Part shown: piece by piece, positions 1 to 64,000 of the stretch
How positions within the stretch are numbered: the first letter of the stretch is position 1
How the letters are laid out: every line of letters begins with the position of its first letter
NCBI RefSeq assembly: GCF_963921235.1
Contig: NC_086097.1
Coordinates: 129,830,001-129,894,000, forward strand
Reading direction: 5' to 3'
Length of the DNA stretch: 64,000 nucleotides
From: Mobula hypostoma
Taxonomy: Eukaryota
Made by a program: the position numbers and the translations under genes
The notes under the pieces: model-generated
Database searches by the model: none
What the model was told of the DNA's origin: nothing
What the model saw: the letters and a program-made list of their open reading frames with translations, nothing else

Positions 1-560
1 GTTAAGAAGACATACGGTGCATTGGCCTTCATCAACTGTAGGATTGAGTTTAAGAGCCAAGAGGTAACGTCGCAGCTATATAGGATCCTGGTCAGACCCC
101 ACTTGGAGTACAGCGCTCAATTCTGGTCGCCTCACTACAGGAAAGACGTGGAAACCATAGAAAGGGTGCAGAGGAGATTTACAAGGATGTTGCTTGGATT
201 GGGGAGCATGCCTTACGAGAATAGGTTGAGTGAATTCGACCTTTTCTCCTTGGAGCGATGGAGGATCAGAAGTGACCTGATATAGGTGTACTAGATAATG
301 AGAGGCATTGATTGTGTGGATAGTCAGAGGCTTTTTCCCGGGACTGAAATGGCTAGCATGAGAGGGCATAGTTTTAAGGTGCTTGGAAGTAGGTACATAG
401 GAGATGTCAGGGGTAAATTTTTTTATGCAGAGAGTAGTGAGTGAGTGGAATAGGCTGCCAGCAGCGGTGGTGGAGGTGGATACAATAGGGTCTTTTAAGA
501 GACTCTTGGATGGGTACATGGAGCTTGGAAAAATAGAGGGCTATAGGTAAGAATAGGTAG
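1..560 (+). mobile_element. CR1 LINE 3' fragment (ORF2 C-terminus)
   Basis: LYRILVRPHLEYSAQFWSPHYRKDVETIERVQRRFTRML, typical of CR1 ORF2 ends. Confidence 0.9.
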
Positions 561-2579
561 TTCTCAGGTAAGGACATGTTTGGAACAGCTTTGTGCCTGC
601 CTGGCATCACCTGTGTTCCCCTTGATCCTCCTACTGGCCCTCAAAATCCGTTTTCTCCTGCCCTCACATCTCTCCTCAGCATACATTTTAATCCCCTTCT
701 TACTTCTCTTGGTTCCAAACCCTCACCCTTCTGCTTCCAGTGATAATCTTGGAGTCCAAACTGCAATGTCCCCTGGGCCTCTGATTCTCTTCTAAATTCA
801 GAATAACCCCCCCATCCCCCTACTTTTGAATCTCCTCCCCTTAATTATATTTACCATGGCTCTAAGATCTTAGAGGCACTCATGCCATGTAGTAACACTA
901 CCACTATCTCAAATGGGACGAGTTAATTCAGCGGCCAGAAAAGGGGAGAAGTTGGAGCCCTCTCAGTCTCCAAAGGAGAACAGTGCAGACACCAGTAATC
1001 TGAAGCATATACAGGAAATTTTGCAAATGCTCTCCAGGTCAAATAGCATCTGAGGAGAAAGAAATGTTACCATTTCAGTCTGAAAACATTCTTCGGAATC
1101 TTTCACAGAAGGTCAATGAGCTGAAACATCGACTCTGTTTCTTTCTCTACAGGTGCAGCCTAACCCGCCGAGTCATTACTTTAGCCATCTCGGTGTATGT
1201 GCCTCACAGGGCAGCATATTTAATAACAGTCACTGAACCAACTAAAATAAATCCTGTCCTCTTGTGGCTTAAACTTTGGTGAATCATTTTATGCGTCAGG
1301 GACATTATGTGCAAGATCAGTACTGAGCCCCACAAATAATATGCGTTAATAGACAGATAACTGTCAATCATGGGTTATAAATTAATTTTAGAATTCATGT
1401 CTATAACCCAGTCAAATGATTATTGCACAGTGTGACTTTCTTAATTGCAGTCCCACAATACATTTGTAAGTGTGTGGTTATCTCTATACAAACCTAATGG
1501 ATTGATCTATCTTGGAGTCAAAGGTTCATCTTGCAGGAATTCAATTTGTAGAGCTACATTGTAAAAGCTTCTTTGAAATTCACTGTATTCTCTCCAAAAA
1601 ATGTCCTATATACACACCGATTCTCCTTACAAAAAGTTTGGCTGAGACTTGGGAAAACTGTTCAGTACCTTGACAGAATAAAGTTGATGGCCTAGAAATT
1701 GTCCTAGCTCATCATTCTGGTATTAACACAGGGCTGCAGATAACCTTGACAGTGTGTGTTGAAGTTTCATAAAAAGGGAGAGTTTCAGTTGTTGGGGAGG
1801 TGATGGGGTGTGAGTATTTGAGCAGGACTTGATTCAGAGTTGATGAGGAAGAATGGAAAAGTATAACTGGTTTGGCAAGAAATCAAGGTCAGTGTTTGAG
1901 TTACAGGAATTAAGTGTTGGGTGGGAGGATGAAAAGGGATGAAAGGTCAGTTGGGTGGGGAGGAGATACTGGGTTAAGGTACAAATAAATCATAGCTGTG
2001 TAGGAAGGGTCTACTTGGGACCAAGGTCACCAATGGAAGCTTGATAGATCACAGGGTCTGAATTTCAGAGGTTAAATTGTCAGAGGGTAGGGGGCTGGGA
2101 TCGATATGGGGTGGGGGAGGGGTTGCAGATGTATTGGTGCACTCTGTGGGATGCAGTTGTACTGAAAGACTCTAGATGACTGTGGGACTTGGCTTATGGT
2201 CATAGTCTAATCTACTGAAATGTTATATGCAAGATACAGAATTTGGAACCATTGAAACAGCAAAAAGAAAGCCTGGCTTCTTGAAGGGCCTATCCAATTA
2301 TTCCCATTTCAAAATCATTCCAATATAATCAGCTAAGACATGCTGTTTCCAATTGTTCTCACGTGCATTGAGAAAAGAAGTTATTTTCCAATTTTAAAAA
2401 AGATGAAAGTGCAATGACCTTTTATAAAACATTCATTCACTGGAAATGCATGTCACCAGGAAGGCCAGAGTTTCTTATCTGCTCTTAATTAATCTTGAAC
2501 TGACATGTTGGTCTGTTTTCAGAGGTTTTTAAGTCTGACTGGATTTGGAGATGCACGCAGGCAAGACCAAGTAAGGGCA

Positions 2580-3190
2580 CACAAGAGACTGCAGATGTTG
2601 GAGCAAGGAAAGAGCGAGATAACCAGTGGAGGGGAGAGGTGGAACAAGAGCGAGTGGGCGATGGGTGGATTCAGACGGGGAGGGAAGTGATAGGCAGTTG
2701 AAGGAGAAAGGAGAATAGGCCTGGCATCAGAAACTGGGAGGTAACAGGTGAAAGTGCCAAAATGATGGGATCTGAGGGCAGAAGCATATAGAGCATAGAA
2801 TAAAGGGAGAGAGGTGGGAGAGCAACTCGTATTCTAACTGAGCAGTGTCCAACCTGGTGACACAAAAAAAACATTGAATTTTTCAAACTTTTGGTAACTG
2901 CTGCCCATCTGTCCTTTTCCTTCTTTTTACTTTTCTCTCTCCCCGATCCAATTGGCTCCTATCACATATCTCTTTCTCCTCCCACAACCTCTCCGTGAGC
3001 TCATCACACACACACCTTTTCCACCTCCCTCTTTTTTTCCCACTTTTTCCTTCTACCTTTTTTACTGGCTATCATCCCTCTTTCTCTCAGTCCAAATAAA
3101 GGGTCTTGATGCAACATTCTGAACGTCCATTTCCTTCCATAGATGCTACTTGACCATTGAGTTCCTTCACACACTGTTCTGTGTTGCACC
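2580..3190. mobile_element. Degenerate Penelope-like terminal-repeat fragments in both orientations
   Basis: caagagactgcagatg, a purine-rich tract, and ttccatagatgct..gagttcc, as in the better-preserved Penelope copies in this window. Confidence 0.55.
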
Positions 3191-3599
3191 AGGACATTTG
3201 ATTTCTTCTTTCTTTATGATAGTCCAGTTACTTAACTGCCACTATTACTAATACTATTGTAACAGAGCTACTTAATTAAATTAATTTAACTTCCCTAGGG
3301 GCCATGTGAGATTTGAATACTTCTGCAGATAAATAGCCCATGCTATTAACTTAATCACAATGCATATTCATGACTGTATAGCTGAAACAGGTTAGGATAA
3401 CTTTGCTTTCAATCTATGAGATCAGATGTGTGCTGGAGAAGCGAACTCACAGCAACATGACTATTCCAGAAACTTCTACAATATGCCTAGAAAGATGCAA
3501 TTAGATGTCATATTGCATTAAAACAATGGGGCGAGGAGGGAGAAAACGATTGCTAACTTAAGAGAATGTATATTTTATGAAGGAGGATAGAAGAGTCAT

Positions 3600-4140
3600 G
3601 GAGTCAGACATACAGAGCAGAAGTGGGTATCTGGCCTATCCCATCTAAACTAGTTGCATTTGCCTGTGTTTGGCCCTTTTCCTTATAAACCTTTTCTATC
3701 TATGTACCTTAAGTACCTGCCTCAACCACTTCCTCTGGCAACTCAATCCATATACTGACCACACACTGGCAAAAAATTTGCTCCTTTGGCTCTTAATGAA
3801 TCTCTTTCCTCTCATCTTAAACCTATACTATCTAATTCTTGATTCTCCAACCCTGGGAAAAAGACTGTGTGTATTGAACCTATCTGTGTCCCTCACTGGA
3901 GCATTCTCCAGTGCTCCCATGACGGCAGTCCCAATCTCCTCACCTCTTTCCATGACCCAGTAGCTAGAGTCTGAACAACATCCTCATAAATCTCCACTGC
4001 ACTATTTCCAGCTTGCTGACATCTTTCCTATGGCAGGGGTGGGGTGACCAAAGCTGAACACAATATCCTAAATGCAGTCTCACCATCATCTTGTACAACT
4101 GCAGTATAGGAACATTAAAAACTGGCTTGGTCATCCCCTC
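3600..4140 (-). mobile_element. CR1 3' fragments
   Basis: LYKMMVRLHLGYCVQLWSPH..KLEIVQWRFMRML in ORF 3964-4170. Confidence 0.75.
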
Positions 4141-4196
4141 TAATTTACAGTATGTTATCTGATGCATCACAGGTTGGTATGGTAACTACCCTGCCT

Positions 4197-4756
4197 GGGG
4201 TGTATGGGGTGTCAGGGAGGGGTAGCACCTCTGGTGGGGGAACATGTCGCGTCCTTTTCAAGGTGGTTAGTCCACCTTTGGTCCCCACCTGGCACTCAGC
4301 TCTCACCTGTGACTCCTCGTAGCTGGTTGCATGCGACAGCAGCCACACCCCGGGCAATGGCTTTGACAAGCCGGCTAAACCAGTTGAGGGTAGCCGACGG
4401 GTCTCAAACCCTCGGTGAGATAGGGAGTTGTCTATCCCAGCATGTGAAGACAGACTCCGGCGGATTGAGCGGACGAGACCAATGGAAGGTCCAACGGTCA
4501 AGAAGGCGGTCTCTGCAAGCGTCGTGGAACTTGTAGAGCAGGACAAGACACAGAAGGCGTCCCGGTCATCCACTGCGCCTAGTCCCATCTCCAGCCGTCT
4601 CGACTCTGTCTTGCCACTGGATACAGATGGGAATTGGGAAGAGAGAGTGAGGCTGACGCTGCGCAACTCCCCCTCACTTAAATCCAAATCACGCGCTAGT
4701 CTCGACACCGTCAATGGTGTCGAGGTCCTCATCGACGTCGACGATGGACAAACACA
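4197..4756 (+). mobile_element. Non-autonomous RTE-like short element (5'UTR joined to a 3' end) headed by an HDV-like ribozyme
   Basis: GC/CpG-rich insert flanked by a short duplication (ctgcctg) inside the Rex1 copy; RTE-type 3' end catcgacgtcgacgatggacaaacaca; no credible protein. Confidence 0.7.
4206..4390 (+). ncRNA. HDV-like ribozyme (predicted)
   Basis: P1 ggggtgt/acacccc; P2 4300-4309/4381-4390; P3 gac/gcc; L3 begins tcctcg; gggcaa after P1'; P4 ggctt/aagcc; J4/2 ggCtaa. Confidence 0.75.
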
Positions 4757-5003
4757 CTCTGCCTGAGATTGTAAGGAACTGCAGAGAGTTATGGACACAG
4801 CTCAGCACATCAGGGAAAACCAGTCTCCCCTCCAGGAACTCTGTCTACACTTCTCACTGCCTTGGTAGAGCAGCCAACACTATTAAAGACCTCAACACCT
4901 CTCTGATTGGGTAGAAGATACAAAAGCCTGAGAGCACAATACACCAGGCGCAAGGACAGCTTCTATCTTCTATTCCATTTTTATAAGACTATTGAAATGG
5001 TTA

Positions 5004-5291
5004 AAATAAATAAATAATAATAAAGGCATCCTTCAGTCTTGCGAGACCATGGATCTGCGCCTGGAAAGTCTTCACTCTCCAGGGCGCAGGTCTGGGCAAG
5101 GTTGCCCATGCTGCAAGTCTCCCCTCTCCACAACACCAGTGTTGTCCAAGGGAAGGGCATTAGGACCCATGCAGCTTGGCACCAGTGTCATCGCAGAGCA
5201 ATGACACAACACATTGCCTCGGCTGGGGCTTGAACTCACGACCTTCAGGTCGCTAGTCCAATGCCTTAACCACTTGGCTATGAGCCCACAC
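5004..5291 (-). mobile_element. tRNA-derived SINE
   Basis: Minus-strand head tagccaagtggttaaggc..gagttcaagcc (A and B boxes), (TTA)n-like tail, 11-bp TSD tgaaatggtta at 4993-5003 and 5292-5302. Confidence 0.85.
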
Positions 5292-5459
5292 TGAAATGGT
5301 TATCAGGTATGATAAGATAGACTCTTGACCTCAGAATCTACCTCATTATGGCCAGGCACTTCATTGTCTAACTTTCTCTGTAACTGTAAGACTTCATTCT
5401 GCATTCTGTTATTGCTTCTCTCTGTACTAGTGTACCTCAAGGAAATAAATCTCTGCCAG

Positions 5460-5680
5460 ATTCTACTACTCACCCATATACTAGGGACAATTTACGGTGT
5501 CTAATAAATCCACCAATCTGCACCCCCTTGGGATATGGAAGGAAACAGGGCATCCAAAAGCAATGCCTGTGATCACTGGGTGAATGTGCAAACAGTACAC
5601 AGTACCCGAGGTCACAATCAAACTTGGGTTGCTGGAGCATCTTTACTATCAAGTTACTTGGCTGAGCCACTGTGCACATA
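5460..5680 (-). mobile_element. Degenerate SINE
   Basis: ttgggatatggaaggaaac core, similar to the copy at ~44100-44275. Confidence 0.55.
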
Positions 5681-6328
5681 TCGTCCATTAGCAATGTACA
5701 GTATCACAAAATAACGCATCCTGCTTGGCACATGCTTGCCAGCCATTTGCATTTCCTTCTGATCTGAATATCCTTTGCCCTCCTGTATTTAAACATCATA
5801 TTCCATGAACAATTAATATCTTCATTGAGGCAGCAAAGATACAAAAAGGCTATGAAAATGCATCCTTGCTGGAAATGGCAAGCAGTTGGTGGAGATGTAT
5901 GTCAGACATGGAGAGGTTTATGCAGGGGATATTAATACCATGCTAAAAGAGGTGTCATGCAGAGTGCTGTTTAACTACTTTTAATACTATTTAAAATCTG
6001 CCGATATAATTTTCGGGTACCCAGATTGCAATGGAAAACCTTCTTCCTTTTGGAGCCTTTAAACTAGTTTCAATATCATTTCCTCTGACAACATATGCCG
6101 AACAGCAACTTTAGATCTATTAATGCTATTGGCACAAATTAGCATCCAAATAATATATGCTAACAATGATTTGAATAATTATAGCTGATTAAACCTTGCC
6201 ATTCACTGCCAGCAGGAAGTTAAGCTACAGTTTATTAGAGACTGCATTTGTCATTGTTGTAATTAACTCAAAAACTGGAACTGAAACTTGCCCAGTTGAG
6301 TGCAGAGGTCTAAATTGCTTTTAGATTT

Positions 6329-6373
6329 TATGTATGTATGTATGTATGTATGTATGTATGTATGTATGTATGT
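6329..6373. repeat. (ATGT)n microsatellite
   Basis: Direct observation, about 11 units. Confidence 0.95.
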
Positions 6374-6633
6374 GATGAAAGGTCATAATACAAGACAACT
6401 GGAGCTAAATTGCTGGCATATGTGACTGCTCTGCTGTTGGCTTTGGGTTACGTCAAAGGGACTCTACAGTACAGTACAACAAACTTGCTGAGCGAGGACA
6501 GTAGGCAAAAAGTTGGGTCAAAGAGGTCAGCTTTCAGATATGTGTAAGGAGAAAAAGAGTAGAAAGGCAGATCACACACACCAAAGTTGCTGGTGAACGC
6601 AGCAGGCCAGGCAGCATCTCTAGGAAGAGGTAC

Positions 6634-6669
6634 AGTCGACGTTTCGGGCCGAGACCCTTCGTCAGGACT
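6634..6669 (-). ncRNA. Minimal type I hammerhead ribozyme in the Penelope terminal repeat
   Basis: agtc-CTGACGA-agggtctcggccc-GAAA-cgTC-gact, with palindromic ACGT in stem III. Confidence 0.85.
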
Positions 6670-7555
6670 ACCTGAAAGAAGAGCTAGTAAGAGATTTGAA
6701 AGTGGGAGGAGGAGGGGAGATCCAAAATGATAGAAGACAGGAAGGGGAGGGATGGAGCCAAGAGCTGGACAGTTGATTGGCAAAGGGGATATGAGAGGAT
6801 CATGGGACAGGAGGCCTAGGGAGAAAGAAAAGGGGGGGGGGAACCCAGAGGATGGGCAAGGGGTATCGTGAGAGGGACAGAGGGAGAAAAAAGAGAGAGA
6901 GAAAAAGAATGTGTGTATATAAATAAATAACGGATGGGGTACGAGGGGGAGGTGGGGCATTAGCAGAAGTTTGCGAAGTCAATGTTCATGCCATCAGGTT
7001 GGAAGCTACCCAGACGGAATATAAGGTGTTGTTACTCCAACCTGAGTGTGACTTCATCTTTACAGCAGAGGAGGCCATGGACAGACATATCAGAATGGGA
7101 AAGGGATGTGGAATTAAAATGTGTGGCTACTGGGAGATCCTGCTTTCTCTGACGGACAGAGCATAGGTGTTCAGCGAGATGATCTCCCAGTCTGCGTCGG
7201 GTCTTGCCAATATATAGAAGGCCACATCGGGAGCACCGGACGCAGTATACCATCCCAGCCGACTCACAGGTGAAGTGTCACCTCACCTGGAAGGACTATC
7301 TGGGGTCCTGAATGGTGGTGAGGGAGGAAGTGTAAGGGCATGTGTAGCACTTGTTCCGCTTACACGGATAAGTTCCAGGAGGGGGATCGGTGGGGAGGGA
7401 TGGGGGGGACGAACGGACAAGGGAGTCACATAGGGAGCGATCCCTGCGGAAAGCGGGGGGGGGCGGGGGAAGGGAAAGATGTGCTTAGTGGTGGGATCCT
7501 GTTGGAGGTGGCAGAAGTACAGAGAATAATATGTTGGACCCGGAGGCTTTCAGTT

Positions 7556-7591
7556 AGTCCTGATGAAGGGTCTCGGCCCGAAACTTTGACT
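7556..7591 (+). ncRNA. Second, degenerate Penelope hammerhead
   Basis: agtc-CTGATGA-agggtctcggccc-GAAA-cttt-gact; stem III palindrome mutated. Confidence 0.65.
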
Positions 7592-8819
7592 GTACCTCTT
7601 CCTAGAGATGCTGCCTGGCCTGCTGCGTTCACCAGCAACTTTGATGTGTGTGGCTTGAATTTGCAGCATCTGCAGATTTCCTCGTGTTTGCATAGAAAGG
7701 CAGATGTAATTCAAAATATAAATTTGGTACTTTCATCATACTGAGGTGATTTCAGTGAAATGGCCTTGACCCTTATCTGTCTTCCTGTTCAGCACCTCCT
7801 CTGTAACTGTAGCACTATCTTCTGCATTCTGTTATTGTTTTATCCCTTTGTACTACCACAGTGTTTGGAATGATCTGTCTGGGTGGCATGCAAACAAAGC
7901 TTTTTACTCTATGATATTTCACGTGACAATAATAAACCAGCTACCAATTGTATTGTTCTCATAATAAAAAAATCCTGCAAATAAACCATTGAAGCAATTA
8001 TGGAATCAATTAATGATGGTATTAATTTCTTACAGCACAGAGTGGAAGTAATTAAAATGAAACTATTTAAAAAAAAAGTTACTTATTTGACCATTAGTGC
8101 ATTAGCACCTTCAAAAGATATACAAGGAAGAACTTGATTCTCATTAGGGGAAGATTCTTTCATATAGTATCACTTCAACATTGGACAAATTAGAATCTTA
8201 TTATGTAGTTTGCTTTTGTTAATTCAAGCATGTCACAGGATTAAGAAGGACTTGAGCAACCTGCATCTGTCATTTAGAATTGGAAGTTGAATGTATTTAA
8301 AGGCTCAATACTGATACGTATATAAATGTAAATTTCATGCACAAGTAAAAAGACATTCCATGATTACAATTGGTTCTTCACGAAAGGACAATTAATAAAT
8401 GTTAGAAGCCTGCATTGTTGAAGCTAGCAGGGCAGCAATGATACAATAGCATTTAACTTGCTCTTTAATTGAATCATTGTGAAAATTGATGTTATGGTTT
8501 GTGTAAAATACTTATAAGTGCCTCCTTCTTAAATAAGTTTCTGTTCCACAAGTTCCAGCTGGTAACTTGCTTGCTTCTTAAAGCACATGCCAGCTGGTCA
8601 GTCAAAGGAAACCTGATGGACACACCAGTTACTTGTATCATCTGCCTGCAGTGGGCCGTGAATGGGATGTGATTGAAGATTGATCTTATAAGGCATTTTA
8701 TCATATTGAAGGCACGTTAAATGCACTTTTCAACACTTATTATCAGGGACTCGGGTAACTGATGGCACCATTGAATCCATCTTGCAGTATACAACAAAAA
8801 ATGATCTCCGCAGCCTCAG

Positions 8820-9415
8820 AACAACACACATAAAATGCTGGAGGAACTCAGCAGGTCAGGCAGCACCATGGAGAGGAATAAACCGTTGATGGTTTGGGCT
8901 GAGACCCTTTATCAGGACTGGAACAGAAGGGGGAAGAAGCCAGAATAGTAAGGTGGGGGAGCGAAGGAATACAACCTGGCAAGTAATCGGGGAAATCGGG
9001 TAATGAGGAAAGTAGGTTGGTGGCGGAGGCATGCTGAACTGAGAAGCTGGGAAGTGATAGGTGGAAGAGGTAAATGACTGAAGAAGGGATCTGATGGAGA
9101 CAGTGGACCATGGAAGAAGGGGAAGGAGGAGGGGCACCAGAGAGAGGTGATAGGCAGGGGCGGAGAAGAGAAGAGGGAAGAGGGGAGCTAGAATCGGGAA
9201 TGGAAAGAGAGAGAAGTGAGGGGTGGGGGAAGAAATTATTGGAAGTTAGACAAATCAATGTTATGCCATCAGGTTGGAGATCACCTAGGTGGACTATGTC
9301 AATGAGGTGTTGCTCCTCCAATCTGAGAGTGGCCTCATCATGACCATAGAGGAGGCCATGGACTAACAAGTCAGAATGGGAAATGGGAAGTCAAATTGAA
9401 ATGGGTGGCCACCAG
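8820..9415 (-). mobile_element. Penelope-like 3' fragment
   Basis: HGLLYGHDEATLRLEEQHLI and a decayed hammerhead tail. Confidence 0.85.
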
Positions 9416-10289
9416 GTCCCCCACTTTTGGTAAGCCTTCACTCTAACCTCAGCCCTTCATGCCTATGGATGTTAATTACCAACTGCACTGGGCAGATTGA
9501 ATGAGCTTTTCCCAAAACAATATTGATAGAGTTACTATCAATAATAGTTGTTTCTTATTATTCTATATACATTAGTTCATTTTTTCGAGTCAACATTCTT
9601 CATTGTAAAGCATTTAATTGGTTAGCTCATTTTTAACTTATTGACACTGCACAGTGTCTGAGAATTGTGATGGTTGAATGCGTGGTGTATTTGTTCTCAT
9701 AGGCAGTGACCTTTGCCGTACTGTTGAGATGATGAGAAAGAACAAGGACTCCGAACAAGACAGCATTCCAGCAAAAAAACTTGAAAACCAGAGGAGATGC
9801 CACAACTTTGTTGTGGAAATCAGAAGATACTTGAAGTGCTGGAAATCTGAAATGAATTGAGAAAACGCCGGAAACTCTCAGGAAGCCAAGCAGCTCCTGC
9901 AGAAGGAAAAACAATGATAATGTCGTGGAGGATGCTTTTGTCAGAACCTCATGGCTGTGATACGTGGGATTGTGAAGAAATTCCCGTTGATCCAGGGAAT
10001 ATTGAAACAGTGAGCACATTTGTGAAGAAGGTGTCATTGTGTGAACTACCATGGCGCCTCACTCCTCTTCATCAAACTCTCCTAGACAGTATCCTTCCCC
10101 TTTCTGGGAAAATCCTGCTGGATTTGCACTGTGGTTTGAGACTAGCATGGGAAACTCCAGAATGTATTTTGTGGAGCTGTTCGTGTCTCTCACTAATCCC
10201 TCTGCAGTCTTTGAATCACAGAAACAGGCCCTCTGCCCACTGAGTCATGCTGATCATCAATCACCCATTTACACTTTACTTTCATCCAC

Positions 10290-11110
10290 TCTCCCTTGCA
10301 ACACTGTTGACTGTGAAGTTCTGTGAAAATGGCTGATTGAATTCTGATCCCTGGAGAAGTTTGTTAATATAGTAGCCTTACTGCAGAGCCACATGACTGC
10401 CACGGTCCGGGGCAGTGGTCCCGACACGGAACCTTTTCTCATCAGCACGAACCAATTGTTGCCCAACCTTTTATTTTGCTTGCATCCTGTTTCTCACAGA
10501 CCACCTTCCAAAAGCAGCTACCATCGAAATGATACATAAGAACTTACCAGTCTTGCTCATCTACTCCTCAAGTTCAAAACCAGCAGAATGTCAATCACTG
10601 AATTTGTGGATGCTGATGACTGTAATATCACAGCACATACAGAGGATATCGGGCGGACCATCTTTTCAAATGCCATCAGTAGAAAGAATAAAAGTGTGAC
10701 ACCAGCCAACCCTTGACAGACCATGCCCCCACCATGTACGAACTGTCCCCTGGATAGGCCACACCCACACCATAGCCAGATCATCTCCTAGACAGTGTAC
10801 ACCCTCACCATGAATCAGTCAGGATAGCTTACACCGTTACCAGGTGTCAACCATCCTCTGGACAAACCCAAAAAGCAGAATGCAATAGTGGGAACTTTAT
10901 CCAGCACTGAAATGGCTACTAGGTTCTGCCTATGAGAACAAATACACCCCGCATTCAACCATCACAATTCTCAGACACCATGCAGTGGCATCGATAAACC
11001 AAGCTGCTTCAATGCCTGTAAAATCTGGGTGCCTTGGAAAAGTATCATCAGCATCATCTTCTTCAAATCCTTACAATCAATTCGAAGGAGCAACACACAA
11101 ATGCCGCTCC
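10290..11110 (+). mobile_element. Old RTE LINE reverse-transcriptase remnant
   Basis: Frameshifted motifs NTVDCEVL..EKFVNIV..MTATVRGSG..EPF, TEFVDADDCNITAHTED and LEKYHQHHLLQIL. Confidence 0.6.
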
Positions 11111-11424
11111 TGTGCATAGCTTATGTTGGGTCTATGGATGCTAGTTACCAACTTCACTGGGCAGATTGAATGAGATCTTCCCAAAACAATATTGGTAGAG
11201 TTATTGTCAATAATAGTTGTTTCTTATTACTCTATATACATTAGTTCATTGTTTCGCATCAACATTCTTCATTGTAAAGCATTTAATTGGTTGGCTCATT
11301 TTTAACTTATTGAAAACAACTTGAATCACATCCCAATGACCACCACACCTCCATTACTGACCTGCACACATCTCTCTTTGGCAGTATCTAATTTTCAAAT
11401 TCCTCTCCACATTTTGAGATCTCT

Positions 11425-11920
11425 CCAGGGTCTGGTCATGAACACGGCACAGCACATCACACAAACCAATCTTCCGTCCGTGGACTCCCTTCACACTGCA
11501 CGCTGTCGGAGCAGTGCTGCCAGGATAATCAAGGACAGGATCCACCCAGCCAACACACTTTTCATCCCTCTTCCCTCCGAGAGTAGGTTCAGGAGCTTAA
11601 AGACTCGTACGGCCAGATTTGGGAACAGCTTCTTTCCAACTGTGATAAGACTGCTGAATGGATCCTGACCCGGATCTGGGCCGTACCCTCCAAATATCCG
11701 GACCTGCCTCTCGGTTTTTTTTGCACTACCTTACTTCCCATTTTTCTATTTTCTATTTGTGATTTATAATTAAAATTTTTAATATCCACTAATTTTAACT
11801 ATTTTTAATATCTTTAATATTTAATATTTGTAATCCAGGGAGTGTGAAGCGCAGAATCAAATATCGCTGTGATGATTGTATGTTCTAGTACCAATTGTTT
11901 GGCGACAATAAAGTATAAAG
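11425..11920 (+). mobile_element. Rex1/Babar 3' end
   Basis: LQGLVMNTAQHIT..RCRSSAARIIKD..HP..LPS..RFRSLKTRTARFGNSFFPTVIRLLN; tail gacaataaagtataaagta. Confidence 0.85.
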
Positions 11921-13164
11921 TATCTTCTCTCCACAGCACCATCTCTGCAGCCTGCCAAGATACACTATCTATACTTAACTAGGCCTGGACTCGTGCTCTT
12001 TGATTTCATTTTCCCAGCATTGCCCCAAAATCAGCCAGGGCTACTAAATTCTGGAATTCCCACCTCAAATTCCAACCCTCAACCTGCTTGTTGAGATTCC
12101 ACTTCAATATTTTGACTAAGATTTGTTGTCCCGCATTACCATCTCTCTATATGCCTCAGGATTAGATTGATTTTTTACTACGCAAGATGCACAATATTAA
12201 TTGGAATATATTATCATTTTCTGTTCACTTTCAATCTGAATGCATGATGTCAGGCATAACACAACCACATTAAATGCTGTTGTTGCTACTCAGAAGAGCT
12301 TACATAGTTTCAAAATCACAATATAAGTTGTCATATTATATTTACAGTATTCTGTTGTTATTTCAGATTTCCAGCACCTGCAGTTTTGTTCATTTTAAAT
12401 AAAATGTCATTCACTAATTCATGTGCTTTCCTCTAAATTCATCATGATTAAACATCTCATCAGACATGGTTCCCCCTCAGGCAATTAGCAGGCCCTGAGG
12501 ACTTCAAAAAGGCTCGGCCTGTAAGGGATCTAGCTGAGTGTGAAGAATGTACTCGGGCACAGTGTCATCAGGTAGAAGGCAGTATTCCATTATGTACCCA
12601 GAAACTTCACCTTGTAATTAAATGTCATATATATTTCATAATTAGTAGTGATGGATTTGTCTCATTAATATACTCATTGTAACATAACTGTACCAATAAA
12701 ACACTTATGAAATGTATTTTGACGAGCATTAGATTTTCTCTTCATTACTTATTAGTTATAATCTGCTGTGATGTTGTAATCCAACAGTAGTGCTATACAT
12801 TGGCATGGCTGCACTCTCTTCCCATTTGAGTGTTGATGCATGGTGGCACACTAATGGTTTCTTTTCTCACCTGTATCATTGGGCTAAACAGTACTGCCCA
12901 ACATCAAATCTTCTATTTACAATTATTTGATTTATGGGGTTAACTCGGGGCTTGCTGGGCTGTGTGTCTCGAAGGGTCAGAAGGGCTTATTCCGTGCTGT
13001 TTCTCTAAATGAATAAACAAACTATAGCTATGACACCATTGACTCCATGGGTATGTGCTTTTGATTTACAAATCTATTTTTCTCTATTACGAGCAGCATG
13101 CTATTCTATCGGGATATATGGTACGAAAATAATTGTAATTCAGTTTGCCCATGGTCAGGTTACA

Positions 13165-13565
13165 GAGCAAAACAACATAGATATAGGCACTGTGGTTCAA
13201 CAAGGCCATGCTGACCACAATGATCACCCATCTAATCCCAACTTCCTGTGTTCAGCCCACATCTGTCCAAACCCTGATCCCCCCATGTGCCTTTTCAAGT
13301 GCTTCTTAAATAATCCTATTATACGTAACTCAAACACTTCTTCCGGCAGTTTCCATATACTTGTCACCCTCTTCATGGAAAAACAAGTTTCCCCTCAAGA
13401 CCCTTTTGAATCTTTCCCCTCTCACCTTAAATCTATACCCCCTTGTTATGCACTGCCCCACCCTATGGGAAAGACCATCACCATCTACTTTTTTGATGCC
13501 CTTTGTGATCTTAAAAACTTCCATATGGTCTCCCCTCATTCTCCCACGCTCCAAGGAATAAAGAC
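13165..13565 (-). mobile_element. CR1 3' fragment
   Basis: SLERGRMRGDHMEVFKI..TRGYRFKVRGERF. Confidence 0.8.
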
Positions 13566-13579
13566 TAGAAGACCAGAAG

Positions 13580-16480
13580 ACTAGCATCAGAATTAGGCCA
13601 TCCAGCCCATTGGGTCTTGTCTGCATTCCATCATGGCTGATTTATTATCCCTCTCAATCCCATTGCTCTTCTTTCTATTCTAGTATCTTTCCTGTAATAC
13701 CATGGGGCTCTTACGTTGTTAAACAACTTCATGTGTGGCCCCTTGTCAAAGGCCTTCTGAAAATCCAAGAAAACATCATCCACTGACTCTCCTTTGTTTA
13801 TCCTGCCTGTTACTTCCAACAGGTTTGTCAGGCAAGATTTCCTCTTAAAGAATCCATGCTCCTGATCTTTTGGTCTTGGCGCAAAACATCGACTGTTTAC
13901 TCTTTTCCATAGATGCTACCTGGCCTGGTGAGTTCCTCCAGCATTTTGTGTGTGTTGCTTGGATTTTCAGCATCCGTAGATTTTCTAGTCTTTGTGCCAC
14001 TAACTTTGGCCTACTTTATTGTATACCTCCAAGTACCCCGAAACCTCATCCTTCATTAACTCCAACAACTTCCGAACCACTGAAATCAGGCTAACTGGCC
14101 TATACTTCCCTTTCTTCTGTCTCCCTCCCTTCTTAAAGAGTGGAGTGACATTTGCAATTTTCCATTTCTCTGGAACTATTTCCAAATCTAGTGATTCTAA
14201 AAAGTTCATCATTAATGCCCCACAGTCTCTTCAGGTACCTCTTTCAGAACCCTGGGTTTACGTTCCATCTGGTCCAAGTAATGTTATCTATCTTCAGACC
14301 TCTGAGCTTCCCAAGCACGTTCTGCTTAGTGATAGCAACTACACTCACTTCTGCCTCCTGAAACTCTCAAATTACTGGCATACTGCTCGTGTCTTCCACA
14401 ATGAAGACTAATGCAAAATACTTATTAAGTTCATCCACCATTACTTTATCTCCCATTATTACTTCTCCAATGGTCTGATATCCACTCTCATCTCTCTTTC
14501 ACTCTTCAGATATTTGAAAAAACTTTTAGTATCCTCTTTTATATTATTGGCTAATTCATATTTCATTGCTTCTCTCCTTGTCTTTTTAGTTGCCTTCTGT
14601 TGGCTTTTAAAAGCTTCCCAATTCCCTATATTCTCACTAATTTTTGCTATATTATATGCCCTCCTTATCCTTTTATGATGTCTTTGACTTCACTTGAAGT
14701 CATCATTGCATCCCTCCCTTCAGAATATTTCTTTATCTTTGGGATGTATCTATCCTATGTTCTCCAAATTGCCCCCAGAAAATCCAGTCATTGCTGTTCT
14801 ACCATCATCCATGCTTGTGTCCCCTTTCAATCACCTTAAAATAGCTCCTCTTTCACGTCTCTGTAATTCCCTTCACTCACTGTAATACTGTTATATATTT
14901 GACTTTATCTTCACCCTCTAAAACTGCAGGGTGAATTCTATCATAATATGACCACTGCCTCCTAAGGCTTCTTTTATTTCAAGTTCTCTCATCAAATGTG
15001 ATCATTACACAACACCCAATCGAGAATTGCATTTCCCCTAGTGGGTTCAACCACAAACTGCTCTAACAACCCATCTCAAAGGCATTCTACAAATTCCCTT
15101 TCTTGGGGTTCAGCACCAACCTGATCTTCCAAATCTACCTGCATATCAATATCCCCCATGACTATCACAACATTGCCCTTTTTACATGCCTTTCCTATTT
15201 CTCATTGTAATTTGTATCCCACATCTTGGCTACTATTTTGGAAGCCTGTATATAACTCCTATCAGGGTCTTTTTACCTTTGCAGTTTCTTAACTCTAGCC
15301 ATGAAGCCTCTACATCTTCTGATCTTATGCCACCTTTTTCTCAGGATTTTATTTTATTTTTTACCAACAGAACCACCCCACCCCCTGCAACTACCTCCCT
15401 GTCCTTTCAATACTAGGTGTATCCTTGGATATTAAACTTCCAACTATGATCTTTCAGCCATGACTCAGTGATGCCCACAACATCATACTTGCCAATCTCT
15501 AATTGCGCTACAAGAGCGTTTTCCTTATTCTGTATACTGTGTGCATTCAAATATAATGTCTTCAGTCTTGTATTCATCATTCTTTTACATTTTGCCCACA
15601 TATTACTCTTCAACTCACCCCACTGTCTGCCATCTTGCCCTATCATCTGCCTGTCCTTCCTCACAGTCTCACTACACACTGCATCTACTTGTGCACCAAT
15701 TGCCCCATTCCATTCCCCTGCCAAATTAGTTTAATCCCTCCCCATAAGCTCCAGTGAACCTGTCCACAAGGATATCAGTCCCCCTCAGGTTCAGGTGTAA
15801 CCCAACCTTTTTGTGCAGGTCATACCTTCCCAAGAAGAGATCTCAATGATCCAGAACTCTGAAGCCTCGACCCCTGCACCAATTCCTCAGCCAATCATTC
15901 ACTTGCTACATCATCCTTTTCTTACCCTCACTGGCTCAAGACACAGGTAGCAATCCAAAGATTACAACTCTGGAGGTCCTGCTTTTCAGCTTTCCACCAA
16001 ACTCCCTATATTCTCTCTTCATGACCTCCTCTCTTTTCCTACCTATGTCATTGGTATCAATATGTTCCATGAATTCTGGCTGCTCACCCTCCCCATTTAG
16101 AATGCTGTGGATCTGATCTAAAACATTCCTGACCTTGGCAGCTGAGAGGCAAAATACCACCAGGTGTCCTTTTCATGTCCACAGAATCGCCTCTCTTCTC
16201 CTTTAACTATCGAATCCCCTATCACCACAGCAGTCCTCTTCTCCCCCTTCCCATCTGAGAAACAGAGCCAGACTCAATGCCAGGGACATGCTCGCTGCGG
16301 GTAGGCTGTCTCCCCAGAACAGTATTAAAAGTTGCATACAGTACTTATTATTGAGGGGATTAGCCACAACCGTACTCTACACTGGCTGCCTATTCCCTTT
16401 CCCTCTCCTGACAATCACACAGGTATCTGTCTCCAGCAGCCTAGTTGTGACGACATCCTGCAGCTCCTATCTATCACTTT
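13580..16480 (-). mobile_element. Large decayed CR1 LINE (ORF1 SGNH esterase, ORF2 endonuclease and RT) with a Penelope tail inserted at ~13865-13995
   Basis: EQPEFMEHIDTNDIG; LYLNAHSIQNK..DVVGITESWL; PEKWKIANVTPLFKKG..YRPVSL; VFLDFQKAFDK. Confidence 0.9.
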
Positions 16481-16504
16481 CTCAATCTCCCATAAAAACC
16501 TAGC

Positions 16505-17170
16505 CTGGCCAACCAATCCCTATAAATCAGGCCTTCTAGTTTTGGAAGTATCCGGTGAATATTTTCTGCAGAAAATTGCATAATATTTCCAACAACAGGG
16601 ATGACCAAAACTGTACATAATACAACACGCTTGGCCTCACCAATGATTTATACAACTGCACCGTAATGTCCCAACTTCTATTGTCCATGCCCTAACTGAT
16701 GAAGGACAGGGTGTTGAACACCTTCTTCACCAACTTGTCTGCCTGTGACACTGCTTTCAGTGAAATGCACTTGTACTCCTTGGGTCTTTCTGCCGGCTAT
16801 TCTATCAAAAATAGAGCACTAGAGTAAGTGCTATGCTAGTTTGACTTCCCAAGATGTATCACCTCACATCTATCTGTATTGAGATTCATTTGCCAATTCA
16901 CAGTCCAATTCCTTAACTGTCCAAGATTCCCCGTAATCTACAATAACCTTCTCCACAATCAACAAGACCTCCAAATTTTGTGACATCTGTAAACTTTTGT
17001 GCACTCACATCCAAATCATTTATGTAAATAGCCAATAACAAGAGTCCCAATAACAACACCATTGCCTCCATTCTGAGAAGTAATCTTCAACCACAACCCT
17101 TTGCTTCCTAACTCCGAGAAAAAAATTGAATCCACCCAACCAGCTCTCCCTGTATTCTATGGGACCTAAT
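16505..17170 (-). mobile_element. Decayed CR1 ORF2 fragment
   Basis: Minus strand encodes remnants of the FTDVTKFG and LVRP.V.YYVQFWS motifs. Confidence 0.65.
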
Positions 17171-17189
17171 TTTCAATCTACGAAGTCTC

Positions 17190-17800
17190 ACAAATACAAG
17201 AGATTCTGCAGATGCTGGTAATCCAGAAACACACACACATAAAATGCTGAAAGAACTCAGCAAATCAGGCAGTATCTATGGAAAGGAATAAATAGTCGAT
17301 AATTTGAGCTGAGACCCTTCAGCGGGGCTAGAAAGGAAGGAGAATCCGGAGTAAGAAGGCGGTGGGGGCTGGGGAAGAGGAAGGAATACAAGCTGGAAGG
17401 TGATAGCTGAAACCAGAAGAGGAATTAGGTGGGTGGGGTGGGAAGGGGGAATGAAGTGAGAAGCTGGGAGGTGACAGGTGGTAGAGGCAAAGGTCTGAAG
17501 AAGGAATCTGATAGGAGGGGAGAATGGACCATGGGAGAAAGGGAAGAAGGAGGGGCACCAGATGGAGGCATGGGCAGATGAGTAGAGAAGGGGTAATTGG
17601 GAGGCCAGAACATCGCATAATTCGGGTGGGTGGCCTTCAACTTGATAGCATGAACATTAGTTTCTCTAAATTATAGTAATTTTTCCCTCTCCCCCTTTTA
17701 TCTTATCCATTCCCCATTGCGATCCGAAATGTTGAATGTTTATTCATCTCCCTAGACGCTACCTGACCTGAACTCCTCCAACATTTGTGTGTGCTGCTTT
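17190..17800 (-). mobile_element. Penelope-like fragment with an inverted tail
   Basis: Same terminal repeat and purine-rich tract as 6573-7692; inverted tail piece at ~17720-17795. Confidence 0.75.
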
Positions 17801-17969
17801 AAATATTACAATATTGTACCAATTTCTAGAAAACATTTTCTAAATTAAAGAATTATGTCCTCTCATTGGGCATGACTGCAACCCAATGAGAAGTGATTAT
17901 GCCGTGCTACATTTCTAGATAAGCATATAGCCAGAAATGAATGAATGAATTAATTAATTAAATATATTT

Positions 17970-18699
17970 TGGTCAGTACAAACATAACAAAAAGCATCAT
18001 TTTCAACAATGATTTCATAGGACAAAATAACAACAACAAAAAAGATATTCTTTAAAACAGACTGAAAGAGTGTAGGCTGAAGCTACAGCTTATTACGCCT
18101 ACCCCTCTTACTTATACAACAACATATTTGGTGTCAATCATCACATCAAAACAAAAAATTTCATAATCTTTTAACATAAAATCCAATTCCAAGTGTAATT
18201 TATTTACATTATTCCCATTCATTTAAAATCATATATTTTGTATTTGTTCATTAAATTATTTTTAAATAACTTTTAAACTTAAGTGTGGTGCATGTTTTAA
18301 ATTCTCATTACAACTGTTCCATAGATTCACCCCTCTGACTGAAATACAATAATTTTTTTTACATTTGTTCTTATCCTTTCTTTTTGAAATACACATGTTC
18401 CTCTCAAATCATGTTGACTTTCTCTCATTTTAAACAACCTTTGGATAATTTGTGGTAGCTGTCCATTTTATACTTTATACATAATTTGTATTATTTTAAA
18501 ATCTACAAAATCTCTGAATTTTAAAGTGTTTAGTTGAATAAATAGTGGATTGGTTGGCTCATAATAACTTGTCTTATTACAATTTGTATGACTTTCTTTT
18601 GGAGTAGAAAAATTGAGTTTGTATTTGTTTTGTATGTATTTCCCCATACCTCTACACGGTAAGTCATGTATGGGACTATAAGTGAACAGTAAGACCATA
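17970..18699 (-). mobile_element. L2/Crack-type LINE 3' end
   Basis: YCSLIVPYMTYRVEVWGNTYKTN..LQKKVIQI; EPTNPLFIQLNTLKF; gggtaggcgtaataagct..cttcagccta 3' motif. Confidence 0.8.
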
Positions 18700-18701
18700 T
18701 A

Positions 18702-19500
18702 CAGTTGTTTCTCGTTAATTGGGACACATTGGGATCAGTACATCTTGGGCCAATTAAGAGGCTGCCACAATTAACCGAAGCTTAATGGAAGTAATTAAAA
18801 AGGTATAAAAAAAGACAAACTACCATTTAACTGAGGAACAAATTATAATTTAAATGAAATTCAGAAAATATTATAACACTATCAAAACGACTACGGTGCT
18901 ACAAAACTGAGTATTGGATCTTAATGGTCATCAACAGAGGAATTAATCAAGAGTATGCCGCTGTGTTCTTTTGATTGACTGTAAATGAACAAAATCGCTG
19001 CAGATAATAGACTGTCTCCAAACAATGCTTTTGATGATTTCATTGTAACATTCAAGATGACTGTTGATACCTTTAAATTCTTTGTAGTTCCCAACTTGTA
19101 GTGAAATTGTATTTTCACTCCCACCCGTTTCTGGCATCTCCAAGCTTGAATGCTTGAAACTGCCATGAGGAAAACGGTTCTGAATTGTCTTACTGCTTAT
19201 TACTTGTTGACTGTCAGTGACAAAAATCACGGCTTTTTGATCACAAACACGCACGCAAGTAATGGTATTTAAACAACTGTTCACCCTAGGCACGGTGTAG
19301 TGTCTAATGGTCAGATAACATGCACATGACTGATGCTAGTTAGAAACTATCCAGCAACAGTCTACATTTAAGCAGCATAGTGCCCCAAATAAACTAAGGG
19401 AATCCCAGCAATTTTCTCAATGAGTTTTTGTTCTTTAAGAGTTGTCCCTAGTAAGTGGCTGCTTTGATTAATCAATGGCCCAATTAACTGGAATCCACTA
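18702..19500. mobile_element. Non-autonomous Tc1/mariner-superfamily (pogo/Tigger-like) DNA element
   Basis: TA-flanked degenerate TIRs cagttgtttctcgttaattggg / cccaattaactggaatccacta. Confidence 0.7.
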
Positions 19501-20350
19501 TACATGGTAATAGAATTAGGCCATTCTGTCCATTGAATTTGTTCCACCATTCAATCATGGCTCTGTATTGTTTTCAACCACATTCTCAGGCCTTCTCCGA
19601 TAACCCTTACCGTTCCAGAATTCATCAATCTCTGCCTTATATACACCATTGACCTAGCCCCCACAGCCTCTCATTGCAACAAATTCTTCAACTTTATTGA
19701 TTCACCATAGAATGCATTCTATCTGGATGCATATTGCTTGGTATGGCAACTGCACTGTACACGACTGCAAGAAATTGCTCTGCCATTCATAAAATTGTGG
19801 CTGATCCTTTATCTTGGTGCCATGACCCATCAATAGCCTTCATCCTTTGTCATTGAGGGGAATTGCTGCTTTGATAGGCACAACATAGTTTTAAAACAAA
19901 TCAAGCCTAAAACACCGCAGAAGAGTTTTACGTAAACTGTGAGATTTCAAGTGTATGGATTTCACAAACTTTCTCTGCTCCTTTGCAAAGTGATCATGTA
20001 AACTATTAAATCGCATGCATACATTGCATGAAAGAGGCTCACAAAAATTAGCTAGAATAATACAAGGATATTAGAAGTGACTAAAAACATTTAGAGGTTA
20101 TTACACCGCAACAATAAAAAGCATTGTTTTACATATTTATCTGCAGGATAGTCAAGTAACCAATTCATCAACCATGCATGGATATGAACAGAGAAATAAT
20201 GACTCCATGAAGTAAGTAGGTTGTCCTGTGTCTATATGGAGCTGTCACAGTACTCCTCCATTTTCTTGACCACAAACCTCACTTCACCAGTCTCTGAGGT
20301 CAAGTTCAGACCTGCTTGCAGGCCTGATCTCTACTTTTGAACATGGTAAC

Positions 20351-21212
20351 TGTCACGTGACTGGCAACAATGAATATAGAAATGAGTCAGGTTCTGTAAA
20401 CAAATAAACATTTATTAAACTCAGCTCAAAATTAATAAAATGATAAACGAACGAAAAACCTTAACCGGAAGTAAACTGCTATGCGGCCATTTAACAAATT
20501 GCCAAACTCAGTACTAGTTCTTAAAGCGGTAAATGCGAGAACAGTCTTAAAGTGGTAAATTGGAACACAGTTCTTAGAATGGTAAATTTGAAAGTCCAAG
20601 CGATTTATACAGTCAATTAGGAGAGACTTTCTTGAAGTAAAGAATTCCTTGAAGACACAATGTTACTGCCAATCCCAGCCGGAACCTGCCTTGTCCGCAG
20701 GATTCACGACGACGGAAATAAAACAGTTTAAAGGCACTGATCTTTTTCTCTGTAGAATAGACTAGATACTGCACAACCTTTTCTGCTTCTTTTAGAAGAG
20801 GTTATCTCATGCAAATCACTCTTACTTGAACGAATTCAATAATGGTCGATCCTCTCCAAAACCGTTGAACGACTCCTTCAGGTTCCCATCTTCACTCTCC
20901 CATATTAGTGAAAAGGTACATCAACAAACCTGGCAGCTATTGGTGAAACTGCTGGCCCAACACTTCTGTACCCTACAATAGATAGTAAAACTCTGGTTTA
21001 AAACTATACTGCGTCATGAGATTAATAAGCAGCATAGCGGAGTATCTGACTGACGATCTAACAGCATCACCAGGGGGCTACACTTATATACCTGGTGAGA
21101 ACAGGTCACAATGTGACCTCACATTGGCTGGAAAATTGCATCATGTGACCTCTGCAAGACCATTACATCATCCTCATAAGACAATCACAAGATATCCATG
21201 AAGTATGTAACA
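20351..21212 (-). mobile_element. Solo LTR (Gypsy-like)
   Basis: tgtcac...gtaaca termini, 4-bp TSD taac on both sides, minus-strand TATATAA near 21084-21090 and AATAAA near 20411-20416. Confidence 0.85.
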
Positions 21213-22641
21213 TAACATTTCCAAATTTAACCTCATCTCCAAGCCCCAGGCCCACGCTGAACAATCAATCTTTACTTGTCATTGATATCCTGACCTGAAC
21301 CAACTCAGCATAATGGTTTCTCATGTTTGGGTGGTGATACATGCCCTCTATACACAATGTCTTGGCAATCATGTGCTCTGTTCATAACTTAACGCACTGC
21401 CCATTCAACACACTTTTCTGGTGCCACACAATTTCTTTGCCCTAAGCTGGCAATGAAGTGACAGGAAAGACACAGAGTGACATCGACCAGTGAACCGATT
21501 GTTTTTCGAACATGCTAATGAGCTGAATAGCCTCCTCTGTGCTGCATCACTCAATAATTATCTGCAAAACTAAAATATGCAGATACTCACAAGAAATGCA
21601 GAGAAATAACAATTGAAAATAGCTTCAAGAAGACATTCCATAGGTACCATTAACCTTGTGTGACTACTAACAAAAGAAAAATGCTGCAGAAGCTGGAAAT
21701 CTGCAAATACTCAGTGGACCGGGCAGCAGCCGTGGAGAGAGAAACAGGGTAGAGAGTGCAGTTACCTGAAATTACTTGCTTTCCTCATCTTTGAAAATCT
21801 TCACTCACCACACTTTCATCTTCTTAATCTGGTGCAGTACTGTAGGGGTGATCTTGGAGCAGCTTTTGTTTAATTAGTTGCCAATGAAGAAATTTGGGTA
21901 GTAATAAAAACGTGCTTAAATGTGGATCAACATGAAATGAACAAAACACAGGGGGAAGAACACATCAATATTGGAGAGCAAGCAGGCTGACATAACAGGT
22001 AAATCTGCCCAGATGAAGTGCATTGACTCAAAACATTGAATGCACATTTACCTCCTGCTGAGTTCCTCCAGTGTGTTGTGTAACAAGAAAATCAGTATGT
22101 CATAGAGCATTGTTTAGAATCAACAGACCTACACAGCCAACAATTCCCAGCTCTTGGTCAGAGTTTCTGTAGGTAACAACATTTGCAGAAAATGTGAGGG
22201 ATTCTACATTCACCACCTCTACACACAGTGGGCCTCCAAACCCCACCACCTCATTGGAGAATTCTTTTCCCTCAAAGCTCTACACCATGTCCCCTAGTTA
22301 CTGACTTTGCAGCTGGACAGAAATAAATCCTTCATCATCTTGTCTGGACCTCATATAATGATAAACTTCCCAGCCTCTATGCACTCAGCAGAAAACAATT
22401 AAAATATCTGTGGGAATACAGAATAAAGAAGTTTGCATAAAGATCTTAGTAAATAAAAAGATGCATCTACCTTATGATATGAGGCCATTCAGCTCTTTGA
22501 GTCTCTGCTGTATCTCAGTACATCACTTCCCTATCCATTTAAAATATAACATAGAACAGTGCAGCATGGGATAGGCCATTCAGCCCACAAAATTTTGGCT
22601 ATCTTAATACCAATTTATACTCAATGTCCTCCTCCTGCGTT

Positions 22642-23770
22642 TTCAGAAGAAGTTTGACAGGGTGCCACACATGAGGCTGCTGAAGAAGATGGGAGCCCAT
22701 AGTATTACAGGAAAGATACCAGCACGGATAGATGATTGGCAGGAGGCAAAGAGTGGGAATAAAGAGTGCCTTACTGGCTGGCTGCCAGTGACTAGTGATC
22801 TTCTGGAGGGGTCAGTGTTGGGTCTGCTACTTTTCATGAGATATCTTAATGATCTGGATGATGGGATTGATGGCTTTGCAGTCAAGATAGGTGGGGGTGG
22901 GTGGAGCATGCAGGTAGTGTTGAGGAAGTCGACAGGCTACAAAAAGACGTGGACAGGTTAGGAGAATGGGTAAAGAAGTGTCAGATGGAATACTGTGTAG
23001 AGCAGTGTATGGTCATGCATTTAGGTAGAAGAATAAAGGTGTGGACTGGACAGCAGAAAATTCAGAAGTCAGAAGTGCAAAGGGGCCTGGGAGTCCTCGC
23101 ACAGGATTCCCTAAATGTTAACGAGTCAGTAATAGGAAGGCAAATGCAATGTTAACATTCATTTCCAGAGAACTAGGGTATAACATGCAAGATATAGTGT
23201 TCAGACGTTATAAAGCATTGGTCAGATTGTATTTGGAGTACTGTGAGCAGTTTTGGGGCCCAATATCTAAGAAAAGATTCGATTAGATTGCTGGCATTGG
23301 AGAGTTCTGGGGAGGTTTACGAAAATTATTCCAGGAATTAAAGGGTTAACATATGAGGAGTGTTTGATGGTTCTGGGCTTGTCCTTGCTGGAGATTAGAA
23401 GAATAAGGAGGGATCTTATTGAAACTTACCAAACATTGTAAGGTCAAGACAGAGTTATCGTGGAGAGGATGTTTCCAATAGTGGGAGTGTCTAGAACCAG
23501 AGGACACAGCCTTCAAATATAAGTATATCCCTTTAGAACCAAGATGAAGGGGAACTTTGCTGGTCAGAGTGTAGTGAATCTGTGGAATTCATTTCCACAG
23601 ATGACCGTGGAGGCCAAGTCATTGGGTATATTTAAAGTGGAGGTTGATCAGTTCTTGATTAGTAAGGGCATCAAAGGTTATGGGGAGAAAGAAGGAGATT
23701 GGGTTGAGAGGGAAAATAAATCAGCCATGATCAAATGGCGGGACAGAGTTGATGGGCCGAATGGGGCAAC
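22642..23770 (+). mobile_element. CR1 RT-to-3' fragment
   Basis: FQKKFDRVPHMRLL..GSVLGLLLF..YLNDLD..GFA; CR1 3' tail. Confidence 0.9.
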
Positions 23771-24804
23771 AGTGTCACATGGGGCAAGATGACAGATAGT
23801 GATAGGGCAAGGTGAAAATACACAAAAAAAATGATTGAGAATAAGTAGCATATTCAGGGGAAGAAACATGAGGAACTTTACAAATAACTTAATCAAATGG
23901 ATACAATAGATGCATGTATTTTAAAAAGTAATTTTTCTATTGGCAGTAAAAAGGCTACAAGTGGTGAATTATCACCGCACTGAGCATGGGATGGATTGCG
24001 AAGTAGTCTATTATTGGCCTTCAGATGTGATGTCATACACGCGAGTGCACCACCAGAAACTAGGAACAGGAGTGGGTCACTTGGCCCTTCAAGCCTGCCT
24101 TGCCATTCAATAAAATCAATGCTGATCTGCCCCAGTAGGTAGAGTATTGGAGGGAGCTTGAGTGAAACATTAACATTGGCATGGACTGTTTGACTGGCAT
24201 GGTTCATACTGTTGCTTCTGTAAGAATGGGAGAAATTCATATCTACTTGTTATTACAAAGCAGGTGAGCCTATTGGTAGGTGCATGCACCCCACCCACCC
24301 TAACATTCAGCTCTTTGGAATTAATACCAAGAATTAGTGACATCACCACATCATGCATACTACATTCTGCTATTGCTTTTCCCTTTGGTTTTGAAAAGAT
24401 CTGTATGGATGGCATTCCAAAACAAAGCTTTTCATTATATCTTGGTACATGAAAATCATAACCAATTAGCAATCAGCCAATGATTGGAAGCAGAGCATTG
24501 GATATCCATTAAACAACCTATTGCACAGCAAATTAAATCAGATTTCTCAGAAAACAGAGGGTAAAGAAATGGAGGAAAGAGAATCTACAGCAACTTCTCT
24601 CAATATGAACAGGATAATTTCCCAGGAAAATGAAGAGTACATTTTCTTGGCATAAGACAGATCCTCGTCACTTACAACAATATGATCATCAAACCTGAGT
24701 GGCTGTCGAATTGACTGAACCATTTCCATGCTCATAGCACCTGTACTGTACAGAATTATACCGGGTAACATCATCCCAGGAAGAAAAGCCACCTGCACCA
24801 CATG

Positions 24805-25596
24805 TACAAAATAATTTTTAAATCTTTATTTAATGAAAGAAATTTTTCAGTGTGTCAAATATGAAATTGAATATACAAAAACTTTACATTGCTTCTGCAA
24901 ACAAAGAGAAAAAATAAAATCCTTAACTAGGAAATCCTAGCTGCACTTCTCTGCATGAAATTGATAGAGAATGGAGGGAGAAAAGCTTATGGTAGCTGAT
25001 GGTTGCACAGGATACTGTGCCAGAATCACTCATTACACAGGAGTTTAGAATAAAAATCTACACAATGTTCTTCTGAAGAACCCAACTAGTCTGCAACCCA
25101 ACTTCTTTTTAAAAACAATGAAATGAAACAAACTAGTTACTGAATCGAATCTTGGTAGCCCTTGCCCACCCGCCCAAAAATCTGATAGCTCACGTCCACA
25201 GTCAAATGAGGGTCAATGAAGAATTATTCGATGTCAATAGACCACACAGTTTTCACTCTCATACGGAGCTGCTGAGGATCTCTACGTTCTTTGGCTTAGT
25301 ACACCAACCCAATGTAATAGTACTACATTCCAGAAGTATACCCTCCCCAACCCGTTTATTAACCCCCCCTTTACTTCAGCCCAACCCAACCCAACCCAAC
25401 CCAATATTTTTACATTTAAAATAAGAAAAGAAACTCAGAATATTGTTCCCTTGTAAAAAGCATGAAGTCTCAGTTTTGAAATCTAGTTATTGGTTCTGGC
25501 ATAAAGTTTCTAAGGTGGCAAAAAAATTTACAACATTCCAGGGTCTTCTGAGTCCAAGATCTGTCGCATTAAATAAATTGTCTACCCACACCGGCG
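24805..25596 (-). other. CTDP1: Probable CTDP1 3'UTR
   Basis: TE-free, U-rich sequence after the stop codon, ending near an AATAAA followed by U/GU-rich sequence; the end position is approximate. Confidence 0.65.
24825..24830 (-). promoter_or_regulatory. Probable polyadenylation signal AATAAA of CTDP1
   Basis: tttatt on +; downstream minus-strand sequence ttttgtacatgtggtgcaggtggcttttctt. Confidence 0.6.
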
Positions 25597-25732
25597 TCAA
25601 ATGAAATCATTCAGCTCTGCTTCAAGCGCTGCTGCCATCTCATCAGCTTCCGAGCTGCTGTCGTCCTCGTTGCTGGAGAGCTTGCTGGAATCGCTGGCAG
25701 CTCCATCTTCCTCTAACTTACGCTTGCAGCCC
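25597..25732 (-). CDS. CTDP1: Terminal coding exon of RNA polymerase II CTD phosphatase subunit 1 (FCP1); C-terminal RAP74-binding tail
   Basis: Acceptor tattttctattgctgcag|G, then one base plus 45 codons: GCKRKLEEDGAASDSSKLSSNEDDSSSEADEMAAALEAELNDFI* (TGA at 25599-25597). This matches the vertebrate FCP1 C-terminus as I recall it (..SSSEADEMAKALEAELNDLM). Not in the ORF track. Confidence 0.95.
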
Positions 25733-27129
25733 CTGCAGCAATAGAAAATAGGGCGGCATTACAGACAGAGAACTGATATAAACACACACCTGCCTCTTCC
25801 AGGGCTTTCTGGAGAAAAGGCAAAGAGAGGAGGGAGAAAGAAACACTGGTAAGTCAGTTCAGAATAAAAACACAGGAAGAAAAGGGAAAGAGAGGGCTGG
25901 AATGGGGGAAAGGAGCTAGAGGCAGGAATGAGAAAGAGGGGAGACAGGGGTTAAGAGAGAGAGTGACAGGGGTAAAGGCAGGGAGCCAGTACAAACCAGA
26001 GGGTGAATGAGATGGGGGGGGGGACAATTAAACAGGGGAAGAAGTGACACAGAGGGGGAGGGAAGATGATATAAATAATGATATCCTCAAAGAGAACATA
26101 ATGTGCATTTAATTATTCTCTGTTCAAGATCCAAGTTGTGCATTGATAATTATTTCTGAATAAATGTAGAGCTGCTCTGTGAAAAGCAAAGTAGTGGAAG
26201 TTAACCCGCTGAATCCATTGAACTGTGCACCTGGGGAACTGCCAAGATCATGCAACTTGTGTGTTCAGTAATGCCTAGACAGTGGCTCCTCACAAGATCA
26301 CACATTTAGCAACTCCTGCTGTGCATTTCACCTGTTCCACAGTTGGAAGAGAAATTCAATTCTCCATGCTGTGTAAGCAAAGGGAGTGCTTTAAATGCTC
26401 CTCATCAGTTGATGCCATGCTGTCAGTTTGGCCACAGGGTTCACCATTCCAGGGAATCAGTGAAACAAACTGTCGCAAAGGATCAGCTTGGGACCTGCTT
26501 CAATAACCAGGGCAATATGTTGAACTGGGATGGGGCGGGGGGGGGATGCGGAAGCTCATGACTCAGATTATGTACCTTTAAATCTAGTGCTGTCCTGAAT
26601 TGTGTGGAATACAAAGCTCCAAAGACAAGCCTTTTATACTTTGACTAGCCAACGCAAGGTCCAGGTAGCACATTCTTCATGGCAAAACAAACACAATTTT
26701 TTGATTAAAGGAAAGCAGAATGATATATTTAGACTCAATGAATTTCACTGAAGAATGCAGGGTCACTGAAGTTTATTACTAGCGATTCTTCCCCCAAATC
26801 AAAACCTGTTTGGGTTAAAGAAGAAATTTGTCTTTGCCTGCAGACTTCAAAGGTTTGCAAGATTATTGTTCAGCAGTTGGACTCACTATGTATTGTAAAA
26901 CTCAATATCCATTATCTGACGATTTGGAAATTGCATTGGTTGAGAACCAAGCTCACCTGGTGATATTTGTTGCTCTCCTTAAACTCACCAGGGTTCCTGT
27001 TGCTATACTCTCTTGAAACTCACTGGTTCTACTGTACAATATCCAAAAAAAAAAAGTGAACTAAGTGTATGTTGGAACATCCAAGACTCTGGAAAATCTG
27101 CAGGTTTAGCATTACCAAAGTTCCAAGTG

Positions 27130-27940
27130 CGCCAAGTTAATTTGTAAATCGTATATTATTGTCACATGTTCAAAGTAAATCTTATCATCAAAATACATAT
27201 ATGTGGCCATAAACAATCTTGAGATTCATTTTCCTGTAGGCATAATCACCAATCTATAGAATAGTAACTATAACAGGATCAATGAATGACAACCAGAGTG
27301 CAAGAAGACAACAAACTGTGCAGATGCAAATATAAATAAATAGCAATAAATAATGAGAACATGAGATGATGAGATAGAGTCCTTAAAGTGAGATCATTGG
27401 TTGTGTTAACATCTCAATGATGGGGCAAGTGAGATACAGTGAAAAGTTTGATTTGCATTCCATCCAGACAGATCATTCCACCCATGAGTACTTCGAAGTA
27501 GTACAAAGGGAGAGAAAAAACAGAATGCAGAATATAGTAGAATATGGTGCTATATTTACAGAGAAAGTGCAACTCAAGTAGACAAGTGTAAGGGTCATGT
27601 CAAGGAAGATTATGAACTCAAGGGTTCATCTTTAATACATAAGAGGTCCAAGAGTCTGATAACAACAGAGTAAAAGCTGTCCTTGAGCCTGGTGGAATGA
27701 GCACTTGGACCTTCTGCTCGATGGGAGGGATTAAAAGAGAGAATAAATGAGATGGTGGAAGGGATCCTTGCTTATGTTGGCAGCTTTCCTGAGGTAGCAG
27801 GAATTGTCCATGGAGGGAAAGCTGGCTTTCATGATGGACTGGGCTACGTTCAAATTTCTTGTGGTCTTGGGAAAAGCAGTTGCCAAATCAAGATGTGATG
27901 CCTCAAGATCGGGTGCTTTCCATTATACATCTGTAAAATT
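27130..27940 (-). mobile_element. Rex1/L2-type 3' end fragments
   Basis: aaagctgtccttgagcctggtg and gcagttgccaaatcaagatgtgatgc motifs, reverse complements of the Rex1-like 3' ends elsewhere in the window. Confidence 0.6.
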
Positions 27941-28267
27941 AACAGATACTCGCTTCTGAAAGAATTCCATCAACCTTGAACCGAGTGTGGTGGTCAAGAC
28001 CTACCATTTATCACTAGATGCTGGGAAGAAGTTCCTGCATTTAGCCCCGTGCTGTTAAGCTTTGCAGTTATTAACAATGGGTGAAACATGTGCATAAAAC
28101 TTCTAAAATATTTTTCTTACATAAATATGCTTCTAAAGATATTGGGCATATTTAAAGTGGCGATGGAAAAATGGCCAAAAGATCAAGGAATTGAAAGTTA
28201 TATGTAACCGGGCAGAGAGGAGTTGAGGTCAGTATAGATTAACCCTGATCAGACTGAAACCTCCTCC

Positions 28268-28602
28268 AAGAGGACCACAACCTTGCTGCGGCTTGAAGGC
28301 TACGTGCCTCAACGGCCCAGAGAGTTACGTTGGCTGGAGCCAAGGCGTTACGTTTTGGCTCCTGGTAGGGTCACCCATGCCAAACAGGTAGAGGACAGAC
28401 TAAAAGTGGTCCACCGGTATTCCATTGTTATGGAAACAGCACAGAAGAATCCTTCTGCACCTGATTGCGATGCTGCTCCAGAGTCTACACCCGGATCTTG
28501 CATCACTGACAGTAGTGAAAACCGAGAAGAAGCTACTGACATGATGAACACCACCAGAGATGGAGGATCTTCATTGCTATACTAAACGCCAGCAGGCAAT
28601 AA
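28268..28602 (+). mobile_element. Short RTE-5'UTR-derived element
   Basis: GC-rich and structured: ggagccaaggcg/cgttttggctcc hairpin, ggtagggtcacccatg motif, ggaccac/gtggtcc pairing. Confidence 0.5.
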
Positions 28603-29604
28603 CAGAATGAACCATGGGATAGGATTGGGGGGCCGAACAGTCTGTTCTACTCATTTTTCTCATGTGTTTTTAATCTATACTGGATTTACACCGGAGAAGA
28701 TCTTCCTGTCTGGTGCCAGCGATGTCTTCTGTTGGCATTTCCATGTGTCTGAGTATAATGTAGGGGCGGTCTCAGCAAACAGCCTTCTGCAGTCATAGAA
28801 TGGCTTTAACAGATGGTGAGGACCCACTCCCATCCACCAGTCTCATCAGATATCAGCATTAATATTTGGACATGTCTTTGACAATTGTAAATAGTAGCGT
28901 CTATTTTAAAGAAAACGTTTTACATTTAACACTGAAACAGATTCACAAGTGAAAATAAAAAGATCTGCAGATGCTGGAAGTCTGAAGTAAAAACAGAAAA
29001 TACTGGAAAGGCTCAAGAGGTCAGGCAGCATCTATGGGAAGAGAAGCGGCTAGTGCATCAGGCACAATGAAAAGCTAATTGAAAACACCAAACGCAACTT
29101 AACTAAACAACAGTCCTGATGCAGAGTTTCAACCCAAAATGTGGACAATTCAATTGATAAACTGATGGTGCTTGATCCACAGAGTTCCTCAAGCAGATTG
29201 TTTGTTGCTCCAGATTCCACGTCAACAGCCTCTTGTTTCTCCAATGAAAACCTGTCATCCTGGTGGTTGTTGTCCCCTCTCCAGTTCAACAGGACTAGCC
29301 AGGCAGGCATCAGATTTAAGTCCACACAGAATCAGCAGGCAGATTTCACACCCTCCGAACTGGTAAGTCTAAGGAAGTTCATGTTGTCCCATTTGATTCC
29401 ACCAGCACAGTTGATGCCTCCTGAAACTTCAGCTGATGCAGCTATGGAAGCTGGAATTGCCATCACGATAGGCATACATGTGATGGGTTGAACATTGGGC
29501 TCAAGTGGAATTATCTGGGATAGTAGGATTCCAGCTTATTTGCGTTACGAGCAGGAAATGATGGAAATACTCTGCAGGCCAGGCAGCATCCATAGAAAGG
29601 GAAA

Positions 29605-30300
29605 CAAAATACAGAACTGCACAACACAGGAATAGGCCCCTCGGCCCACAATACTATGCCAAATTAATGAAGGTTATGACACCTAATCCCTTCTACCTAC
29701 CCATGGTCCATATCCCTCCATTCACTGTATTTCCACATGGAAGCTCTTAAACACCTCTGCCTCCACACCATCCTTGGCAGCAATTTTCAGGCACCCACCA
29801 CTCTCTGTGTAAAGAAAATCCGCCGCATAAATCTCATTTGAATTTTCCTCCTCTCACTTTAAGTGCCTACCCTCTAGAATTAGATATTTTCACCACAGGG
29901 AAAAAAAAGATTCCAGCTGTCTTCTCTATGACTAATAATTTTTTGAACTTCTTTCGGGTCTCTCCTCAACCTCATTATCCAGAGAAAACAACCCATGTTT
30001 GTCCAATCTCTCCTTGTAGATTATGCTTACTAATATAGGCAACAACCTGGTAAACCTCTTCAGGGGTGCCCCCCCTCCTGAGCATCCACACCTTTCTAAT
30101 AATGGAGCAACCAGTACTGAATGCAATACTCCAGATCTGGTCCAACCACTGTTTCATAAACCGGCAATATACCTTTCCAAATATTGAACTCAAAATGGCT
30201 CAACTAATAAAGGCACCTTCTTAACCACCCTATCAACTTGTGCAGCCACTTTCAGAGTGCTATTTAGGGACTTGGACTCTAAGATCCCTCTGCACATCAA
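29605..30300 (-). mobile_element. CR1 3' fragment
   Basis: KRFTRLLP..YKERLDKHGLFSL. Confidence 0.75.
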
Positions 30301-32257
30301 AAACAGAGTTAACCTTACAGGTCCAGGACTTTTGGTCAAATGTTAACTCTTTTGTTTCCCTGCAGATTCTACTTAACCGGCCCAGTAATTCCACCTTGTT
30401 TTTGTTTTTCTTTTAAATTTCTGATCCCTAGAAGCTTGCAGTATTTTTGACATTAATGTGCTTTGTTTGTTAGCTTATGCCATCTAATAGAGTCAGTCTT
30501 CAGTCATAAAGAGTAGCAGAGTGGGAACAGAAAGGGTATACTACTGTTATTTTCCATTTCAGCATGACAGTACTAAGGAACATCAGAACCAACTTTAGAA
30601 ATGGATTGCTAACTCTTCTGTACTAACCCAAGGGGATAAGACTTCCCCTATAAGGGGGAATTTCATTTTGAATTAACAATGTGCACCATACCAACATCAC
30701 AGTGCCACTGAAATTCTAGTCTAGTAATTAATCTTAGTCAAATGACTAACGTTGCCCTCAGTGGGCTGTTCCTGCCCAAAGGAATTCCTACCAACTTACA
30801 GGTATCCAGAAAGTTCCAAGTCTAGTCTAAACTTCAAAAAAAAGAGAAATCTATTATTTTTGGCAGTTCTATGGCACACAGAAGGAATTTTACTGCCTGT
30901 CATAATAAGTACAGGGTAAACTTATTCTTTAAGAAGTTTTACAGTAATACAGAACAGAAAGTCTCAACAATGATGGATAACACTGGAATACACTGCTCGT
31001 CAAATCTGGGAAGAATAACAATTTTATTACCTTGAGACTTTGCAAACTGCTACTCATTGAGACTTACTACTATCCAATGAGATCATTTCCCTGTCTTCTT
31101 ACACATCTTTGGTTATCAATTTCAGTGCTGGTATCAGCAGCTCCTACTGGATCAATTCCAAACACCTTCCACTGCCTGCACCTGGAAATGTTTCCCAAAC
31201 TCACTTCCCAAATGTTCGACAATACCACCTTTTCCAGCTTCCCCAAGGGAAGTAGTTTCCCTCCAATTGACCCTTAACAACTTTAGAATTTCAAGTGAAT
31301 TATCATTTAAGCTCTTAAATTCCAAGGAATATAGCTTTCATGTAATCCTTCCTCGCAATTTAACCTGAGGAATCTGCAACTGTCCTCCTTTGAAGAACAA
31401 AAATGCAGGGTCCAAAATGAGAGGTCTGCTCACATACAAAACTTGATCTGAATTCTTTCTGAGCCCAAATACATGATTTTTTGTTACCTGAACCCAATAT
31501 GTTCGGACCCAAGCTCTACACAGAAATGCCCCCAATTCTGCCAATGCGGTTTGGCCATATTGCAGGCTTCACCTTTTTGTATCTGGTCCTTTTGATATAA
31601 AGGCCAACACTTCCTTCTTCCTTGTGATTATACATGTATTTATAAAGCCCACTGGCCAAATTCCTTTTGTATAATTGTGTTGGAAACCGCTATGTTTTTG
31701 ATAATACTTTCATAAGATTTGTACTTTTTAACAAACTCATGTATTTTTCACATTCACTAGCAGAAAGTGGTATAGCAGCTAAACTAACGGTTTATCACCT
31801 TTCTCATCTTTCATTGGCACATTATTAGTACATTACCCACGCGATATAATTGTTTTAATTATGTAGCCTATTAACAAATTCATTTCTAAGGAATTTCTCT
31901 TATCTATAAAAGTGTTAGATTTTTCAGAAGTACCATCTTTATTCTTTAGGCTATACACCTCTTAGCATGTTTCTCAGCTCGTTATTTAGTTTGCTTAGTA
32001 TTTGTATGTTCATTTATCCTCCAAAATGAACTGAAATCGTTGAATTAAGACCACTCATCATTCTTGACTCCTGGAAGAACTCCAAGGATCAGAAATTAAA
32101 CAGGGATTCAACAATTGCTTCTTGCTTTTTGCCATTTTGAAAGTACTCAGTTCTATCTTTTTCAGATTCAGATTAGTTTGCTTTACTTTATTGTTACCAG
32201 GGTGCAACAAAATTCCTTGTTCGCATGAAATTAACAGTAAACAGTACATATACTTTC

Positions 32258-32950
32258 TTCAGCCAATGATTGGTGTGTCAGGGCTGACCTGGACAGGAAA
32301 GGCAGTTTCCCGGAGCAAATAGCTTTCTCAACATTGCGTCCAGATATAATCGTATGGTCTGACACCAGTAGGGAAGTGGTTATTGGTGAACTCACAGTCC
32401 CCTGGGAAGACAACATCGATGAAGCCCATGAGCGCAAGTTAACCAAGTATGCAGAATTAAGATCAGAGTGCAGAGACAGAGGGTGGAAGGTCTCATGCTA
32501 TCCATTCGAAGTAGGCTGCCGTGGGTTTATTGCGTTCACTTTCCAGAAGTGGCTGCGGACCTTGGCTTCACTAGAAGAGAGATCAAGTCAACCAGCAGGG
32601 TTGTAGCTGAGGCAGCAGAGAAAGGATCAGCATGCGTGTAGACCAAGTACGTCCAGAGGGGCAGATAGTCAGACAGTGTATACATATCTTGCAAACCCTT
32701 CAGTAGTTGCATAGACACCTGAAGAGCAGACTATCTGTTGGATGGAAGTGACTGATAGAGGCAGATGCCAAGTTTTTAAGCTCACCAGTGGGAGGTGGTG
32801 CTTTAGCACTGCTGGCCCACCACCTCGAGGGAGTCTTGATCATAAGCGGGCCGAAACTCCTGAAGACAGGTGGTGGATCAACTGATGATCCCACTGGTGA
32901 TAGCACAGGACAGTTAACATCTCAGTCCACGTGTATTTTGTAACTCTGAT
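32258..32950 (+). mobile_element. Hero-clade (restriction-like endonuclease) non-LTR retrotransposon, 3' fragment
   Basis: LRPDIIVWS..VIGELTVPWEDNIDEAHERKLTKY..PFEVGCRGF, a PD-(D/E)xK RLE domain, followed by a 3'UTR. Confidence 0.9.
32829..32895 (+). ncRNA. Predicted non-circularly permuted hammerhead ribozyme, copy 1
   Basis: ggagTC-ttgatc / agcggg-cc-GAAA-ctcc / gatcaa-CTGATGA-t-cccact. Confidence 0.7.
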
Positions 32951-32954
32951 AATA

Positions 32955-33350
32955 ATATGTTGAGGCTGATGTCAGAACATCTTTCATAAAAGTGAATCCT
33001 TGCAAGGCATCAGGCCCTGATGGTATACTGGCTTGGTACTGAACAACTGTGCTGATCAGCTAGCTAAAGTATTCAAGACATCTTCAGCCTCTCAATGTTG
33101 AAGTCAGAGGTTCCCACCTCTTTCCAAAGCACAGCAATCATACCAGTGCCCAAGAAGAACAGGGTGAGCTGCCTCAATGACTATTTACTGGTAGCACTCC
33201 CATCTACCATAATAATGTTTTGAGAGGTTAGTTATGGTTAGAATTAAGTCCTGCCTGAGCAAGGACCTAAACCCACTACAAATTTGCCCTCTACCACAAT
33301 AGATCTACAGTGAACACAATCTCACTCTGCTCTGGAGCACCTAAACAACA
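32955..33350 (+). mobile_element. Rex1/Babar RT fragment
   Basis: Remnants of KASGPDG..CADQLA..VPTSFQSTAIIPVPKK..CLNDY. Confidence 0.75.
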
Positions 33351-34714
33351 TAGAATTTATATCCTGGATTTTTATGCCATGGTAATAAACTTCAACTATT
33401 GGTTTATTGGGATACTAAAATTCTTATGTTTGGATGTCATCCATACAGATACATAGAAGGAAGATGGGAGAGGTTAATACATTGCATGGAATGATGCTGT
33501 GAGATGGGGAGTTAAACTGCTGGTGAAGATGAAAAAGTCTCTTTCTATTTAAATCCACTCCATATACTGTAGATTGGCAAACAACATTTCTTTGTCTTCC
33601 TCAACCAGTACCAGTTCTCTCTTTCTCTTCATATAGCCACAGAGATTCCCTTTGTTCTCTTCAACTACGCAGTCCCATCCACTTCTTTGCAACTTACAAC
33701 TTATCACTTCTAACTTTTCCTGGTTATAACAAAAGGCTTTTGATTCCAATGTCAGCTCCACAGATGCTACTCAACCTGCTGAGCATTTCCGTTATTTTCT
33801 GACTTTTATTTCAGATTTTCAACATCTGCAGTATTTCAATCCTTGGATCCTTAGAATTCCCTATCTAAAAGGACAGTGGAAACTCATTTACAGAGTTATT
33901 CAAAACAAGAGATCGATAGTATTTTGGAAAATATAGGAATCAGTGGAAAATGGGATGAGTGCAAGAAAGATCAGCCATGATCTCTGAGTGGTGGAGTCGG
34001 CAAGAAGTGTTGAAAAGCTAGCTACAGTTTCAAGCTCTTATATTCTCAAGAGCATCAATCATTCTACCATTGTCAACAGCTTTCAAAATCATGTAAATAA
34101 TTCAGAAGGAGGAAGTTCAGGAAATGAAGAGGTTGGAATATAGAAAATGCGCACATTCCTTCAGAATCAAAATTAACCACAAATAACTGGAAAAAAGAGA
34201 CAAAATGACTTATCCCTTAAAGAGAAAACAGATACGAGTACAAAAAATGCTGAGGATACTTAGCAGACCATGAAGCAACTATGGAGGGAGAAAATACAGC
34301 TCAATTTTGAGACTGGACACAACCAGCTGAGATCACAATATTTTCTCTTGATTTCAGATTTCCAGCACCTGCAAACTTTTGCACTGTTTCAGTGTTGCAT
34401 TAATTCCAGTAAATAATGATTAAATGCCAGTTTATTGAATGAATGTCTGTTGTGCTTAAGGATGCAGTAACAATGAAAGTGTGCACTGTGTGCCCAGATT
34501 AACTTGGAGAAATATCAGAAAAACTCTACTTGCATGATTTAAACACATACCTCAAACAGAAGGAAATAAGTTGCACCTGTACAGCTTGTTTCATAACTCA
34601 GCTATGCCTCTAATGATGTGATTTTAAAATGGAGTCTCCATTGTTTTCTGGGAAACATGACCAGCACCTCAGACACAGCAGGGACTATCTCCTCTTGACT
34701 TCTATGAATTAAAG

Positions 34715-37700
34715 TCAGGACAGAGCAGCCAGTACAAAGTACCCCTGAGGCCATTCCCCATGATAATAAGTATACCGGCTTGGATACTGTTGTGGGGGAC
34801 GACCTACCAGTGTGGGGTGCGGGGGGGGGGGGGGAAAGGCAGCTGCAGTGACAAGGTCCCTGGCACTGAGTCTGTTGCTGTGGCTCAGAAAAGAAGACAG
34901 GTGAGGAGGACTGCAGTAGTGAAGGGAGGTTGAGACGAGATTCTGTGTTTGCAAAAGAGAGACCCAGATAGCATGCTGTTTCCCAGGTGCCAGGGCCAGG
35001 GATGTCATAGATCGGGTCCACGGCATTCTACAGGTGAGCAGCCTGAAGCCGTGGTACAGTGCCCATAAAAAGTATTCACCCCACTCCCCCCGGAAGTTTT
35101 CATGTTTTATTGTTTCATAGCATTGAATCACAGTGGATTTAATTTGGCTTTTAATTGACACTGATCAACAGAAAAAGACATCCGTGTCAAACTGAAAACA
35201 AATCTCTACAGAGTGGTCTAAATTAATTTTAAATATAAAACACAAAATAATTGATTGCATAAATATTCACCCCCTTTAATATGACACACCAATTCATCAC
35301 TGGTGCAGCCAACTGATTCTAGAAGTCACATAATTAGTTAAATGGAGATCACCATGTGCAGTCAAGGTGTTTCAATTGATTGCAGTAAAAATACACCTGT
35401 ACTGTATCTGGGAGTCCAACTGCTGGTGACTCAGTGTCCTGGCAAAAACTACACCATGAAGACAAAAGAACACTTCAAGCAACTCTGCAAAAAGTTTACT
35501 GACAAATACAAGTCAGGAGATGGACGTAAGAAAATTTCCAAGTCAGTGAATATCCCCTGGAATACAGTTAAGTCATCATCTAGAAATGGAAAGAATATGG
35601 CACAGTTGTAAATCTGCCTAGAGCAGGCTGTCCTCAAAAACTGAATGACTGCAAGAAGGGGACTAGTGAGGGAGACTACCAAGAGACCTATGACAACTCT
35701 GGAGGAGTTACAAGCTTCAGTGGCTGAGATGGGAGAGACTGTGCATACAACAACTGTTACTTGGGTGCTTCATCAGTCACAGCTTTATGGGAGCGTGGCA
35801 AAGAGAAAGCCATTGTTGAAAAAAACTCACATGAAATCTCAGCTACAGTTTGCCAGAAGGCATGTGGGAGACTCTGAAGTCAGCTGGAAAAAGGTCCTAT
35901 GGTCTGCGAAACCAAAATTGAGCTTTCTGGGCAATAGACTAAATGCTACATTTGGTGTAAGCCGAACACCGCACACCATCAAAAACTCTTTGTCTCTCCC
36001 GTGAAGCATGGTGATGACTACATCATGCTGTGGGGTTGCTTCATTGCAGCAGGGCCTGGAAGGTTTGTGATAGTAGAGGGTAAAATGAATGCTGCAAAAT
36101 ACAGGGAAATCCTGGGAGAAAACCTGATGCAGTCTGCAAGAGAACTGCGACTTGGGAGAACATTGGTTTTCCAGCAAGACAATGACCCCAAGCACAAAGC
36201 CAAAGCTACACAGGAATGGTTTAAAAACAACGAAGTTAATGTCCTGGAGTGGCCAAATCAGAGTCCAGTCCTCAATCCAATTGAGAATTTGTGGCAGGAC
36301 TTGAATAGGGCTGTTCACTCACAATCCCCATGCAATCTGACAGAGCTTAAACAGTTTTATAAAGAAGAATGGGGAAAAATTGCAGTGTCCGGATGTGCAA
36401 AGCTGATAGAGACCGATCCACATAGACTCAAGGCTGTAATTGGTGTCAAAGGTGGATCTACTAAATACTGACTTAAAAGGGGTGAATACTTATGCAATCA
36501 ATTATTTTGTGTTTTATATTAGTATTTAATTTAGATCATTTTGTAGAGATCTGTTTTCACTTTGGCACGAAATAGTCTTTTTCTGTTGATCAGTGTCAAA
36601 AAAAGCCAAATTAAATCCATTGTGATTCGGTATTGTGAAACATGGAAACTTCCAAGAGGTGTGAATACTTCTTATACGCACTGTACTTACTGGTACCAAT
36701 AACATAGGTAGGAGAGGCGAGGCGGTCCTGAGATTTTAGCGAACTTGGTAGAAATCTGAAAAGCAGGACCACCAGGGTAGTAATCTCCGAATTGCTGTCT
36801 GCACCACGCACCAGTGAAGGTAAGAATAGAAAGATCTGGCAGGAGTATGCATGGCTGAATAACTGGTGTAGTGGCAGGAGTTCAGATTTCTGGATCACTG
36901 GAATCTCTTCTAAGGAAGTTTAAACCTGTTAAAAAGGAATGGGTTACATCTAAACCAGAGGGGAGGGGCAATGTCCTTGCAGGCAGGTTTGCTAGAGCAG
37001 CTGGGGAGATTTAAACTAATTTGTCAGGGGGATGGGAACTGGAGTGATAGGGCTGGGGATGAGGCAGTTGGTATACAAACAGAGACAGTGAGTAGTGAGA
37101 CTGCTAGCAAGGACAGGCTGATGATAAGGCAAAATTGCAGTCAGTGGGATGAAGTGCAATATAAAAGGGGGATAAAAACAAGATTGAAGGTGTTATATTT
37201 GAATGCACACAGTATATGGAATAAGGTAAATAAACATAGCAGAGTTAGAGATTGGCAGTTATGACTTTGTGGGCATCACTGAGCCGTGGCTGAAAGAAGA
37301 TTAAAGCTGGGAGCTTAACATCCAAGGATACACATTGTATATAAAGGGCAGGCAGGTTGGCAGAGGGGATGAGGTGGCTCTGTTGGTAGAAAATGAAATA
37401 AAATCCTTAGAAAGAGGTGACACTTGTAGGTAGGCAAAGAAACTGCAAGGGGAAAAAGCCCCTGATGGGAATTATATACAGACCTCTGAACAGTAGCAAA
37501 GATGAGTGCTCCAAATTACAACAGGAAATAGAAAAGGCATCTCAAAAGGGCAATGTTACGATAGTCCTGGGGGATTTCAATGTACAGGTAGATTGGGAAA
37601 ATCAGGTTGGTGTTGGATCACATGAGGGGGTATTTGCAGAATTCTAATAAGAATGCTTTTTAGAGCAGCTCGTGGTTGAGCCCACTAGGAGATCAGCTAT

Positions 37701-38405
37701 TCTGGATTGAGTGTTGGGCAATGAACCGAAATTGATTAGAGAGCTGAAGCTAAAGGTGCCCTTAGATGTCAGTGATCATAATATGATAGAATTCACCCTG
37801 CAATTTGAGAGGGAGAAGCTAAAGTCACATTTAGCAGTATTACAGTGGAGTAAAGGGAATAACAAAGGTAAGAGAGGGGCTGGCAAAATTGATTGGAAGA
37901 GGACAGTAGCAAGGATGACGGAAAAGTAGCAATGGCTAAAATTTCTGGGAGCAATTCCGAAGGCACAGAATAGATAAATCCCAAAGAAAAAGCATCTTAA
38001 AGACAGGATGACGTAACCCTGGCTGACAAGGAATTCAAAGCCAACATAAAAGCCAAAGAGAGAGCATATAATAGACCAAAAATTAGTGGTAAGTTAAGAG
38101 GATTGGGAAGCTTCAGAAAACGAACAGCAGGCAACTAAAAAAGTCATAAAGCGGGAAAAGAGTGAAAAAATGGAATCTGAAGATAACCCAGTCAGTACTG
38201 CAATATTAATGAGGATATCAAAAGTTTCTTCAGACGTATAAAGAGTAAAAGAGGATTCAGAGGAGGTTCAAAGAATTATTTCAGGATTGAAAGGATTACC
38301 ATAGGAGATTGGAGCTGTGAGGGAAATGGATCAACCACGATGAAATAGTAGAGCTGATTCAATGAGCCAAATGGCCTAATTCTGCTGCTGTATCTTATGG
38401 TCTTA
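34715..38405 (+). mobile_element. CR1 LINE (ORF1 esterase, ORF2 endonuclease, internal deletion) interrupted by a Tc1 element
   Basis: CCFPGARARDV..EQPEAVV|..GTNNIG; VLYLNAHSIWNK; IIYRPLN..LGDFN; SDHNMIEF. Confidence 0.85.
35057..36683 (+). mobile_element. Tc1 transposon (IR/DR type), frameshifted transposase at ~35456-36471
   Basis: TA-flanked cagtg..cactg, ~220-bp TIRs with internal direct repeats (tattcacccc); KHGDDYIMLWGCF..FQQDNDPKH..SPVLNPIENLW..STKY. Confidence 0.95.
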
Positions 38406-39929
38406 TTGAAATAATACCAGTAAAACTCCATTAACTTGGCACACTTGAGGCTCTAATTGTGTCAGCCTAGCTGACATTCCGAACTGTTGGATGTTATTTT
38501 GCAGCATAATACGCCAAAGAACTTTCAATTCCAATTTTTCGAGGGAGCATAACCAATAGAACCAGGTAAATTTAAGGGGTGTGGGAGAGCCATGGCTCCA
38601 GTGAGTGGACAGAGAGCACGGCACATGTCACTACAGAGTCAGATAATGGTCAGACGCAGATTACTAAAGTTTCCATGCATACTTGAGAAATCAGTGAATG
38701 AACTTACACAAACCAATTCCTACCTCAGCAGCAGAAGACCATGCACCTCCTCTTGCACTACCATGATTGTGTTTTTTTGCCCAAATATACATTAGGTTTT
38801 GCACAAATATACATTATGTTTTACTGTGCTCGAAAAGGAACAGTAATCTATTCAATCTACAATGCCTTATAAAATGTGTACAGTTCCTCTGAATAACAGC
38901 ACAACCTTTTAATGCTTATATAAGAGAATAATTTGTGGCAAAAATATGTCACAAGTAATAAACTTTCACTTGCGATAAAATAGCAGTTATATTTTTAATG
39001 GCAATGTATTTAACTGCAATGAAGTTCAATTCTTCTGAAAAATTATAAGAAATTAATTTTGATTGTTAAAAACCTACTATTTCTTAAATTAATGCTTAGA
39101 ATACCAGATTTTTCTTTAATTGAGGCAGTTTATTTTTTAACTTCTACAAGTTGGCAAAAGTAATTTGTTATTTTCTAAGTTAATTAAAGTTATTTTCTAA
39201 CTTTATATAATGCTGAAGGAATAATCCCTTGGGTACTAGATACAGTACACTTATCTTCAACAAACATCAAGTTGCTGCTTGAGGGAACCTACCGACATTT
39301 TTTTTTGTCAACGGTGAATACACCCGACACCTATAATGCACTTTGGATTGATGTCAGATTAAAGGCATTTAAGAAATACAAGATTTTCTTTCATTTTTCT
39401 CCTCTGTCACAATACCTTTTGGATGATCCAGGTCTCAAGATCAATGGCAGTAACATTGCAAGAGAAGAAACTCCTTCAGAACAAGAACTGATATAACAGT
39501 GGGACACCTCAACAGATACCAGGAGGTACAATATTTCATTAATTTTATAAACACTTATTTTATGAATTTTCACTATCAGGCCTTTGAAGAATACTGACTC
39601 TCTTAGGTTTCACATTTTCAATTTTCAAAGCTATTTTGCAGTATAATTAATACACAGGCAGAAATCTACTTGTACTGACAATGATAAATTTTAGCCCAGC
39701 CTTCTGATTTACAAAATTTTGCTTCCTTGAATATTTTAGGAATGCAAGCCTTTCATGAATAAAAAATGGCTAAATTTAAAGGTACAGAGATGCTGTGAAC
39801 TTTGCTGAACCACATTCAGATTGGACATCAAGTTAAAGGTGAAAACATTTCAAACAATAGAGAAAAATAAATGGTCTCAATTCTCAATGGAACATCGGTG
39901 ACTGAGGAGTAACTATAAAGTCTATAAAG

Positions 39930-40640
39930 TGATGAGGGACCATAGATAGGATAGATAGTCAGAATCTTTTGCCCCAGGATAGAGGGAGTCCAGAATTAGA
40001 CAGCATAAGCTTAAGGTGAGAGAGGAGAATTATAAAGGCGAACGGAGGCATTAATTCTTCACACAGAGGGTTGCAAATATCTAGTATGCGCTGCAATAGA
40101 AGATACTGGAGGCAGATACAATTAGAGTCATTGAAATGTACAGCACAAACAGGCTCTTCAGCCCATCTAGTCCATGCCAAACCATTTAAACTGTCTGGTC
40201 CCATCAAACTGCACCCAGACCATGGTCATCCATACCTCTACTCTCCATGTACCTATCCAGGCTACTCAAATGTTGAAATCGAGCTTGTATGTACCACTTG
40301 CACCTGCAGCTCAGTCCACGCTCACCACCCTCTGAATGAAGAAGCTTCCCCTCATATTCCCCTTAAACTTTTCACCTTTCACCCCTAACTTATGTCATCT
40401 AGTTGCAGTCCCGCTCAATCTCAGTTGAAAAAAGCCTCCTTGCATTTATCCTATCTCAATCCCTCAAAATTTTGTAAGCCTCTATCAAATCTCCCTGAAT
40501 TATGTTCAAAGGACATTTGGATATTTACTTGATAGGAAGGACACAGAGGAATATGGGCCTAATACAGGCCATGTGGATAGGCAGTACAACTGGCCTGGCT
40601 GAGCTGGGCTGAAAGGGCCTGTTTGGTGCTGTACACACAT
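39930..40640. mobile_element. Nested CR1 3' fragments (+ copy interrupted by a - copy)
   Basis: CR1 tail motifs on + (aaggtgagag, gggctgaaagggcctgttt) around a minus-strand tail at ~40125-40495. Confidence 0.6.
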
Positions 40641-40771
40641 TGATATAAACATTCCTGCTTAGTGAGCAACTTCTTTTACCATCCACTACACATTATTTCC
40701 ATAACAATTTCAGGAGTCAGGGAGAAAGGGGAAAGGAGAAAGGAAAGCATTTACCCTTGTGAGTGCCTTTA

Positions 40772-41840
40772 GAACATAGAACATAGAAATCTACAGCACA
40801 TTACAGGGCCTTCAGCCCACAATATTGTGCCGACCATGTAATCTACTCTAGAAACTGCCTAGAATTTCCCCACCACATAACTCCCTATTTTTCTAAGCTC
40901 CATGTACCTATCTAAGAGTCTCTTAAAAGACCCTATTGCATCTGCCTCTACCACTGTCACTGGCAGTGCATTCCACACACCCATGACTCTCTCTGTAAAA
41001 AACTTACCTCTGACTTCCCCTGTGTCCCTACTTCCAAGCACCTTAAAACTATTCCCCCTCATGTTATCCATGTCAGCCCTGGCTATTCACACAATCAATG
41101 CCTCTCATCATCTTATACACCTCTATCAGGTCACCTCTCATCCTCTGTCGCTCCAAGGAGAAAAGGCCAAATTCACTCAACCTACTCTCATGAGCAGGCA
41201 ACATCCTTGTATATCTCCTCTGCACTCTCTCAGTACTCCAAATCGGGTCTAACCAAGGTCTTATAAAGCTTTAACACTACCTTACAGCTCCTGAACTCAA
41301 TCAGATGGTTGATGAAGGCCATCACACCATACACCTTCCTAACAACACTGTCAACCTGCACAGCAGCTTTGAGTGTCCTATGGACACAGATCCCAAGATC
41401 TCACTGATCCTCCACATTGCCAACAGTCTTACCATTAATATTATATTCTGTCTTCAAATTTGACCTACCAAAATGAACCACTTCACACTAATCTGGGTTG
41501 AATTCCATCTGCCACTTCTAAGCCCAGTTCTGCATCCTATCAATGTCCCTCTGTAACCTCTGACAACCCTCCAGACTACCTACAACACTCCTAACTTTTG
41601 TGTCATCAGCAAACTTACTAACCCACCCTTCTATTTCATCATCCAGGTCATTTATAAAAATCACAAAGAGGAGGGGTCCCAAAACAGATCCCTGTGGAAC
41701 ACCAATGGTCACCATCCTACATGTAGAATACAAACCATCTACAACCACCCTTTGCCTTCTGTGGGCAAGCCAATTCTGGATCCACAAGGCAAGGTCTCCT
41801 TGGATCCCATGTTTCATTACTTTCTGAATGAGCTTTGCAT
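40772..41840 (-). mobile_element. CR1 RT-to-3' fragment
   Basis: GVPQGSVLGPLLFVIFINDLD..SKFADDTK; (agaacat)n tail. Confidence 0.92.
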
Positions 41841-41970
41841 GAACGTCTTTCCAAATTGTGTTGTCAGCAGTGAAGAAACATTGACTATTGTAGACAAAGG
41901 CCCACTGTAAGCTCCCTCAACCACAATGTGATAGGGTTTATTGTGGGATAAATGAATGAGGGATTAATCT

Positions 41971-43352
41971 TAAACAAGAGAAAATCTGCAAATGCAGGAA
42001 ATCCAAGCAACACACACAAAATGCTGGAGGGACTCAAAAGGCCAGGCAGCAACTATGGAAAAGAGTACAGTCAACGTTTCTGTCCCTATCTCTGGAGGCA
42101 GCTTATCAATTATAAACCCATGGACTCTCACAGCTAGCAGGACTATACCTCTTCTCACCCTGTTACTTGTAAAAATGCCATCAACTTTTGTCAACTCCTT
42201 TGACTCCGTCACATCTGCACTCAGGATGAAGCTTTACATACCTGAACAGAGATGTCCTCCTTTTTCAAAGAAAGGAGCTTCCTCCACCATCAATACTGCC
42301 CTCAATTGCATCTCTTCCATTTCATGCAAGTCTACTCTCACCCCATCCGCCCGTCACTCTACCAGGGATAGGGTTCCTATTGTCCTCACCTATCACCCCA
42401 CCAGCTTCCGCATCCAGCACGCAATTCTCCGTAACTTCCATCATCGCCAATGGATCCAACCACTAATACACCTTTCTCTTCCCCCCACTTTCACCTTTCC
42501 ACAGGGATCCTTCCCTAAGCAACTCCTTTGTCCATTCATCTCTTCCCATTGATCTCCCTCCTGGCACTTATCCTTGGAAGTGGAACAAATGCTACACTTG
42601 CCCCTACACCTTCTCACTCACTCCCATTCAAGGCCCCAAACAGTCCTTTAAGGTTTGGTGATATTTCACCTGTAAGTCTGTTGGGGTCATATACTGTTTT
42701 TGGTGCTCCTGGTGTGGCGTCCTATAAATCAGTGAGACCTGACGTAGATTGGAAGACCGCTTCATTGAGCACCTATGCTTTGTCCACCAGAAGAAACGGG
42801 ATCTTCCAGTGGCCACCCATTTTAATTCCACTTCCCATTTCCATTCAGATATGCCTACCCATAGCCTACTCTGCTGTTGCAATGAGGCCATACTCAGGTT
42901 GGAGGATCAAGACCTTACATTCTGTCTGGGTAGCTTTCAACTTGATGGCAAGAACATCGATTTCTCAAACTTCTGGTAATGCCCCCATCCCCCTTCACTA
43001 TTCCCCAATCCCCTTTTCCCCCTCTCACCATATCGCCTTGCCCGCCCATCACCTCCCTCCGGTGCTTCTACCCCCTTTTTTTTTCCTTCCATGGGCTTGT
43101 CCTCTCCTATTACATTCTCTCTTCTCCAACCCTGTAGCTCTTCCACCATTCAACTTCCCAGCTCTTTACTTCCCCCTCCCCTTCCCGGTTTCATCTATCA
43201 CCTTGTGTTTCTCCCTCCTCTCCTCCACCTTTTAAATCTACTCAGCTTTTCTTCTCCATTCCCGCTGAAGAGTCTTAGCCCAAAACGTCGACCGTACTCT
43301 TTTCCATAGATGCCACCTGGCCTGCTGAGTTTCCCTAACATCTTGTGTGCGT
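41971..43352 (+). mobile_element. 5'-truncated Penelope-like element with an inverted terminal repeat
   Basis: DRVPIVLTYHP, PVATHFNS..RLEDQDLTFCLGS..NIDFSNF; inverted tail at 41971-42080; 14-bp TSD tgagggattaatct at 41957-41970 and 43353-43366. Confidence 0.92.
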
Positions 43353-44389
43353 TGAGGGATTAATCTGCAACACTCCTTCAGGGTTTAACAACAAGGCCTT
43401 GGCTTTAATTTTCAACTCACAGTCTTTCAGGATTGCAACAGAATTTGAGCCCAGATGCATTTAATGGTACAATAACCTGGTGCAAGTGTCTGAGAGCCAA
43501 AAATAATGTAGAATTACTTAAAAAAAAACTTTGCATTTGATAGATGAGTGGAATAAAGCACTTTGTGAATTAAGTGCTTTGCCAAGGCAACCCTTGTCAC
43601 CTAGTATTAGCTCTGAGTCATAGATAATCCCAGCCAAGACGACAGGCACCAATTGCTGAGGATGTTCCCATTTTGGGTTTAGACTACTGGGATCTGAAAA
43701 CAAGCTTGGGAACTTAAAAGTTGAATGTTGGGAAGCCGAGGAGCAACTGACAAAGTATGGGATGCAAATTCGAGAACAGAGCGCACAGGTTCATGTAACC
43801 TCAAATTTTGAGGCGGTGGCACATGACAGCATATCAAATGTTGGCTGGGAGCTCCCAGTTACGTGGGGTGGCTTGTTTCAGTTATTGCAGCCAAAAAGTA
43901 CAGGTGCTGGATGTCTAAAATGGAAACAGGAAATGCAGGATCTACTCAGCAGGTCAAGCAGCATTGGTAGGTAGAGACACAAATATTTCAAGTAAAGGAT
44001 ACATCACCAAACAGGGCTTTTCTGTCTATTGTGTCCATCAAGCCCCATTTATAATAAACCTACACTAATCCCACTTCGTTCTCGCAAGATTCTCAACTAT
44101 TGCACACAAATTCTACAACCCACCCACAACAGCGGCCAATTGACCTACCAACCTGCACATGTTTAGGATATGAGATGAAACGGGACACCCCGTAGAAAAA
44201 CAAGATAGTCACACGGAATGTAAGGTCAGGAGTGAACCTGGGTCTCTGGAGTTGTGAGGCAGCCACTCTACAGCCATTTTAAAAGCTGTTTTGAAGAACC
44301 CTTGACTCTGTTTCTCTCCCCATGGATGCCGGCTGATGACTGAGACTTACAAGAACGTTACCAAGACTCGAGCATCTTAGTTACAGGTA

Positions 44390-44760
44390 AAGTTTGGGCA
44401 GGATAGGAGCGTAGGAGGTGATCTTATACAGAGGTGTATAAAATCATGAAGAGCAGAGATAGGGTGAATGCACACAATCTTCTTCACAGGGAAAGAGAAC
44501 CAAAACTTGAGGCATCTGTTTAAGGTGAAAGCGGAAATACTGAAAAAGGACAACTTCTGCATGCCAAGGGTGGTGTGTGTATATATGCAATGAGCTGCCA
44601 GAGGAAGTGGTTGAGGCAGGTACAATATCAACATTTAGAAGACATTTGGATAGGAAAGGTTCGGAGGGATAGGAGCCAAATACTCACAAATGGGACTAAC
44701 TCAGCAGGACACAATGAATAGTATGGATGGGTTAGGCTGAATGGCCTGTTTCCAACTCTA
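44390..44760 (+). mobile_element. CR1 3' fragment
   Basis: ggtgatcttatacagaggtgtataaaatcatga and a CR1 tail. Confidence 0.7.
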
Positions 44761-46699
44761 CACCTAGCATTTTCGACATTTATGATGTGTTTCACAACCA
44801 GCTCCTATTGTCCAAGAGCTCACACCAAGGTAAACAGAGAAATTCAAGTCCTCCAGCTGTGAGGTACTACCTTAAGGCTCCAAACACAGGAAATTTAGAC
44901 CTAACATTCACATTCTATGAGTAAATTTAGAATCTGGAAGAAATGTAAAACTGCCAGCAGAATTTCCTATTAATGACCTGCAGTTTTATAATGCATTTCA
45001 TTATAATGGACAAAAAGCTGCCTTAATCCATAAGGAAATGAAATACAACAGATAAATTTGTTTTGCTTCTGATGTAGTAAATCAGCATGTTTACATACAT
45101 AAGCATTTTAATGCATTATTTTCATCATGCCTTTTGAACCCACGTCAATTTTGTCTTCCGTTTGTTGGGAGACAATTTTACAAAGGATTTCATCAAATTG
45201 TTAAATCGACACAAACCAGTGCTCATTTTGTTTTTACAAAAATAAGATGGAACTACCATGGAATACTAGGCACAGTTACGGAAAACATTAAGGGATAATG
45301 TTTAGGGACATAATTAACTATGAACTGCACACCAAAGACTGAATGAATTTTGACCTGATATTAGCTGATTGCTTATGAGAGCAAGTTGTTGAAACAGAGA
45401 CAATTAGACAATGCATGGTTATTTATGGGGTCAGGAGTATTAGAAAGAAGCCAGCCGGGTGGCTAATTTCAGAATACTGTCACTTGTGTTACTTTATTTT
45501 CTCAACTTGCAGCAGTCCTTTTGCCAAGTTGCTATGCAACAGGAATATTTCAACCCAATCCAAAGCCACTCACCCTTCAGCGGGAACTGAAGCACACTGT
45601 AAGCAGGTAATTGTCCATCACAAAGATTTTTGTTGTATCTAGCTCAAGTGCAGCATTAGTCAGGGTCCCTGTTCATTACTGATTTTTTTTTATTATCTGC
45701 TTGATGGAAGACAGCAACTTTCTCCCAGCATCACTGCCACCTTTCAATGGAAAAGCATGCATATGGGGAATCAGGGAAACCAGCCTCTTGTTGATCCCTG
45801 CCAATCACAAGTAAAAATCAGAAGCTACGGTGTACAAAAACTGTGACCTATAATGCCAGGAAGCAAAATAAAAACTTGGGGTTACATGTTCTTACTTTGT
45901 CTGTATCCTAACTAGCAATTTCTGCTTCACATCATTTTAGCTCAGTTTTTCTTATTCTTGTCATATATGTCCTGCTGATATGTCCTACAGATATACTACA
46001 ACATAATACATAGGAAAAGAAGTATCACATTTTAGTACCTAGTCCACTAACCCATTTGATCTTACCCCCATCAGAGTACTCCCTCTGTTCCATTCAACTC
46101 CCTTCCACCTTCTCTCCTACTGAAAACTAACTTGTTTTCCTAGCTTTCTGATAAAGGGCCCTGCACTTGAAATGTTAACTGTTTCTCTGCTTGAGCTGTT
46201 GAGTGCTTCCAGCATTTAACTTTGGGAAAGACTTACTATCACCATCCTTGGCAGTGCATTCTAGGTACCTACCAGCACATGTGGAAAAAAAAACTTGATC
46301 TGCACATCTTTCACCCTCTCACTTTAAATGCAGGTTTGAGATTCCACACCACCACTCAACAGCTGGTCTTTTTCAAGAACAGGTTCACAATCTCTGAGCC
46401 AACCATCAGAACAACACTGGAAAATGTTCACTGGTTTGTAGGACTATGCCAACTATCCAAACACAGCAATTAGTACAAACACTTTAACATCCCATCCACA
46501 ATGGATATCACTTTGGAGATGTATGAAGAATGTAATAATAAATATTTAGTATTAACTAATATTTGGATGTCAATTTTCTGAAGAATTGGAGTATTAAATA
46601 CTAAATACAAATAAATGAGATATACATTGGAAAAAATAAAGTAATATCTAATTGTAAATGGTAATCATTCAAATAAAAATGTTGTACAAAAACTCTGGC

Positions 46700-47115
46700 T
46701 AAGTTACATTTGGTGTATTGCATTCAATTCTGGTAGTCTCATTATAAGAAGGATGTAGAGGGTGCAGAAGAGATTTACCAAAATGCTGTCCAGATTAGCG
46801 GGTACAAGCTATAAGCAGAGGTTGAAGAAACTTGGGTTGTTTCTTTCCGGAACGGTGGAGGCTGAGGGTAGACGTGGTAGAAGCTTTAGGGGAAGTTTTT
46901 TTTTTAAACACAGAGAATGGTAGGTGCTTAGAATATTCTGCAAGGAATGATGGTGGAAGAACAGGCAGGGTAGATAGAGGTGTGCAGGGAATGGAGGGAT
47001 ATCGATCATGTGCACGCTGAAGACCTTAGTGCATTTAGGTGCCATTGCTTCATTACTACAGGACAATATCGCAGCCTGAAGAGCCCACTCATGTGCTGTA
47101 TTGTTCGATGTTCTA
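46700..47115 (+). mobile_element. CR1 3' fragment
   Basis: tattgcattcaattctgg..agggtgcagaagagatttacc; tail tgtgctgtattgttcgatgttcta. Confidence 0.65.
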
Positions 47116-47798
47116 ACACTGATCTTGATGGTAAGTAAGATACTGGTTGAAACTTATCCAAGATCCTGAATAGATACAGCAGCAACAGGATGTGGATGTT
47201 GGGTACCTAAACAGATCTTGCTGGAAATGGTCAGTCATTAAGGATACATGGGAGAAAAAGAGTTAACATTACAGGATGACAATCTTCTGTCAAAACTGTA
47301 ACAATATTTTGACTTTTAAGGGGACAAGGAAGGATATACAATGACAGAAATCTAAGTCATAAGGAAAGGTGATCAGGTTTGCTGACATTAGAAAAGTGAC
47401 ATTAACTTAATTGAATTTTTCTTTAAATCAATTCTGATTCTTTAAATAAACTAATAAAGCATTTGGGAGAAATTGCTCACAATGACAGGAGGTTTAAAGA
47501 GAAGGAAGAAAAAAAATAGGAATACATAGACGCTGCTTTACAATTAAGTGAAAGGGCTTTGTAATAAATAATATAACTGGTTCGAATTACAACTAGTTTA
47601 AACATCCAGTGTCTAAATTGCAAAGATGTACCAGTTACTCTTAACTGTTGGGGATTATTGAAGAAAAACCACTTCCTTAGCTTTAGAGTGTATTAAAAAT
47701 TTTCCTTCACATGCTTCAAGCAAACAATAATGCAGGACAACAAATCTTTCAAAAGTGTTGCTTCCTTAGAATTTTTTTGTTCATGATAGACTGTTCAA

Positions 47799-48562
47799 AG
47801 CTGAACACAAAAATACGTTTGTAATTTGAGTGCCTGTATCAAGTAGGAATTTGGAGAAACAAGAAGTTAACTTTTATTGAATATAATGCATTTAATTGCA
47901 TAATGGTGATGATGCTTTGCATCAACTAAGGTAAAAATGCTGTTAACAACTTCCATTTGTACTCAGTGGCTGAGCCAACATTGATGTATTTCAGTTGCCC
48001 TGGTACGGTTTTGCCACAGCTGCAATGTCCTGTTGAAACCTTTCACCATTCTCATCACTGACAGCACCAAGATTTGTATGGAATATATCTAAATGGGAAT
48101 GCAGAAAATGAATCTTTCATGACATGTTGCATTCCTGGTTTTGTATGCTTAAAGCATGTTGCCAACCAGCTGCACATAGTTTGGTGCTCTGTAGTTGCCA
48201 AGAAAATTTTCACCAACATTCTTGAATGCCTTTTTCTCTGGTCCCACTAGAAGTTCTTTGAATTGCCTGTCATTAATGACCTGTTTCATTTTTGGACCAA
48301 CAAAAATGCCTTCTTAATTTTGACATCAGTTATTCTGGGAAACATCTGTCTCAAATATCAAAATCCTTCACGAAAATTTATAGCCTTTCTAAAACCTGTC
48401 CTGCCATGCAGCATCAGCCCTACCTAAGCATGCCCAGGCATGCTTTGACAAGATAGAAAACCTTTCAGCTTACATTGTGAGCAACATTTTAATTCACTTG
48501 AATTATGAATTGAAATCACCCAACCAAAAGTATTCAGGAAGCAAAACTTTTGCTGTTCAGTG
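47799..48562 (-). mobile_element. Internally deleted Chapaev3-like (CMC) DNA transposon
   Basis: Minus strand KIHFLHSHLDIFHTNLGAVSDENGERFQQDI..YQGN; terminus cactgaacagcaaaag with a degenerate partner ctgaacacaaaaa. Confidence 0.75.
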
Positions 48563-49379
48563 TAATAAAGAAAAACAATTTAAGTTTTGAAACCTATTTA
48601 TTGCAGCTCAGAGATGATCTGTATGAAAAGGGTACACATGATGTTTGATAACCCTGACCTCATTATCCTAACCATTGCAAATGGACGTGGGGAAAAGTAT
48701 CGATCTTGGAATGTTGGTCCTTTATGTGAGGTCTCTCTGCAAAACTTTCTGCAAAGCACTCCTTGACTTTTTATGGGCGCGCATGAAGCTCATAAGTTTC
48801 AATTTACAAAGGCAGATGAGCAACAGTACGACACAATATTAGGTACTTGAGTGACTTGGGGAAAATATTAAGAATAAGGCGAATTCCACACATAGGTCCC
48901 TTGGTCACCTTCCTGATGTGCACAATTTCATCTGAGAATGATCATTTTCATCATCTACCTCAGCCACAGCTGCTTTAGTGTATGATTTGGACCATTAAAA
49001 AGAAGTGGTTGAGAAGGTGTACATGCTGTGCTGACAAGAGCTGCAAGGTAATATTGTAGTTCTGTAAAACACTGATTAGACCACACTCTAAAATATTGTG
49101 TTGCGTTCTGGCTGTGTCATTATAAAAAGGATGCGGACGTTTTACAAAGGAGAGTTACCAAGATGTTGCCTTGATTACAGAACATGTCTTATTCAAGATT
49201 CAAGATTGTTTATTGCCATTCTTTAGTACCCAAGGGCAAAGGACAACGAAATGATTGTTACTCTGATTCCAATGCAGCATAAAAAAGAACACAATATGAA
49301 TAATGAACACAATAAAAAACTATAAATATAAATATAAAAACAATCCTACAAAACATAATGTACAGGTAGCTGTTGTAAG

Positions 49380-50205
49380 ACCATAAGACATAGGAGCAGA
49401 ATAAGGCCATTCATCCCATGGGGTCTGTTCCACCATTCCATCTTAACTAATCCCGGATCCCACTCAACCCCATGCACCTGTCTTCTCGCCATATCCTTTG
49501 GTGCCATGACCAAACAGGAAACGATCAATTTCCGCTTTAAATATATCCATAGACATGGCCTCTGCTGCAGTCTGCGGCAGATTATATACATAGATTGATT
49601 ATATGTATGTACATAAAGTAAGGCTAGATGATGTGGATGTTGTAGGTGGGTTAATGGATGGACCATAAGACATAGGAGCAGAAGTAGGCCATTTGGCCCA
49701 TTGAGTCTGTTCTGCCATTCAATCATAAGCTGATCCACTTCATCCAGTCATCCCACTCCTCTGCTTTCACCCCATACCCTTTGATGCCCTGACTAATCAA
49801 GAACCTATCTATCTCTGCCTTAAATACACCCAATGACTTGGCCTCCATAGCTGCTTGTGGCAACAAATTCCACAGATTTACCACTCTCTGACTGAAGTAA
49901 TTTCTCTGCATCTCAGTTCTAAAAGGACGGTCTTCAATCCTGAAGTTGTGTCCTCTTGTCCTAGAATCCCTTACCACGAGAAATAACTTTGCCATATCTG
50001 ATCTGTTCAGGCCTCTTCACATTTGGAATGTTTCTATGAGATCCCCCCTCATTCTCTTGAACTCCAGGGAATACAGCCCAAGAGCTGCCAGATGTTCCTC
50101 ATACGGTAACCTTCTCATTCCTGGAATCATTCTCGCGAATCTTCTCAGAATCCTCTCCAATGTCAGTATATCCCTTCTAAAATAAGGAGCCTAAAACTGC
50201 ACACA
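49380..50205 (-). mobile_element. Two CR1 3' ends
   Basis: SRTRGHNFRI..FSQRVVNLWN.LP..FKAEIDRFL; repeated tail gaccataagacataggagcagaa. Confidence 0.85.
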
Positions 50206-50209
50206 GTTT

Positions 50210-51275
50210 TGCGCCAGGCATTGCGGTCTTTGGCCAAAGCCTCCCAACCAGTTTCAGGGATATTGCATGCTTTCAAGGACAATTTCACTTGGTCTTTATA
50301 GCGCTTTGTGGGGTCTCCCTGGAGATGCTGATCAATTTGACGGCTTGGGGAAAGTTAACTAGTAGTCTTGGCATAGGTGCTATGTAGCCTCTTCGTTGAT
50401 TGTAGTGGGACAAACAGTCCATAAGCACAGTGTGTGGAATCTTTCATGATACTGTTGTCCCTTTTCCAGCGCGCACACATACACACACACACGCGCACCC
50501 ATTTTCTTGGAAGTCTATTGGGAATAACGATGACATCAGTGATGTCTCTGATGAGAGTGAAGCCCGGACTGGGAAGTACAAGTGCACCCGCAGGTCGGGC
50601 ACGTTACAGCCATTGAAGGGTCGGGTCGTCTCTCCTTGTGGTCCTGTTGCCTTTGATCGAGGTCCTTCAGCTGGTGATCTGAAATGACAGCTTGCTTCTT
50701 AGCAGGATGTGGTCAGCCCAGCAGTCTGCACCCCTCATCGCTCTGGTGATGATCACATCCCTGATGTCCCTGCGCCTGTGATCACGTATCAATCAGGTGC
50801 CAGTTCTTGGAGCGCAGGTGCATCCAGGTTGTAGATGTCTGGAAGCTGAAAGAGGATGTTGGTGATTGTCAGCCCATTTTGTGCGCAGAAGGTGAGTAGT
50901 AGCTGCCCATTTGAATTCTCCTTTCCAAGGCCATGCTTGCCAATGACTTCCCGCCGAGACTGATCGTCACTGCCTACTCGGGCATTAAAGTCACCAAGTA
51001 GCAGGATCTTGTCATCTTCGGAGACAGAGTGTAGTAGCTGGCTGAGTTCCTGGTAGAACAGTTCCTTCTGTTCAGAGGTGTAGGTCATGGGGGGTGTGTA
51101 GGCATTGATCAGAGGCAGATGAGTCTTGCCTTCCAGAGACAGCCTCTTTACCATGAGGCGATCTTTGATGCCTCTGGGGAGGGCTTCCAGATTCCTGACG
51201 ATTGTGGTCCCGATGGCAAAGCCAACTCTGGCTTCTTTACCCTCATCCTTTCCTTTGCCACTCCAGAAAAACATG
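50210..51275 (-). mobile_element. RTE LINE endonuclease fragment
   Basis: FFWSGK..VGFAI..INAYTP..KELFYQEL..LLGDFNARVG..NSNGQLLL..LTITN. Confidence 0.9.
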
Positions 51276-51319
51276 TAGCCACACATACACAGATATGGAT
51301 ACACATAAGCACATATATA

Positions 51320-53198
51320 CAGTGCAATACAAAAGTTTGGGCACCCCTGGTCAAAATTTCTGTTACTGTGAATAGCTAAGTGAGTAAAAGGTGACCTGAT
51401 TTCCAAAAGGCATAAAGTTAAAGATGACACATTTCTTTAATATTTTCAGCAAGATTACTTTTTTATTTCCATCTTTTACAGCTTCAAAATAACAAAAAAG
51501 GAAAAGGGCCCAAAGCAAAAGTTTGGGCACCCTGCATGGTCAGTACTTAGTAACACCCCCTTTGGCAAGTATCACAGCTTGTAAATGCTTTTTGTAGCCA
51601 GCTAAGAGTCTTTCAATTCTTGCTTGGGGGATTTTCACCCATTCTTCCTTGCAAAAGGCTTCTAGTTCCGTGAGATTCTTGGGCCGTCTTGCATGCACTG
51701 CTCTTTTGAGGTTTATCCGCAGATTCTCGATGATGTCCAGGTCGGGGGACTGTAAGGGCCATGGCGAAACCTTCAGTTTGCGCCTCTTGAGGTAGTCCAT
51801 TGTGGATTTTGAGGTGTGTTTAGGATCATTATCCTGTTGTAGAAGCCTCCCTCTTTTCATCTTCAGCTTTTTTACAGACGGTGTAACGTTTGCTTCCAGA
51901 ATTTGCTGGTATTTAATTGAATTCATTCTTCCCTCTTCCAGTGAAATGTTCCCCATGCCACTGGCTGCAACATAAGCCCAAAGCATGATTGATCCACCCC
52001 CATGCTTAACAGTTGGAGAGGGGTTCTTTTCATGAAATTCTGCACCCTTTTTTCTCCAAACATACCTTTGCTCATTGCAGCCAAAAAGTTCTATTTTAAC
52101 TTCATCAGTCTACAGGACTTGTTTCCAAAATGCACCCGGCTTGTTTAGATGTTCCTTTGTAAACTTCTGAAGCTGAATTTTGTGGTGAGGATGCAGTAAA
52201 AGATTTCTTCTTATGACTCTTCCATGATGGTCATATTTGCGCAGGTGTTACTGTATAGTAGAACAGTGCACCACCACTCCAAAAGATGAAGATCTTTTGC
52301 AGTCTACAAAAGATAGGATGGCATATTTAGTTGCTCTGATGATAAAGATATTGGTTCCTTGGGGAAAGTAATAAATAAATATACTAAATTTATTTTGAAT
52401 CCCGTGGAGCATGTGGAAACCTTCCAATATCCAGGCAGCTCTTCTTCCTTTTTCTTTTTCTTTCAGCTAGGGGTATATATCGGGGGGGGGGGGGGGGAGG
52501 GTAGTCATTATCTTTCTATGTAATCACTTCAAAAACTCAATAAAAATTATATTAAAAAAAGATCTTTTGCAGTCAAACAGGGGTTTTGATTTGCCTTTCT
52601 AGCAATCCTACCAGCAGTTCTCTCCGAAAATTTTCTTGGTCTTCCAGACCTCAACTTGACCTCCACTGTTCCTGTTAACTGCCATTTCTTAATTACATTA
52701 TGAACTGAGGAAACGGCTACCTGAACATGCTTTGCTATCTTCTTATAGCCTTCTCCTGCTTTGTGGGCATCATTTATTTTAATTTTCAGAGTGCTAGTCA
52801 GTTACTTAGAGGAGCCCATGGCTGCTGATTGTTGGGACAAGGTTTGAGGAGTCAGGGTATTTATAAAGCTTTGAAATTTGCATCACCTGGCCTTTCCTAA
52901 CAATGACTGTGAACAAGCAATAGCCCAAATAAGCTAATTAAGGTCTGAGACCTTGGTAAAAGTTATCTGAGAGCTCAAATCTCTTGGGGTGCCCAAACTT
53001 TGCATGGTGCTCCTTTCCTTTTTTTCACTCTAAAATTGTACAAAACAAAAATAAAACACTAATCTTGCTTAAAATGTTGAAAAGAATGTTTCATCTTTAA
53101 CTTTATGACTTTTGGAGACCAGTTCATCTTCTACTCACTTAACTATTCACAGTAACAGAAATTTTGACCAGGGGTGCCCAAACCTTTGCATGCCACTG
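51320..53198 (-). mobile_element. Tc1 transposon (IR/DR type) carrying an L1 insertion
   Basis: TA-flanked TIRs with repeated aagtttgggcaccc; LQQDNDPKH..SPDLDIIENL..GGVTKY. Confidence 0.95.
52305..52560 (+). mobile_element. L1-type 3' fragment inside Tc1
   Basis: G-run, aataaa and A-tail; 16-bp TSD aagatcttttgcagtc at 52289-52304 and 52559-52574. Confidence 0.75.
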
Positions 53199-53264
53199 TA
53201 TATGTAAGTATACATACATACACACACACAGACACATATATTTATATATCTTTGACGGGGATCG

Positions 53265-53695
53265 TTAAACATTAGATTGAGCAAGTCAGGGCTTTTCTCT
53301 TTGGAGTGAAGGAGGATAAAAGGTGATTTGGTAAAGGTGTACAAAATGTTAAGAGGCACAAATAGAGTGAATAGCCAGAGACTTCTTCCCAGGACTGAAA
53401 TAGATAATGCCAGGGGGCATATTTTTAAGGCAATTGAAGGAAAATGTAGGGGAGATGTCAGAGACAAATTTTTCAACATAAAGAGTGGCGAGTGCCTGCA
53501 ACACAGTGCCTGGGTGGTGGCAGAGGTAGATACGCAGATCAGGGGCATTGAAGAAACTCTTAGATAGGCACAAGATTGATGGAAAATAGAGAGTAATGTA
53601 GGAGAGACGGTTGGATTCATCTTAGAGCAAGTTAAAATGTTCACACAACAGCATGGGTCTAAGGGTCTGTACTGTGCTGTACTGTTCTATGTTCT
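53265..53695 (+). mobile_element. CR1 3' fragment
   Basis: GDLVKVYKMLRG..RGHIFK; tail ctgtgctgtactgttctatgttct. Confidence 0.8.
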
Positions 53696-54399
53696 GAATC
53701 CAATGGATCCAATTTCCTGGTTACAGATTGCACTGAGTGATTGTCTCCGTATCACAGCACGGCAATTCTGTGTACAATCTCTGGTGTGAACACACATCAC
53801 TTCCATCACTCCTCAAGTTACACTCTAATGTTTCGATGGAGAAAAACCAGCCGTGAAAGTAAAAGTAATATTCTAAAGCATTAGGTTAGATAGTTCATTA
53901 AGGCTAAAAAAATGGGTCATGCAAGAGTAAGTCTCTGTTCAGCCTGGCAATATAATGAGTTACATAATACTGATGAATTAGTATATTTAAAAACACATTT
54001 CCCCTTTACTGCTGGAATCAATTTTACTTATTATGTTTACATTAATGTACCTCAAGAGATTAGGATCTGATGGAATATTATATTTGTATAGTAGAGATGT
54101 TAAATAATTCGGTCTATTTGATGTACAGCAAATGAATGCCGTTAAATTCTTTTAAACTAAAACAGCTTATTAGACACATTTTTAATAGCTGTACAAATCA
54201 ATATAAATATTTAACAGAATCATAATGAAATTACATAACTTTAAATTTCACATTAGTACCCATGGACATTCAGCCAAAAAATTTATAATATCTTTAACAA
54301 TGAAGGGTTTATACTCAAAGGAGAAATTCAAATAATCAACTTGGCAATACTGATGAAAATTGAAATTGCTATTTTTTTTAAAGTAGCCCTTTAATGGTC

Positions 54400-54490
54400 C
54401 AGTTTATCTCAAGCCCAACTGGTCCTGTTTACAGCAAATTTAGCAACAAAATTTGCTGTAAACAGGACCAGTTGGGCTTGAGATAAACTG
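54400..54490. repeat. Perfect inverted repeat, 42-bp arms with a 7-nt spacer
   Basis: 54400-54441 is the exact reverse complement of 54449-54490; spacer agcaaca. Confidence 0.97.
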
Positions 54491-55117
54491 AGAAGCACAT
54501 AGAACAGATCAACGCAGGAACAGGTCTTTCAGTGCACAATGCCCGCACCGAAACAAGTTAAACTAATTCTCCTCTAGCTATACATGACTTTTATCCCTCA
54601 ACTCCTTGCATATTTATTTCACAATCCAACATCCTCTTAAATACTATTACTGCGCCACTTATCACTATTAGACATAACAACCCATTTCAGGCATCATCCA
54701 CTTTATGTGTTTAAAAAAATGCCCCACATATCTCCTTTAAACTTCCCCTCTCTCATCTTAAACGCATGTCTTCTAATACTTGACATTCCTATTCTGGAAA
54801 AAGATTCTGCCTCTGCTGTCTATGGCTCTCATAATCTTACAAGACTTCTATCACGTCTCCCCTCAGCCCCAGAGAAAATAACCTAAGTTTGTCTACCTCT
54901 CCAGACAGCACATACAATACCTTCTAATCTAGGCAGCATCCTGGTGAACTGCACCATTCCCAAAGCTCTCATATCCTGGGAGTCAAATCAGCCACCAAGC
55001 TGGATAGGACCTTTACAGTGAGGTCTATGCACAATTAAATAAAGACTGGTAGTTTAATGGAATATTGTGTGAAGTGCTGACCCTTCAAATGAGATAAAAT
55101 GATTGACTGTAATATAT

Positions 55118-55220
55118 AGGGAGTCTTGATCATAAGTGGGCCGAAACTCCTGAAGACAGGTGGCAGATCAACTGATGATCCCACTGGTGATAGCACATCT
55201 TAGTCCATGTGTATTTTGAA
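55118..55220 (+). mobile_element. Very short Hero 3'UTR fragment containing permuted hammerhead copy 2
   Basis: Near-identical to 32828-32940; stem II agtggg/cccact is fully paired. Confidence 0.85.
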
Positions 55221-55247
55221 TTCAATTAAAAAAAAAAATATATATAT

Positions 55248-55250
<3 letters not shown>

Positions 55251-55280
<30 letters not shown>
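55251..55280. repeat. (AC)n microsatellite
   Basis: Direct observation. Confidence 0.95.
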
Positions 55281-55284
<4 letters not shown>

Positions 55285-56532
55285 CTATGCAAAAGTCCTT
55301 TTTCAAATAAATAACTTTTCAAATAAAATATTCATTACTTTGTAGGTATATAGCCCAGTGCATATATAAGAAACAGGTGCTAATGATCAAAGGCATAATG
55401 AGTTGAATGACCTGAACTGATTAACCAAAACAGAAATGCGCGTAGAAGCAATCAACCTGGGTGAAGGACAACCAAACTGAAAGGTGAGGGTGTGGCAGAT
55501 GTGACTGTTAATCTTCAAATTGTCAATTCTTACACCATGGCAAGAGTGTGCATAGTAACAAGACACAAGGTGGTCACCCTGCATTAGCAGGGTCTTCTCC
55601 AAGCAGAAATGTTGTGGCTGGCAGGAATTTCAAGATATGCTATCCAAGCTCTTCTGAAGAAGCACAATGAAATGGTCAAGGTTGAGGACCAGAAACGCAG
55701 TGGTTGGCCATGGAAACTGAGTACAGCAGATGAGAGATACATCAAACTGACATACTTTCTGAATCAGAACTCCAGCACTGCTATCAGCTCTGAAAGCAAA
55801 GAAACCACTGGAACCCAAGTACACCCCTTTATGGTCCAGAGAAGTACAGTTAGAAGGGGTCTTCATGGAAGAGTTGCCACCAAAAAGCCATTCCTGTCAA
55901 GTAGAAACAAAGCCAAGAGACTCACCTATGCACTAAGACAGAAGACTGGTGTGCTGAACAAAGGGAGCAAATGCTTTGGACTGACGAGTCAAAATTTGAA
56001 ATATTCGGCTCAAACAGGCTGCAGTTTGTCTGTAGAAAAGCTGGAGAGTGCTACACAGATGAGTATCTTCAGCCAAGAGTGAAGCATGGTGGAGGTTCCC
56101 TGCAGGTTTGGGGCTACTTTCTGCAAATGGAGTTGGTGATTTGGTCAGAATTAATGGAATCCTCAAAGCTGAGAAGCAGGTTCTCATACATAATGCAATA
56201 CCATCAGGGAGGGGTCTGATTGGTCCCAACTTCATTCTGCAGCAGGACAATGACCCCAAACACATGGCCAAGGTCATAAAGATCTACCTTCAGCGAAAAG
56301 AAGAACAAGGAGCTTTGCAACAGATGGTATGACCTCCAAAGCCTTGATCTCCACATCATCAAAGTTTTAAAACCAAAGAGTAGTCGCACCAAATATTGAT
56401 TTGATTTAGTGTTTTACTACTTACTGTTCTCTATGGTATTTTTTTGATACTTAGAAACTTTTTATTAGTTTTGGAAGTATCTTCACTTTACAGGATTTTT
56501 TTACATGTGCCTAATATATTTGCACAGTACTG
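55280..56532 (+). mobile_element. Decayed Tc1 transposon
   Basis: Termini cagtactatgcaaaa / tttgcacagtactg-TA; LWTDESKFEIFG..KHGGGS..ILQQDNDPKH. Confidence 0.9.
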
Positions 56533-56589
56533 TATGTGCGTGTACACATGCACACATATATATATTAACTACTCCCCGGATCATTACAG

Positions 56590-56765
56590 AGCAGCATGGT
56601 AGCAAAGTGGTTAGCGTAATGCTGTAACAGCGCCAGCGAATCATGTTCAGTTCTGCTGCTATCTGTCAGGATTCAGTCATTCTGAAATTGTATGGGGCAG
56701 TAGGTTCGTACGGGTTTATTGGGACAGAAGAATCTGTTACCATGCTGTATCTCTAAATAAAAAAT
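56590..56765 (+). mobile_element. tRNA-headed SINE with a CR1-like tail
   Basis: tagcaaagtggttagcg head; tail gctgtatctctaaataaa. Confidence 0.65.
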
Positions 56766-56834
56766 TAAATCGATATAAACACATTTAAAATGGAAAATAT
56801 TGAGATATCAAAGCTATGTGCTGCAATTCACTCC

Positions 56835-58980
56835 TTATTAAAATACTCATTCGTAGCTGTGCTGAAGTGATGGGGATTTGGAGGGGAGGTGTTGAGCATA
56901 AAGCTTCCCTTCACGCTGACGATCTTTTATTTTTTATATCAAACCTGACTACCTCCTTACCCTCAATGTTTTCACTTCTTAATAAATTTAGCCACCTTTC
57001 TGGCTATAAACTTAAATTACATAAGAGTGAGCTCTTTCCAATCAATAGAGAAGCACAAGCTTTAGTATTCCATGACCTCCCTTTTAAAGTAGTTAACAAC
57101 CAGTTCACTTATCTTGGTATTACAGTAACAAGGAACTTTAAGAATCTTTTTCGAGAAAATTTTACCAATCTTCTAAACTCTACAGAGCTTGACACAGTGG
57201 TCAACCTTGTCTATGTCTCTTGTAGGTCATATTAATGTTACTAAAATGAATATCCTTCCTAAATTTTTGTATCGATTTCAGTCTTTACCAATTTTTATTT
57301 CTAAAGCTTTTTTTGATGGGTTAGATTCTATTATATCGTCTTATCACTGGAAGGGTAAACACCCTAGACTTAATAAAGCTCATCTTCAAAAATCTAAAAA
57401 GGAAGGTGGTATGGCCTTGCCTAATTTTCGTTTATATTATTGGGCAGCCAATATTCGTTGTCTTATTTTTTTGGTCTTTCTTCCATAATAAGTCTGACTG
57501 CCCAAAATAGGTGGCAATGGAGTTGAACTCTACTAAGGATCTTTCAATTTCTGCACTTCTTTGTCATTTGCCTAGACTTATTGTTAATCCTCTTATCAGA
57601 CATACTGTAAGAATATGGGCTCAGTTCAGAAAATTTAATGGTCTTCATGGTTTTTCTCTCTCTAGCCCTATTTTACACAATCATCTTTTCCTACCTTCTA
57701 TGTGGGATTCACCATTTTACGACTGGTATTAGGTGCTTTGAAAATCTTTTCATAGATAATCGTTTTGCAACTTTCCAACAATTGTCTGTAAAGTTTAATC
57801 TACCTAATACTAATTTCTTTAGTATTATCTTTAGTCTAATCTTCAAATTAGACATTTCATTAACCCTTTGATATCAAACTTTCCTGAGATGCCTGTGAAA
57901 AATATTCCGGACTTGTTTCTTTGTATCAATCCATTGGGTAAAGGTTTAATTTCTGTTATTCAGGATAAGTTAGTGATTTTGAGGCGTGCCCCTTTTGATA
58001 AAGTTAGAACTGCCTGGGAACAAGATCTAAATATCTCCCTATCTGAGGCGATTTGGGATTTAATTCTTAAGTCAGTCAATTCAACCTCTCTATGTGCTCG
58101 TCACTGCCTTTTGCAGTTTAAGGTTGTACACAGGACTCATATATCTAAAACCAAATTATCGCGGTTTTACCCCGACATTAGTGCTGTTTGTGATAAGTGT
58201 AAAGAGGCTGAGGCTTCCTTTATTCATATGCATTGGACCTGTCCTAGTCTAGAGAAATTCTGGAGAGAAGTTTTTTCAACCCTATCTCATATTCTTAATT
58301 GCCATTTAGAACCTAACCCTCTGGTTGCTCTTTTTGGCACCTTGGGTGATGTAAATTTGCCGATTTGAGTCCGACTAAATGCCAAACATTATCTTTTGCC
58401 TCTCTCTTGGCTAGACGGTTGGTTCTTCTTAGGTGGAAAGATGCTGCCCCACCCACTCATGCTCAATGGCTCAGTGATATTATGGCCTGTTTAGACCTCA
58501 AAGATTAATTATTCACTTCTTAATTTGGACATAAAGTTTTATAAGGTGTGGGGACCTTTTCTTGAATATTTCATAATTCTTCTTTAGGGTAAGTTTATCC
58601 TTTTTTTTGTATGCTACAATCCCTTACTTTCAGCTTTTTTTTGTAAGTTATACAGTTTTTTTGTTGTGAATTACATTATACTTTTGGTAGTCAGCAATAT
58701 ACTTTCTTTATTCCTATATATATTTACAGTTCTCTGGGGTTGAATGCTCCGACTGATTTATTTTTTCTTTTATATGCAAATGGTTGGCCTGGGTTTTCTT
58801 TTTCAGTGGGAGGTTGGGGTGGATATTATTTTTACATAATTCTCTTTTGGGTGCTTTTTTTCTTATTGTTATGAATTACATATTGGATTTGTTTTGCACT
58901 GTATAAATCTCCATTCTGTTGTTTGGTTTTCTCTCTGTAGTTTCTGGTAGAAATGCATAAAAAATTAATTTTAAAATAAA
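56835..58980 (+). mobile_element. 5'-truncated L1 LINE (RT C-terminus, zinc knuckle, 3'UTR)
   Basis: HKASLHADDLL..FSHLSGYKL..KSE; KMNILPKFLY; GGMALPNF; CDKC..FIHMHWTC; A-rich tail. Confidence 0.92.
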
Positions 58981-59889
58981 GTACTTGTCATGTTCTCTAT
59001 TGCATTGATCGCCTTGCTTTCCTTGCTAGTATACGTCAGTGCTATCATTCGGGAACATGGAATCTTGGTGCTCCATGTAATCGTAGACTACAACTGCACA
59101 AAATTATAGCCAATACTAAAGAATCACCTTCCCTCCTTCATGTTCGCTCAAGCTTGTGTTCTGTCCATGAACGTGCTGTACAATGCCATTGTTAGAAGTC
59201 AACTCGGGCTCAGGCTCACTTGGTAGCCACTCCTCTATGTTGTCTGTGTTTACTCTTTCACCTTCATCCATTTGCTGCCCGACCTCATGCTAAACTCTCT
59301 TCTTCATTCCAATCATAACCTTTGGAGAGATTTTGCGCCACGATTCAATTGCACTCAACACTCTGGTCATTGCAGCCTATGTTATGGCCAGCACAGCACT
59401 CTGTATTCCGCATACCTCATGAATGGAATCCAGTCTATTTTTTTTCAACCAGTTTTCAAATTGCTCCCCCCACAAATATATTTTTGTAAAGGTCCAGATC
59501 AATAATAGCTTTTAATGCATGCAACTACTCCCTGGCTTACAGCCTGGATGAAAAAGACACAATTGATGCCTTCATTGATAGGCATTTTCAGTAACATTTG
59601 ATTTGTCTGCTTTGCAAGTTCATTCTGGTTGCAACTTTTATTTTTCAATGATTGCTGAGAGTTCTTCTTGGCAGCTGAACTGCCTGTACATAGCTCAGGC
59701 CCCTGAATACTGTACAGATCTCTCAGATACCACGTTGTTTTTGTATGTCAAGTTGGCCAGTTAGGCAAAATGCTTAAATTGCATGCGTTGCAGGAGCACC
59801 AAACAAAAAAAAAATAAGCCACATAAGTCTGTTCACTGGTATACTTACCTTTCTTTGTTGAAAAACTATTTCCAGCATTGCTTTGTCCA

Positions 59890-60900
59890 AATTTTCACAA
59901 TTTGTGGCCTTCACTAATTTTCATCAGTCAAAGAGTCCATTGAGTTCCTGTCCTCCCTTTCAATCGGTCCCATTCTGCCTCTTTCACTCACTTTCTAGAC
60001 TTACTACTTCCATCTTAGGGGCAAGGTTTGAAACCAACATCCATCAGAAGCCCATCAATTGCCATAGTTAACTTGACTACACATCCTACCACCTGCTCCC
60101 AATGGGGAGAGGAATTCATTCCATTTTCCCAATTTCTTGGCTCAGTCCTATCAGTTATGAGTATCATCTTGCATACAGCTGGTTCTGAGGAATCTTCCCA
60201 ATACCTTAACCAAGACTTCCCTGCTATCAAAGTTGACAGTGATCTCAATCATGAATGTTCCATTTCTCTCTCTTCTGCTCTCACAACCTCTCTTAGCCCC
60301 TCCGTAAGGAGAGGATTTCCCTTGTCCTCACCTACCACCCCATCAGTATCCCAGGTGAACTGATTTCTAAAACATTCAATAAGACCACAGATCATCAAAC
60401 ATATCTTCTTCTTCTCTCTCAGCATTACAAAGGGACAGTCCTTCATCATCTTTTTGATCTATCATCAGCATAAACACCCCATCTCACGGCACAGGAGAGG
60501 GAACAGAGACTCATTTTACCACTTCCCCTTCCATGGCCATTCCCTTGGTGAAGTGACAATTCAGTAGCGATGCTTTCAATTTTAGTGTATTGCTTTGGGT
60601 TCATGATGTGGTCTTTTGTGGAGTGGAGAAATTGAATGCAGACTGGATAACTGCTTGGCAGAATATCTCCATTCAGTCTACAGGGATGGTACTGAGTTTC
60701 CAGTTTGACGGTTCCACTGAAGACCAATATAACAGCAATTAGTTTCCAAACAAGATGTATTACAGCTCTCAGGACTTGACACCAAAATTAGCAAATTCAG
60801 AACCTGCTATTCCAGCTTGCATCAAAATTGCCAGACCTCAGGATATTTCAATTAGTAAAGTTAACTCTATTTTTCACCCTCTAAAGGAGCTGCTTGACCA
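59890..60900 (+). mobile_element. Highly decayed Penelope-like element
   Basis: Remnants such as TNIHQKPINCHS, IPFSQFL and PLSSPT. Confidence 0.55.
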
Positions 60901-61529
60901 TTTGAGCATTTTCTGTTCTTATCTCTAAAACTGAATTACATCCGTCCCAGACTTTGAGATACAAGTTACTAAACTGCAGAAAATTAAGCTGACATAACAC
61001 ACATTGACTGAACTACACAGAATATTATTGCAGTAGCATATTTCAGAGTTTTTATTTTTTTATCAGCAATATAATTCAGCATTAGAACACAACTAATGAA
61101 AGCATCTGCTTTAATTGTATTTGCTAAAACTAGCAAAAGAGTTCAATTCAACACTTTGCTGAAGCGTTTGATAAAACATTAAATACTTACACATTGCTAA
61201 GTTTCCCAAAACACAATTACCCGGTGGAAACTTTAATGACTGAACAACTCTCCTTGCAGAATCTTTCATTAGCTTGCATGGCAATGTTGCAGGAAGACAT
61301 AGAAAATGGAATATTAATTACACCCACAACAAAGCTAATTCCGATGGGCACAGTTCGATATGCCCACATCAGAATAATGTTGAGACTCACGCCTACAGCA
61401 ACAAGAATAACACAGACTGCAAAGCTTAGAAAACACATGGCTGTAATTATCTCTGACGAATGGCATGCATTAAAACAAACTCAATAATACAGCAGTTACA
61501 TTTAAATTATGCTCTCAACCAAATGGAAG

Positions 61530-62785
61530 GCAAAACTAACAGTGTGCCTATTCAACACAATCATCCTATCAAAACTTATCATTAAGCTTCAAGACCTGGA
61601 CCTCTGTATCTCCCTCAGCAAATGGATACTGGTCTTCCTCATCAACAAGCCTCAATCAGTGAGGATTGATAATAAATAACATCGCCTCCTTGTTGATCAT
61701 CAACACAGGTGCACATCAAAGTTATGTGCTTAGCCCCACGCTCTACTCTCCATACACCCATAAGTTTGTGGCTAAGCACTGCTCCAACGCAAGCTTCAAA
61801 TTTTGTCAATGACATTACTGCTGTTGGACAAATCACAAGTACTGATGAGTTAGCTAACCAGAGCGAAATAGGAGACCTGGTTCAGTGGTGCCACAACAAC
61901 AACACACAACATCAGTGAAACAGAAGAGCTGATTGTTGACTTCAGGAATGGGAAGGAAGGTGAACTGTGCCAGTCTACATTGAGGGATCACTGGTAGAGA
62001 GAGTCAGCAGCTTTAAATTCCAGGGCATTAACAAGAGCAGAACTGGGCCCAGCACGCAGTTGCAATCACAAGGAAAGCAGGTCACCAAACACTCTAACAA
62101 ATTCTATGTTTGTACTTTTGAAAGTATCCTGACTGGTTGTATCATGGTGAGGTATGGCAATTTGAATGCAAAGGAATGTAAGAAGCTGCGGAGAATAATG
62201 AGCTGTGCTCAATACATCTTGGAGTTAACCCTCCCTGCCATCGGTAATATCTAAATGAGGCAAAAGTATGGATATGTACAGACCATAATGGAAACGTATG
62301 TAAAGGATGGAGAGTTATTGAATGGTTTATTGTATATAATTTTATTTTTGAATAAAGTATATTTTGAAATAAAAAAGTATCTAAATGAGGTACTGCCACA
62401 AGAAAGCAAAATATGCCATCAATGATCCTGGCATTCTGGGCAATGCCATCTTTTCACAGCTACCATTAAGCAGTGGCTATAGAAGCCTTAAGTTCCACAC
62501 CAGCAGGTTCAAAAACAGCTCCCTGCCTTCAAGTATTCAGTAGTTCTTGAACTCACTGTCAAAAACCCTAATCATAACAGCATTATTAGCAACATTATGA
62601 CGACTGATCACCTTGCACAAAAATGAACTGTTTCTTTTTGTTTTAATTGAGTTCTTTCTTGTAAAATTTATGATTTTCTTATGAATACAGCTTATATGAT
62701 GGAATACACCTGTGATACTGCTGCAAATAAATTTTTAATTGCACCTGTGCGTACATGTAGTTATGCCAATGACAATAAACTTGAC
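61530..62785 (+). mobile_element. Rex1/Babar LINE (RT to 3' end)
   Basis: FVNDITAVGQIT..LVQWCHNN; ELIVDFR; VERVSSFKF.G; ESILTGCIMVRYGN; tail gacaataaac. Confidence 0.88.
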
Positions 62786-62809
62786 TTTTTTTTAAAACAG
62801 AAGCTATAG

Positions 62810-63050
62810 AATGCAATAGCAGGGAGGGCAGTAATTAGCTGGCACTGTGTTTGATACAAACTCCACTGACCAGCATCCTTCAACAGGTAGGAGCAGATGG
62901 GCAGTGATTTGGCCACCACTGCCGGCCCACCAACTGGAGAGTGTCATGGTTAAGGGTCGAAAACACTCTGTGAAGGTTGGGAGCCACCCGATGACATTTG
63001 CTCCTGGCTGAAGGCTACAGTTACTTTATAAGGTATCTGGAGAATGCACC
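62810..63050 (+). mobile_element. Hero-type 3'UTR-like segment of a second family, containing permuted hammerhead copy 3 (62938-62998)
   Basis: cactgccggcccaccaactggagagtgtc is homologous to cactgctggcccaccacctcgagggagtc in copy 1. Confidence 0.7.
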
Positions 63051-64000
63051 CTAACAGGTGTATGTAACAAGTAATCTCTGTTTTGTACCAGTGGCTTCCA
63101 GGAAAGACTGGATTGCAACCGAGGAAGGTCAGTGACGCTGGAGAGACAGCTGACCTCCAGGAAAGACTGACACGGGCTCACAAGGCTAGCAACCTTGTGG
63201 GCAGCACTCGCAAGAGGGAACCACTCAAGCTACGATTGAACACAAAGAGCAATACCCTCAGAGTCTCCTGAGAGGGAGGGGAGAGGATGAGAGACGCAAC
63301 GGGACGATATACCGGCAATGGCCAGGACAGGAAACACAACTACAAGGAAGCTAAAGCAAACAACACTGACTGGAGAGGAATTCACAGTAAGGTGTCATTG
63401 CAGGAAAGTCTGCAAAAACATCAGAGGGCTCAAAAGATATACCAGAGCAGGTCTAGATGTGGATCAATGGTGACCCAAGTGCAGCACATGGACTTGGTGT
63501 CCGGTGAGACGAAGGAGAATTCCAGCCAGGAAGCATCCCACAGAGCTGAAGATCTCTCCGCACTCGAGTAGCCTCAGCACCGAACAACAGACCAAGTGAG
63601 TTCCCCTTTGGCTACCCCAATCCATTCATCAAGGAAAGGCAGGATCAAATGGCCTAGATCGTCAGACAACGTCACCTGGATGCAACCAAATAGGAGGGAA
63701 AGGGAGGTTCGTCGCTTGAGAGGTGAATTACAGACGCTCAACAAGAGGTTTAAAACCAGCTCACTGACCAAAAGAGAAGGTTTCAAGGACGTAACCAGTA
63801 TGCTGCGGGAAAAGCTGTGCAAACTCTGGAGGGCGGAACATCTACGACAGCAAAGAAGGAAGAAAGAGAAAAGGCGAGCGCAGTTTGTGAGAGATCCATT
63901 CAGTTTCACCAGGACTCTTCTCGGCCAACAAAAATCTGTTATACTATCCAGTTCGAAGCCAGAGGGAGAGGAGTTCCTGTGGGAGGCACACAGTGACCCA
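63050..64000 (+). mobile_element. Hero-clade retrotransposon 5' region (N-terminal zinc finger), running off the window
   Basis: CHCRKVCKNIRGLK/IYQSRSRC; QEASHRAEDL; RIKWP; PNRRERE..LREKL..RAE..FVRDPFSFTRTLLG..HSDP. Confidence 0.85.

Follow-up and report, generated by a model that had tools for sequence, protein, structure and literature searches.

A predicted HDV-like ribozyme with an enlarged L3 at the 5' end of a short RTE-derived retroelement in Mobula hypostoma

The F1 element, its copies and its relatives

We analysed a window of 64,000 nucleotides of Mobula hypostoma DNA (contig NC_086097.1, positions 129,830,001 to 129,894,000 of the forward strand), and all positions below are those of this whole stretch. 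Positions 4197-4755 on the plus strand hold a copy of F1, a bipartite and non-autonomous retroposon of RTE type that has no coding capacity; its ~558 bp leave no room for a reverse transcriptase (RT) ORF. The element begins with a predicted ribozyme, all parts of which lie on the plus strand. It continues with a distal RTE 5' UTR (4428-4701) that is 74% identical to the LINE family RTE-A and stops at the RTE-A ORF start codon, and it closes with an RTE-type 3' end (4702-4755), which carries a short CA/ACA/ACC tail and is a likely recognition site for the mobilising RT. The flanking target-site duplication (TSD) has 10 bp with one mismatch; its 5' member (4188-4197) overlaps the first G of the element and its 3' member lies at 4756-4765. 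A sequence-only reading of this locus had set the insertion boundary at the start of a P1 helix, with ctgcctg as the TSD. The boundary stands, since the TSDs adjoin 4197, and a TSD is indeed present, although it is longer than had been given.

The 3.48-Gb genome contains 3,173 candidate F1 matches, the best 40 at 95-97% identity. Copies can be aligned over 4197-4754 at about 90-96% identity and have common ends at 4197 and 4754; their flanks upstream of 4197 are unrelated between copies, TSDs adjoin the element start, and the tails consist of CA, ACA or ACC. A permissive search found TSDs, mostly of 8-15 bp, in 52/68 full-length copies, a count that includes a few matches of 6-8 nt which may be due to chance. 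The F1 counts omit duplicates, three loci with split alignments (L073, L074 and L078) and, where stated, L061-L080, which were ascertained on a P1' change. In both L074 and L073 the 5' part of F1 is inverted, in the manner of twin priming. F1-like cores with other P1' sequences gave 20 matches, all of which proved to be F1 variants. Near-identical F1 sequence was present in sequencing runs of eight organisms, with F1 and the related family F2 together in three of the runs examined, and the element was not found in the raw-read runs X21-X23. Run X16, by our guess RNA, contained F1 as contigs only, a form uninformative on 5' ends or cleavage.

F2, with 199 pattern matches in the same genome, is ~540 bp long, and its first 380 nt are 73% like those of F1. 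A genome search with an RT motif that we take to be RTE-typical gave 1,448 matches and yielded the partner LINE. RTE-A, a putative member of the RTE clade, has APE and RT domains in one reading unit, and the HDV fold was seen in 0/30 of its copies. The 5' ends of this young family (L179, L184-L213) consist of a variable number of 44-bp GC-rich tandem repeats with a TATA-like motif, a head whose sequence resembles a monomer promoter. RTE-B (394 candidates) starts at P1 of an HDV-like fold. Its 5' ends (L237-L266) hold what is predicted to be a canonical short-L3 HDV-like ribozyme with a ~200-nt J1/2, and the 5' strand of P1 consists of a GU repeat, which in several copies runs into GT microsatellites in the flank. 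RTE-C is represented by two ~4-kb LINE loci (L420 and L421) that are 88% alike and have an RT domain and an F1-type ribozyme head with the L3 insert described below. Judged from these 5' ends, modules may have been swapped within one RTE lineage, with promoter-like repeats in RTE-A and a ribozyme in its sister families.

The ribozyme head of F1 matches RTE-C at 78% over the first ~310 nt, and its 3' end has the final ~9 nt and the ACA tail in common with RTE-A; the 26-nt match between the two 3' ends is weak (81%, E = 0.48). F1 thus joins an RTE-C-like head to a distal UTR and tail similar to those of RTE-A, and may have a hybrid origin. A direct autonomous parent was absent from 30 loci obtained with a 3'-end query and from 13 matches of a UTR-end pattern, and no tRNA match indicative of a tRNA-derived SINE head was found in 4197-4755.

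In one F1 subfamily, a tRNA-SINE-like insert of ~125 nt lies immediately upstream of the 3' end, at the equivalent of 4712, and the tail differs (L008, L023, L069, L073, L078, L079, L080, L221, L224, L225 and L226). A similar insert is found in L426, a short element derived from RTE-C, and for this reason chimeras of ribozyme head, SINE and RTE tail may have arisen more than once. ARAGORN called no tRNA in the seven loci tested. The window itself contains a tRNA-headed SINE on the minus strand (5016-5290), with a weak Rfam tRNA match at 5218-5284 and 94% identity between its last 48 nt and the 3' terminus of a further RTE LINE (L153, L158). Repeats at 7558-7629, 43260-43331, 32828-32907 and 55118-55197 include CUGA-GA and GAAAC motifs and resemble the minimal hammerhead ribozymes of Penelope-like elements. 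In addition, a perfect 42-bp inverted repeat with a 7-nt spacer lies at 54400-54490.

The HDV-like core fold and the position of P1

The first ~195 nt of F1 fit the HDV-like nested double pseudoknot of P1, P1.1, P2 and P3 with an optional P4. The motifs listed by the sequence-only reading are all in place, namely GGGGUGU at 4197-4203 and again at 4206-4212, ACACCCC at 4345-4351, UCCUCG at 4314-4319, GGGCAA at 4352-4357 and GGCUAA with C4375. P2 (4300-4310 with 4379-4390) has 11 bp, with one bulged C in its 3' strand, and closes directly on P3; the helix had been recognised before, with a shorter extent of 4300-4309/4381-4390. P3 pairs 4311-4313, for which the majority sequence is GGC, with 4342-4344, and the 3' strand of P1 follows at 4345-4351. 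The catalytic core segment of L3 (4314-4319) provides the U, the two Cs of P1.1, two variable bases and a G. The GG of P1.1 (4352-4353) is kept in F1, F2, RTE-B and RTE-C, while J1.1/4, which completes this segment to 4357, differs. The P4 hairpin (4358-4373), described earlier as ggcuu/aagcc, is present with 6 bp. J4/2 (4374-4378) is GCUAA in F1 and in the other three families, and CUAA fits C-N-R-A and is not CRRA. The candidate catalytic C4375 is kept in 57/58 F1 copies.

We searched the window with a relaxed descriptor of our own design, which tolerated two defects in P2 and one mismatch in P3 and accepted any L3 length in the range 7-40 nt. It found one site in the 64 kb, with L3 at 4314, a length of 28 nt, C4375, and P1 at 4197 or 4206; its background was 6/200 in shuffles of the whole window and 0/5000 in shuffles of 4197-4400. 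A descriptor with L3 limited to 7-9 nt gave nothing in the window, and a stricter descriptor missed the window copy. The strict form was passed by 37/59 full-length F1 copies, all with a 28-nt L3, by 17/30 RTE-B copies and by 1/30 copies of F2, the older family. P1, P1.1, P2, P3 and the core bases were all intact in 30/58 F1 copies, and 96-98% of cells in each helix were paired across copies (98.4% for P2 in 58 copies). An Rfam scan of the window region matched no ribozyme family. Plain minimum free energy folding of the window copy was uninformative (z = -1.0), a result to be expected of a pseudoknot fold.

The window copy has two defects, A4312 in P3 and a C4306-U4384 mismatch in P2. Both had been reported by the earlier reading and they hold for this copy, but not for the family, in which the majority restores the helices with G4312 in 50/53 and G4384 in 51/53 copies. 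Since the P3 of HDV and CPEB3 is highly sensitive to single changes, according to the available text of PMC9901934, this copy is probably impaired and is predicted to cleave poorly.

Evidence for the fold also comes from RTE-B. Its P1, P2 and P4 sequences differ from those of F1 and the middle P3 pair is reversed, and all positions are nonetheless paired except for one C-A in P2. RTE-B has the same GCUAA, and its L3 of 7 nt is followed by a P3' that runs straight into P1'. At the start of P1, column conservation climbs from 0.37 to 0.82, and the same fold, built from fully different helices, again has the 5' ends at P1. Within the closer pair of families, a compensatory change from G-C to C-G separates F1 from F2 at 4359/4372 in P4, and F1-to-F2 paired changes in the J1/2 helix P1.2 comprise U-G to U-A and A-U to C-G once a 1-nt insertion in F2 is taken into account. 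Because helices covary across families (RTE-B, and F2 in P4 and P1.2), we regard the core fold of F1 as real on comparative grounds. Together with the descriptor results and the ends of copies, this upholds the proposal that a short, non-coding element derived from an RTE begins with an HDV-like fold.

Both GGGGUGU repeats pair perfectly with 4345-4351, and the question of which one forms P1 can be addressed from copy ends and folding energies. Based on 53 distinct F1 copies found by 3' queries, 24 begin at 4197, nine at 4198-4200 and none at 4205-4207, with 20 scattered truncations; the alignment query began at 4197 and could not extend upstream. A constrained fold is ~12 kcal/mol better with P1 at 4197 than at 4206, in F1 as well as F2, because use of the second repeat abolishes P1.2. 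This basal helix (4207-4216/4288-4297), which includes the second GGGGUGU, has a pair probability of 0.95-1.0 in the F1 majority and 0.33 in F2. We therefore place P1 at the first repeat, 4197-4203, on the modelled energies and copy ends, with a G1-pyrimidine pair at its base (G4197-C4351) and predicted cleavage just 5' of G4197. P1 had been assigned to 4206-4212, a strand that instead pairs with 4288-4297. The expectation that full-length copies start at the P1 G is borne out at 4197 and not at 4206. With P1 corrected, J1/2 measures 96 nt (4204-4299) and not ~87 nt, and P1.2 agrees with the description of J1/2 as long and structured.

Cleavage at G4206, with the second repeat as P1 and the upstream one as a leftover duplication, would accord with the lower variation of the second repeat (4/440 against 13/394 in the first) and with the RTE-C copy L420, which may start at the second repeat. 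In the other RTE-C copy, L421, a TSD-like match ends at the first repeat, and the F1 copy ends and the energetic cost point the same way; we give the G4206 register very little weight. At the 5' end (4197-4214) there is a 9-nt tandem duplication, near perfect in L421 and L420, from which the doubled P1 strand probably originated, with its inner copy recruited into P1.2 later. Both RTE-C copies have a C-A at P1 pair 7. A4202, in linkage with two other variants, defines a sub-lineage of F1 (10/73 copies) that spread in spite of the A-C mismatch which this base introduces into P1.

The L3 insert

L3 of the window copy has 28 nt (4314-4341), outside the 7-8 nt expected of an HDV-like ribozyme, and includes a 21-nt insert beyond the usual length. 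We take the insert (4320-4341) to sit after the G25-equivalent in HDV numbering. The core segment that precedes it is UCCCCG in the F1 majority, UCCAAG in F2 and UCCUCG in RTE-C and RTE-B. The UCCUCG previously given as the start of L3 is thus correct for the window copy and a minority form in the family, with T at 4317 in 9/84 copies and C in 74/84. F1, RTE-B and RTE-C follow the U, C, C, N, C, G rule for conserved L3 positions in a published descriptor, whereas F2 has A at the C24-equivalent, which is fixed as C there (PMC6326823).

A hairpin is predicted at 4322-4340. In the F1 majority its stem, 4322-4327/4335-4340, has 6 bp closing a 7-nt loop (-6.6 kcal/mol), and in the window copy G4326 breaks one pair. 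The ~28-nt length of L3 is as the sequence-only reading had it, and the hairpin it drew is replaced by this predicted stem. Between the F1 and F2 majorities the insert is identical at 22/22 positions after CpG correction; elsewhere, identity between the two families is 56% for inner J1/2 and 79% for the downstream part, with 14 as the longest identical run there. Three RTE-C-type copies match at 20-22/22. All six pairs of the stem are invariant across F1, F2 and RTE-C, and since there is no covariation the hairpin keeps the standing of a prediction, with a pair probability in pseudoknot-free folding of 0.45 in F1 and 0.83 in F2. P2 is likewise invariant among these families, for which reason the insert-bearing block may be conserved as sequence or may have been swapped between families.

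A 34-place pattern spanning P3, L3 and P3 had 2,201 exact matches in the genome, related families included, and its reversed control had none. The pattern for a short-L3 version of F1 had 0 matches in the genome. Because Vingi 5' ends may have a long L3, we also looked for cores in which P3 is reversed. Of the 10 matches, five were F1 variants and five were attributable to chance, including three that fell in pol sequence of LTR elements. When metagenome and viral contigs were scanned by pattern, 0/148 loci among the matches listed passed the full descriptor.

The core could be active without an L3 hairpin if P3 were formed by 4311-4313 and 4322-4324, closing an 8-nt loop and leaving the remainder between P3 and P1', or if the insert were unstructured or neutral. 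The alternative P3 (G-U, G-C, C-G) does give a loop of canonical length, and the want of covariation in the stem would be natural in such a case. However, it amounts to -0.4 kcal/mol against -8.0 for P3 with the L3 hairpin, P3' of RTE-B leads straight into P1', and the genome pattern search yielded no hairpin-less F1 lineage, all of which makes this arrangement highly improbable. Returning to the 28-nt L3 with its predicted hairpin, RTE-C coding LINEs begin with an F1-type ribozyme that includes the insert, and on this sequence evidence the long L3 is the mark of a single lineage to which coding LINEs also belong.

The main rival to a 5' end set by a ribozyme is an internal promoter. In that case, the 5' end would be a transcription start, the HDV-like fold would be inherited, inactive or secondary, and the invariant 4300-4390, including the L3 insert, would be conserved as DNA or protein-binding sequence. 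The invariance of P2 and the insert among F1, F2 and RTE-C would follow naturally, and the departure of F2 from the L3 consensus, the spread of the P1-mismatched A4202 sub-lineage and the 44-bp repeats that head the sister family RTE-A are all compatible with it; moreover, the same 77 nt of L1Tc are both promoter and ribozyme in the account available from PMC3383444. However, RTE-B achieves the same fold with unrelated helix sequences and has its 5' ends at P1, P4 and P1.2 covary, and none of the four families has lost GCUAA or the C75-equivalent. On balance, we consider a promoter-set 5' end unlikely.

Proposed mechanism and comparison with known systems

The F1 family with its ends, TSDs and tails, the helices and their covariation against RTE-B, and the L3 insert common to F2 and RTE-C are read from the sequence. 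It is quite likely, in our judgement, that the window holds a slightly decayed copy of a ~558-bp RTE-derived element whose predicted HDV-like ribozyme, in the first 195 nt, cuts before G4197 and so sets the 5' end. We infer cleavage, the RT partner and the role of the hairpin from these features, as follows. An F1 copy would be read through from a host promoter. P1.2 would form early, hide the second GGGGUGU and hold P1 beside the 11-bp P2, as in drz-Agam-2-1 of Anopheles gambiae. C4375 would act as the general acid, and the released RNA would start at G4197. An RTE reverse transcriptase, for which RTE-A is the best candidate, would then bind the 3' end in trans and carry out target-primed reverse transcription. 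Placed at the 3' end of L3, the predicted hairpin probably points away from the active site, and it was probably retained as a folding aid or a protein-binding handle.

With the genomic HDV ribozyme (Rfam RF00094) and with CPEB3, F1 shares the order P1, P1.1, P2, P3, P4, a two-pair P1.1, J1.1/4 and a catalytic C in J4/2, a candidate in F1. It is unlike them in its 28-nt L3, in CUAA instead of CRRA in J4/2 and in having no Rfam match. The accessible part of bioRxiv 10.1101/2022.09.22.508989 gives an L3 of 8 nt for genomic HDV and of 7 nt for both antigenomic HDV and CPEB3. This loop is one wall of the HDV active site, and 7-8 nt is treated as fixed in available structures and descriptors. A natural, conserved L3 helix would add a third insertion point to the HDV fold, besides J1/2 and P4. 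In the accessible literature on HDV-like ribozymes we found no natural L3 hairpin, and none appears in the available portions of PMC4035085, PMC13635239, PMC10879173, PMC2950038 and PMC13708176; long-L3 examples may already be shown in figures or supplementary data of three papers (Ruminski 2011, Webb 2009, Webb and Luptak 2011). As a structural variant, the L3 hairpin is apparently undescribed, whereas the overall biology, a short retroelement headed by a ribozyme, is already known.

More speculatively, and with appreciable doubt, ribozymes with an L3 helix could form a natural HDV-like subclass, unchanged in at least three RTE families, whose helix is a working module that docks an RTE protein or makes a tertiary contact by which the active-site loop withstands loss of the conserved C, as in F2. 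If so, they would have been systematically missed by standard descriptors and by Rfam, in which L3 is fixed at 7-8 nt; they could be common in vertebrate genomes, and ribozyme searches would undercount vertebrate cases. Within this one genome, families with a long L3 (F1, F2 and RTE-C) can be compared with RTE-B, where L3 is short, and with RTE-A, which has a tandem-repeat head in place of a ribozyme. RNA-based tools for gene insertion also make use of RTE UTRs, as described in part of PMC13708176.

Among short elements, R2 SIDEs and R2/R1 hybrid SIDEs of Drosophila (PMC3414825) and NARTc and SIDER of trypanosomatids (PMC4035085) have ribozymes shown to cleave. Like F1, they are non-coding elements, of about 530 bp, with a 5' HDV-like ribozyme, predicted in F1, and with a borrowed 3' end, probable in F1. 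The R2 SIDEs are specific to rDNA, and NARTc and SIDER belong to the Ingi clade, whereas F1 is RTE-type and dispersed; the available text of the same two papers has no mention of an L3 hairpin that we could find. F1 is also like the bipartite non-autonomous LINEs RTESINE1/2, WALLSI3 and Bov-A, as far as they are described in the accessible part of Kojima 2018 (PMC5786205), in joining a whole RTE 5' UTR to a short 3' end, probably of RTE origin in F1, without an ORF and with a microsatellite tail. It differs from them in that its exact parent was not found, the head being RTE-C-like and the distal UTR and tail RTE-A-like.

In conclusion, a close parallel is with the HDV-like ribozymes of the RTE clade (Ruminski et al. 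2011, as cited in PMC3774820, PMC6765202 and PMC5786205), which cleave at the 5' junction of the element (PMC3774820; PMC6765202). One of these, drz-Agam-2-1 (Webb et al. 2016), has a structured J1/2, a P1.2 and a 12-bp P2, and P1.2 with a long P2 speeds cleavage, according to the available text of PMC4908430. F1, known from sequence only, is unlike drz-Agam-2-1 in its L3, which has 28 nt with a predicted 6-bp hairpin in place of 7-8 nt, and in its duplicated P1 5' strand. On the other hand, both have a double pseudoknot at the 5' end of an RTE element with a cut site, predicted in F1, at the element's first base, and both have a large J1/2 closed by P1.2, short linkers and an extended P2 of 11 bp in F1 and 12 bp in drz-Agam-2-1 (PMC4908430).

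Follow-up and report, generated by a model that had tools for sequence, protein, structure and literature searches.

A hammerhead fold of new wiring conserved in the 3′UTR of Hero-like LINEs, whose genomic copies hint strongly at an unusual life cycle

The locus described here raises the question of whether a short stretch in the 3′UTR of a LINE of Mobula hypostoma, carrying the blocks of a hammerhead ribozyme core in the order S-G-C, is a genuine ribozyme, how such a core would be completed, and what it would do for the element that carries it. The window, that is, the whole stretch of DNA analyzed (64,000 nucleotides of contig NC_086097.1, positions 129,830,001 to 129,894,000 of the forward strand), contains two families of such elements. 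From comparison of related sequences, the motif appears to be a real, conserved, and new version of the hammerhead fold, and the way in which genomic copies are arranged strongly suggests that the LINE has an unusual life cycle. To our main reading, in which an active hammerhead of new wiring is used in the life cycle of Hero-like LINEs via a circular RNA, we assign a probability of about 50%.

The element belongs to a large family in the 3.48-Gb host genome (1550 motif candidates and 983 exact matches to a 28-mer of the motif). It encodes one ORF with a reverse transcriptase (RT), a CCHC knuckle, and a C-terminal restriction-like endonuclease (RLE), spanning, with frameshifts, about 1890–5290 of the copy L144; the C-terminal nuclease is of the RLE type and not the GIY-YIG endonuclease of Penelope-like elements, and a unit coding for RT and RLE is not the non-coding unit of a retrozyme. 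Pfam and PDB look-ups of the endonuclease piece returned nothing useful. The flanks of insertions are unrelated between copies, which fits the mostly non-specific insertion described for HERO (PMC4640811), and the insertion site in the window (32950–33300) reads like a decayed fragment of another RT-coding repeat. The original placement of the motif in a Hero LINE 3′UTR thus stands as far as an RLE-type LINE 3′UTR is concerned, whereas the name Hero is a provisional one, based on the domain layout and host range.

The core lies 160 nt 3′ of the LINE stop codon (32666–32668), with GUC ending at 32835, GAAA at 32853–32856, and CUGAUGA at 32882–32888, flanked by stem I (32836–41/32876–81, 6 bp) and stem III (32829–34/32856–61, 6 bp including one G–U pair). 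The core letters, their S-G-C order, and both stems lie exactly where the original prediction had placed them, although the full motif, at 32782–32900, extends beyond the 32829–32895 first delimited (Table 1). The statement that non-circular hammerhead orders had been reported is likewise borne out, the S-G-C order being published as type SGC in a study (PMC10085705) that describes it from metatranscriptomes only.

Table 1 Features of the two element families in the window
Feature	Positions	Strand	Remarks
LINE ORF 3′ end, restriction-like endonuclease region, frameshifted in a 5′-truncated copy	32250..32668	+	RPD..E..VPWE..K..Y motif; 65% identity to P0005
Helix A, 5′ strand, pairing with 32889–32900 (12 bp)	32782..32793	+	12/12 pairs with two-sided change
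Hairpin B, 8 bp with 4-nt loop, stacked directly between A and C (predicted)	32794..32813	+	8/8 pairs two-sided
Helix C, 5′ strand, supplying the half of stem II that the hammerhead otherwise lacks; putative G10.1 = G32814	32814..32818	+	87.5% paired, 4/5 pairs two-sided
Helix D, 5′ strand, pairing with 32868–32873; joins far ends of stems I and II	32820..32825	+	82.6% paired, 5/6 pairs two-sided
Non-bulged strand (N-G-A) of the kink-turn-pattern loop between stem III and helix D	32826..32828	+	pattern in 25/39 families
Block S: stem III 5′ strand 32829–34, N17 = C32835, stem I 5′ strand 32836–41	32829..32841	+	predicted cut after C32835
Block G: helix C 3′ strand ending in C11.1 (32848–52), G12-A13-A14 (32853–55), stem III 3′ strand 32856–61	32848..32861	+	
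Kink-turn-pattern bulged strand: 3-nt bulge 32862–64, G-A 32865–66; then helix D 3′ strand 32868–73	32862..32873	+	
Block C lacking the strand for stem II: stem I 3′ strand 32876–81, C3-U4-G5-A6-N7-G8-A9 (32882–88)	32876..32888	+	
Helix A, 3′ strand, immediately after A9	32889..32900	+	
Element 3′ tail without poly(A); element end about 105 nt past the cut site	32901..32947	+	0/90 copies with an A6 run
Second copy of the window family, 5′-truncated just before the cut site; 5′ strands of A, C, and D and hairpin B absent	55118..55218	+	28 bits
5′ terminal repeat of a second, distant family, with a decayed copy of the fold at the element start	62889..63073	+	fold 62888–63006; 93.5 bits, not in training set
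ORF of the second family, N-terminal part	63653..64000	+	

Whether the core is kept in relatives was addressed through the encoded protein. A protein search gave 407 relatives, the named ones mostly from lancelets, sea urchin, molluscs, and fishes, and none was found among viral contigs. From an alignment of 21 relatives, 355 metagenome loci were confirmed, mostly at 31–45% identity, and 80 of these were fetched; the 68 loci with at least 135 nt of flank were kept and the 12 with less were left out. With a parse that considers stems I and III and the core letters only, the S-G-C core is found in 48 of these 68 elements, as compared with 0/68 reverse complements, 0/68 ORF ends, and 1/3400 shuffles, so that the predicted retention of the core across LINE families is confirmed. 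Several of the 20 non-parsing loci are decayed or cut-off copies of the motif, and it is not seen in nine relatives that have flank; in a quick tree, the motif-less loci fall in six places and not in one clade. Dropping 10 near-duplicates and adding the window element gave 39 families, of which 38 entered a sequence-only alignment (L041, which is cut off, was left out); the covariation and pair counts below are taken over these related sequences and do not represent independent events.

A chance resemblance inside a repeat might be suspected, as the 67-nt stretch alone folds no better than its shuffles (z −0.35, by an energy folding to which pseudoknots are invisible) and Rfam, in agreement with the expectation that standard descriptors would miss the motif, gives no match in the window at the gathering score and none in 12 loci at E ≤ 1. 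However, the z score falls to −3.69 once the upstream flank is included, the core recurs in the relatives at a rate far from that of the shuffles, and a model built from the 38 sequences and used to search for held-out families recovers the second family in the window (about 62886–63008) and more families elsewhere in the same genome. The chance explanation is close to negligible, and we conclude from these comparisons that the complete hammerhead core in the 3′UTR of this high-copy, RLE-type (Hero-like) LINE is real. A loose genome-wide pattern, with 26,356 matches versus 17,467 for its control, served only to choose candidate families; 8 of 12 sites so chosen scored above 27 bits with the model and four did not. 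At least two further motif-bearing families were noticed in this genome (L331–L338), helix A of one of them (L334–L336) being split by an internal loop.

The covariation check proposed with the original prediction divides its three stems when carried out over 38 families: stem I (6/6 pairs) and stem III (5/6 pairs) show two-sided change, whereas stem II as then drawn (32845–50/32890–95) remains at shuffle level. Five of its six letter pairs can form in the window family, yet across the alignment 43.1% of cells pair, a value reached by 130 of 500 shuffles and equaled by slid controls; its mean of 2.9 bp compares with 2.8 in cross-family controls; and when the window copy is folded together with its upstream flank, this stem receives a pair probability of 0.00, as against about 1.0 for the helix A described below. 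An ordinary type-SGC hammerhead built on this stem II, with a U/CC loop replacing the G10.1–C11.1 pair, is therefore very improbable, and both the supposed 3-nt linker between the tips of stems I and II and the U/CC replacement itself turn out to be artefacts of the wrong stem. The cctg-aaga-cagg hairpin thought to compete with stem III also has a probability of 0.00 in the window copy with upstream flank. Furthermore, the copy at 55118, taken to be better paired, is 5′-truncated and lacks helices A, B, C, and D, and the strand supplying G10.1 is missing from both constructs suggested for cleavage assays (32820–32905 and 55118–55190), so that a failure of either to cleave would be meaningless.

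The partner of the strand following CUGAUGA and A9 lies upstream instead, some 45 nt before the cut (helix A), and the bases before GAAA pair with another upstream strand (helix C); along the chain, the 5′ strand of helix A leads into hairpin B and this into the helix C strand without gaps. Over the six helices A, B, C, D, I, and III, 78.4% of the cells in the 38-family alignment are paired and 40 of 43 pairs show two-sided change, with a covariation score of 0.514 versus 0.09–0.14 for slid positions. When strict helix lengths are imposed, 25 of 39 native sequences pass, compared with 32/1482 controls with swapped A strands and 225/1482 with swapped C strands, and a perfect junction, all four links having zero bases, is present in 31 of 39 families. 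The nested ensemble of the window copy is dominated by A, B, D, and III. Judging from this pairing, helix A, hairpin B, helix C, and the core form a four-way junction. As to three dimensions, we infer how the junction stacks; the opposite stacking is possible as well and would render the core inactive.

This wiring bears on classification. Directly after A9 on the same strand, where a standard stem II would begin with at most one or two extra bases, helix A is found, and block C, in which the stem I strand, CUGAnGA, and the stem II strand follow in a row, is not intact. The motif thus appears to work like an SGC hammerhead but is not classed as one on account of its broken block C; read as a cycle, it would belong to the SGC/GCS/CSG class, the A9/10.1 step having gained two extra helices and the chain being broken open within the helix A loop.

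The details of the core are those of a hammerhead. Helix C can be equated with stem II because it ends at the base before G12; its first pair is G–C in 31 and G–U in 4 of 39 families, a feature that the parser does not demand. The pair G32814–C32852 is accordingly predicted to play the part of G10.1–C11.1 even though this G is not linked to A9, its position in space being presumed. Natural hammerheads have been described as tolerating a base left unpaired where stem II has its 5′ end (PMC4209133). Over the 39 families, the base directly after A9 is free (C17, U13, G6, A3), N17 is U in 17, C in 13, A in 8, and G in 1, and the 16.2–15.2 pair is G–C in 35, none of which the parser prescribes either. 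In 48 model-aligned rows, the 11 fixed core positions (C3U4G5A6-G8A9, G12A13A14A15.1, U16.1) are each kept in 46–48, although the parser had required most core letters in the 39 training families and, of the 17 rows outside the training set, several are close kin; the freely varying core positions are two, N7 and N17, the latter being G in a single row. For this tally, 15 of 63 rows, cut off or visibly misaligned, were left out. The RNA probably is catalytic as a hammerhead.

A kink-turn consists, in consensus, of a 3-nt bulge followed by tandem G-A/A-G pairs between two helices. Of 39 families, 25 show this pattern where stem III meets helix D and 14 do not; with bulge lengths of 0, 1, 2, 4, and 5 as controls, it is matched in 6, 1, 3, 0, and 8 of 39, and the third bulge base is U in 18 of the 25. 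A bend at this place would let helix D fold back. Eight loci without the pattern (L032, L033, L035, L048, L084, L091, L037, and L042) keep the core and the junction, and some lineages without it have one or two extra bases at the junction.

The second, Hero-like family is represented in the window by an element that begins at 62889 and bears a 185-nt terminal repeat, the two repeats being 95% identical and each containing the ribozyme fold; an intact copy of the fold follows 4855 nt downstream, beyond the window. In this family, 28 of 30 junction sites have an upstream repeat, which passes through the cut site in 19, a fraction biased by the seven tail bases included in the search pattern. Its ORF is interrupted by about 1.26 kb of other sequence (about 1860–3120 of locus L330). 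Another insertion (L373, 2410–7713) comprises about 1.5 units, and its 3′ end overshoots the usual one by some 99 nt of 5′ start sequence, in keeping with internal priming or with a tandem that later suffered a deletion. Distant families share a similar G+C-rich, hairpin-like stretch just before or at the ORF start (window 63254–63298; L150 near 1935; L097, there about 300 nt after the ORF), which could be a translation signal for an uncapped RNA.

What the motif may do for the element is reflected in the arrangement of its genomic copies. Among 82 sites with the 5′ start of the element, 69 have the element's own 3′ end seamlessly before it, with one and the same 3-nt spacer length at the tail-to-head junction in 65 of the 69. 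The start of this upstream repeat varies from +88 to at least −1375 relative to the cut site; 38 of the 69 repeats extend through the cut site, and none starts at 0 to +3. Likewise, 87 of 90 copies chosen by a downstream 28-mer read through the cut site, with an indel there in 0/87. Copying of cut RNA should make 5′ ends accumulate at the cut site, but such ends are seen in 0/90, 0/69, and, for the second family, 0/28. Poly(A) occurs in 0/90 copies; among 68 anchored ends, 51 continue by at least 1 nt into the 5′ start. In a set of 20 long copies, the two longest open with the element's own 3′ end. The 55118 copy and 6 of the 90 are truncated 7–19 nt upstream of the cut, above neighboring bins, where RT perhaps stalls in the fold; in one short copy (L130), the 5′ end is fused to part of the copy's 3′ end in inverted orientation.

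The two repeats of one insertion are also linked by sequence. Of 118 non-CpG diagnostic sites, 97 are identical in both, as compared with a mean of 58% and a maximum of 74% in 5000 permutations, and 48 rare alleles are shared, as compared with 4.3; L250, a duplicate of L246, was left out of this comparison. Some end pairs may nevertheless stem from different templates, since the 82% agreement at diagnostic sites lies below the overall identity of 94.8% between the repeats. Target-site duplications linking both repeats to one event were found in 0/48 cases, and in only 1/25 truncated copies, so seldom that they are uninformative here. Among the metagenome contigs, 14 of 42 long-flank loci have a same-strand ORF start right after the 3′UTR (the 27-residue match of L050 was left out), a count to which assembly collapse may contribute. 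On one contig, two families that are 68% identical (L045 and L055) stand head to tail, either a real mixed tandem or an assembly chimera. Three motif-less relatives (L093; L095/L097) still appear to run tail-to-head, and Naiad Penelope elements make partial tandems in the absence of hammerheads (PMC8557442), so that this ribozyme is not a requirement for terminal repeats. The three relatives may use another, unrecognized ribozyme; Rfam found none there.

The LINE unit behaves as though it were circular, with a length of about 3.84 kb (second family: 3.55 kb) and a preferred starting point for reverse transcription. A circular RNA closed at the cut site would be the simplest origin of such a unit, and the presence of the motif at both ends of full-length copies suggests that they may have been copied from a circular RNA. 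In the predicted mechanism, the sheared G-A pairs of the core would stack on helix C, with G32814–C32852 acting as G10.1–C11.1, while A9 would cross into helix A, itself stacked on B, to give the four-way junction at the A9/10.1 step; the kink-turn would bend stem III back, and helix D would then hold stems I and II in a clamp. Where a genomic copy exceeds one unit, it contains two ribozymes, and a transcript across both would be cut twice to yield a unit-length RNA, whose ends would be held by about 29 bp (A, C, D, and III), so that the ribozyme could re-form and rejoining would be favored; closure of the circle at the cut site may be performed by the ribozyme or by a host ligase. Priming by the LINE protein would then take place at a constant position inside the template, some 105 nt past the cut, and RT would travel around the circle, in many cases beyond a full lap, so that the variable 5′ direct repeat is restored. 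For the RT of R2, strand displacement has been described (PMC4117753), and the same circle model has been put forward for Penelope elements (PMC4209133). Sequencing runs (24, all in the form of contigs, one of them recorded as RNA with a small share) show neither RNA ends nor strand and do not enter the evidence for this mechanism. The wider proposition, that a whole clade of autonomous, protein-coding LINEs moves through hammerhead-made circular RNA with internal priming and more than one lap, the hammerhead being a four-block permutation that receives G10.1 from another strand through a four-way junction and is built to rejoin its own ends, is held more tentatively, at somewhat less than even odds.

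Two alternatives have to be weighed against this circular-RNA reading. Folds in the 3′UTR that bind LINE proteins are usual, and the motif could be a hammerhead-shaped docking site, for the LINE protein or for a kink-turn-binding host protein, that fixes the RT start and is not cut in the cell, in which case linear read-through across tandem copies, or jumps between templates, would account for the partial tandems. The uncut state of the motif in 87 of 90 copies and the tail-to-head joins of motif-less relatives agree with such a role. Docking, however, offers no reason to avoid G at N17 (1/39) or to leave N7 free, nor to deliver a G–C pair from upstream to the place of stem II while the base after A9 drifts. 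Jumps of R2-type RT, moreover, add untemplated bases or use microhomology (PMC4117753), yet 65 of 69 junctions share one spacer length, and a linear template would lose 5′ sequence in each round and need a way to regain the repeat; we regard this explanation as unlikely.

The ribozyme might, on the other hand, cut without a circle being formed: a long, linear, partial-tandem transcript could exist in an equilibrium of cut and rejoined states, or be nicked and held together by the same 29 bp or so, the cut serving regulation, by silencing read-through or by allowing cap-independent translation of the downstream piece. A linear template of more than one unit would yield all of the genomic patterns (read-through, repeats, and shared alleles), and the 82% diagnostic-site agreement fits mixed templates. 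The simplest form of this idea, an R2-like trimming of the linear 5′ end at the cut, was rejected, as 38 of 69 extensions pass the site and none stops there, and crossing of a nick should leave scars, which were found in 0/87 copies. Cutting without a circle is about as unlikely as the docking site, and copying from a hammerhead-made circle remains the reading that we prefer.

If this reading is true, animal genomes contain a hammerhead that none of the six block orders set up by Eckert et al. 2023 (PMC10085705) covers. Those orders, as set out there, assume that CUGAnGA and its neighboring paired strands are never separated; neither Rfam nor descriptors in which stem II is coupled to CUGAnGA can see the motif, and other ribozymes may hide likewise. 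With products joined by about 29 bp, it would be a natural candidate for a self-circularizing module. The passages found in the full-text literature describe no hammerhead in the 3′UTR of HERO or any other RLE LINE, none with a junction at A9/10.1, and no terminal repeats of HERO, though priority is not certain, and the text of the supplement of Eckert et al. 2023 does not mention 'Hero', 'four-way', or 'reverse transcriptase'. LINEs have been described as priming at the RNA 3′ end and are stated, in the relevant passage of PMC8557442, to lack terminal repeats; Hero-like LINEs show Penelope-like partial tandems, and the circle model, proposed for Penelope in 2014, can now be put to the test in a system that combines an R2-related protein with a monomeric ribozyme.

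The motif is worth comparing with the systems that it resembles, as far as the relevant parts of the cited works describe them. With type-SGC hammerheads (HRIMA-1 and variants, PMC10085705), it shares the S-G-C order, mutually pseudoknotted stems I, II, and III, the full core, a short linker from stem I to stem II, and an extra 'I' helix joining the far ends of these two stems (here helix D). In type SGC, however, the stem II strand adjoins CUGAnGA, whereas in the LINE motif it lies upstream of block S, with a four-way junction in its usual place; the kink-turn pattern and the placement of both chain ends in helix A are new relative to type SGC. Type SGC is reported there only from metatranscriptomes, with none in known organisms' genomes save one GCS candidate, whereas the present motif comes from animal LINEs. 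As in the pseudo-LTRs of Penelope-like elements (PMC4209133, PMC8557442), a full-length copy follows a 5′-truncated one, and the repeated end of the Hero-like families, a partial tandem, contains the hammerhead; the proposal of cutting, circularization, and more-than-unit reverse transcription is likewise common to both (PMC4209133). Penelope elements, on the other hand, use a GIY-YIG endonuclease and minimal type I hammerheads (PMC4209133, PMC8557442), in contrast to the zinc knuckle, restriction-like endonuclease, and large monomeric fold of the LINE. Retrozymes (PMC7229834, PMC4918200, bioRxiv 10.64898/2026.07.22.740005) are also hammerhead-delimited units thought to move via circular RNA, but they are non-coding and non-autonomous with type I/III hammerheads (PMC7229834, PMC4918200), whereas the LINE is autonomous, protein-coding, and 3.5–3.8 kb long. 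R2 (PMC6765202, PMC13580325) is, like the present element, an RLE-type LINE with a self-cleaving RNA (predicted here), and its RT is strand-displacing and jumping; its ribozyme, however, belongs to the HDV-like kind and defines where a linear RNA has its 5′ end, whereas the LINE motif is a 3′UTR hammerhead whose copies run through the cut. Finally, the HERO clade (PMC4640811, PMC9004415) shares with our element the single ORF with RT, CCHC knuckle, and RLE, the lancelet, sea urchin, and fish hosts, and the mostly non-specific insertion; to these descriptions, which in the relevant passages mention no ribozyme or terminal repeat, the Hero-like families add a hammerhead of new wiring in the repeated end of the element.

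Follow-up and report, generated by a model that had tools for sequence, protein, structure and literature searches.

A permuted hammerhead-like module at the conserved tail-to-head seam of Hero retrotransposon units

Near the end of a 64,000-nt stretch of the Mobula hypostoma genome (NC_086097.1, positions 129,830,001 to 129,894,000; hereafter the window), a hammerhead-like module stands in front of the N-terminal zinc-finger region of a Hero LINE, which raises the question of whether the two met by chance or form a junction between head-to-tail units that are processed by self-cleavage. The gap between the module and the zinc-finger-like motif at 63387 is ~385 nt, close to the ~400 bp given in the first-pass annotation of this DNA, and window self-BLAST and protein mapping agreed with it in placing no other element between them. 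At 32.8 kb a module (32783-32899) does lie 3' of an endonuclease fragment (32268-32669), as that annotation had stated. A descriptor scan recovered three hammerhead-core modules in the window, with predicted C17 at 32835, 55125, and 62945, against 0.43 modules in each shuffled window. The relevant features are as follows.

32268-32669, + strand: restriction-like endonuclease (RLE) end of a 5'-truncated, frameshifted copy of a second Hero subfamily
32783-32899, + strand: intact module copy (C17 32835, GAAA 32853, CTGATGA 32882; z = -4.65)
55118-55218, + strand: short copy of the 32.8 kb subfamily, lacking P0, hairpin H, and stem IIa
62889-62907, + strand: final codons and stop of an upstream 5'-truncated Hero ORF, at the 5' junction of the insertion (from depth, other copies, and locus L065)
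62890-63005, + strand: permuted hammerhead-like module, degenerate copy, predicted cut after C62945
Module parts, + strand: P0 62890-62899; hairpin H 62900-62923; stem IIa 62924-62928; helix X 62929-62935
Module parts, + strand: kink-turn GA 62937-62938; III' 62939-62944; C17 62945; stem I 62946-62950
Module parts, + strand: II' 62954-62958; GAAA 62959-62962; III 62963-62968
Module parts, + strand: kink-turn bulge plus GA 62969-62973; X' 62974-62980; I' 62983-62987
Module parts, + strand: CUGAnGA (CCGATGA in the 62.9 kb copy) 62988-62994; P0' 62995-63005
63006-63087, + strand: spacer (from loose ends and same-family comparisons)
63088-63172, + strand: 5'UTR array of short hairpins with a ~21-nt period and purine-rich loops (from an 18-sequence alignment and covariation)
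63247-64000, + strand: N-terminal part of a frameshifted Hero ORF, with the zinc-finger-like motif from 63387; exits the window

The window itself holds only fragments of the Hero ORF, and its end falls within the 63247-64000 ORF of the 62.9 kb copy. The ORF ending at 62889-62907, which L065 shares, doubles as the 5' strand of P0 and the beginning of hairpin H. The 62.9 kb module is degenerate, with CCGATGA in its core and an additional A in GAAA; in host contigs, position 62989 is T in most other genomic copies, i.e., CUGAnGA is intact, and the additional A is absent in 12 to 22 contigs per DNA run. The first-pass annotation had treated the modules at 32.8 and 62.9 kb as one: the hammerhead core is indeed common to both, but their sole shared blastn match is 32 nt at 81%, and on sequence comparison they belong to different Hero subfamilies. 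The 32.8 kb copy ends at ~32940, and its endonuclease fragment is related to proteins of fish, echinoderms, and amphioxus that carry an RT; 32268-32555 shows 69 to 72% identity to brittle star and amphioxus proteins and about 50 to 57% to teleost proteins, a pattern that may possibly reflect horizontal transfer. Pfam searches with three window fragments recovered 0 families, and Rfam searches of the window and seven loci recovered neither a hammerhead nor another relevant match. Elsewhere in the window, a perfect 42-bp inverted repeat with a 7-nt loop (54400-54490) gave only subthreshold Rfam microRNA matches, and a GC-rich, repeat-like region with several short hairpin-like motifs (28250-28600) is, by eye, possibly the 5' end of another LINE.

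Genomic copies in the host were followed by aligning public contigs of four runs, of which X1 and X4 represent one sample, possibly the window's own source, and X18, perhaps RNA, carries no weight on expression, to 62701-63600. Depth in the three DNA runs is 14 to 39 at 62791-62880, that is, single copy, and 12,500 to 107,000 at 62881-63090. The repeat begins at ~62889 rather than at 62810, where the module and 3'UTR-like segment had been thought to start, and 62810-62888 was rejected as ORF-end sequence, being single-copy flank by depth. In other copies the C terminus of the Hero ORF precedes 62889 (27 to 46 contigs per DNA run); the segment therefore belongs to the family itself, as its ORF end and 3'UTR. 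In host contigs the tail is, roughly, covered at least tenfold more deeply than the 5'UTR. The junction, followed at position 63081, is covered by 10 to 13 contigs per DNA run, every one with a letter other than the window's, and the depth across it is 45 to 79% of that just within the 5'UTR, a rough hint and not a copy number. The first-pass annotation had made its reading depend on the junction not being unique to this locus, and the host contigs and relatives show that it is not unique.

Searches with an endonuclease alignment recovered 79 loci in metagenome contigs (the best 80 of 337 being confirmed), whereas viral and prokaryotic collections yielded an uninformative 1 and 7 loci, respectively. 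Endonuclease identity among 29 nonredundant loci is 39 to 84% (median, 52%). The hallmarks of the Hero clade of the R2 group, namely, a single ORF in which an RT is followed by a PD-(D/E)xK restriction-like endonuclease (PMC3636483), are present in the homologs P0044 and P0023 and in locus L065. By eye, the RT motifs of P0044 and L065 are far closer to HEROTn and HERO-1_BF than to Utopia, R5, and R4 as given in the supplement of PMC7650587. Protein mapping placed an ORF end, 3'UTR, 5'UTR, and ORF start in tandem in 11 loci drawn from the best 80 of 337, and the core lies upstream of the 5'UTR start motif in 18 of 21 related loci, a set enriched by 3'-end selection. Among nine loci chosen by endonuclease alone that have the motif upstream of the matched ORF, six have CUGAnGA within 130 nt of it, two carry their own 3'-end sequence before the 5'UTR, and one (L008) has flank there. 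L065, the nearest relative found, with 79% and 78% identity over the window element (62918-63998), both starts and ends with the same module, in keeping with the terminal repeats proposed earlier. Because short-read and metagenome contigs may be collapsed repeats, a partial tandem in one of them does not stand for a single locus, but a junction of this sequence must be present all the same. Recurring in many divergent families, the junction is not the product of chance: the segment is a conserved Hero unit seam, made up in turn of an ORF end, a hammerhead-core module, a short spacer, and the hairpin array of a 5'UTR. L008 also holds, at 1-7504, two Hero copies head to head, ~370 nt apart.

We then consider what the module is. 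The test set consisted of 50 loci with at least 450 nt after the endonuclease match, again from the best 80 of 337, and in 43 of these Hero-like loci a sequence-only pattern of the hammerhead core (CUGAnGA, GAAA, and UH, where H is not G) was found after the endonuclease; the reverse strand gave it in 1 of 50 and the ORF in 4 of 64. The 32.8 kb copy conforms to this core and the 62.9 kb copy deviates from it. Among the seven loci missed, the module of L035 and L064 lies farther 3', the CUGAnGA block of L044 falls at the start of the contig, L015 breaks off within the module, L030 and L055 are degenerate, and L059 is without one. L035, L044, L064, and L021 make up a subgroup with 3'UTRs of 600 to 700 nt before the module. 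The blocks are ordered S-G-C, not CGS, GSC, or SCG as in hammerhead types I, II, and III. A MAFFT alignment of 40 sequences (38 loci and 2 window copies) was obtained from 48 candidates by removing 7 near-duplicates and 2 with a longer helix X and adding the 62.9 kb copy; L037, L043, L075, and the 55 kb copy had been omitted earlier. Across stems I and II, the two core pairs of stem III, and C3-G8, 94.6% of 504 cells are paired, with compensatory changes in 11 of 13 pairs, whereas slid controls reach 32 to 47%. The aligned regions were chosen by a parser that scored these stems; therefore, the test of stem II with sequence-only anchors (see below) carries more weight. Position 17, which the parser left free, is A, C, or U, with G in 0 of 51, and all four bases occur at position 7. 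The G10.1-C11.1 pair is retained in 36 of 40 sequences and positions 3 and 8 are paired in 40 of 40, including a double change to U3-A8 in two sequences of one family (L050:3767-3852 and L053:1552-1637). In L003 and L009, which form a related group, U3 stands with G8, possibly an intermediate to U3-A8. A C3G/G8C rescue has been reported for a Penelope hammerhead (PMC11167929).

In most modules, the partner strand of stem II is found 20 to 21 nt 5' to the predicted cut site. When sequence-only anchors were used, an upstream stem II of five Watson-Crick pairs was found in 17 of 27 nonredundant loci (swap mean, 2.4; maximum, 8 in 500), and a downstream one in 0 of 27. The canonical type-SGC stem II, which joins the bases after CUGAnGA to those before GAAA, was rejected: these bases are 45.5% paired, no better than slid controls, and C11.1 is paired in 6 of 40 sequences. 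Therefore, the published type-SGC fold cannot form; the covariation bears out the earlier description as a permuted hammerhead, though with a topology other than that of the published type SGC. Helix X, which connects the free ends of stems I and II in the manner of the type-SGC interaction helix, averages 6.2 bp, as against a swap mean of 4.15 and maximum of 4.96. In 18 of 25 nonredundant loci (swap mean, 2.5; maximum, 8 in 200), A9 leads into P0, hairpin H, and G10.1 without a linker, the strict four-way junction being missing in the other 7; such a linker-free junction would keep A9 next to G10.1, replacing the A9-G10.1 bond. Of 54 modules, 38 (20 of 30 nonredundant) have tandem G-A pairs beside a 3-nt bulge where X meets stem III, and in 31 of the 38 the bulge opens with a purine; the signature is missing in the other 16. 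By way of control, a bulge of 0 nt occurs in 8 of 30 and bulges of 1, 2, 4, and 5 nt in 1 of 30 each. The strict signature is absent from L035 and L064, the members with long 3'UTRs whose module was read. By definition, a kink-turn joins two helices through a 3-nt bulge (RNN) and the tandem G-A/A-G pairs that come after it (PMC11702757); the X/III bulge matches this and would give a sharp bend, and the putative kink-turn is possibly protein bound and hence regulated. The minimum free energy fold contains the nested helices P0, H, X, and III only, the complete, pseudoknotted fold being predicted from covariation. From these arrangements, we infer a hammerhead of the non-circularly permuted class (SGC/CSG/GCS) that is opened between A9 and G10.1, a split of the core that the P0/H four-way junction and the kink-turn make plausible.

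A structure that looks like a hammerhead might instead be a noncatalytic docking site for the RT. Such a site would be expected to be retained, as the module is, in the very abundant tail-only copies, and the loss of the type-SGC fold would be no obstacle to it. However, stem II formed with the upstream strand, the strong covariation, and the G10.1-C11.1 pair argue against docking; catalysis would lead one to expect the exclusion of G at position 17, the free position 7, and the U3-A8 double change; and the separate hairpin array, beside the position of the 3' ends, is a better docking candidate. We consider docking quite improbable and self-cleavage by the module, as judged from these sequence constraints, highly probable.

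The ends of the copies indicate how the seam might be used. In seven same-family comparisons, dispersed copies end without poly(A) 9 to 14 nt before a CCAGTG motif (-9 to -14); less similar copy pairs (85 to 92%), whose match stops at -28 to -41, were excluded as 3' ends. Host 3' ends cluster at 63071-63074 (-14 to -17), with diverse flanks in 29 to 33 contigs per DNA run. The CCAGTG motif begins the hairpin array, which in 18 sequences is 89.7% paired with compensatory changes in 9 of 13 pairs, and 63088-63172 is a candidate binding site for the element's protein. Fixed 3' ends upstream of the array, without poly(A), suggest internal initiation. Between the array and the ORF start, 63180-63245 holds a second conserved-looking 5'UTR motif in several loci. 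At the other end, the 5' boundaries vary: the 55.1 kb copy (55118-55218) starts 7 to 8 nt before the predicted cut site and the copy at 62889 starts 56 nt before it, L050 starts 39 nt short of the array, and five contigs have boundaries 555 to 1,940 nt upstream; a minus-strand copy in L008 begins within the module, just before CUGAnGA. Among the ~9 boundaries inspected and the best-supported loose ends, no 5' end falls at cut site +1. Copy starts are thus scattered, and a simple model in which a linear unit RNA is released and then copied is therefore unsupported.

A stretch of ~12 to 14 nt at the junction is conserved, being absent at copy 3' ends and present in junctions and 5' ends. It is identical in the independent copies L003/L009 and L040/L053 and similar in the window and L065, and no indels were seen near 63074-63088 among the best-supported rows of host contigs. 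These observations bear on whether the junctions arose by template jumps between linear RNAs, or by insertion beside existing copies or chance adjacency. Template jumping is known for the R2 reverse transcriptase; moreover, L051:85-7330 joins two long Hero units, 60 to 76% identical, head to tail by a normal junction, and reflects template switching between families or else a chimeric assembly, and the plus-strand copy in L008 has no module before its 5'UTR and starts just before the hairpin array. Against such an origin stand the junction stretch, absent from 3' ends yet the same in independent copies, the lack of indels in those rows, and the junction depth (45 to 79%, rough as it is), and we regard it as very improbable. 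From the copy boundaries and the seamless modules, the template runs without a break through the cut site and through the position of the 3' ends.

We lean slightly toward a chain of events in which the module cleaves, religation yields a circular unit RNA, and the RT copies this circle from an internal start. The anatomy of the copies implies that a transcript of a copy with a module at both ends would be cut twice; the two unit ends, held by pairing of P0, II, X, and III, would be favored for ligation to a circle. The Hero protein would bind the hairpin array and cDNA would begin 12 to 17 nt upstream of it, and an RT going round the circle once or more would produce short copies of the tail alone, complete units, and partial tandems like that at 62889. 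The chief rival keeps the ribozyme active but makes uncleaved read-through RNA from tandem arrays the template, cleavage having another role, such as release from a host cotranscript, cap-independent translation, or limiting activity. It accounts for inserted modules that are all seamless across the cut site and for the lack of copies starting there, and L051 shows two long units head to tail; the Penelope element PAc uses unprocessed RNA in vitro (PMC11167929), and translation-promoting ribozymes have been reported for retrotransposons and RNA viruses (PMC13725137). However, it requires true multimers as donors: the 62.9 kb copy has ~200 nt of the upstream unit behind single-copy flank, L050 has only ~25 nt, and the transcript of such a short-overhang copy has the array downstream of a start site at its 5' end alone. 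We hold the uncleaved template to be rather unlikely, though a serious contender, and retain the circle as the working model.

In the literature searched, no link of Hero to a hammerhead or to tandem units was found; an earlier description, for example in Repbase reports or patents, is possible. Our verdict is that the module is a new topological hammerhead variant in a new host class, within an element of Penelope-like architecture. With somewhat less assurance than we attach to the chain itself, we propose that Hero LINEs may be autonomous elements that replicate via a ribozyme-made circular RNA, with a seventh hammerhead arrangement in which a four-way junction takes the place of A9-G10.1 and a kink-turn closes the fold. 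If this is true, animal genomes carry a non-circularly permuted ribozyme, non-circular permutations move from metatranscriptome RNAs to animal genomes, where current Rfam models miss them, and an RLE LINE has arrived independently at the Penelope/retrozyme way of life; the structural assumption that CUGAnGA runs straight into stem II would also be broken. The analysis provides a testable model of RNA processing and initiation for the Hero clade, a group of RLE LINEs related to R2 that are under screening for gene insertion (PMC13580325), and a large natural alignment for the role of hammerheads in terminal-repeat retroelements, a question raised by Penelope elements as well.

Among known ribozymes, the nearest are the non-circularly permuted hammerheads of type SGC/CSG (HRIMA-1) described by Eckert et al. 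in 2023 (PMC10085705). The Hero module matches type SGC in the S-G-C order and in the helix joining stems I and II. In contrast, its block C is split, with CUGAnGA not followed by stem II, which Eckert et al. assume to be impossible (PMC10085705), and it adds the P0/H four-way junction and the kink-turn signature, the sharp bend of type SGC having been flagged in that paper as an open geometric problem. Eckert et al. report no permuted form from the genomes of known organisms except one bacterial GCS candidate (PMC10085705), whereas the Hero module resides in animal retrotransposon DNA. R2, likewise an RLE LINE with an RNA of self-cleaving type, has a 5' HDV-like ribozyme (PMC3774820); that of Hero is predicted, is of a different class, and sits at the ORF end and unit seam, and Hero has terminal direct repeats and no rDNA target. 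Retrozymes are units bounded by hammerheads, and their circular RNAs are regarded as substrates of reverse transcription (PMC4918200; PMC7229834; bioRxiv 10.64898/2026.07.22.740005). Hero units are bounded by hammerheads too, their circle being proposed, but retrozymes are nonautonomous and the animal ones have circularly permuted (type I) hammerheads, unlike the autonomous ~3.7 kb Hero unit. Closest in organization are the Penelope-like elements with pLTRs and hammerheads (PMC4209133; PAc, PMC11167929). Hero resembles PAc in its partial tandems, in a hammerhead at the unit seam, in fixed 3' ends fitting internal initiation, and in binding determinants downstream of the start, for which the array is the candidate in Hero; for PAc, uncleaved RNA is reported as the dominant template in vitro, with no reads ending at the cut site (PMC11167929). 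The PAc hammerhead has canonical stems and overlaps the ORF start (PMC11167929), whereas that of Hero overlaps the ORF end and is non-circularly permuted. Penelope further has a GIY-YIG endonuclease and a telomerase-like RT, in place of which the Hero homologs show an RLE motif and an R2/L1-like RT, that of one homolog being most like R2 among solved structures; Hero encodes a LINE-type RT with a C-terminal restriction-like endonuclease. The Hero element would thus function in the manner of Penelope without belonging to that group.

Follow-up and report, generated by a model that had tools for sequence, protein, structure and literature searches.

Does a reordered set of hammerhead core words, found three times in a 64-kb window (the whole stretch of DNA analysed here), mark a functional RNA fold, and which strands would build it? 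The words occur in the order cleavage site, GAAA, CUGANGA (S-G-C) at 32828-32893 (copy 1), 55118-55183 (copy 2) and 62938-62998 (copy 3). The original prediction read them as a permuted hammerhead and singled out copy 3, the divergent one, as showing conservation of structure and not of sequence. The analysis confirms the motif and finds it to extend beyond what was predicted: an RNA fold of about 120 nt is almost certainly conserved in the 3′ UTR of Hero-like, R2-type elements. Judged from its sequence, the fold unites a complete hammerhead core with rewired strands and probably cleaves itself, which would cut read-through tandem transcripts into unit-length RNAs.

Rfam gave no hammerhead match in the window, nor in eight relative loci, and Pfam gave no match on three protein fragments of the window. 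A relaxed descriptor, written after the copies had been seen and loosened enough to catch copy 3, found exactly these three sites, compared with a mean of 0.12 (maximum 3) in 100 local shuffles, both strands being scanned. Copies 1 and 2 are as follows.

32782..32900, + strand: copy 1, complete motif in a 3′ UTR, with intact core and all six helices (folding z = -5.2)
55118..55218, + strand: copy 2, short 5′-truncated insertion that starts 8 nt before the predicted cut and lacks the 5′ strand of helix X, hairpin Y and the 5′ strand of stem II

Because the 5′ strand of stem II is missing from copy 2, this copy has no stem II in cis. The window as a whole is repeat-rich, animal-type DNA. It contains a near-perfect long inverted repeat at 54397-54493, which matched several microRNA models below their gathering thresholds and is probably a small inverted-repeat transposon. 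ORFs at 35938-36471, 51540-52109 and 55588-56082 resemble Tc1-type transposase fragments by eye, and copy 2 lies just upstream of the last of these.

About 270 nt upstream of copy 1, a C-terminal restriction-like endonuclease fragment (32268-32564) is encoded; 84 of 128 candidates are relatives of this fragment, and those that carry a name are from brittle star, lancelet, sea urchin, sturgeon and teleosts. The carrier element has a single ORF with a reverse transcriptase, a zinc knuckle and the C-terminal endonuclease. Pfam recognized RVT_1 and zf-RVT in the relatives L052 and L029 (zf-RVT in L029 below the cut-off), the protein alignment shows the PD...E motif of the endonuclease, and the best matches among solved structures are R2 proteins. 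No GIY-YIG match, a feature of Penelope-like elements, was returned by Pfam for L052 or L029. We call the carrier Hero-like, a provisional label that the original prediction also used.

To collect relatives of the motif, we used an alignment of 30 endonuclease-region proteins as the query. This yielded 79 metagenome loci (from the best 80 of 350 confirmed) and 7 further loci from prokaryote assemblies, 86 in all. Viral contigs yielded no relatives. Three of the loci, L080, L081 and L082, are retrotransposon fragments on short contigs of bacterial assemblies, L081 with a full motif; they are probably eukaryotic contamination. A strict S-G-C scan of the 86 loci gave 54 matches, every one of them sense; most lie 125-315 nt downstream of the endonuclease match. 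In 20 shuffles the same scan gave 0-1. A relaxed scan of the 3′ tails, from which the weak bacterial matches L084-L086 were left out, detected the motif in 47 of 83 loci (59 of the 83 have tails of at least 330 nt) and gave 43 distinct motifs; these loci are related by descent, so their counts are not independent. Looser searches recovered the motif in about a dozen of the loci missed by the relaxed scan. They found none in eight long-tailed loci (L017, L020, L025, L041, L050, L061, L063 and L083).

In the standard numbering scheme, the hammerhead core comprises C3 U4 G5 A6 N7 G8 A9 and G12 A13 A14, and the family conforms to it; copy 3 deviates. N7 varies among the 43 motifs and the other core bases hardly vary, a conservation that is partly built into the relaxed scan because core positions were scored. 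Two positions were left unconstrained. Position 16.1 is U in all 43 motifs, and position 17 is A in 16, C in 14, U in 13 and G in none. The NUH rule for a hammerhead cleavage site is thus obeyed, with U16.1 paired to A15.1 and position 17 never G. Stems I and III flank the predicted site and covary, as in hammerheads. A scan with helices only and no core letters gave 33 distinct sense matches, 31 of them with the core, and 5 antisense matches, none of which has it. In L038/L046 and in L049, the C3-G8 pair is replaced by U3-A8 with the full architecture kept, although these represent two distinct elements only; U3-G8 is found in L003 and L009.

The fold departs from the original prediction at stem II, which had been drawn between the bases after CUGAUGA and the strand before GAAA. 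A downstream stem of this kind reaches at least four pairs in only 4 of the 43 motifs; all 16 registers tried were rejected, none exceeding 45% Watson–Crick pairs. An upstream strand, located about 19-20 nt 5′ of U16.1 and some 65 nt 5′ of the CUGANGA core, forms at least five pairs with the strand before GAAA in 35 of 43 motifs; 1000 row swaps gave 6.5 on average and 15 at most. Stem II has more than 10 different sequences across the protein tree. In each of the 38 motifs with the upstream stem, it contains the pair G10.1-Y11.1 (G-C in 33, G-U in 5). Five of the 43 motifs have no upstream stem II starting at C11.1; two of these, L034 and L057, look decayed. In another of the five, L048 (around 1620-1760), G10.1 appears to be adjacent to A9 and the upstream strand pairs only from position 11.2, so that the junction appears to have moved by one base pair. 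The pattern of G10.1 beside A9 is less clear in L006 and L008, both of which are without the K-turn described below.

Two further helices occupy the space between A9 and G10.1. Hairpin Y ends directly before G10.1 in 37 of the 38 motifs. Helix X, whose 5′ strand precedes Y, has at least six pairs in 29 of the 38, with no gap to Y in 28 of these and with its 3′ strand starting at the base next after A9 in all 29. On the other side of the core, stem III consists of 4-5 pairs beyond A15.1-U16.1. It is followed in 33 of 43 motifs by a 3-nt bulge, a tandem G-A and a helix of about six pairs, an arrangement expected in about 0.02 by chance; copies 1 and 3 fit it. The outer helix, which we call the ‘I’ helix after the naming used for type-SGC hammerheads, has 4-6 of 6 pairs in these 33 motifs (5-6 in 32) and covaries. 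Kink-turns have a 3-nt bulge followed by tandem G-A/A-G pairs between two helices. The loop from stem III to the ‘I’ helix matches this consensus and is a predicted kink-turn.

Covariation was evaluated on two sequence-only MAFFT alignments, one of 12 rows and one of 14, selected because their spacing agrees, L052:2674-2800 having been added to the 14-row set and the other rows of 37 left out. Pairs were counted on these subsets because the 37-row alignment misregisters stem II by one column between subfamilies. There, pairing holds in 96% of cells, and for 23 of 33 pairs both partners vary; none of 500 shuffles reached the observed level, and slid controls paired at 34-54%. Unconstrained folding recovered X, Y, the ‘I’ helix and stem III in copy 3 (z = -3.1), with z = -5.2 for copy 1 and only -1.7 for L066. 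Sequence and covariation show a strand order of X5′-Y-II5′-‘I’ helix-GA-III5′-UH-I5′-linker-II3′-GAAA-III3′-bulge-GA-‘I’ helix-I3′-CUGANGA-X3′, by which the two ends of the RNA enter between A9 and G10.1. Since the true stem II uses an upstream strand, this topology differs from the one drawn originally.

Mapped onto copy 3 and its surroundings, the fold and its carrier take the following form.

62889..63072, + strand: 3′ end of a Hero-like non-LTR retrotransposon, 5′-truncated (last codons, stop, 3′ UTR), which holds copy 3; from depth edges and alignment to the 3′ ends of L066 and L052
62889..62899, + strand: helix X, 5′ strand; 11 pairs with 62995-63005, recovered by unconstrained folding, covaries
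62900..62923, + strand: hairpin Y, 7-bp stem, 6-nt palindrome in the loop, stop codon of the ORF in the 5′ arm; from folding and pairing
62924..62928, + strand: stem II, 5′ strand, G10.1 at 62924; 5 pairs with 62954-62958, covariation in relatives
62930..62938, + strand: equivalent of the ‘I’ helix (type-SGC naming), 5′ strand, then G-A of the K-turn-like loop; 6 pairs with 62975-62980, geometry as in 33 of 43 relatives
62939..62945, + strand: stem III, 5′ strand, U16.1 at 62944 and C17 at 62945; 6 pairs with 62963-62968
62946..62951, + strand: stem I, 5′ strand; 62946 is A in copy 3 and G in the family majority
62954..62963, + strand: stem II, 3′ strand (C11.1 at 62958) and G12-A15.1, with one surplus A in copy 3
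62964..62980, + strand: stem III, 3′ strand, 3-nt bulge, G-A of the K-turn-like loop and ‘I’ helix, 3′ strand
62982..62994, + strand: stem I, 3′ strand, and core positions 3-9; CCGAUGA in copy 3, CUGAUGA in the family majority
62995..63005, + strand: helix X, 3′ strand, which begins at the base next after A9 and had been taken for part of stem II
63073..64000, + strand: linker, then the conserved 5′ UTR (beginning near 63087) and a broken N-terminal portion of a second Hero-like element, running off the window end

The segments at 62938-62998 and their order, common to copies 1 and 2, are as originally described. Recomputing the pairing also bore out a stem I of five pairs plus an A-C mismatch, and the core letters CCGAUGA were read correctly. 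The motif itself spans 62889-63005. The partner strand of stem II (62924-62928) therefore lay outside the predicted range, and the stem II proposed with the bases after the core does not form. Stem III pairs as proposed except for its seventh pair (62938-62969), which is possible on paper but falls on positions of the K-turn-like loop in relatives. The supposed GAAA reads GAAAA at 62959-62963, one A more. As for conservation of structure rather than sequence in a permuted hammerhead-like fold, the covariation of relatives supports it. Covariation is also present within the window; it is weak as evidence because it compares two homologous subfamilies whose flanks also align, and the strong signal comes from loci outside.

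To see how copy 3 relates to its family, we aligned contigs of four public runs to window positions 62800-63250, taking depth as summed contig depth, which is not copy number. A high-depth unit extends from 62889 to about 63072, at 5-30 times the depth of the sequence behind it. Loose contig ends before 62889 run on into the end of the ORF; after 63071-63074 they consist of unrelated flanking sequence. Depth unit and loose-end pattern together lead us to read copy 3 as the 3′ end of a 5′-truncated element. Majority letters were taken from three DNA-type runs, with contigs of three organisms. At 62946 the majority is G (98, 96 and 90% of depth), where copy 3 has A. The majority also differs from copy 3 at 62983 (A, >99% in the three runs), 62989 (T, >99%) and 62998 (C, 99%). 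One A is omitted at 62960 in 29, 24 and 58% of depth, and an additional 26-31 contigs per run break at 62962 and then run straight into the stem III strand. The family majority has CUGAUGA and six Watson–Crick stem I pairs, and most probably GAAA without the surplus A.

The defects of copy 3, namely the CCGAUGA core, the surplus A and the A-C mismatch, are thus repaired in the majority, which identifies copy 3 as a decayed member of an intact family, as had been suspected; copy 3 itself is likely inactive. A consensus had been expected to restore CUGAUGA and Watson–Crick pairing in stems I and II. It does so for the core and for a 6-bp stem I, and it does not restore the downstream stem II, on which the prediction fails by its own criterion. 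Contigs of the run X16 carry the family letters; that X16 is an RNA run is a guess, and we do not count it as evidence of expression. At the predicted cut the summed contig depth does not step, and no accumulation of ends was listed, a weak test since it uses contigs, and one that points to templates continuous across the site for most inserted copies.

What follows copy 3 is a second element. A reading frame about 300 nt downstream matches the N-termini of proteins with reverse transcriptase and restriction-like endonuclease, L066 is 79% identical to the window over 62919-63684, across the junction, and one bridging contig each in X5 and X9 spans the tandem junction. The truncated element whose 3′ end is copy 3 lies head-to-tail before the 5′ UTR of another. 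Tandem junctions are also present in L066 and L052. With 5′ UTR starts located by profile (a regular expression had matched falsely inside ORFs), the core lies upstream in 15 of 19 5′ UTR matches with at least 200 nt upstream, and U3-A8 variants add two; the resulting 17 of 19 is inflated because the loci were chosen by their endonuclease domain. In the reverse direction, a 5′ UTR follows the motif in only 9 of 31 motifs with at least 250 nt downstream. L024, L029 and L066 are end-redundant contigs and may be assembly loops. In L052:1-6520, two elements that are 70% identical follow one another head-to-tail, and each carries a separate version of the motif. One rolling circle could not produce such a tandem; unless the contig is a chimera, template jumping or self-targeting must occur as well.

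The 5′ UTR has conserved features of its own. Short hairpins with similar purine-rich 6-nt loops occur at 63074-63200 and in L066:150-275, L052:2856-2980, L051, L030 and L078; they are possibly protein-binding or translation-start signals. A small hairpin spans the tandem junction. In the subfamily that includes copy 3 (stop at 62904-62906), L052, L066 and L078, the last codons and the stop overlap helix X and hairpin Y, where a ribosome could unfold the motif.

How might such a fold work? Helices X and Y would stack on one another and bring A9 and G10.1 together at a nick, where they stay adjacent, and the K-turn would lead the chain back toward stems I and II after stem III. Cleavage is predicted 3′ of UH, between 62945 and 62946 in copy 3 and between 32835 and 32836 in copy 1. 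We would expect intact family members to cleave with high probability. That the role is the processing of tandem transcripts is a reasonable but less secure proposal: the RNA of a downstream element would get its 5′ end from the motif of the copy upstream. The predicted cut lies about 125 nt inside the 3′ end of the element, and genomic copies nonetheless cross it, so their templates must be uncut, re-ligated or held together. The fold offers the latter two, since the fragments share about 28 bp. The ends of a released monomer would re-pair through these (X, II, ‘I’ and III) and either stay joined or re-ligate into a circle, and the reverse transcriptase would then copy across the cut site. 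We tentatively extend this to a picture in which an active hammerhead, of a topology not among the six published permutations, is carried by a whole clade of R2-like LINEs and may cut and re-ligate tandem transcripts into circular templates for Penelope- or retrozyme-like rolling with internal priming. If true, this would mean an opening of A9/G10.1 by a two-helix insert, closure by a K-turn, and the first large genomic family of non-circularly permuted ribozymes.

Two points weigh on cleavage by this fold. In the available text of PMC10085705, at most 1-2 nt separate CUGANGA from the stems, so activity with two helices at this place would be unprecedented. Sterically, there may also be little room where both strands connect stem III with the ‘I’ helix; the same text raises a steric concern for short linkers. 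For a Penelope element, the part of PMC11167929 available to us reports hammerhead cleavage as dispensable for insertion in vitro, with no RNA reads ending at the cut.

The continuity of genomic copies across the cut also suits an account with a different RNA fate, which we consider possible though not probable: the active ribozyme would only make the 5′ end of the downstream element's RNA, in the style of the HDV-like ribozymes of R2 (a precedent described in the accessible part of PMC6765202), its own 3′ copy staying uncut and no circle forming. Protein binding, or translation through the stop, would block folding of that 3′ copy. The stop does lie inside X/Y, 15-18 nt before G10.1, in L052, L066 and L078, and the motif usually precedes 5′ UTRs. 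In 25 of 38 motifs, however, the stop is 40-670 nt before G10.1, so ribosome control is not general. Fold and chemistry are the same as in our preferred reading, and the fate of the RNA alone separates the two. The same continuous copies, together with a fold about 70-130 nt from the 3′ end, might instead reflect a non-catalytic scaffold in the 3′ UTR, derived from a hammerhead that no longer cuts and bound by the element's protein during target-primed reverse transcription; R2-type proteins bind their RNA near the 3′ end. We regard this as improbable, since selection for cleavage chemistry is expected to leave just such traces, namely a free choice of A, C or U at position 17 with G excluded, an invariant core and the U3-A8 swap, and there is no evident reason for a binding site to obey the position-17 rule.

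That cleavage might require a second molecule is suggested by hairpin Y, in whose apical part a 6-nt palindrome occurs in 23 of 38 motifs, compared with 7.0 expected by shuffling. There are three main palindromes, which differ between lineages (that of copy 3 is at 62908-62916), so kissing-loop dimerization is possible, and cleavage only as a dimer or in trans, through a strand swap between RNAs or tandem copies, would ease the steric question. Penelope hammerheads have been proposed to act as dimers (PMC4209133, from the text available). We find obligate dimers doubtful: 15 of the 38 motifs have no palindrome, copy 1 included, the 14 TGATCA cases come largely from related lineages, and all helices can be drawn within a single molecule. 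The standard type-SGC hammerhead, with stem II built from the bases right after CUGAUGA as originally predicted, has the S-G-C order in its favour, a few G-U pairs can be drawn between its G-rich and C/U-rich strands, and L048 appears to pair the base after A9 with C11.1. It is nevertheless very improbable, because that base is C or U in 36 of 43 motifs and faces C, the bases after A9 form helix X instead, and covariation contradicts a downstream stem II. The rewired fold, probably self-cleaving, is our preferred reading.

The preferred fold has its closest counterpart in the type-SGC hammerheads, HRIMA-1 among them, described and assayed by Eckert et al. in 2023 (PMC10085705; the comparison covers the available part of that paper). 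Both have the cyclic block order C, S, G, stems I, II and III crossed in two pseudoknots, a short linker from stem I to stem II, and an extra ‘I’ helix between the stem II extension and the strand that precedes stem I. With HRIMA-1 the fold also shares an irregularity after A9, which there is a single extra U. The type-SGC hammerheads, which came from metatranscriptomes, keep the A9-G10.1 linkage intact; here block C is interrupted, with two helices between A9 and G10.1 and the stem II strand placed first, and the two strands of stem III both continue into the ‘I’ helix by way of the K-turn-like loop. In the same text, the CUGANGA block is assumed to be uninterruptible, no known hammerhead alignment having more than 1-2 nt between it and the stems, and non-circular permutations are described as absent from known organisms' genomes save for one bacterial candidate of another type. 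As its sequences indicate, the present family splits a core block and resides in genomic retrotransposons, whereas non-circular permutations were known only from virus-like metatranscriptome RNAs, the three core blocks being assumed to be unsplittable. The published type-SGC search patterns demand CUGAUGAG or CUGAUGAUG directly before stem II (PMC10085705, same part), and the present form would be missed by them. Because a block is split, and because proteins related to those of the carrier family occur in fishes, lancelets and echinoderms, a very large number of genomic ribozymes have probably escaped pattern searches. We found no earlier report of the motif in Rfam or in the open literature, which here excludes subscription journals and Repbase Reports.

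Among retroelements, the available portions of PMC4209133 and PMC11167929 describe a similar arrangement in the pseudo-LTRs of Penelope-like elements: a terminal hammerhead in an autonomous retroelement with partial tandems. The U3-A8 core variant is common to both families (PMC4209133). The Penelope hammerheads are, in those portions, ordinary type I or minimal ones accompanied by a GIY-YIG endonuclease, unlike the reverse transcriptase, zinc knuckle and restriction-like endonuclease of the present carrier. The HDV-like ribozymes at the 5′ ends of R2 and L1Tc (PMC6765202, in part) resemble it in that either would free a non-LTR RNA from a longer transcript. They belong to another class, and it takes tandem copies to bring the present motif, which is part of the 3′ UTR, to a 5′ position. 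The carrier shares with the HERO clade, as far as PMC4640811 was available, a single ORF with reverse transcriptase and C-terminal endonuclease and dispersed insertions in non-conserved flanks; no description of a ribozyme or a tandem habit for HERO was found in the open literature, including the available parts of PMC4640811 and PMC7650587. The family bears on how R2-like elements without an rDNA host promoter define the ends of their RNA, and on why they lie head-to-tail. It also lets one ask whether a helical junction can replace the A9-G10.1 linkage, and whether a K-turn solves the geometry between stem III and the ‘I’ helix that the accessible text of PMC10085705 left open for the type-SGC hammerheads.
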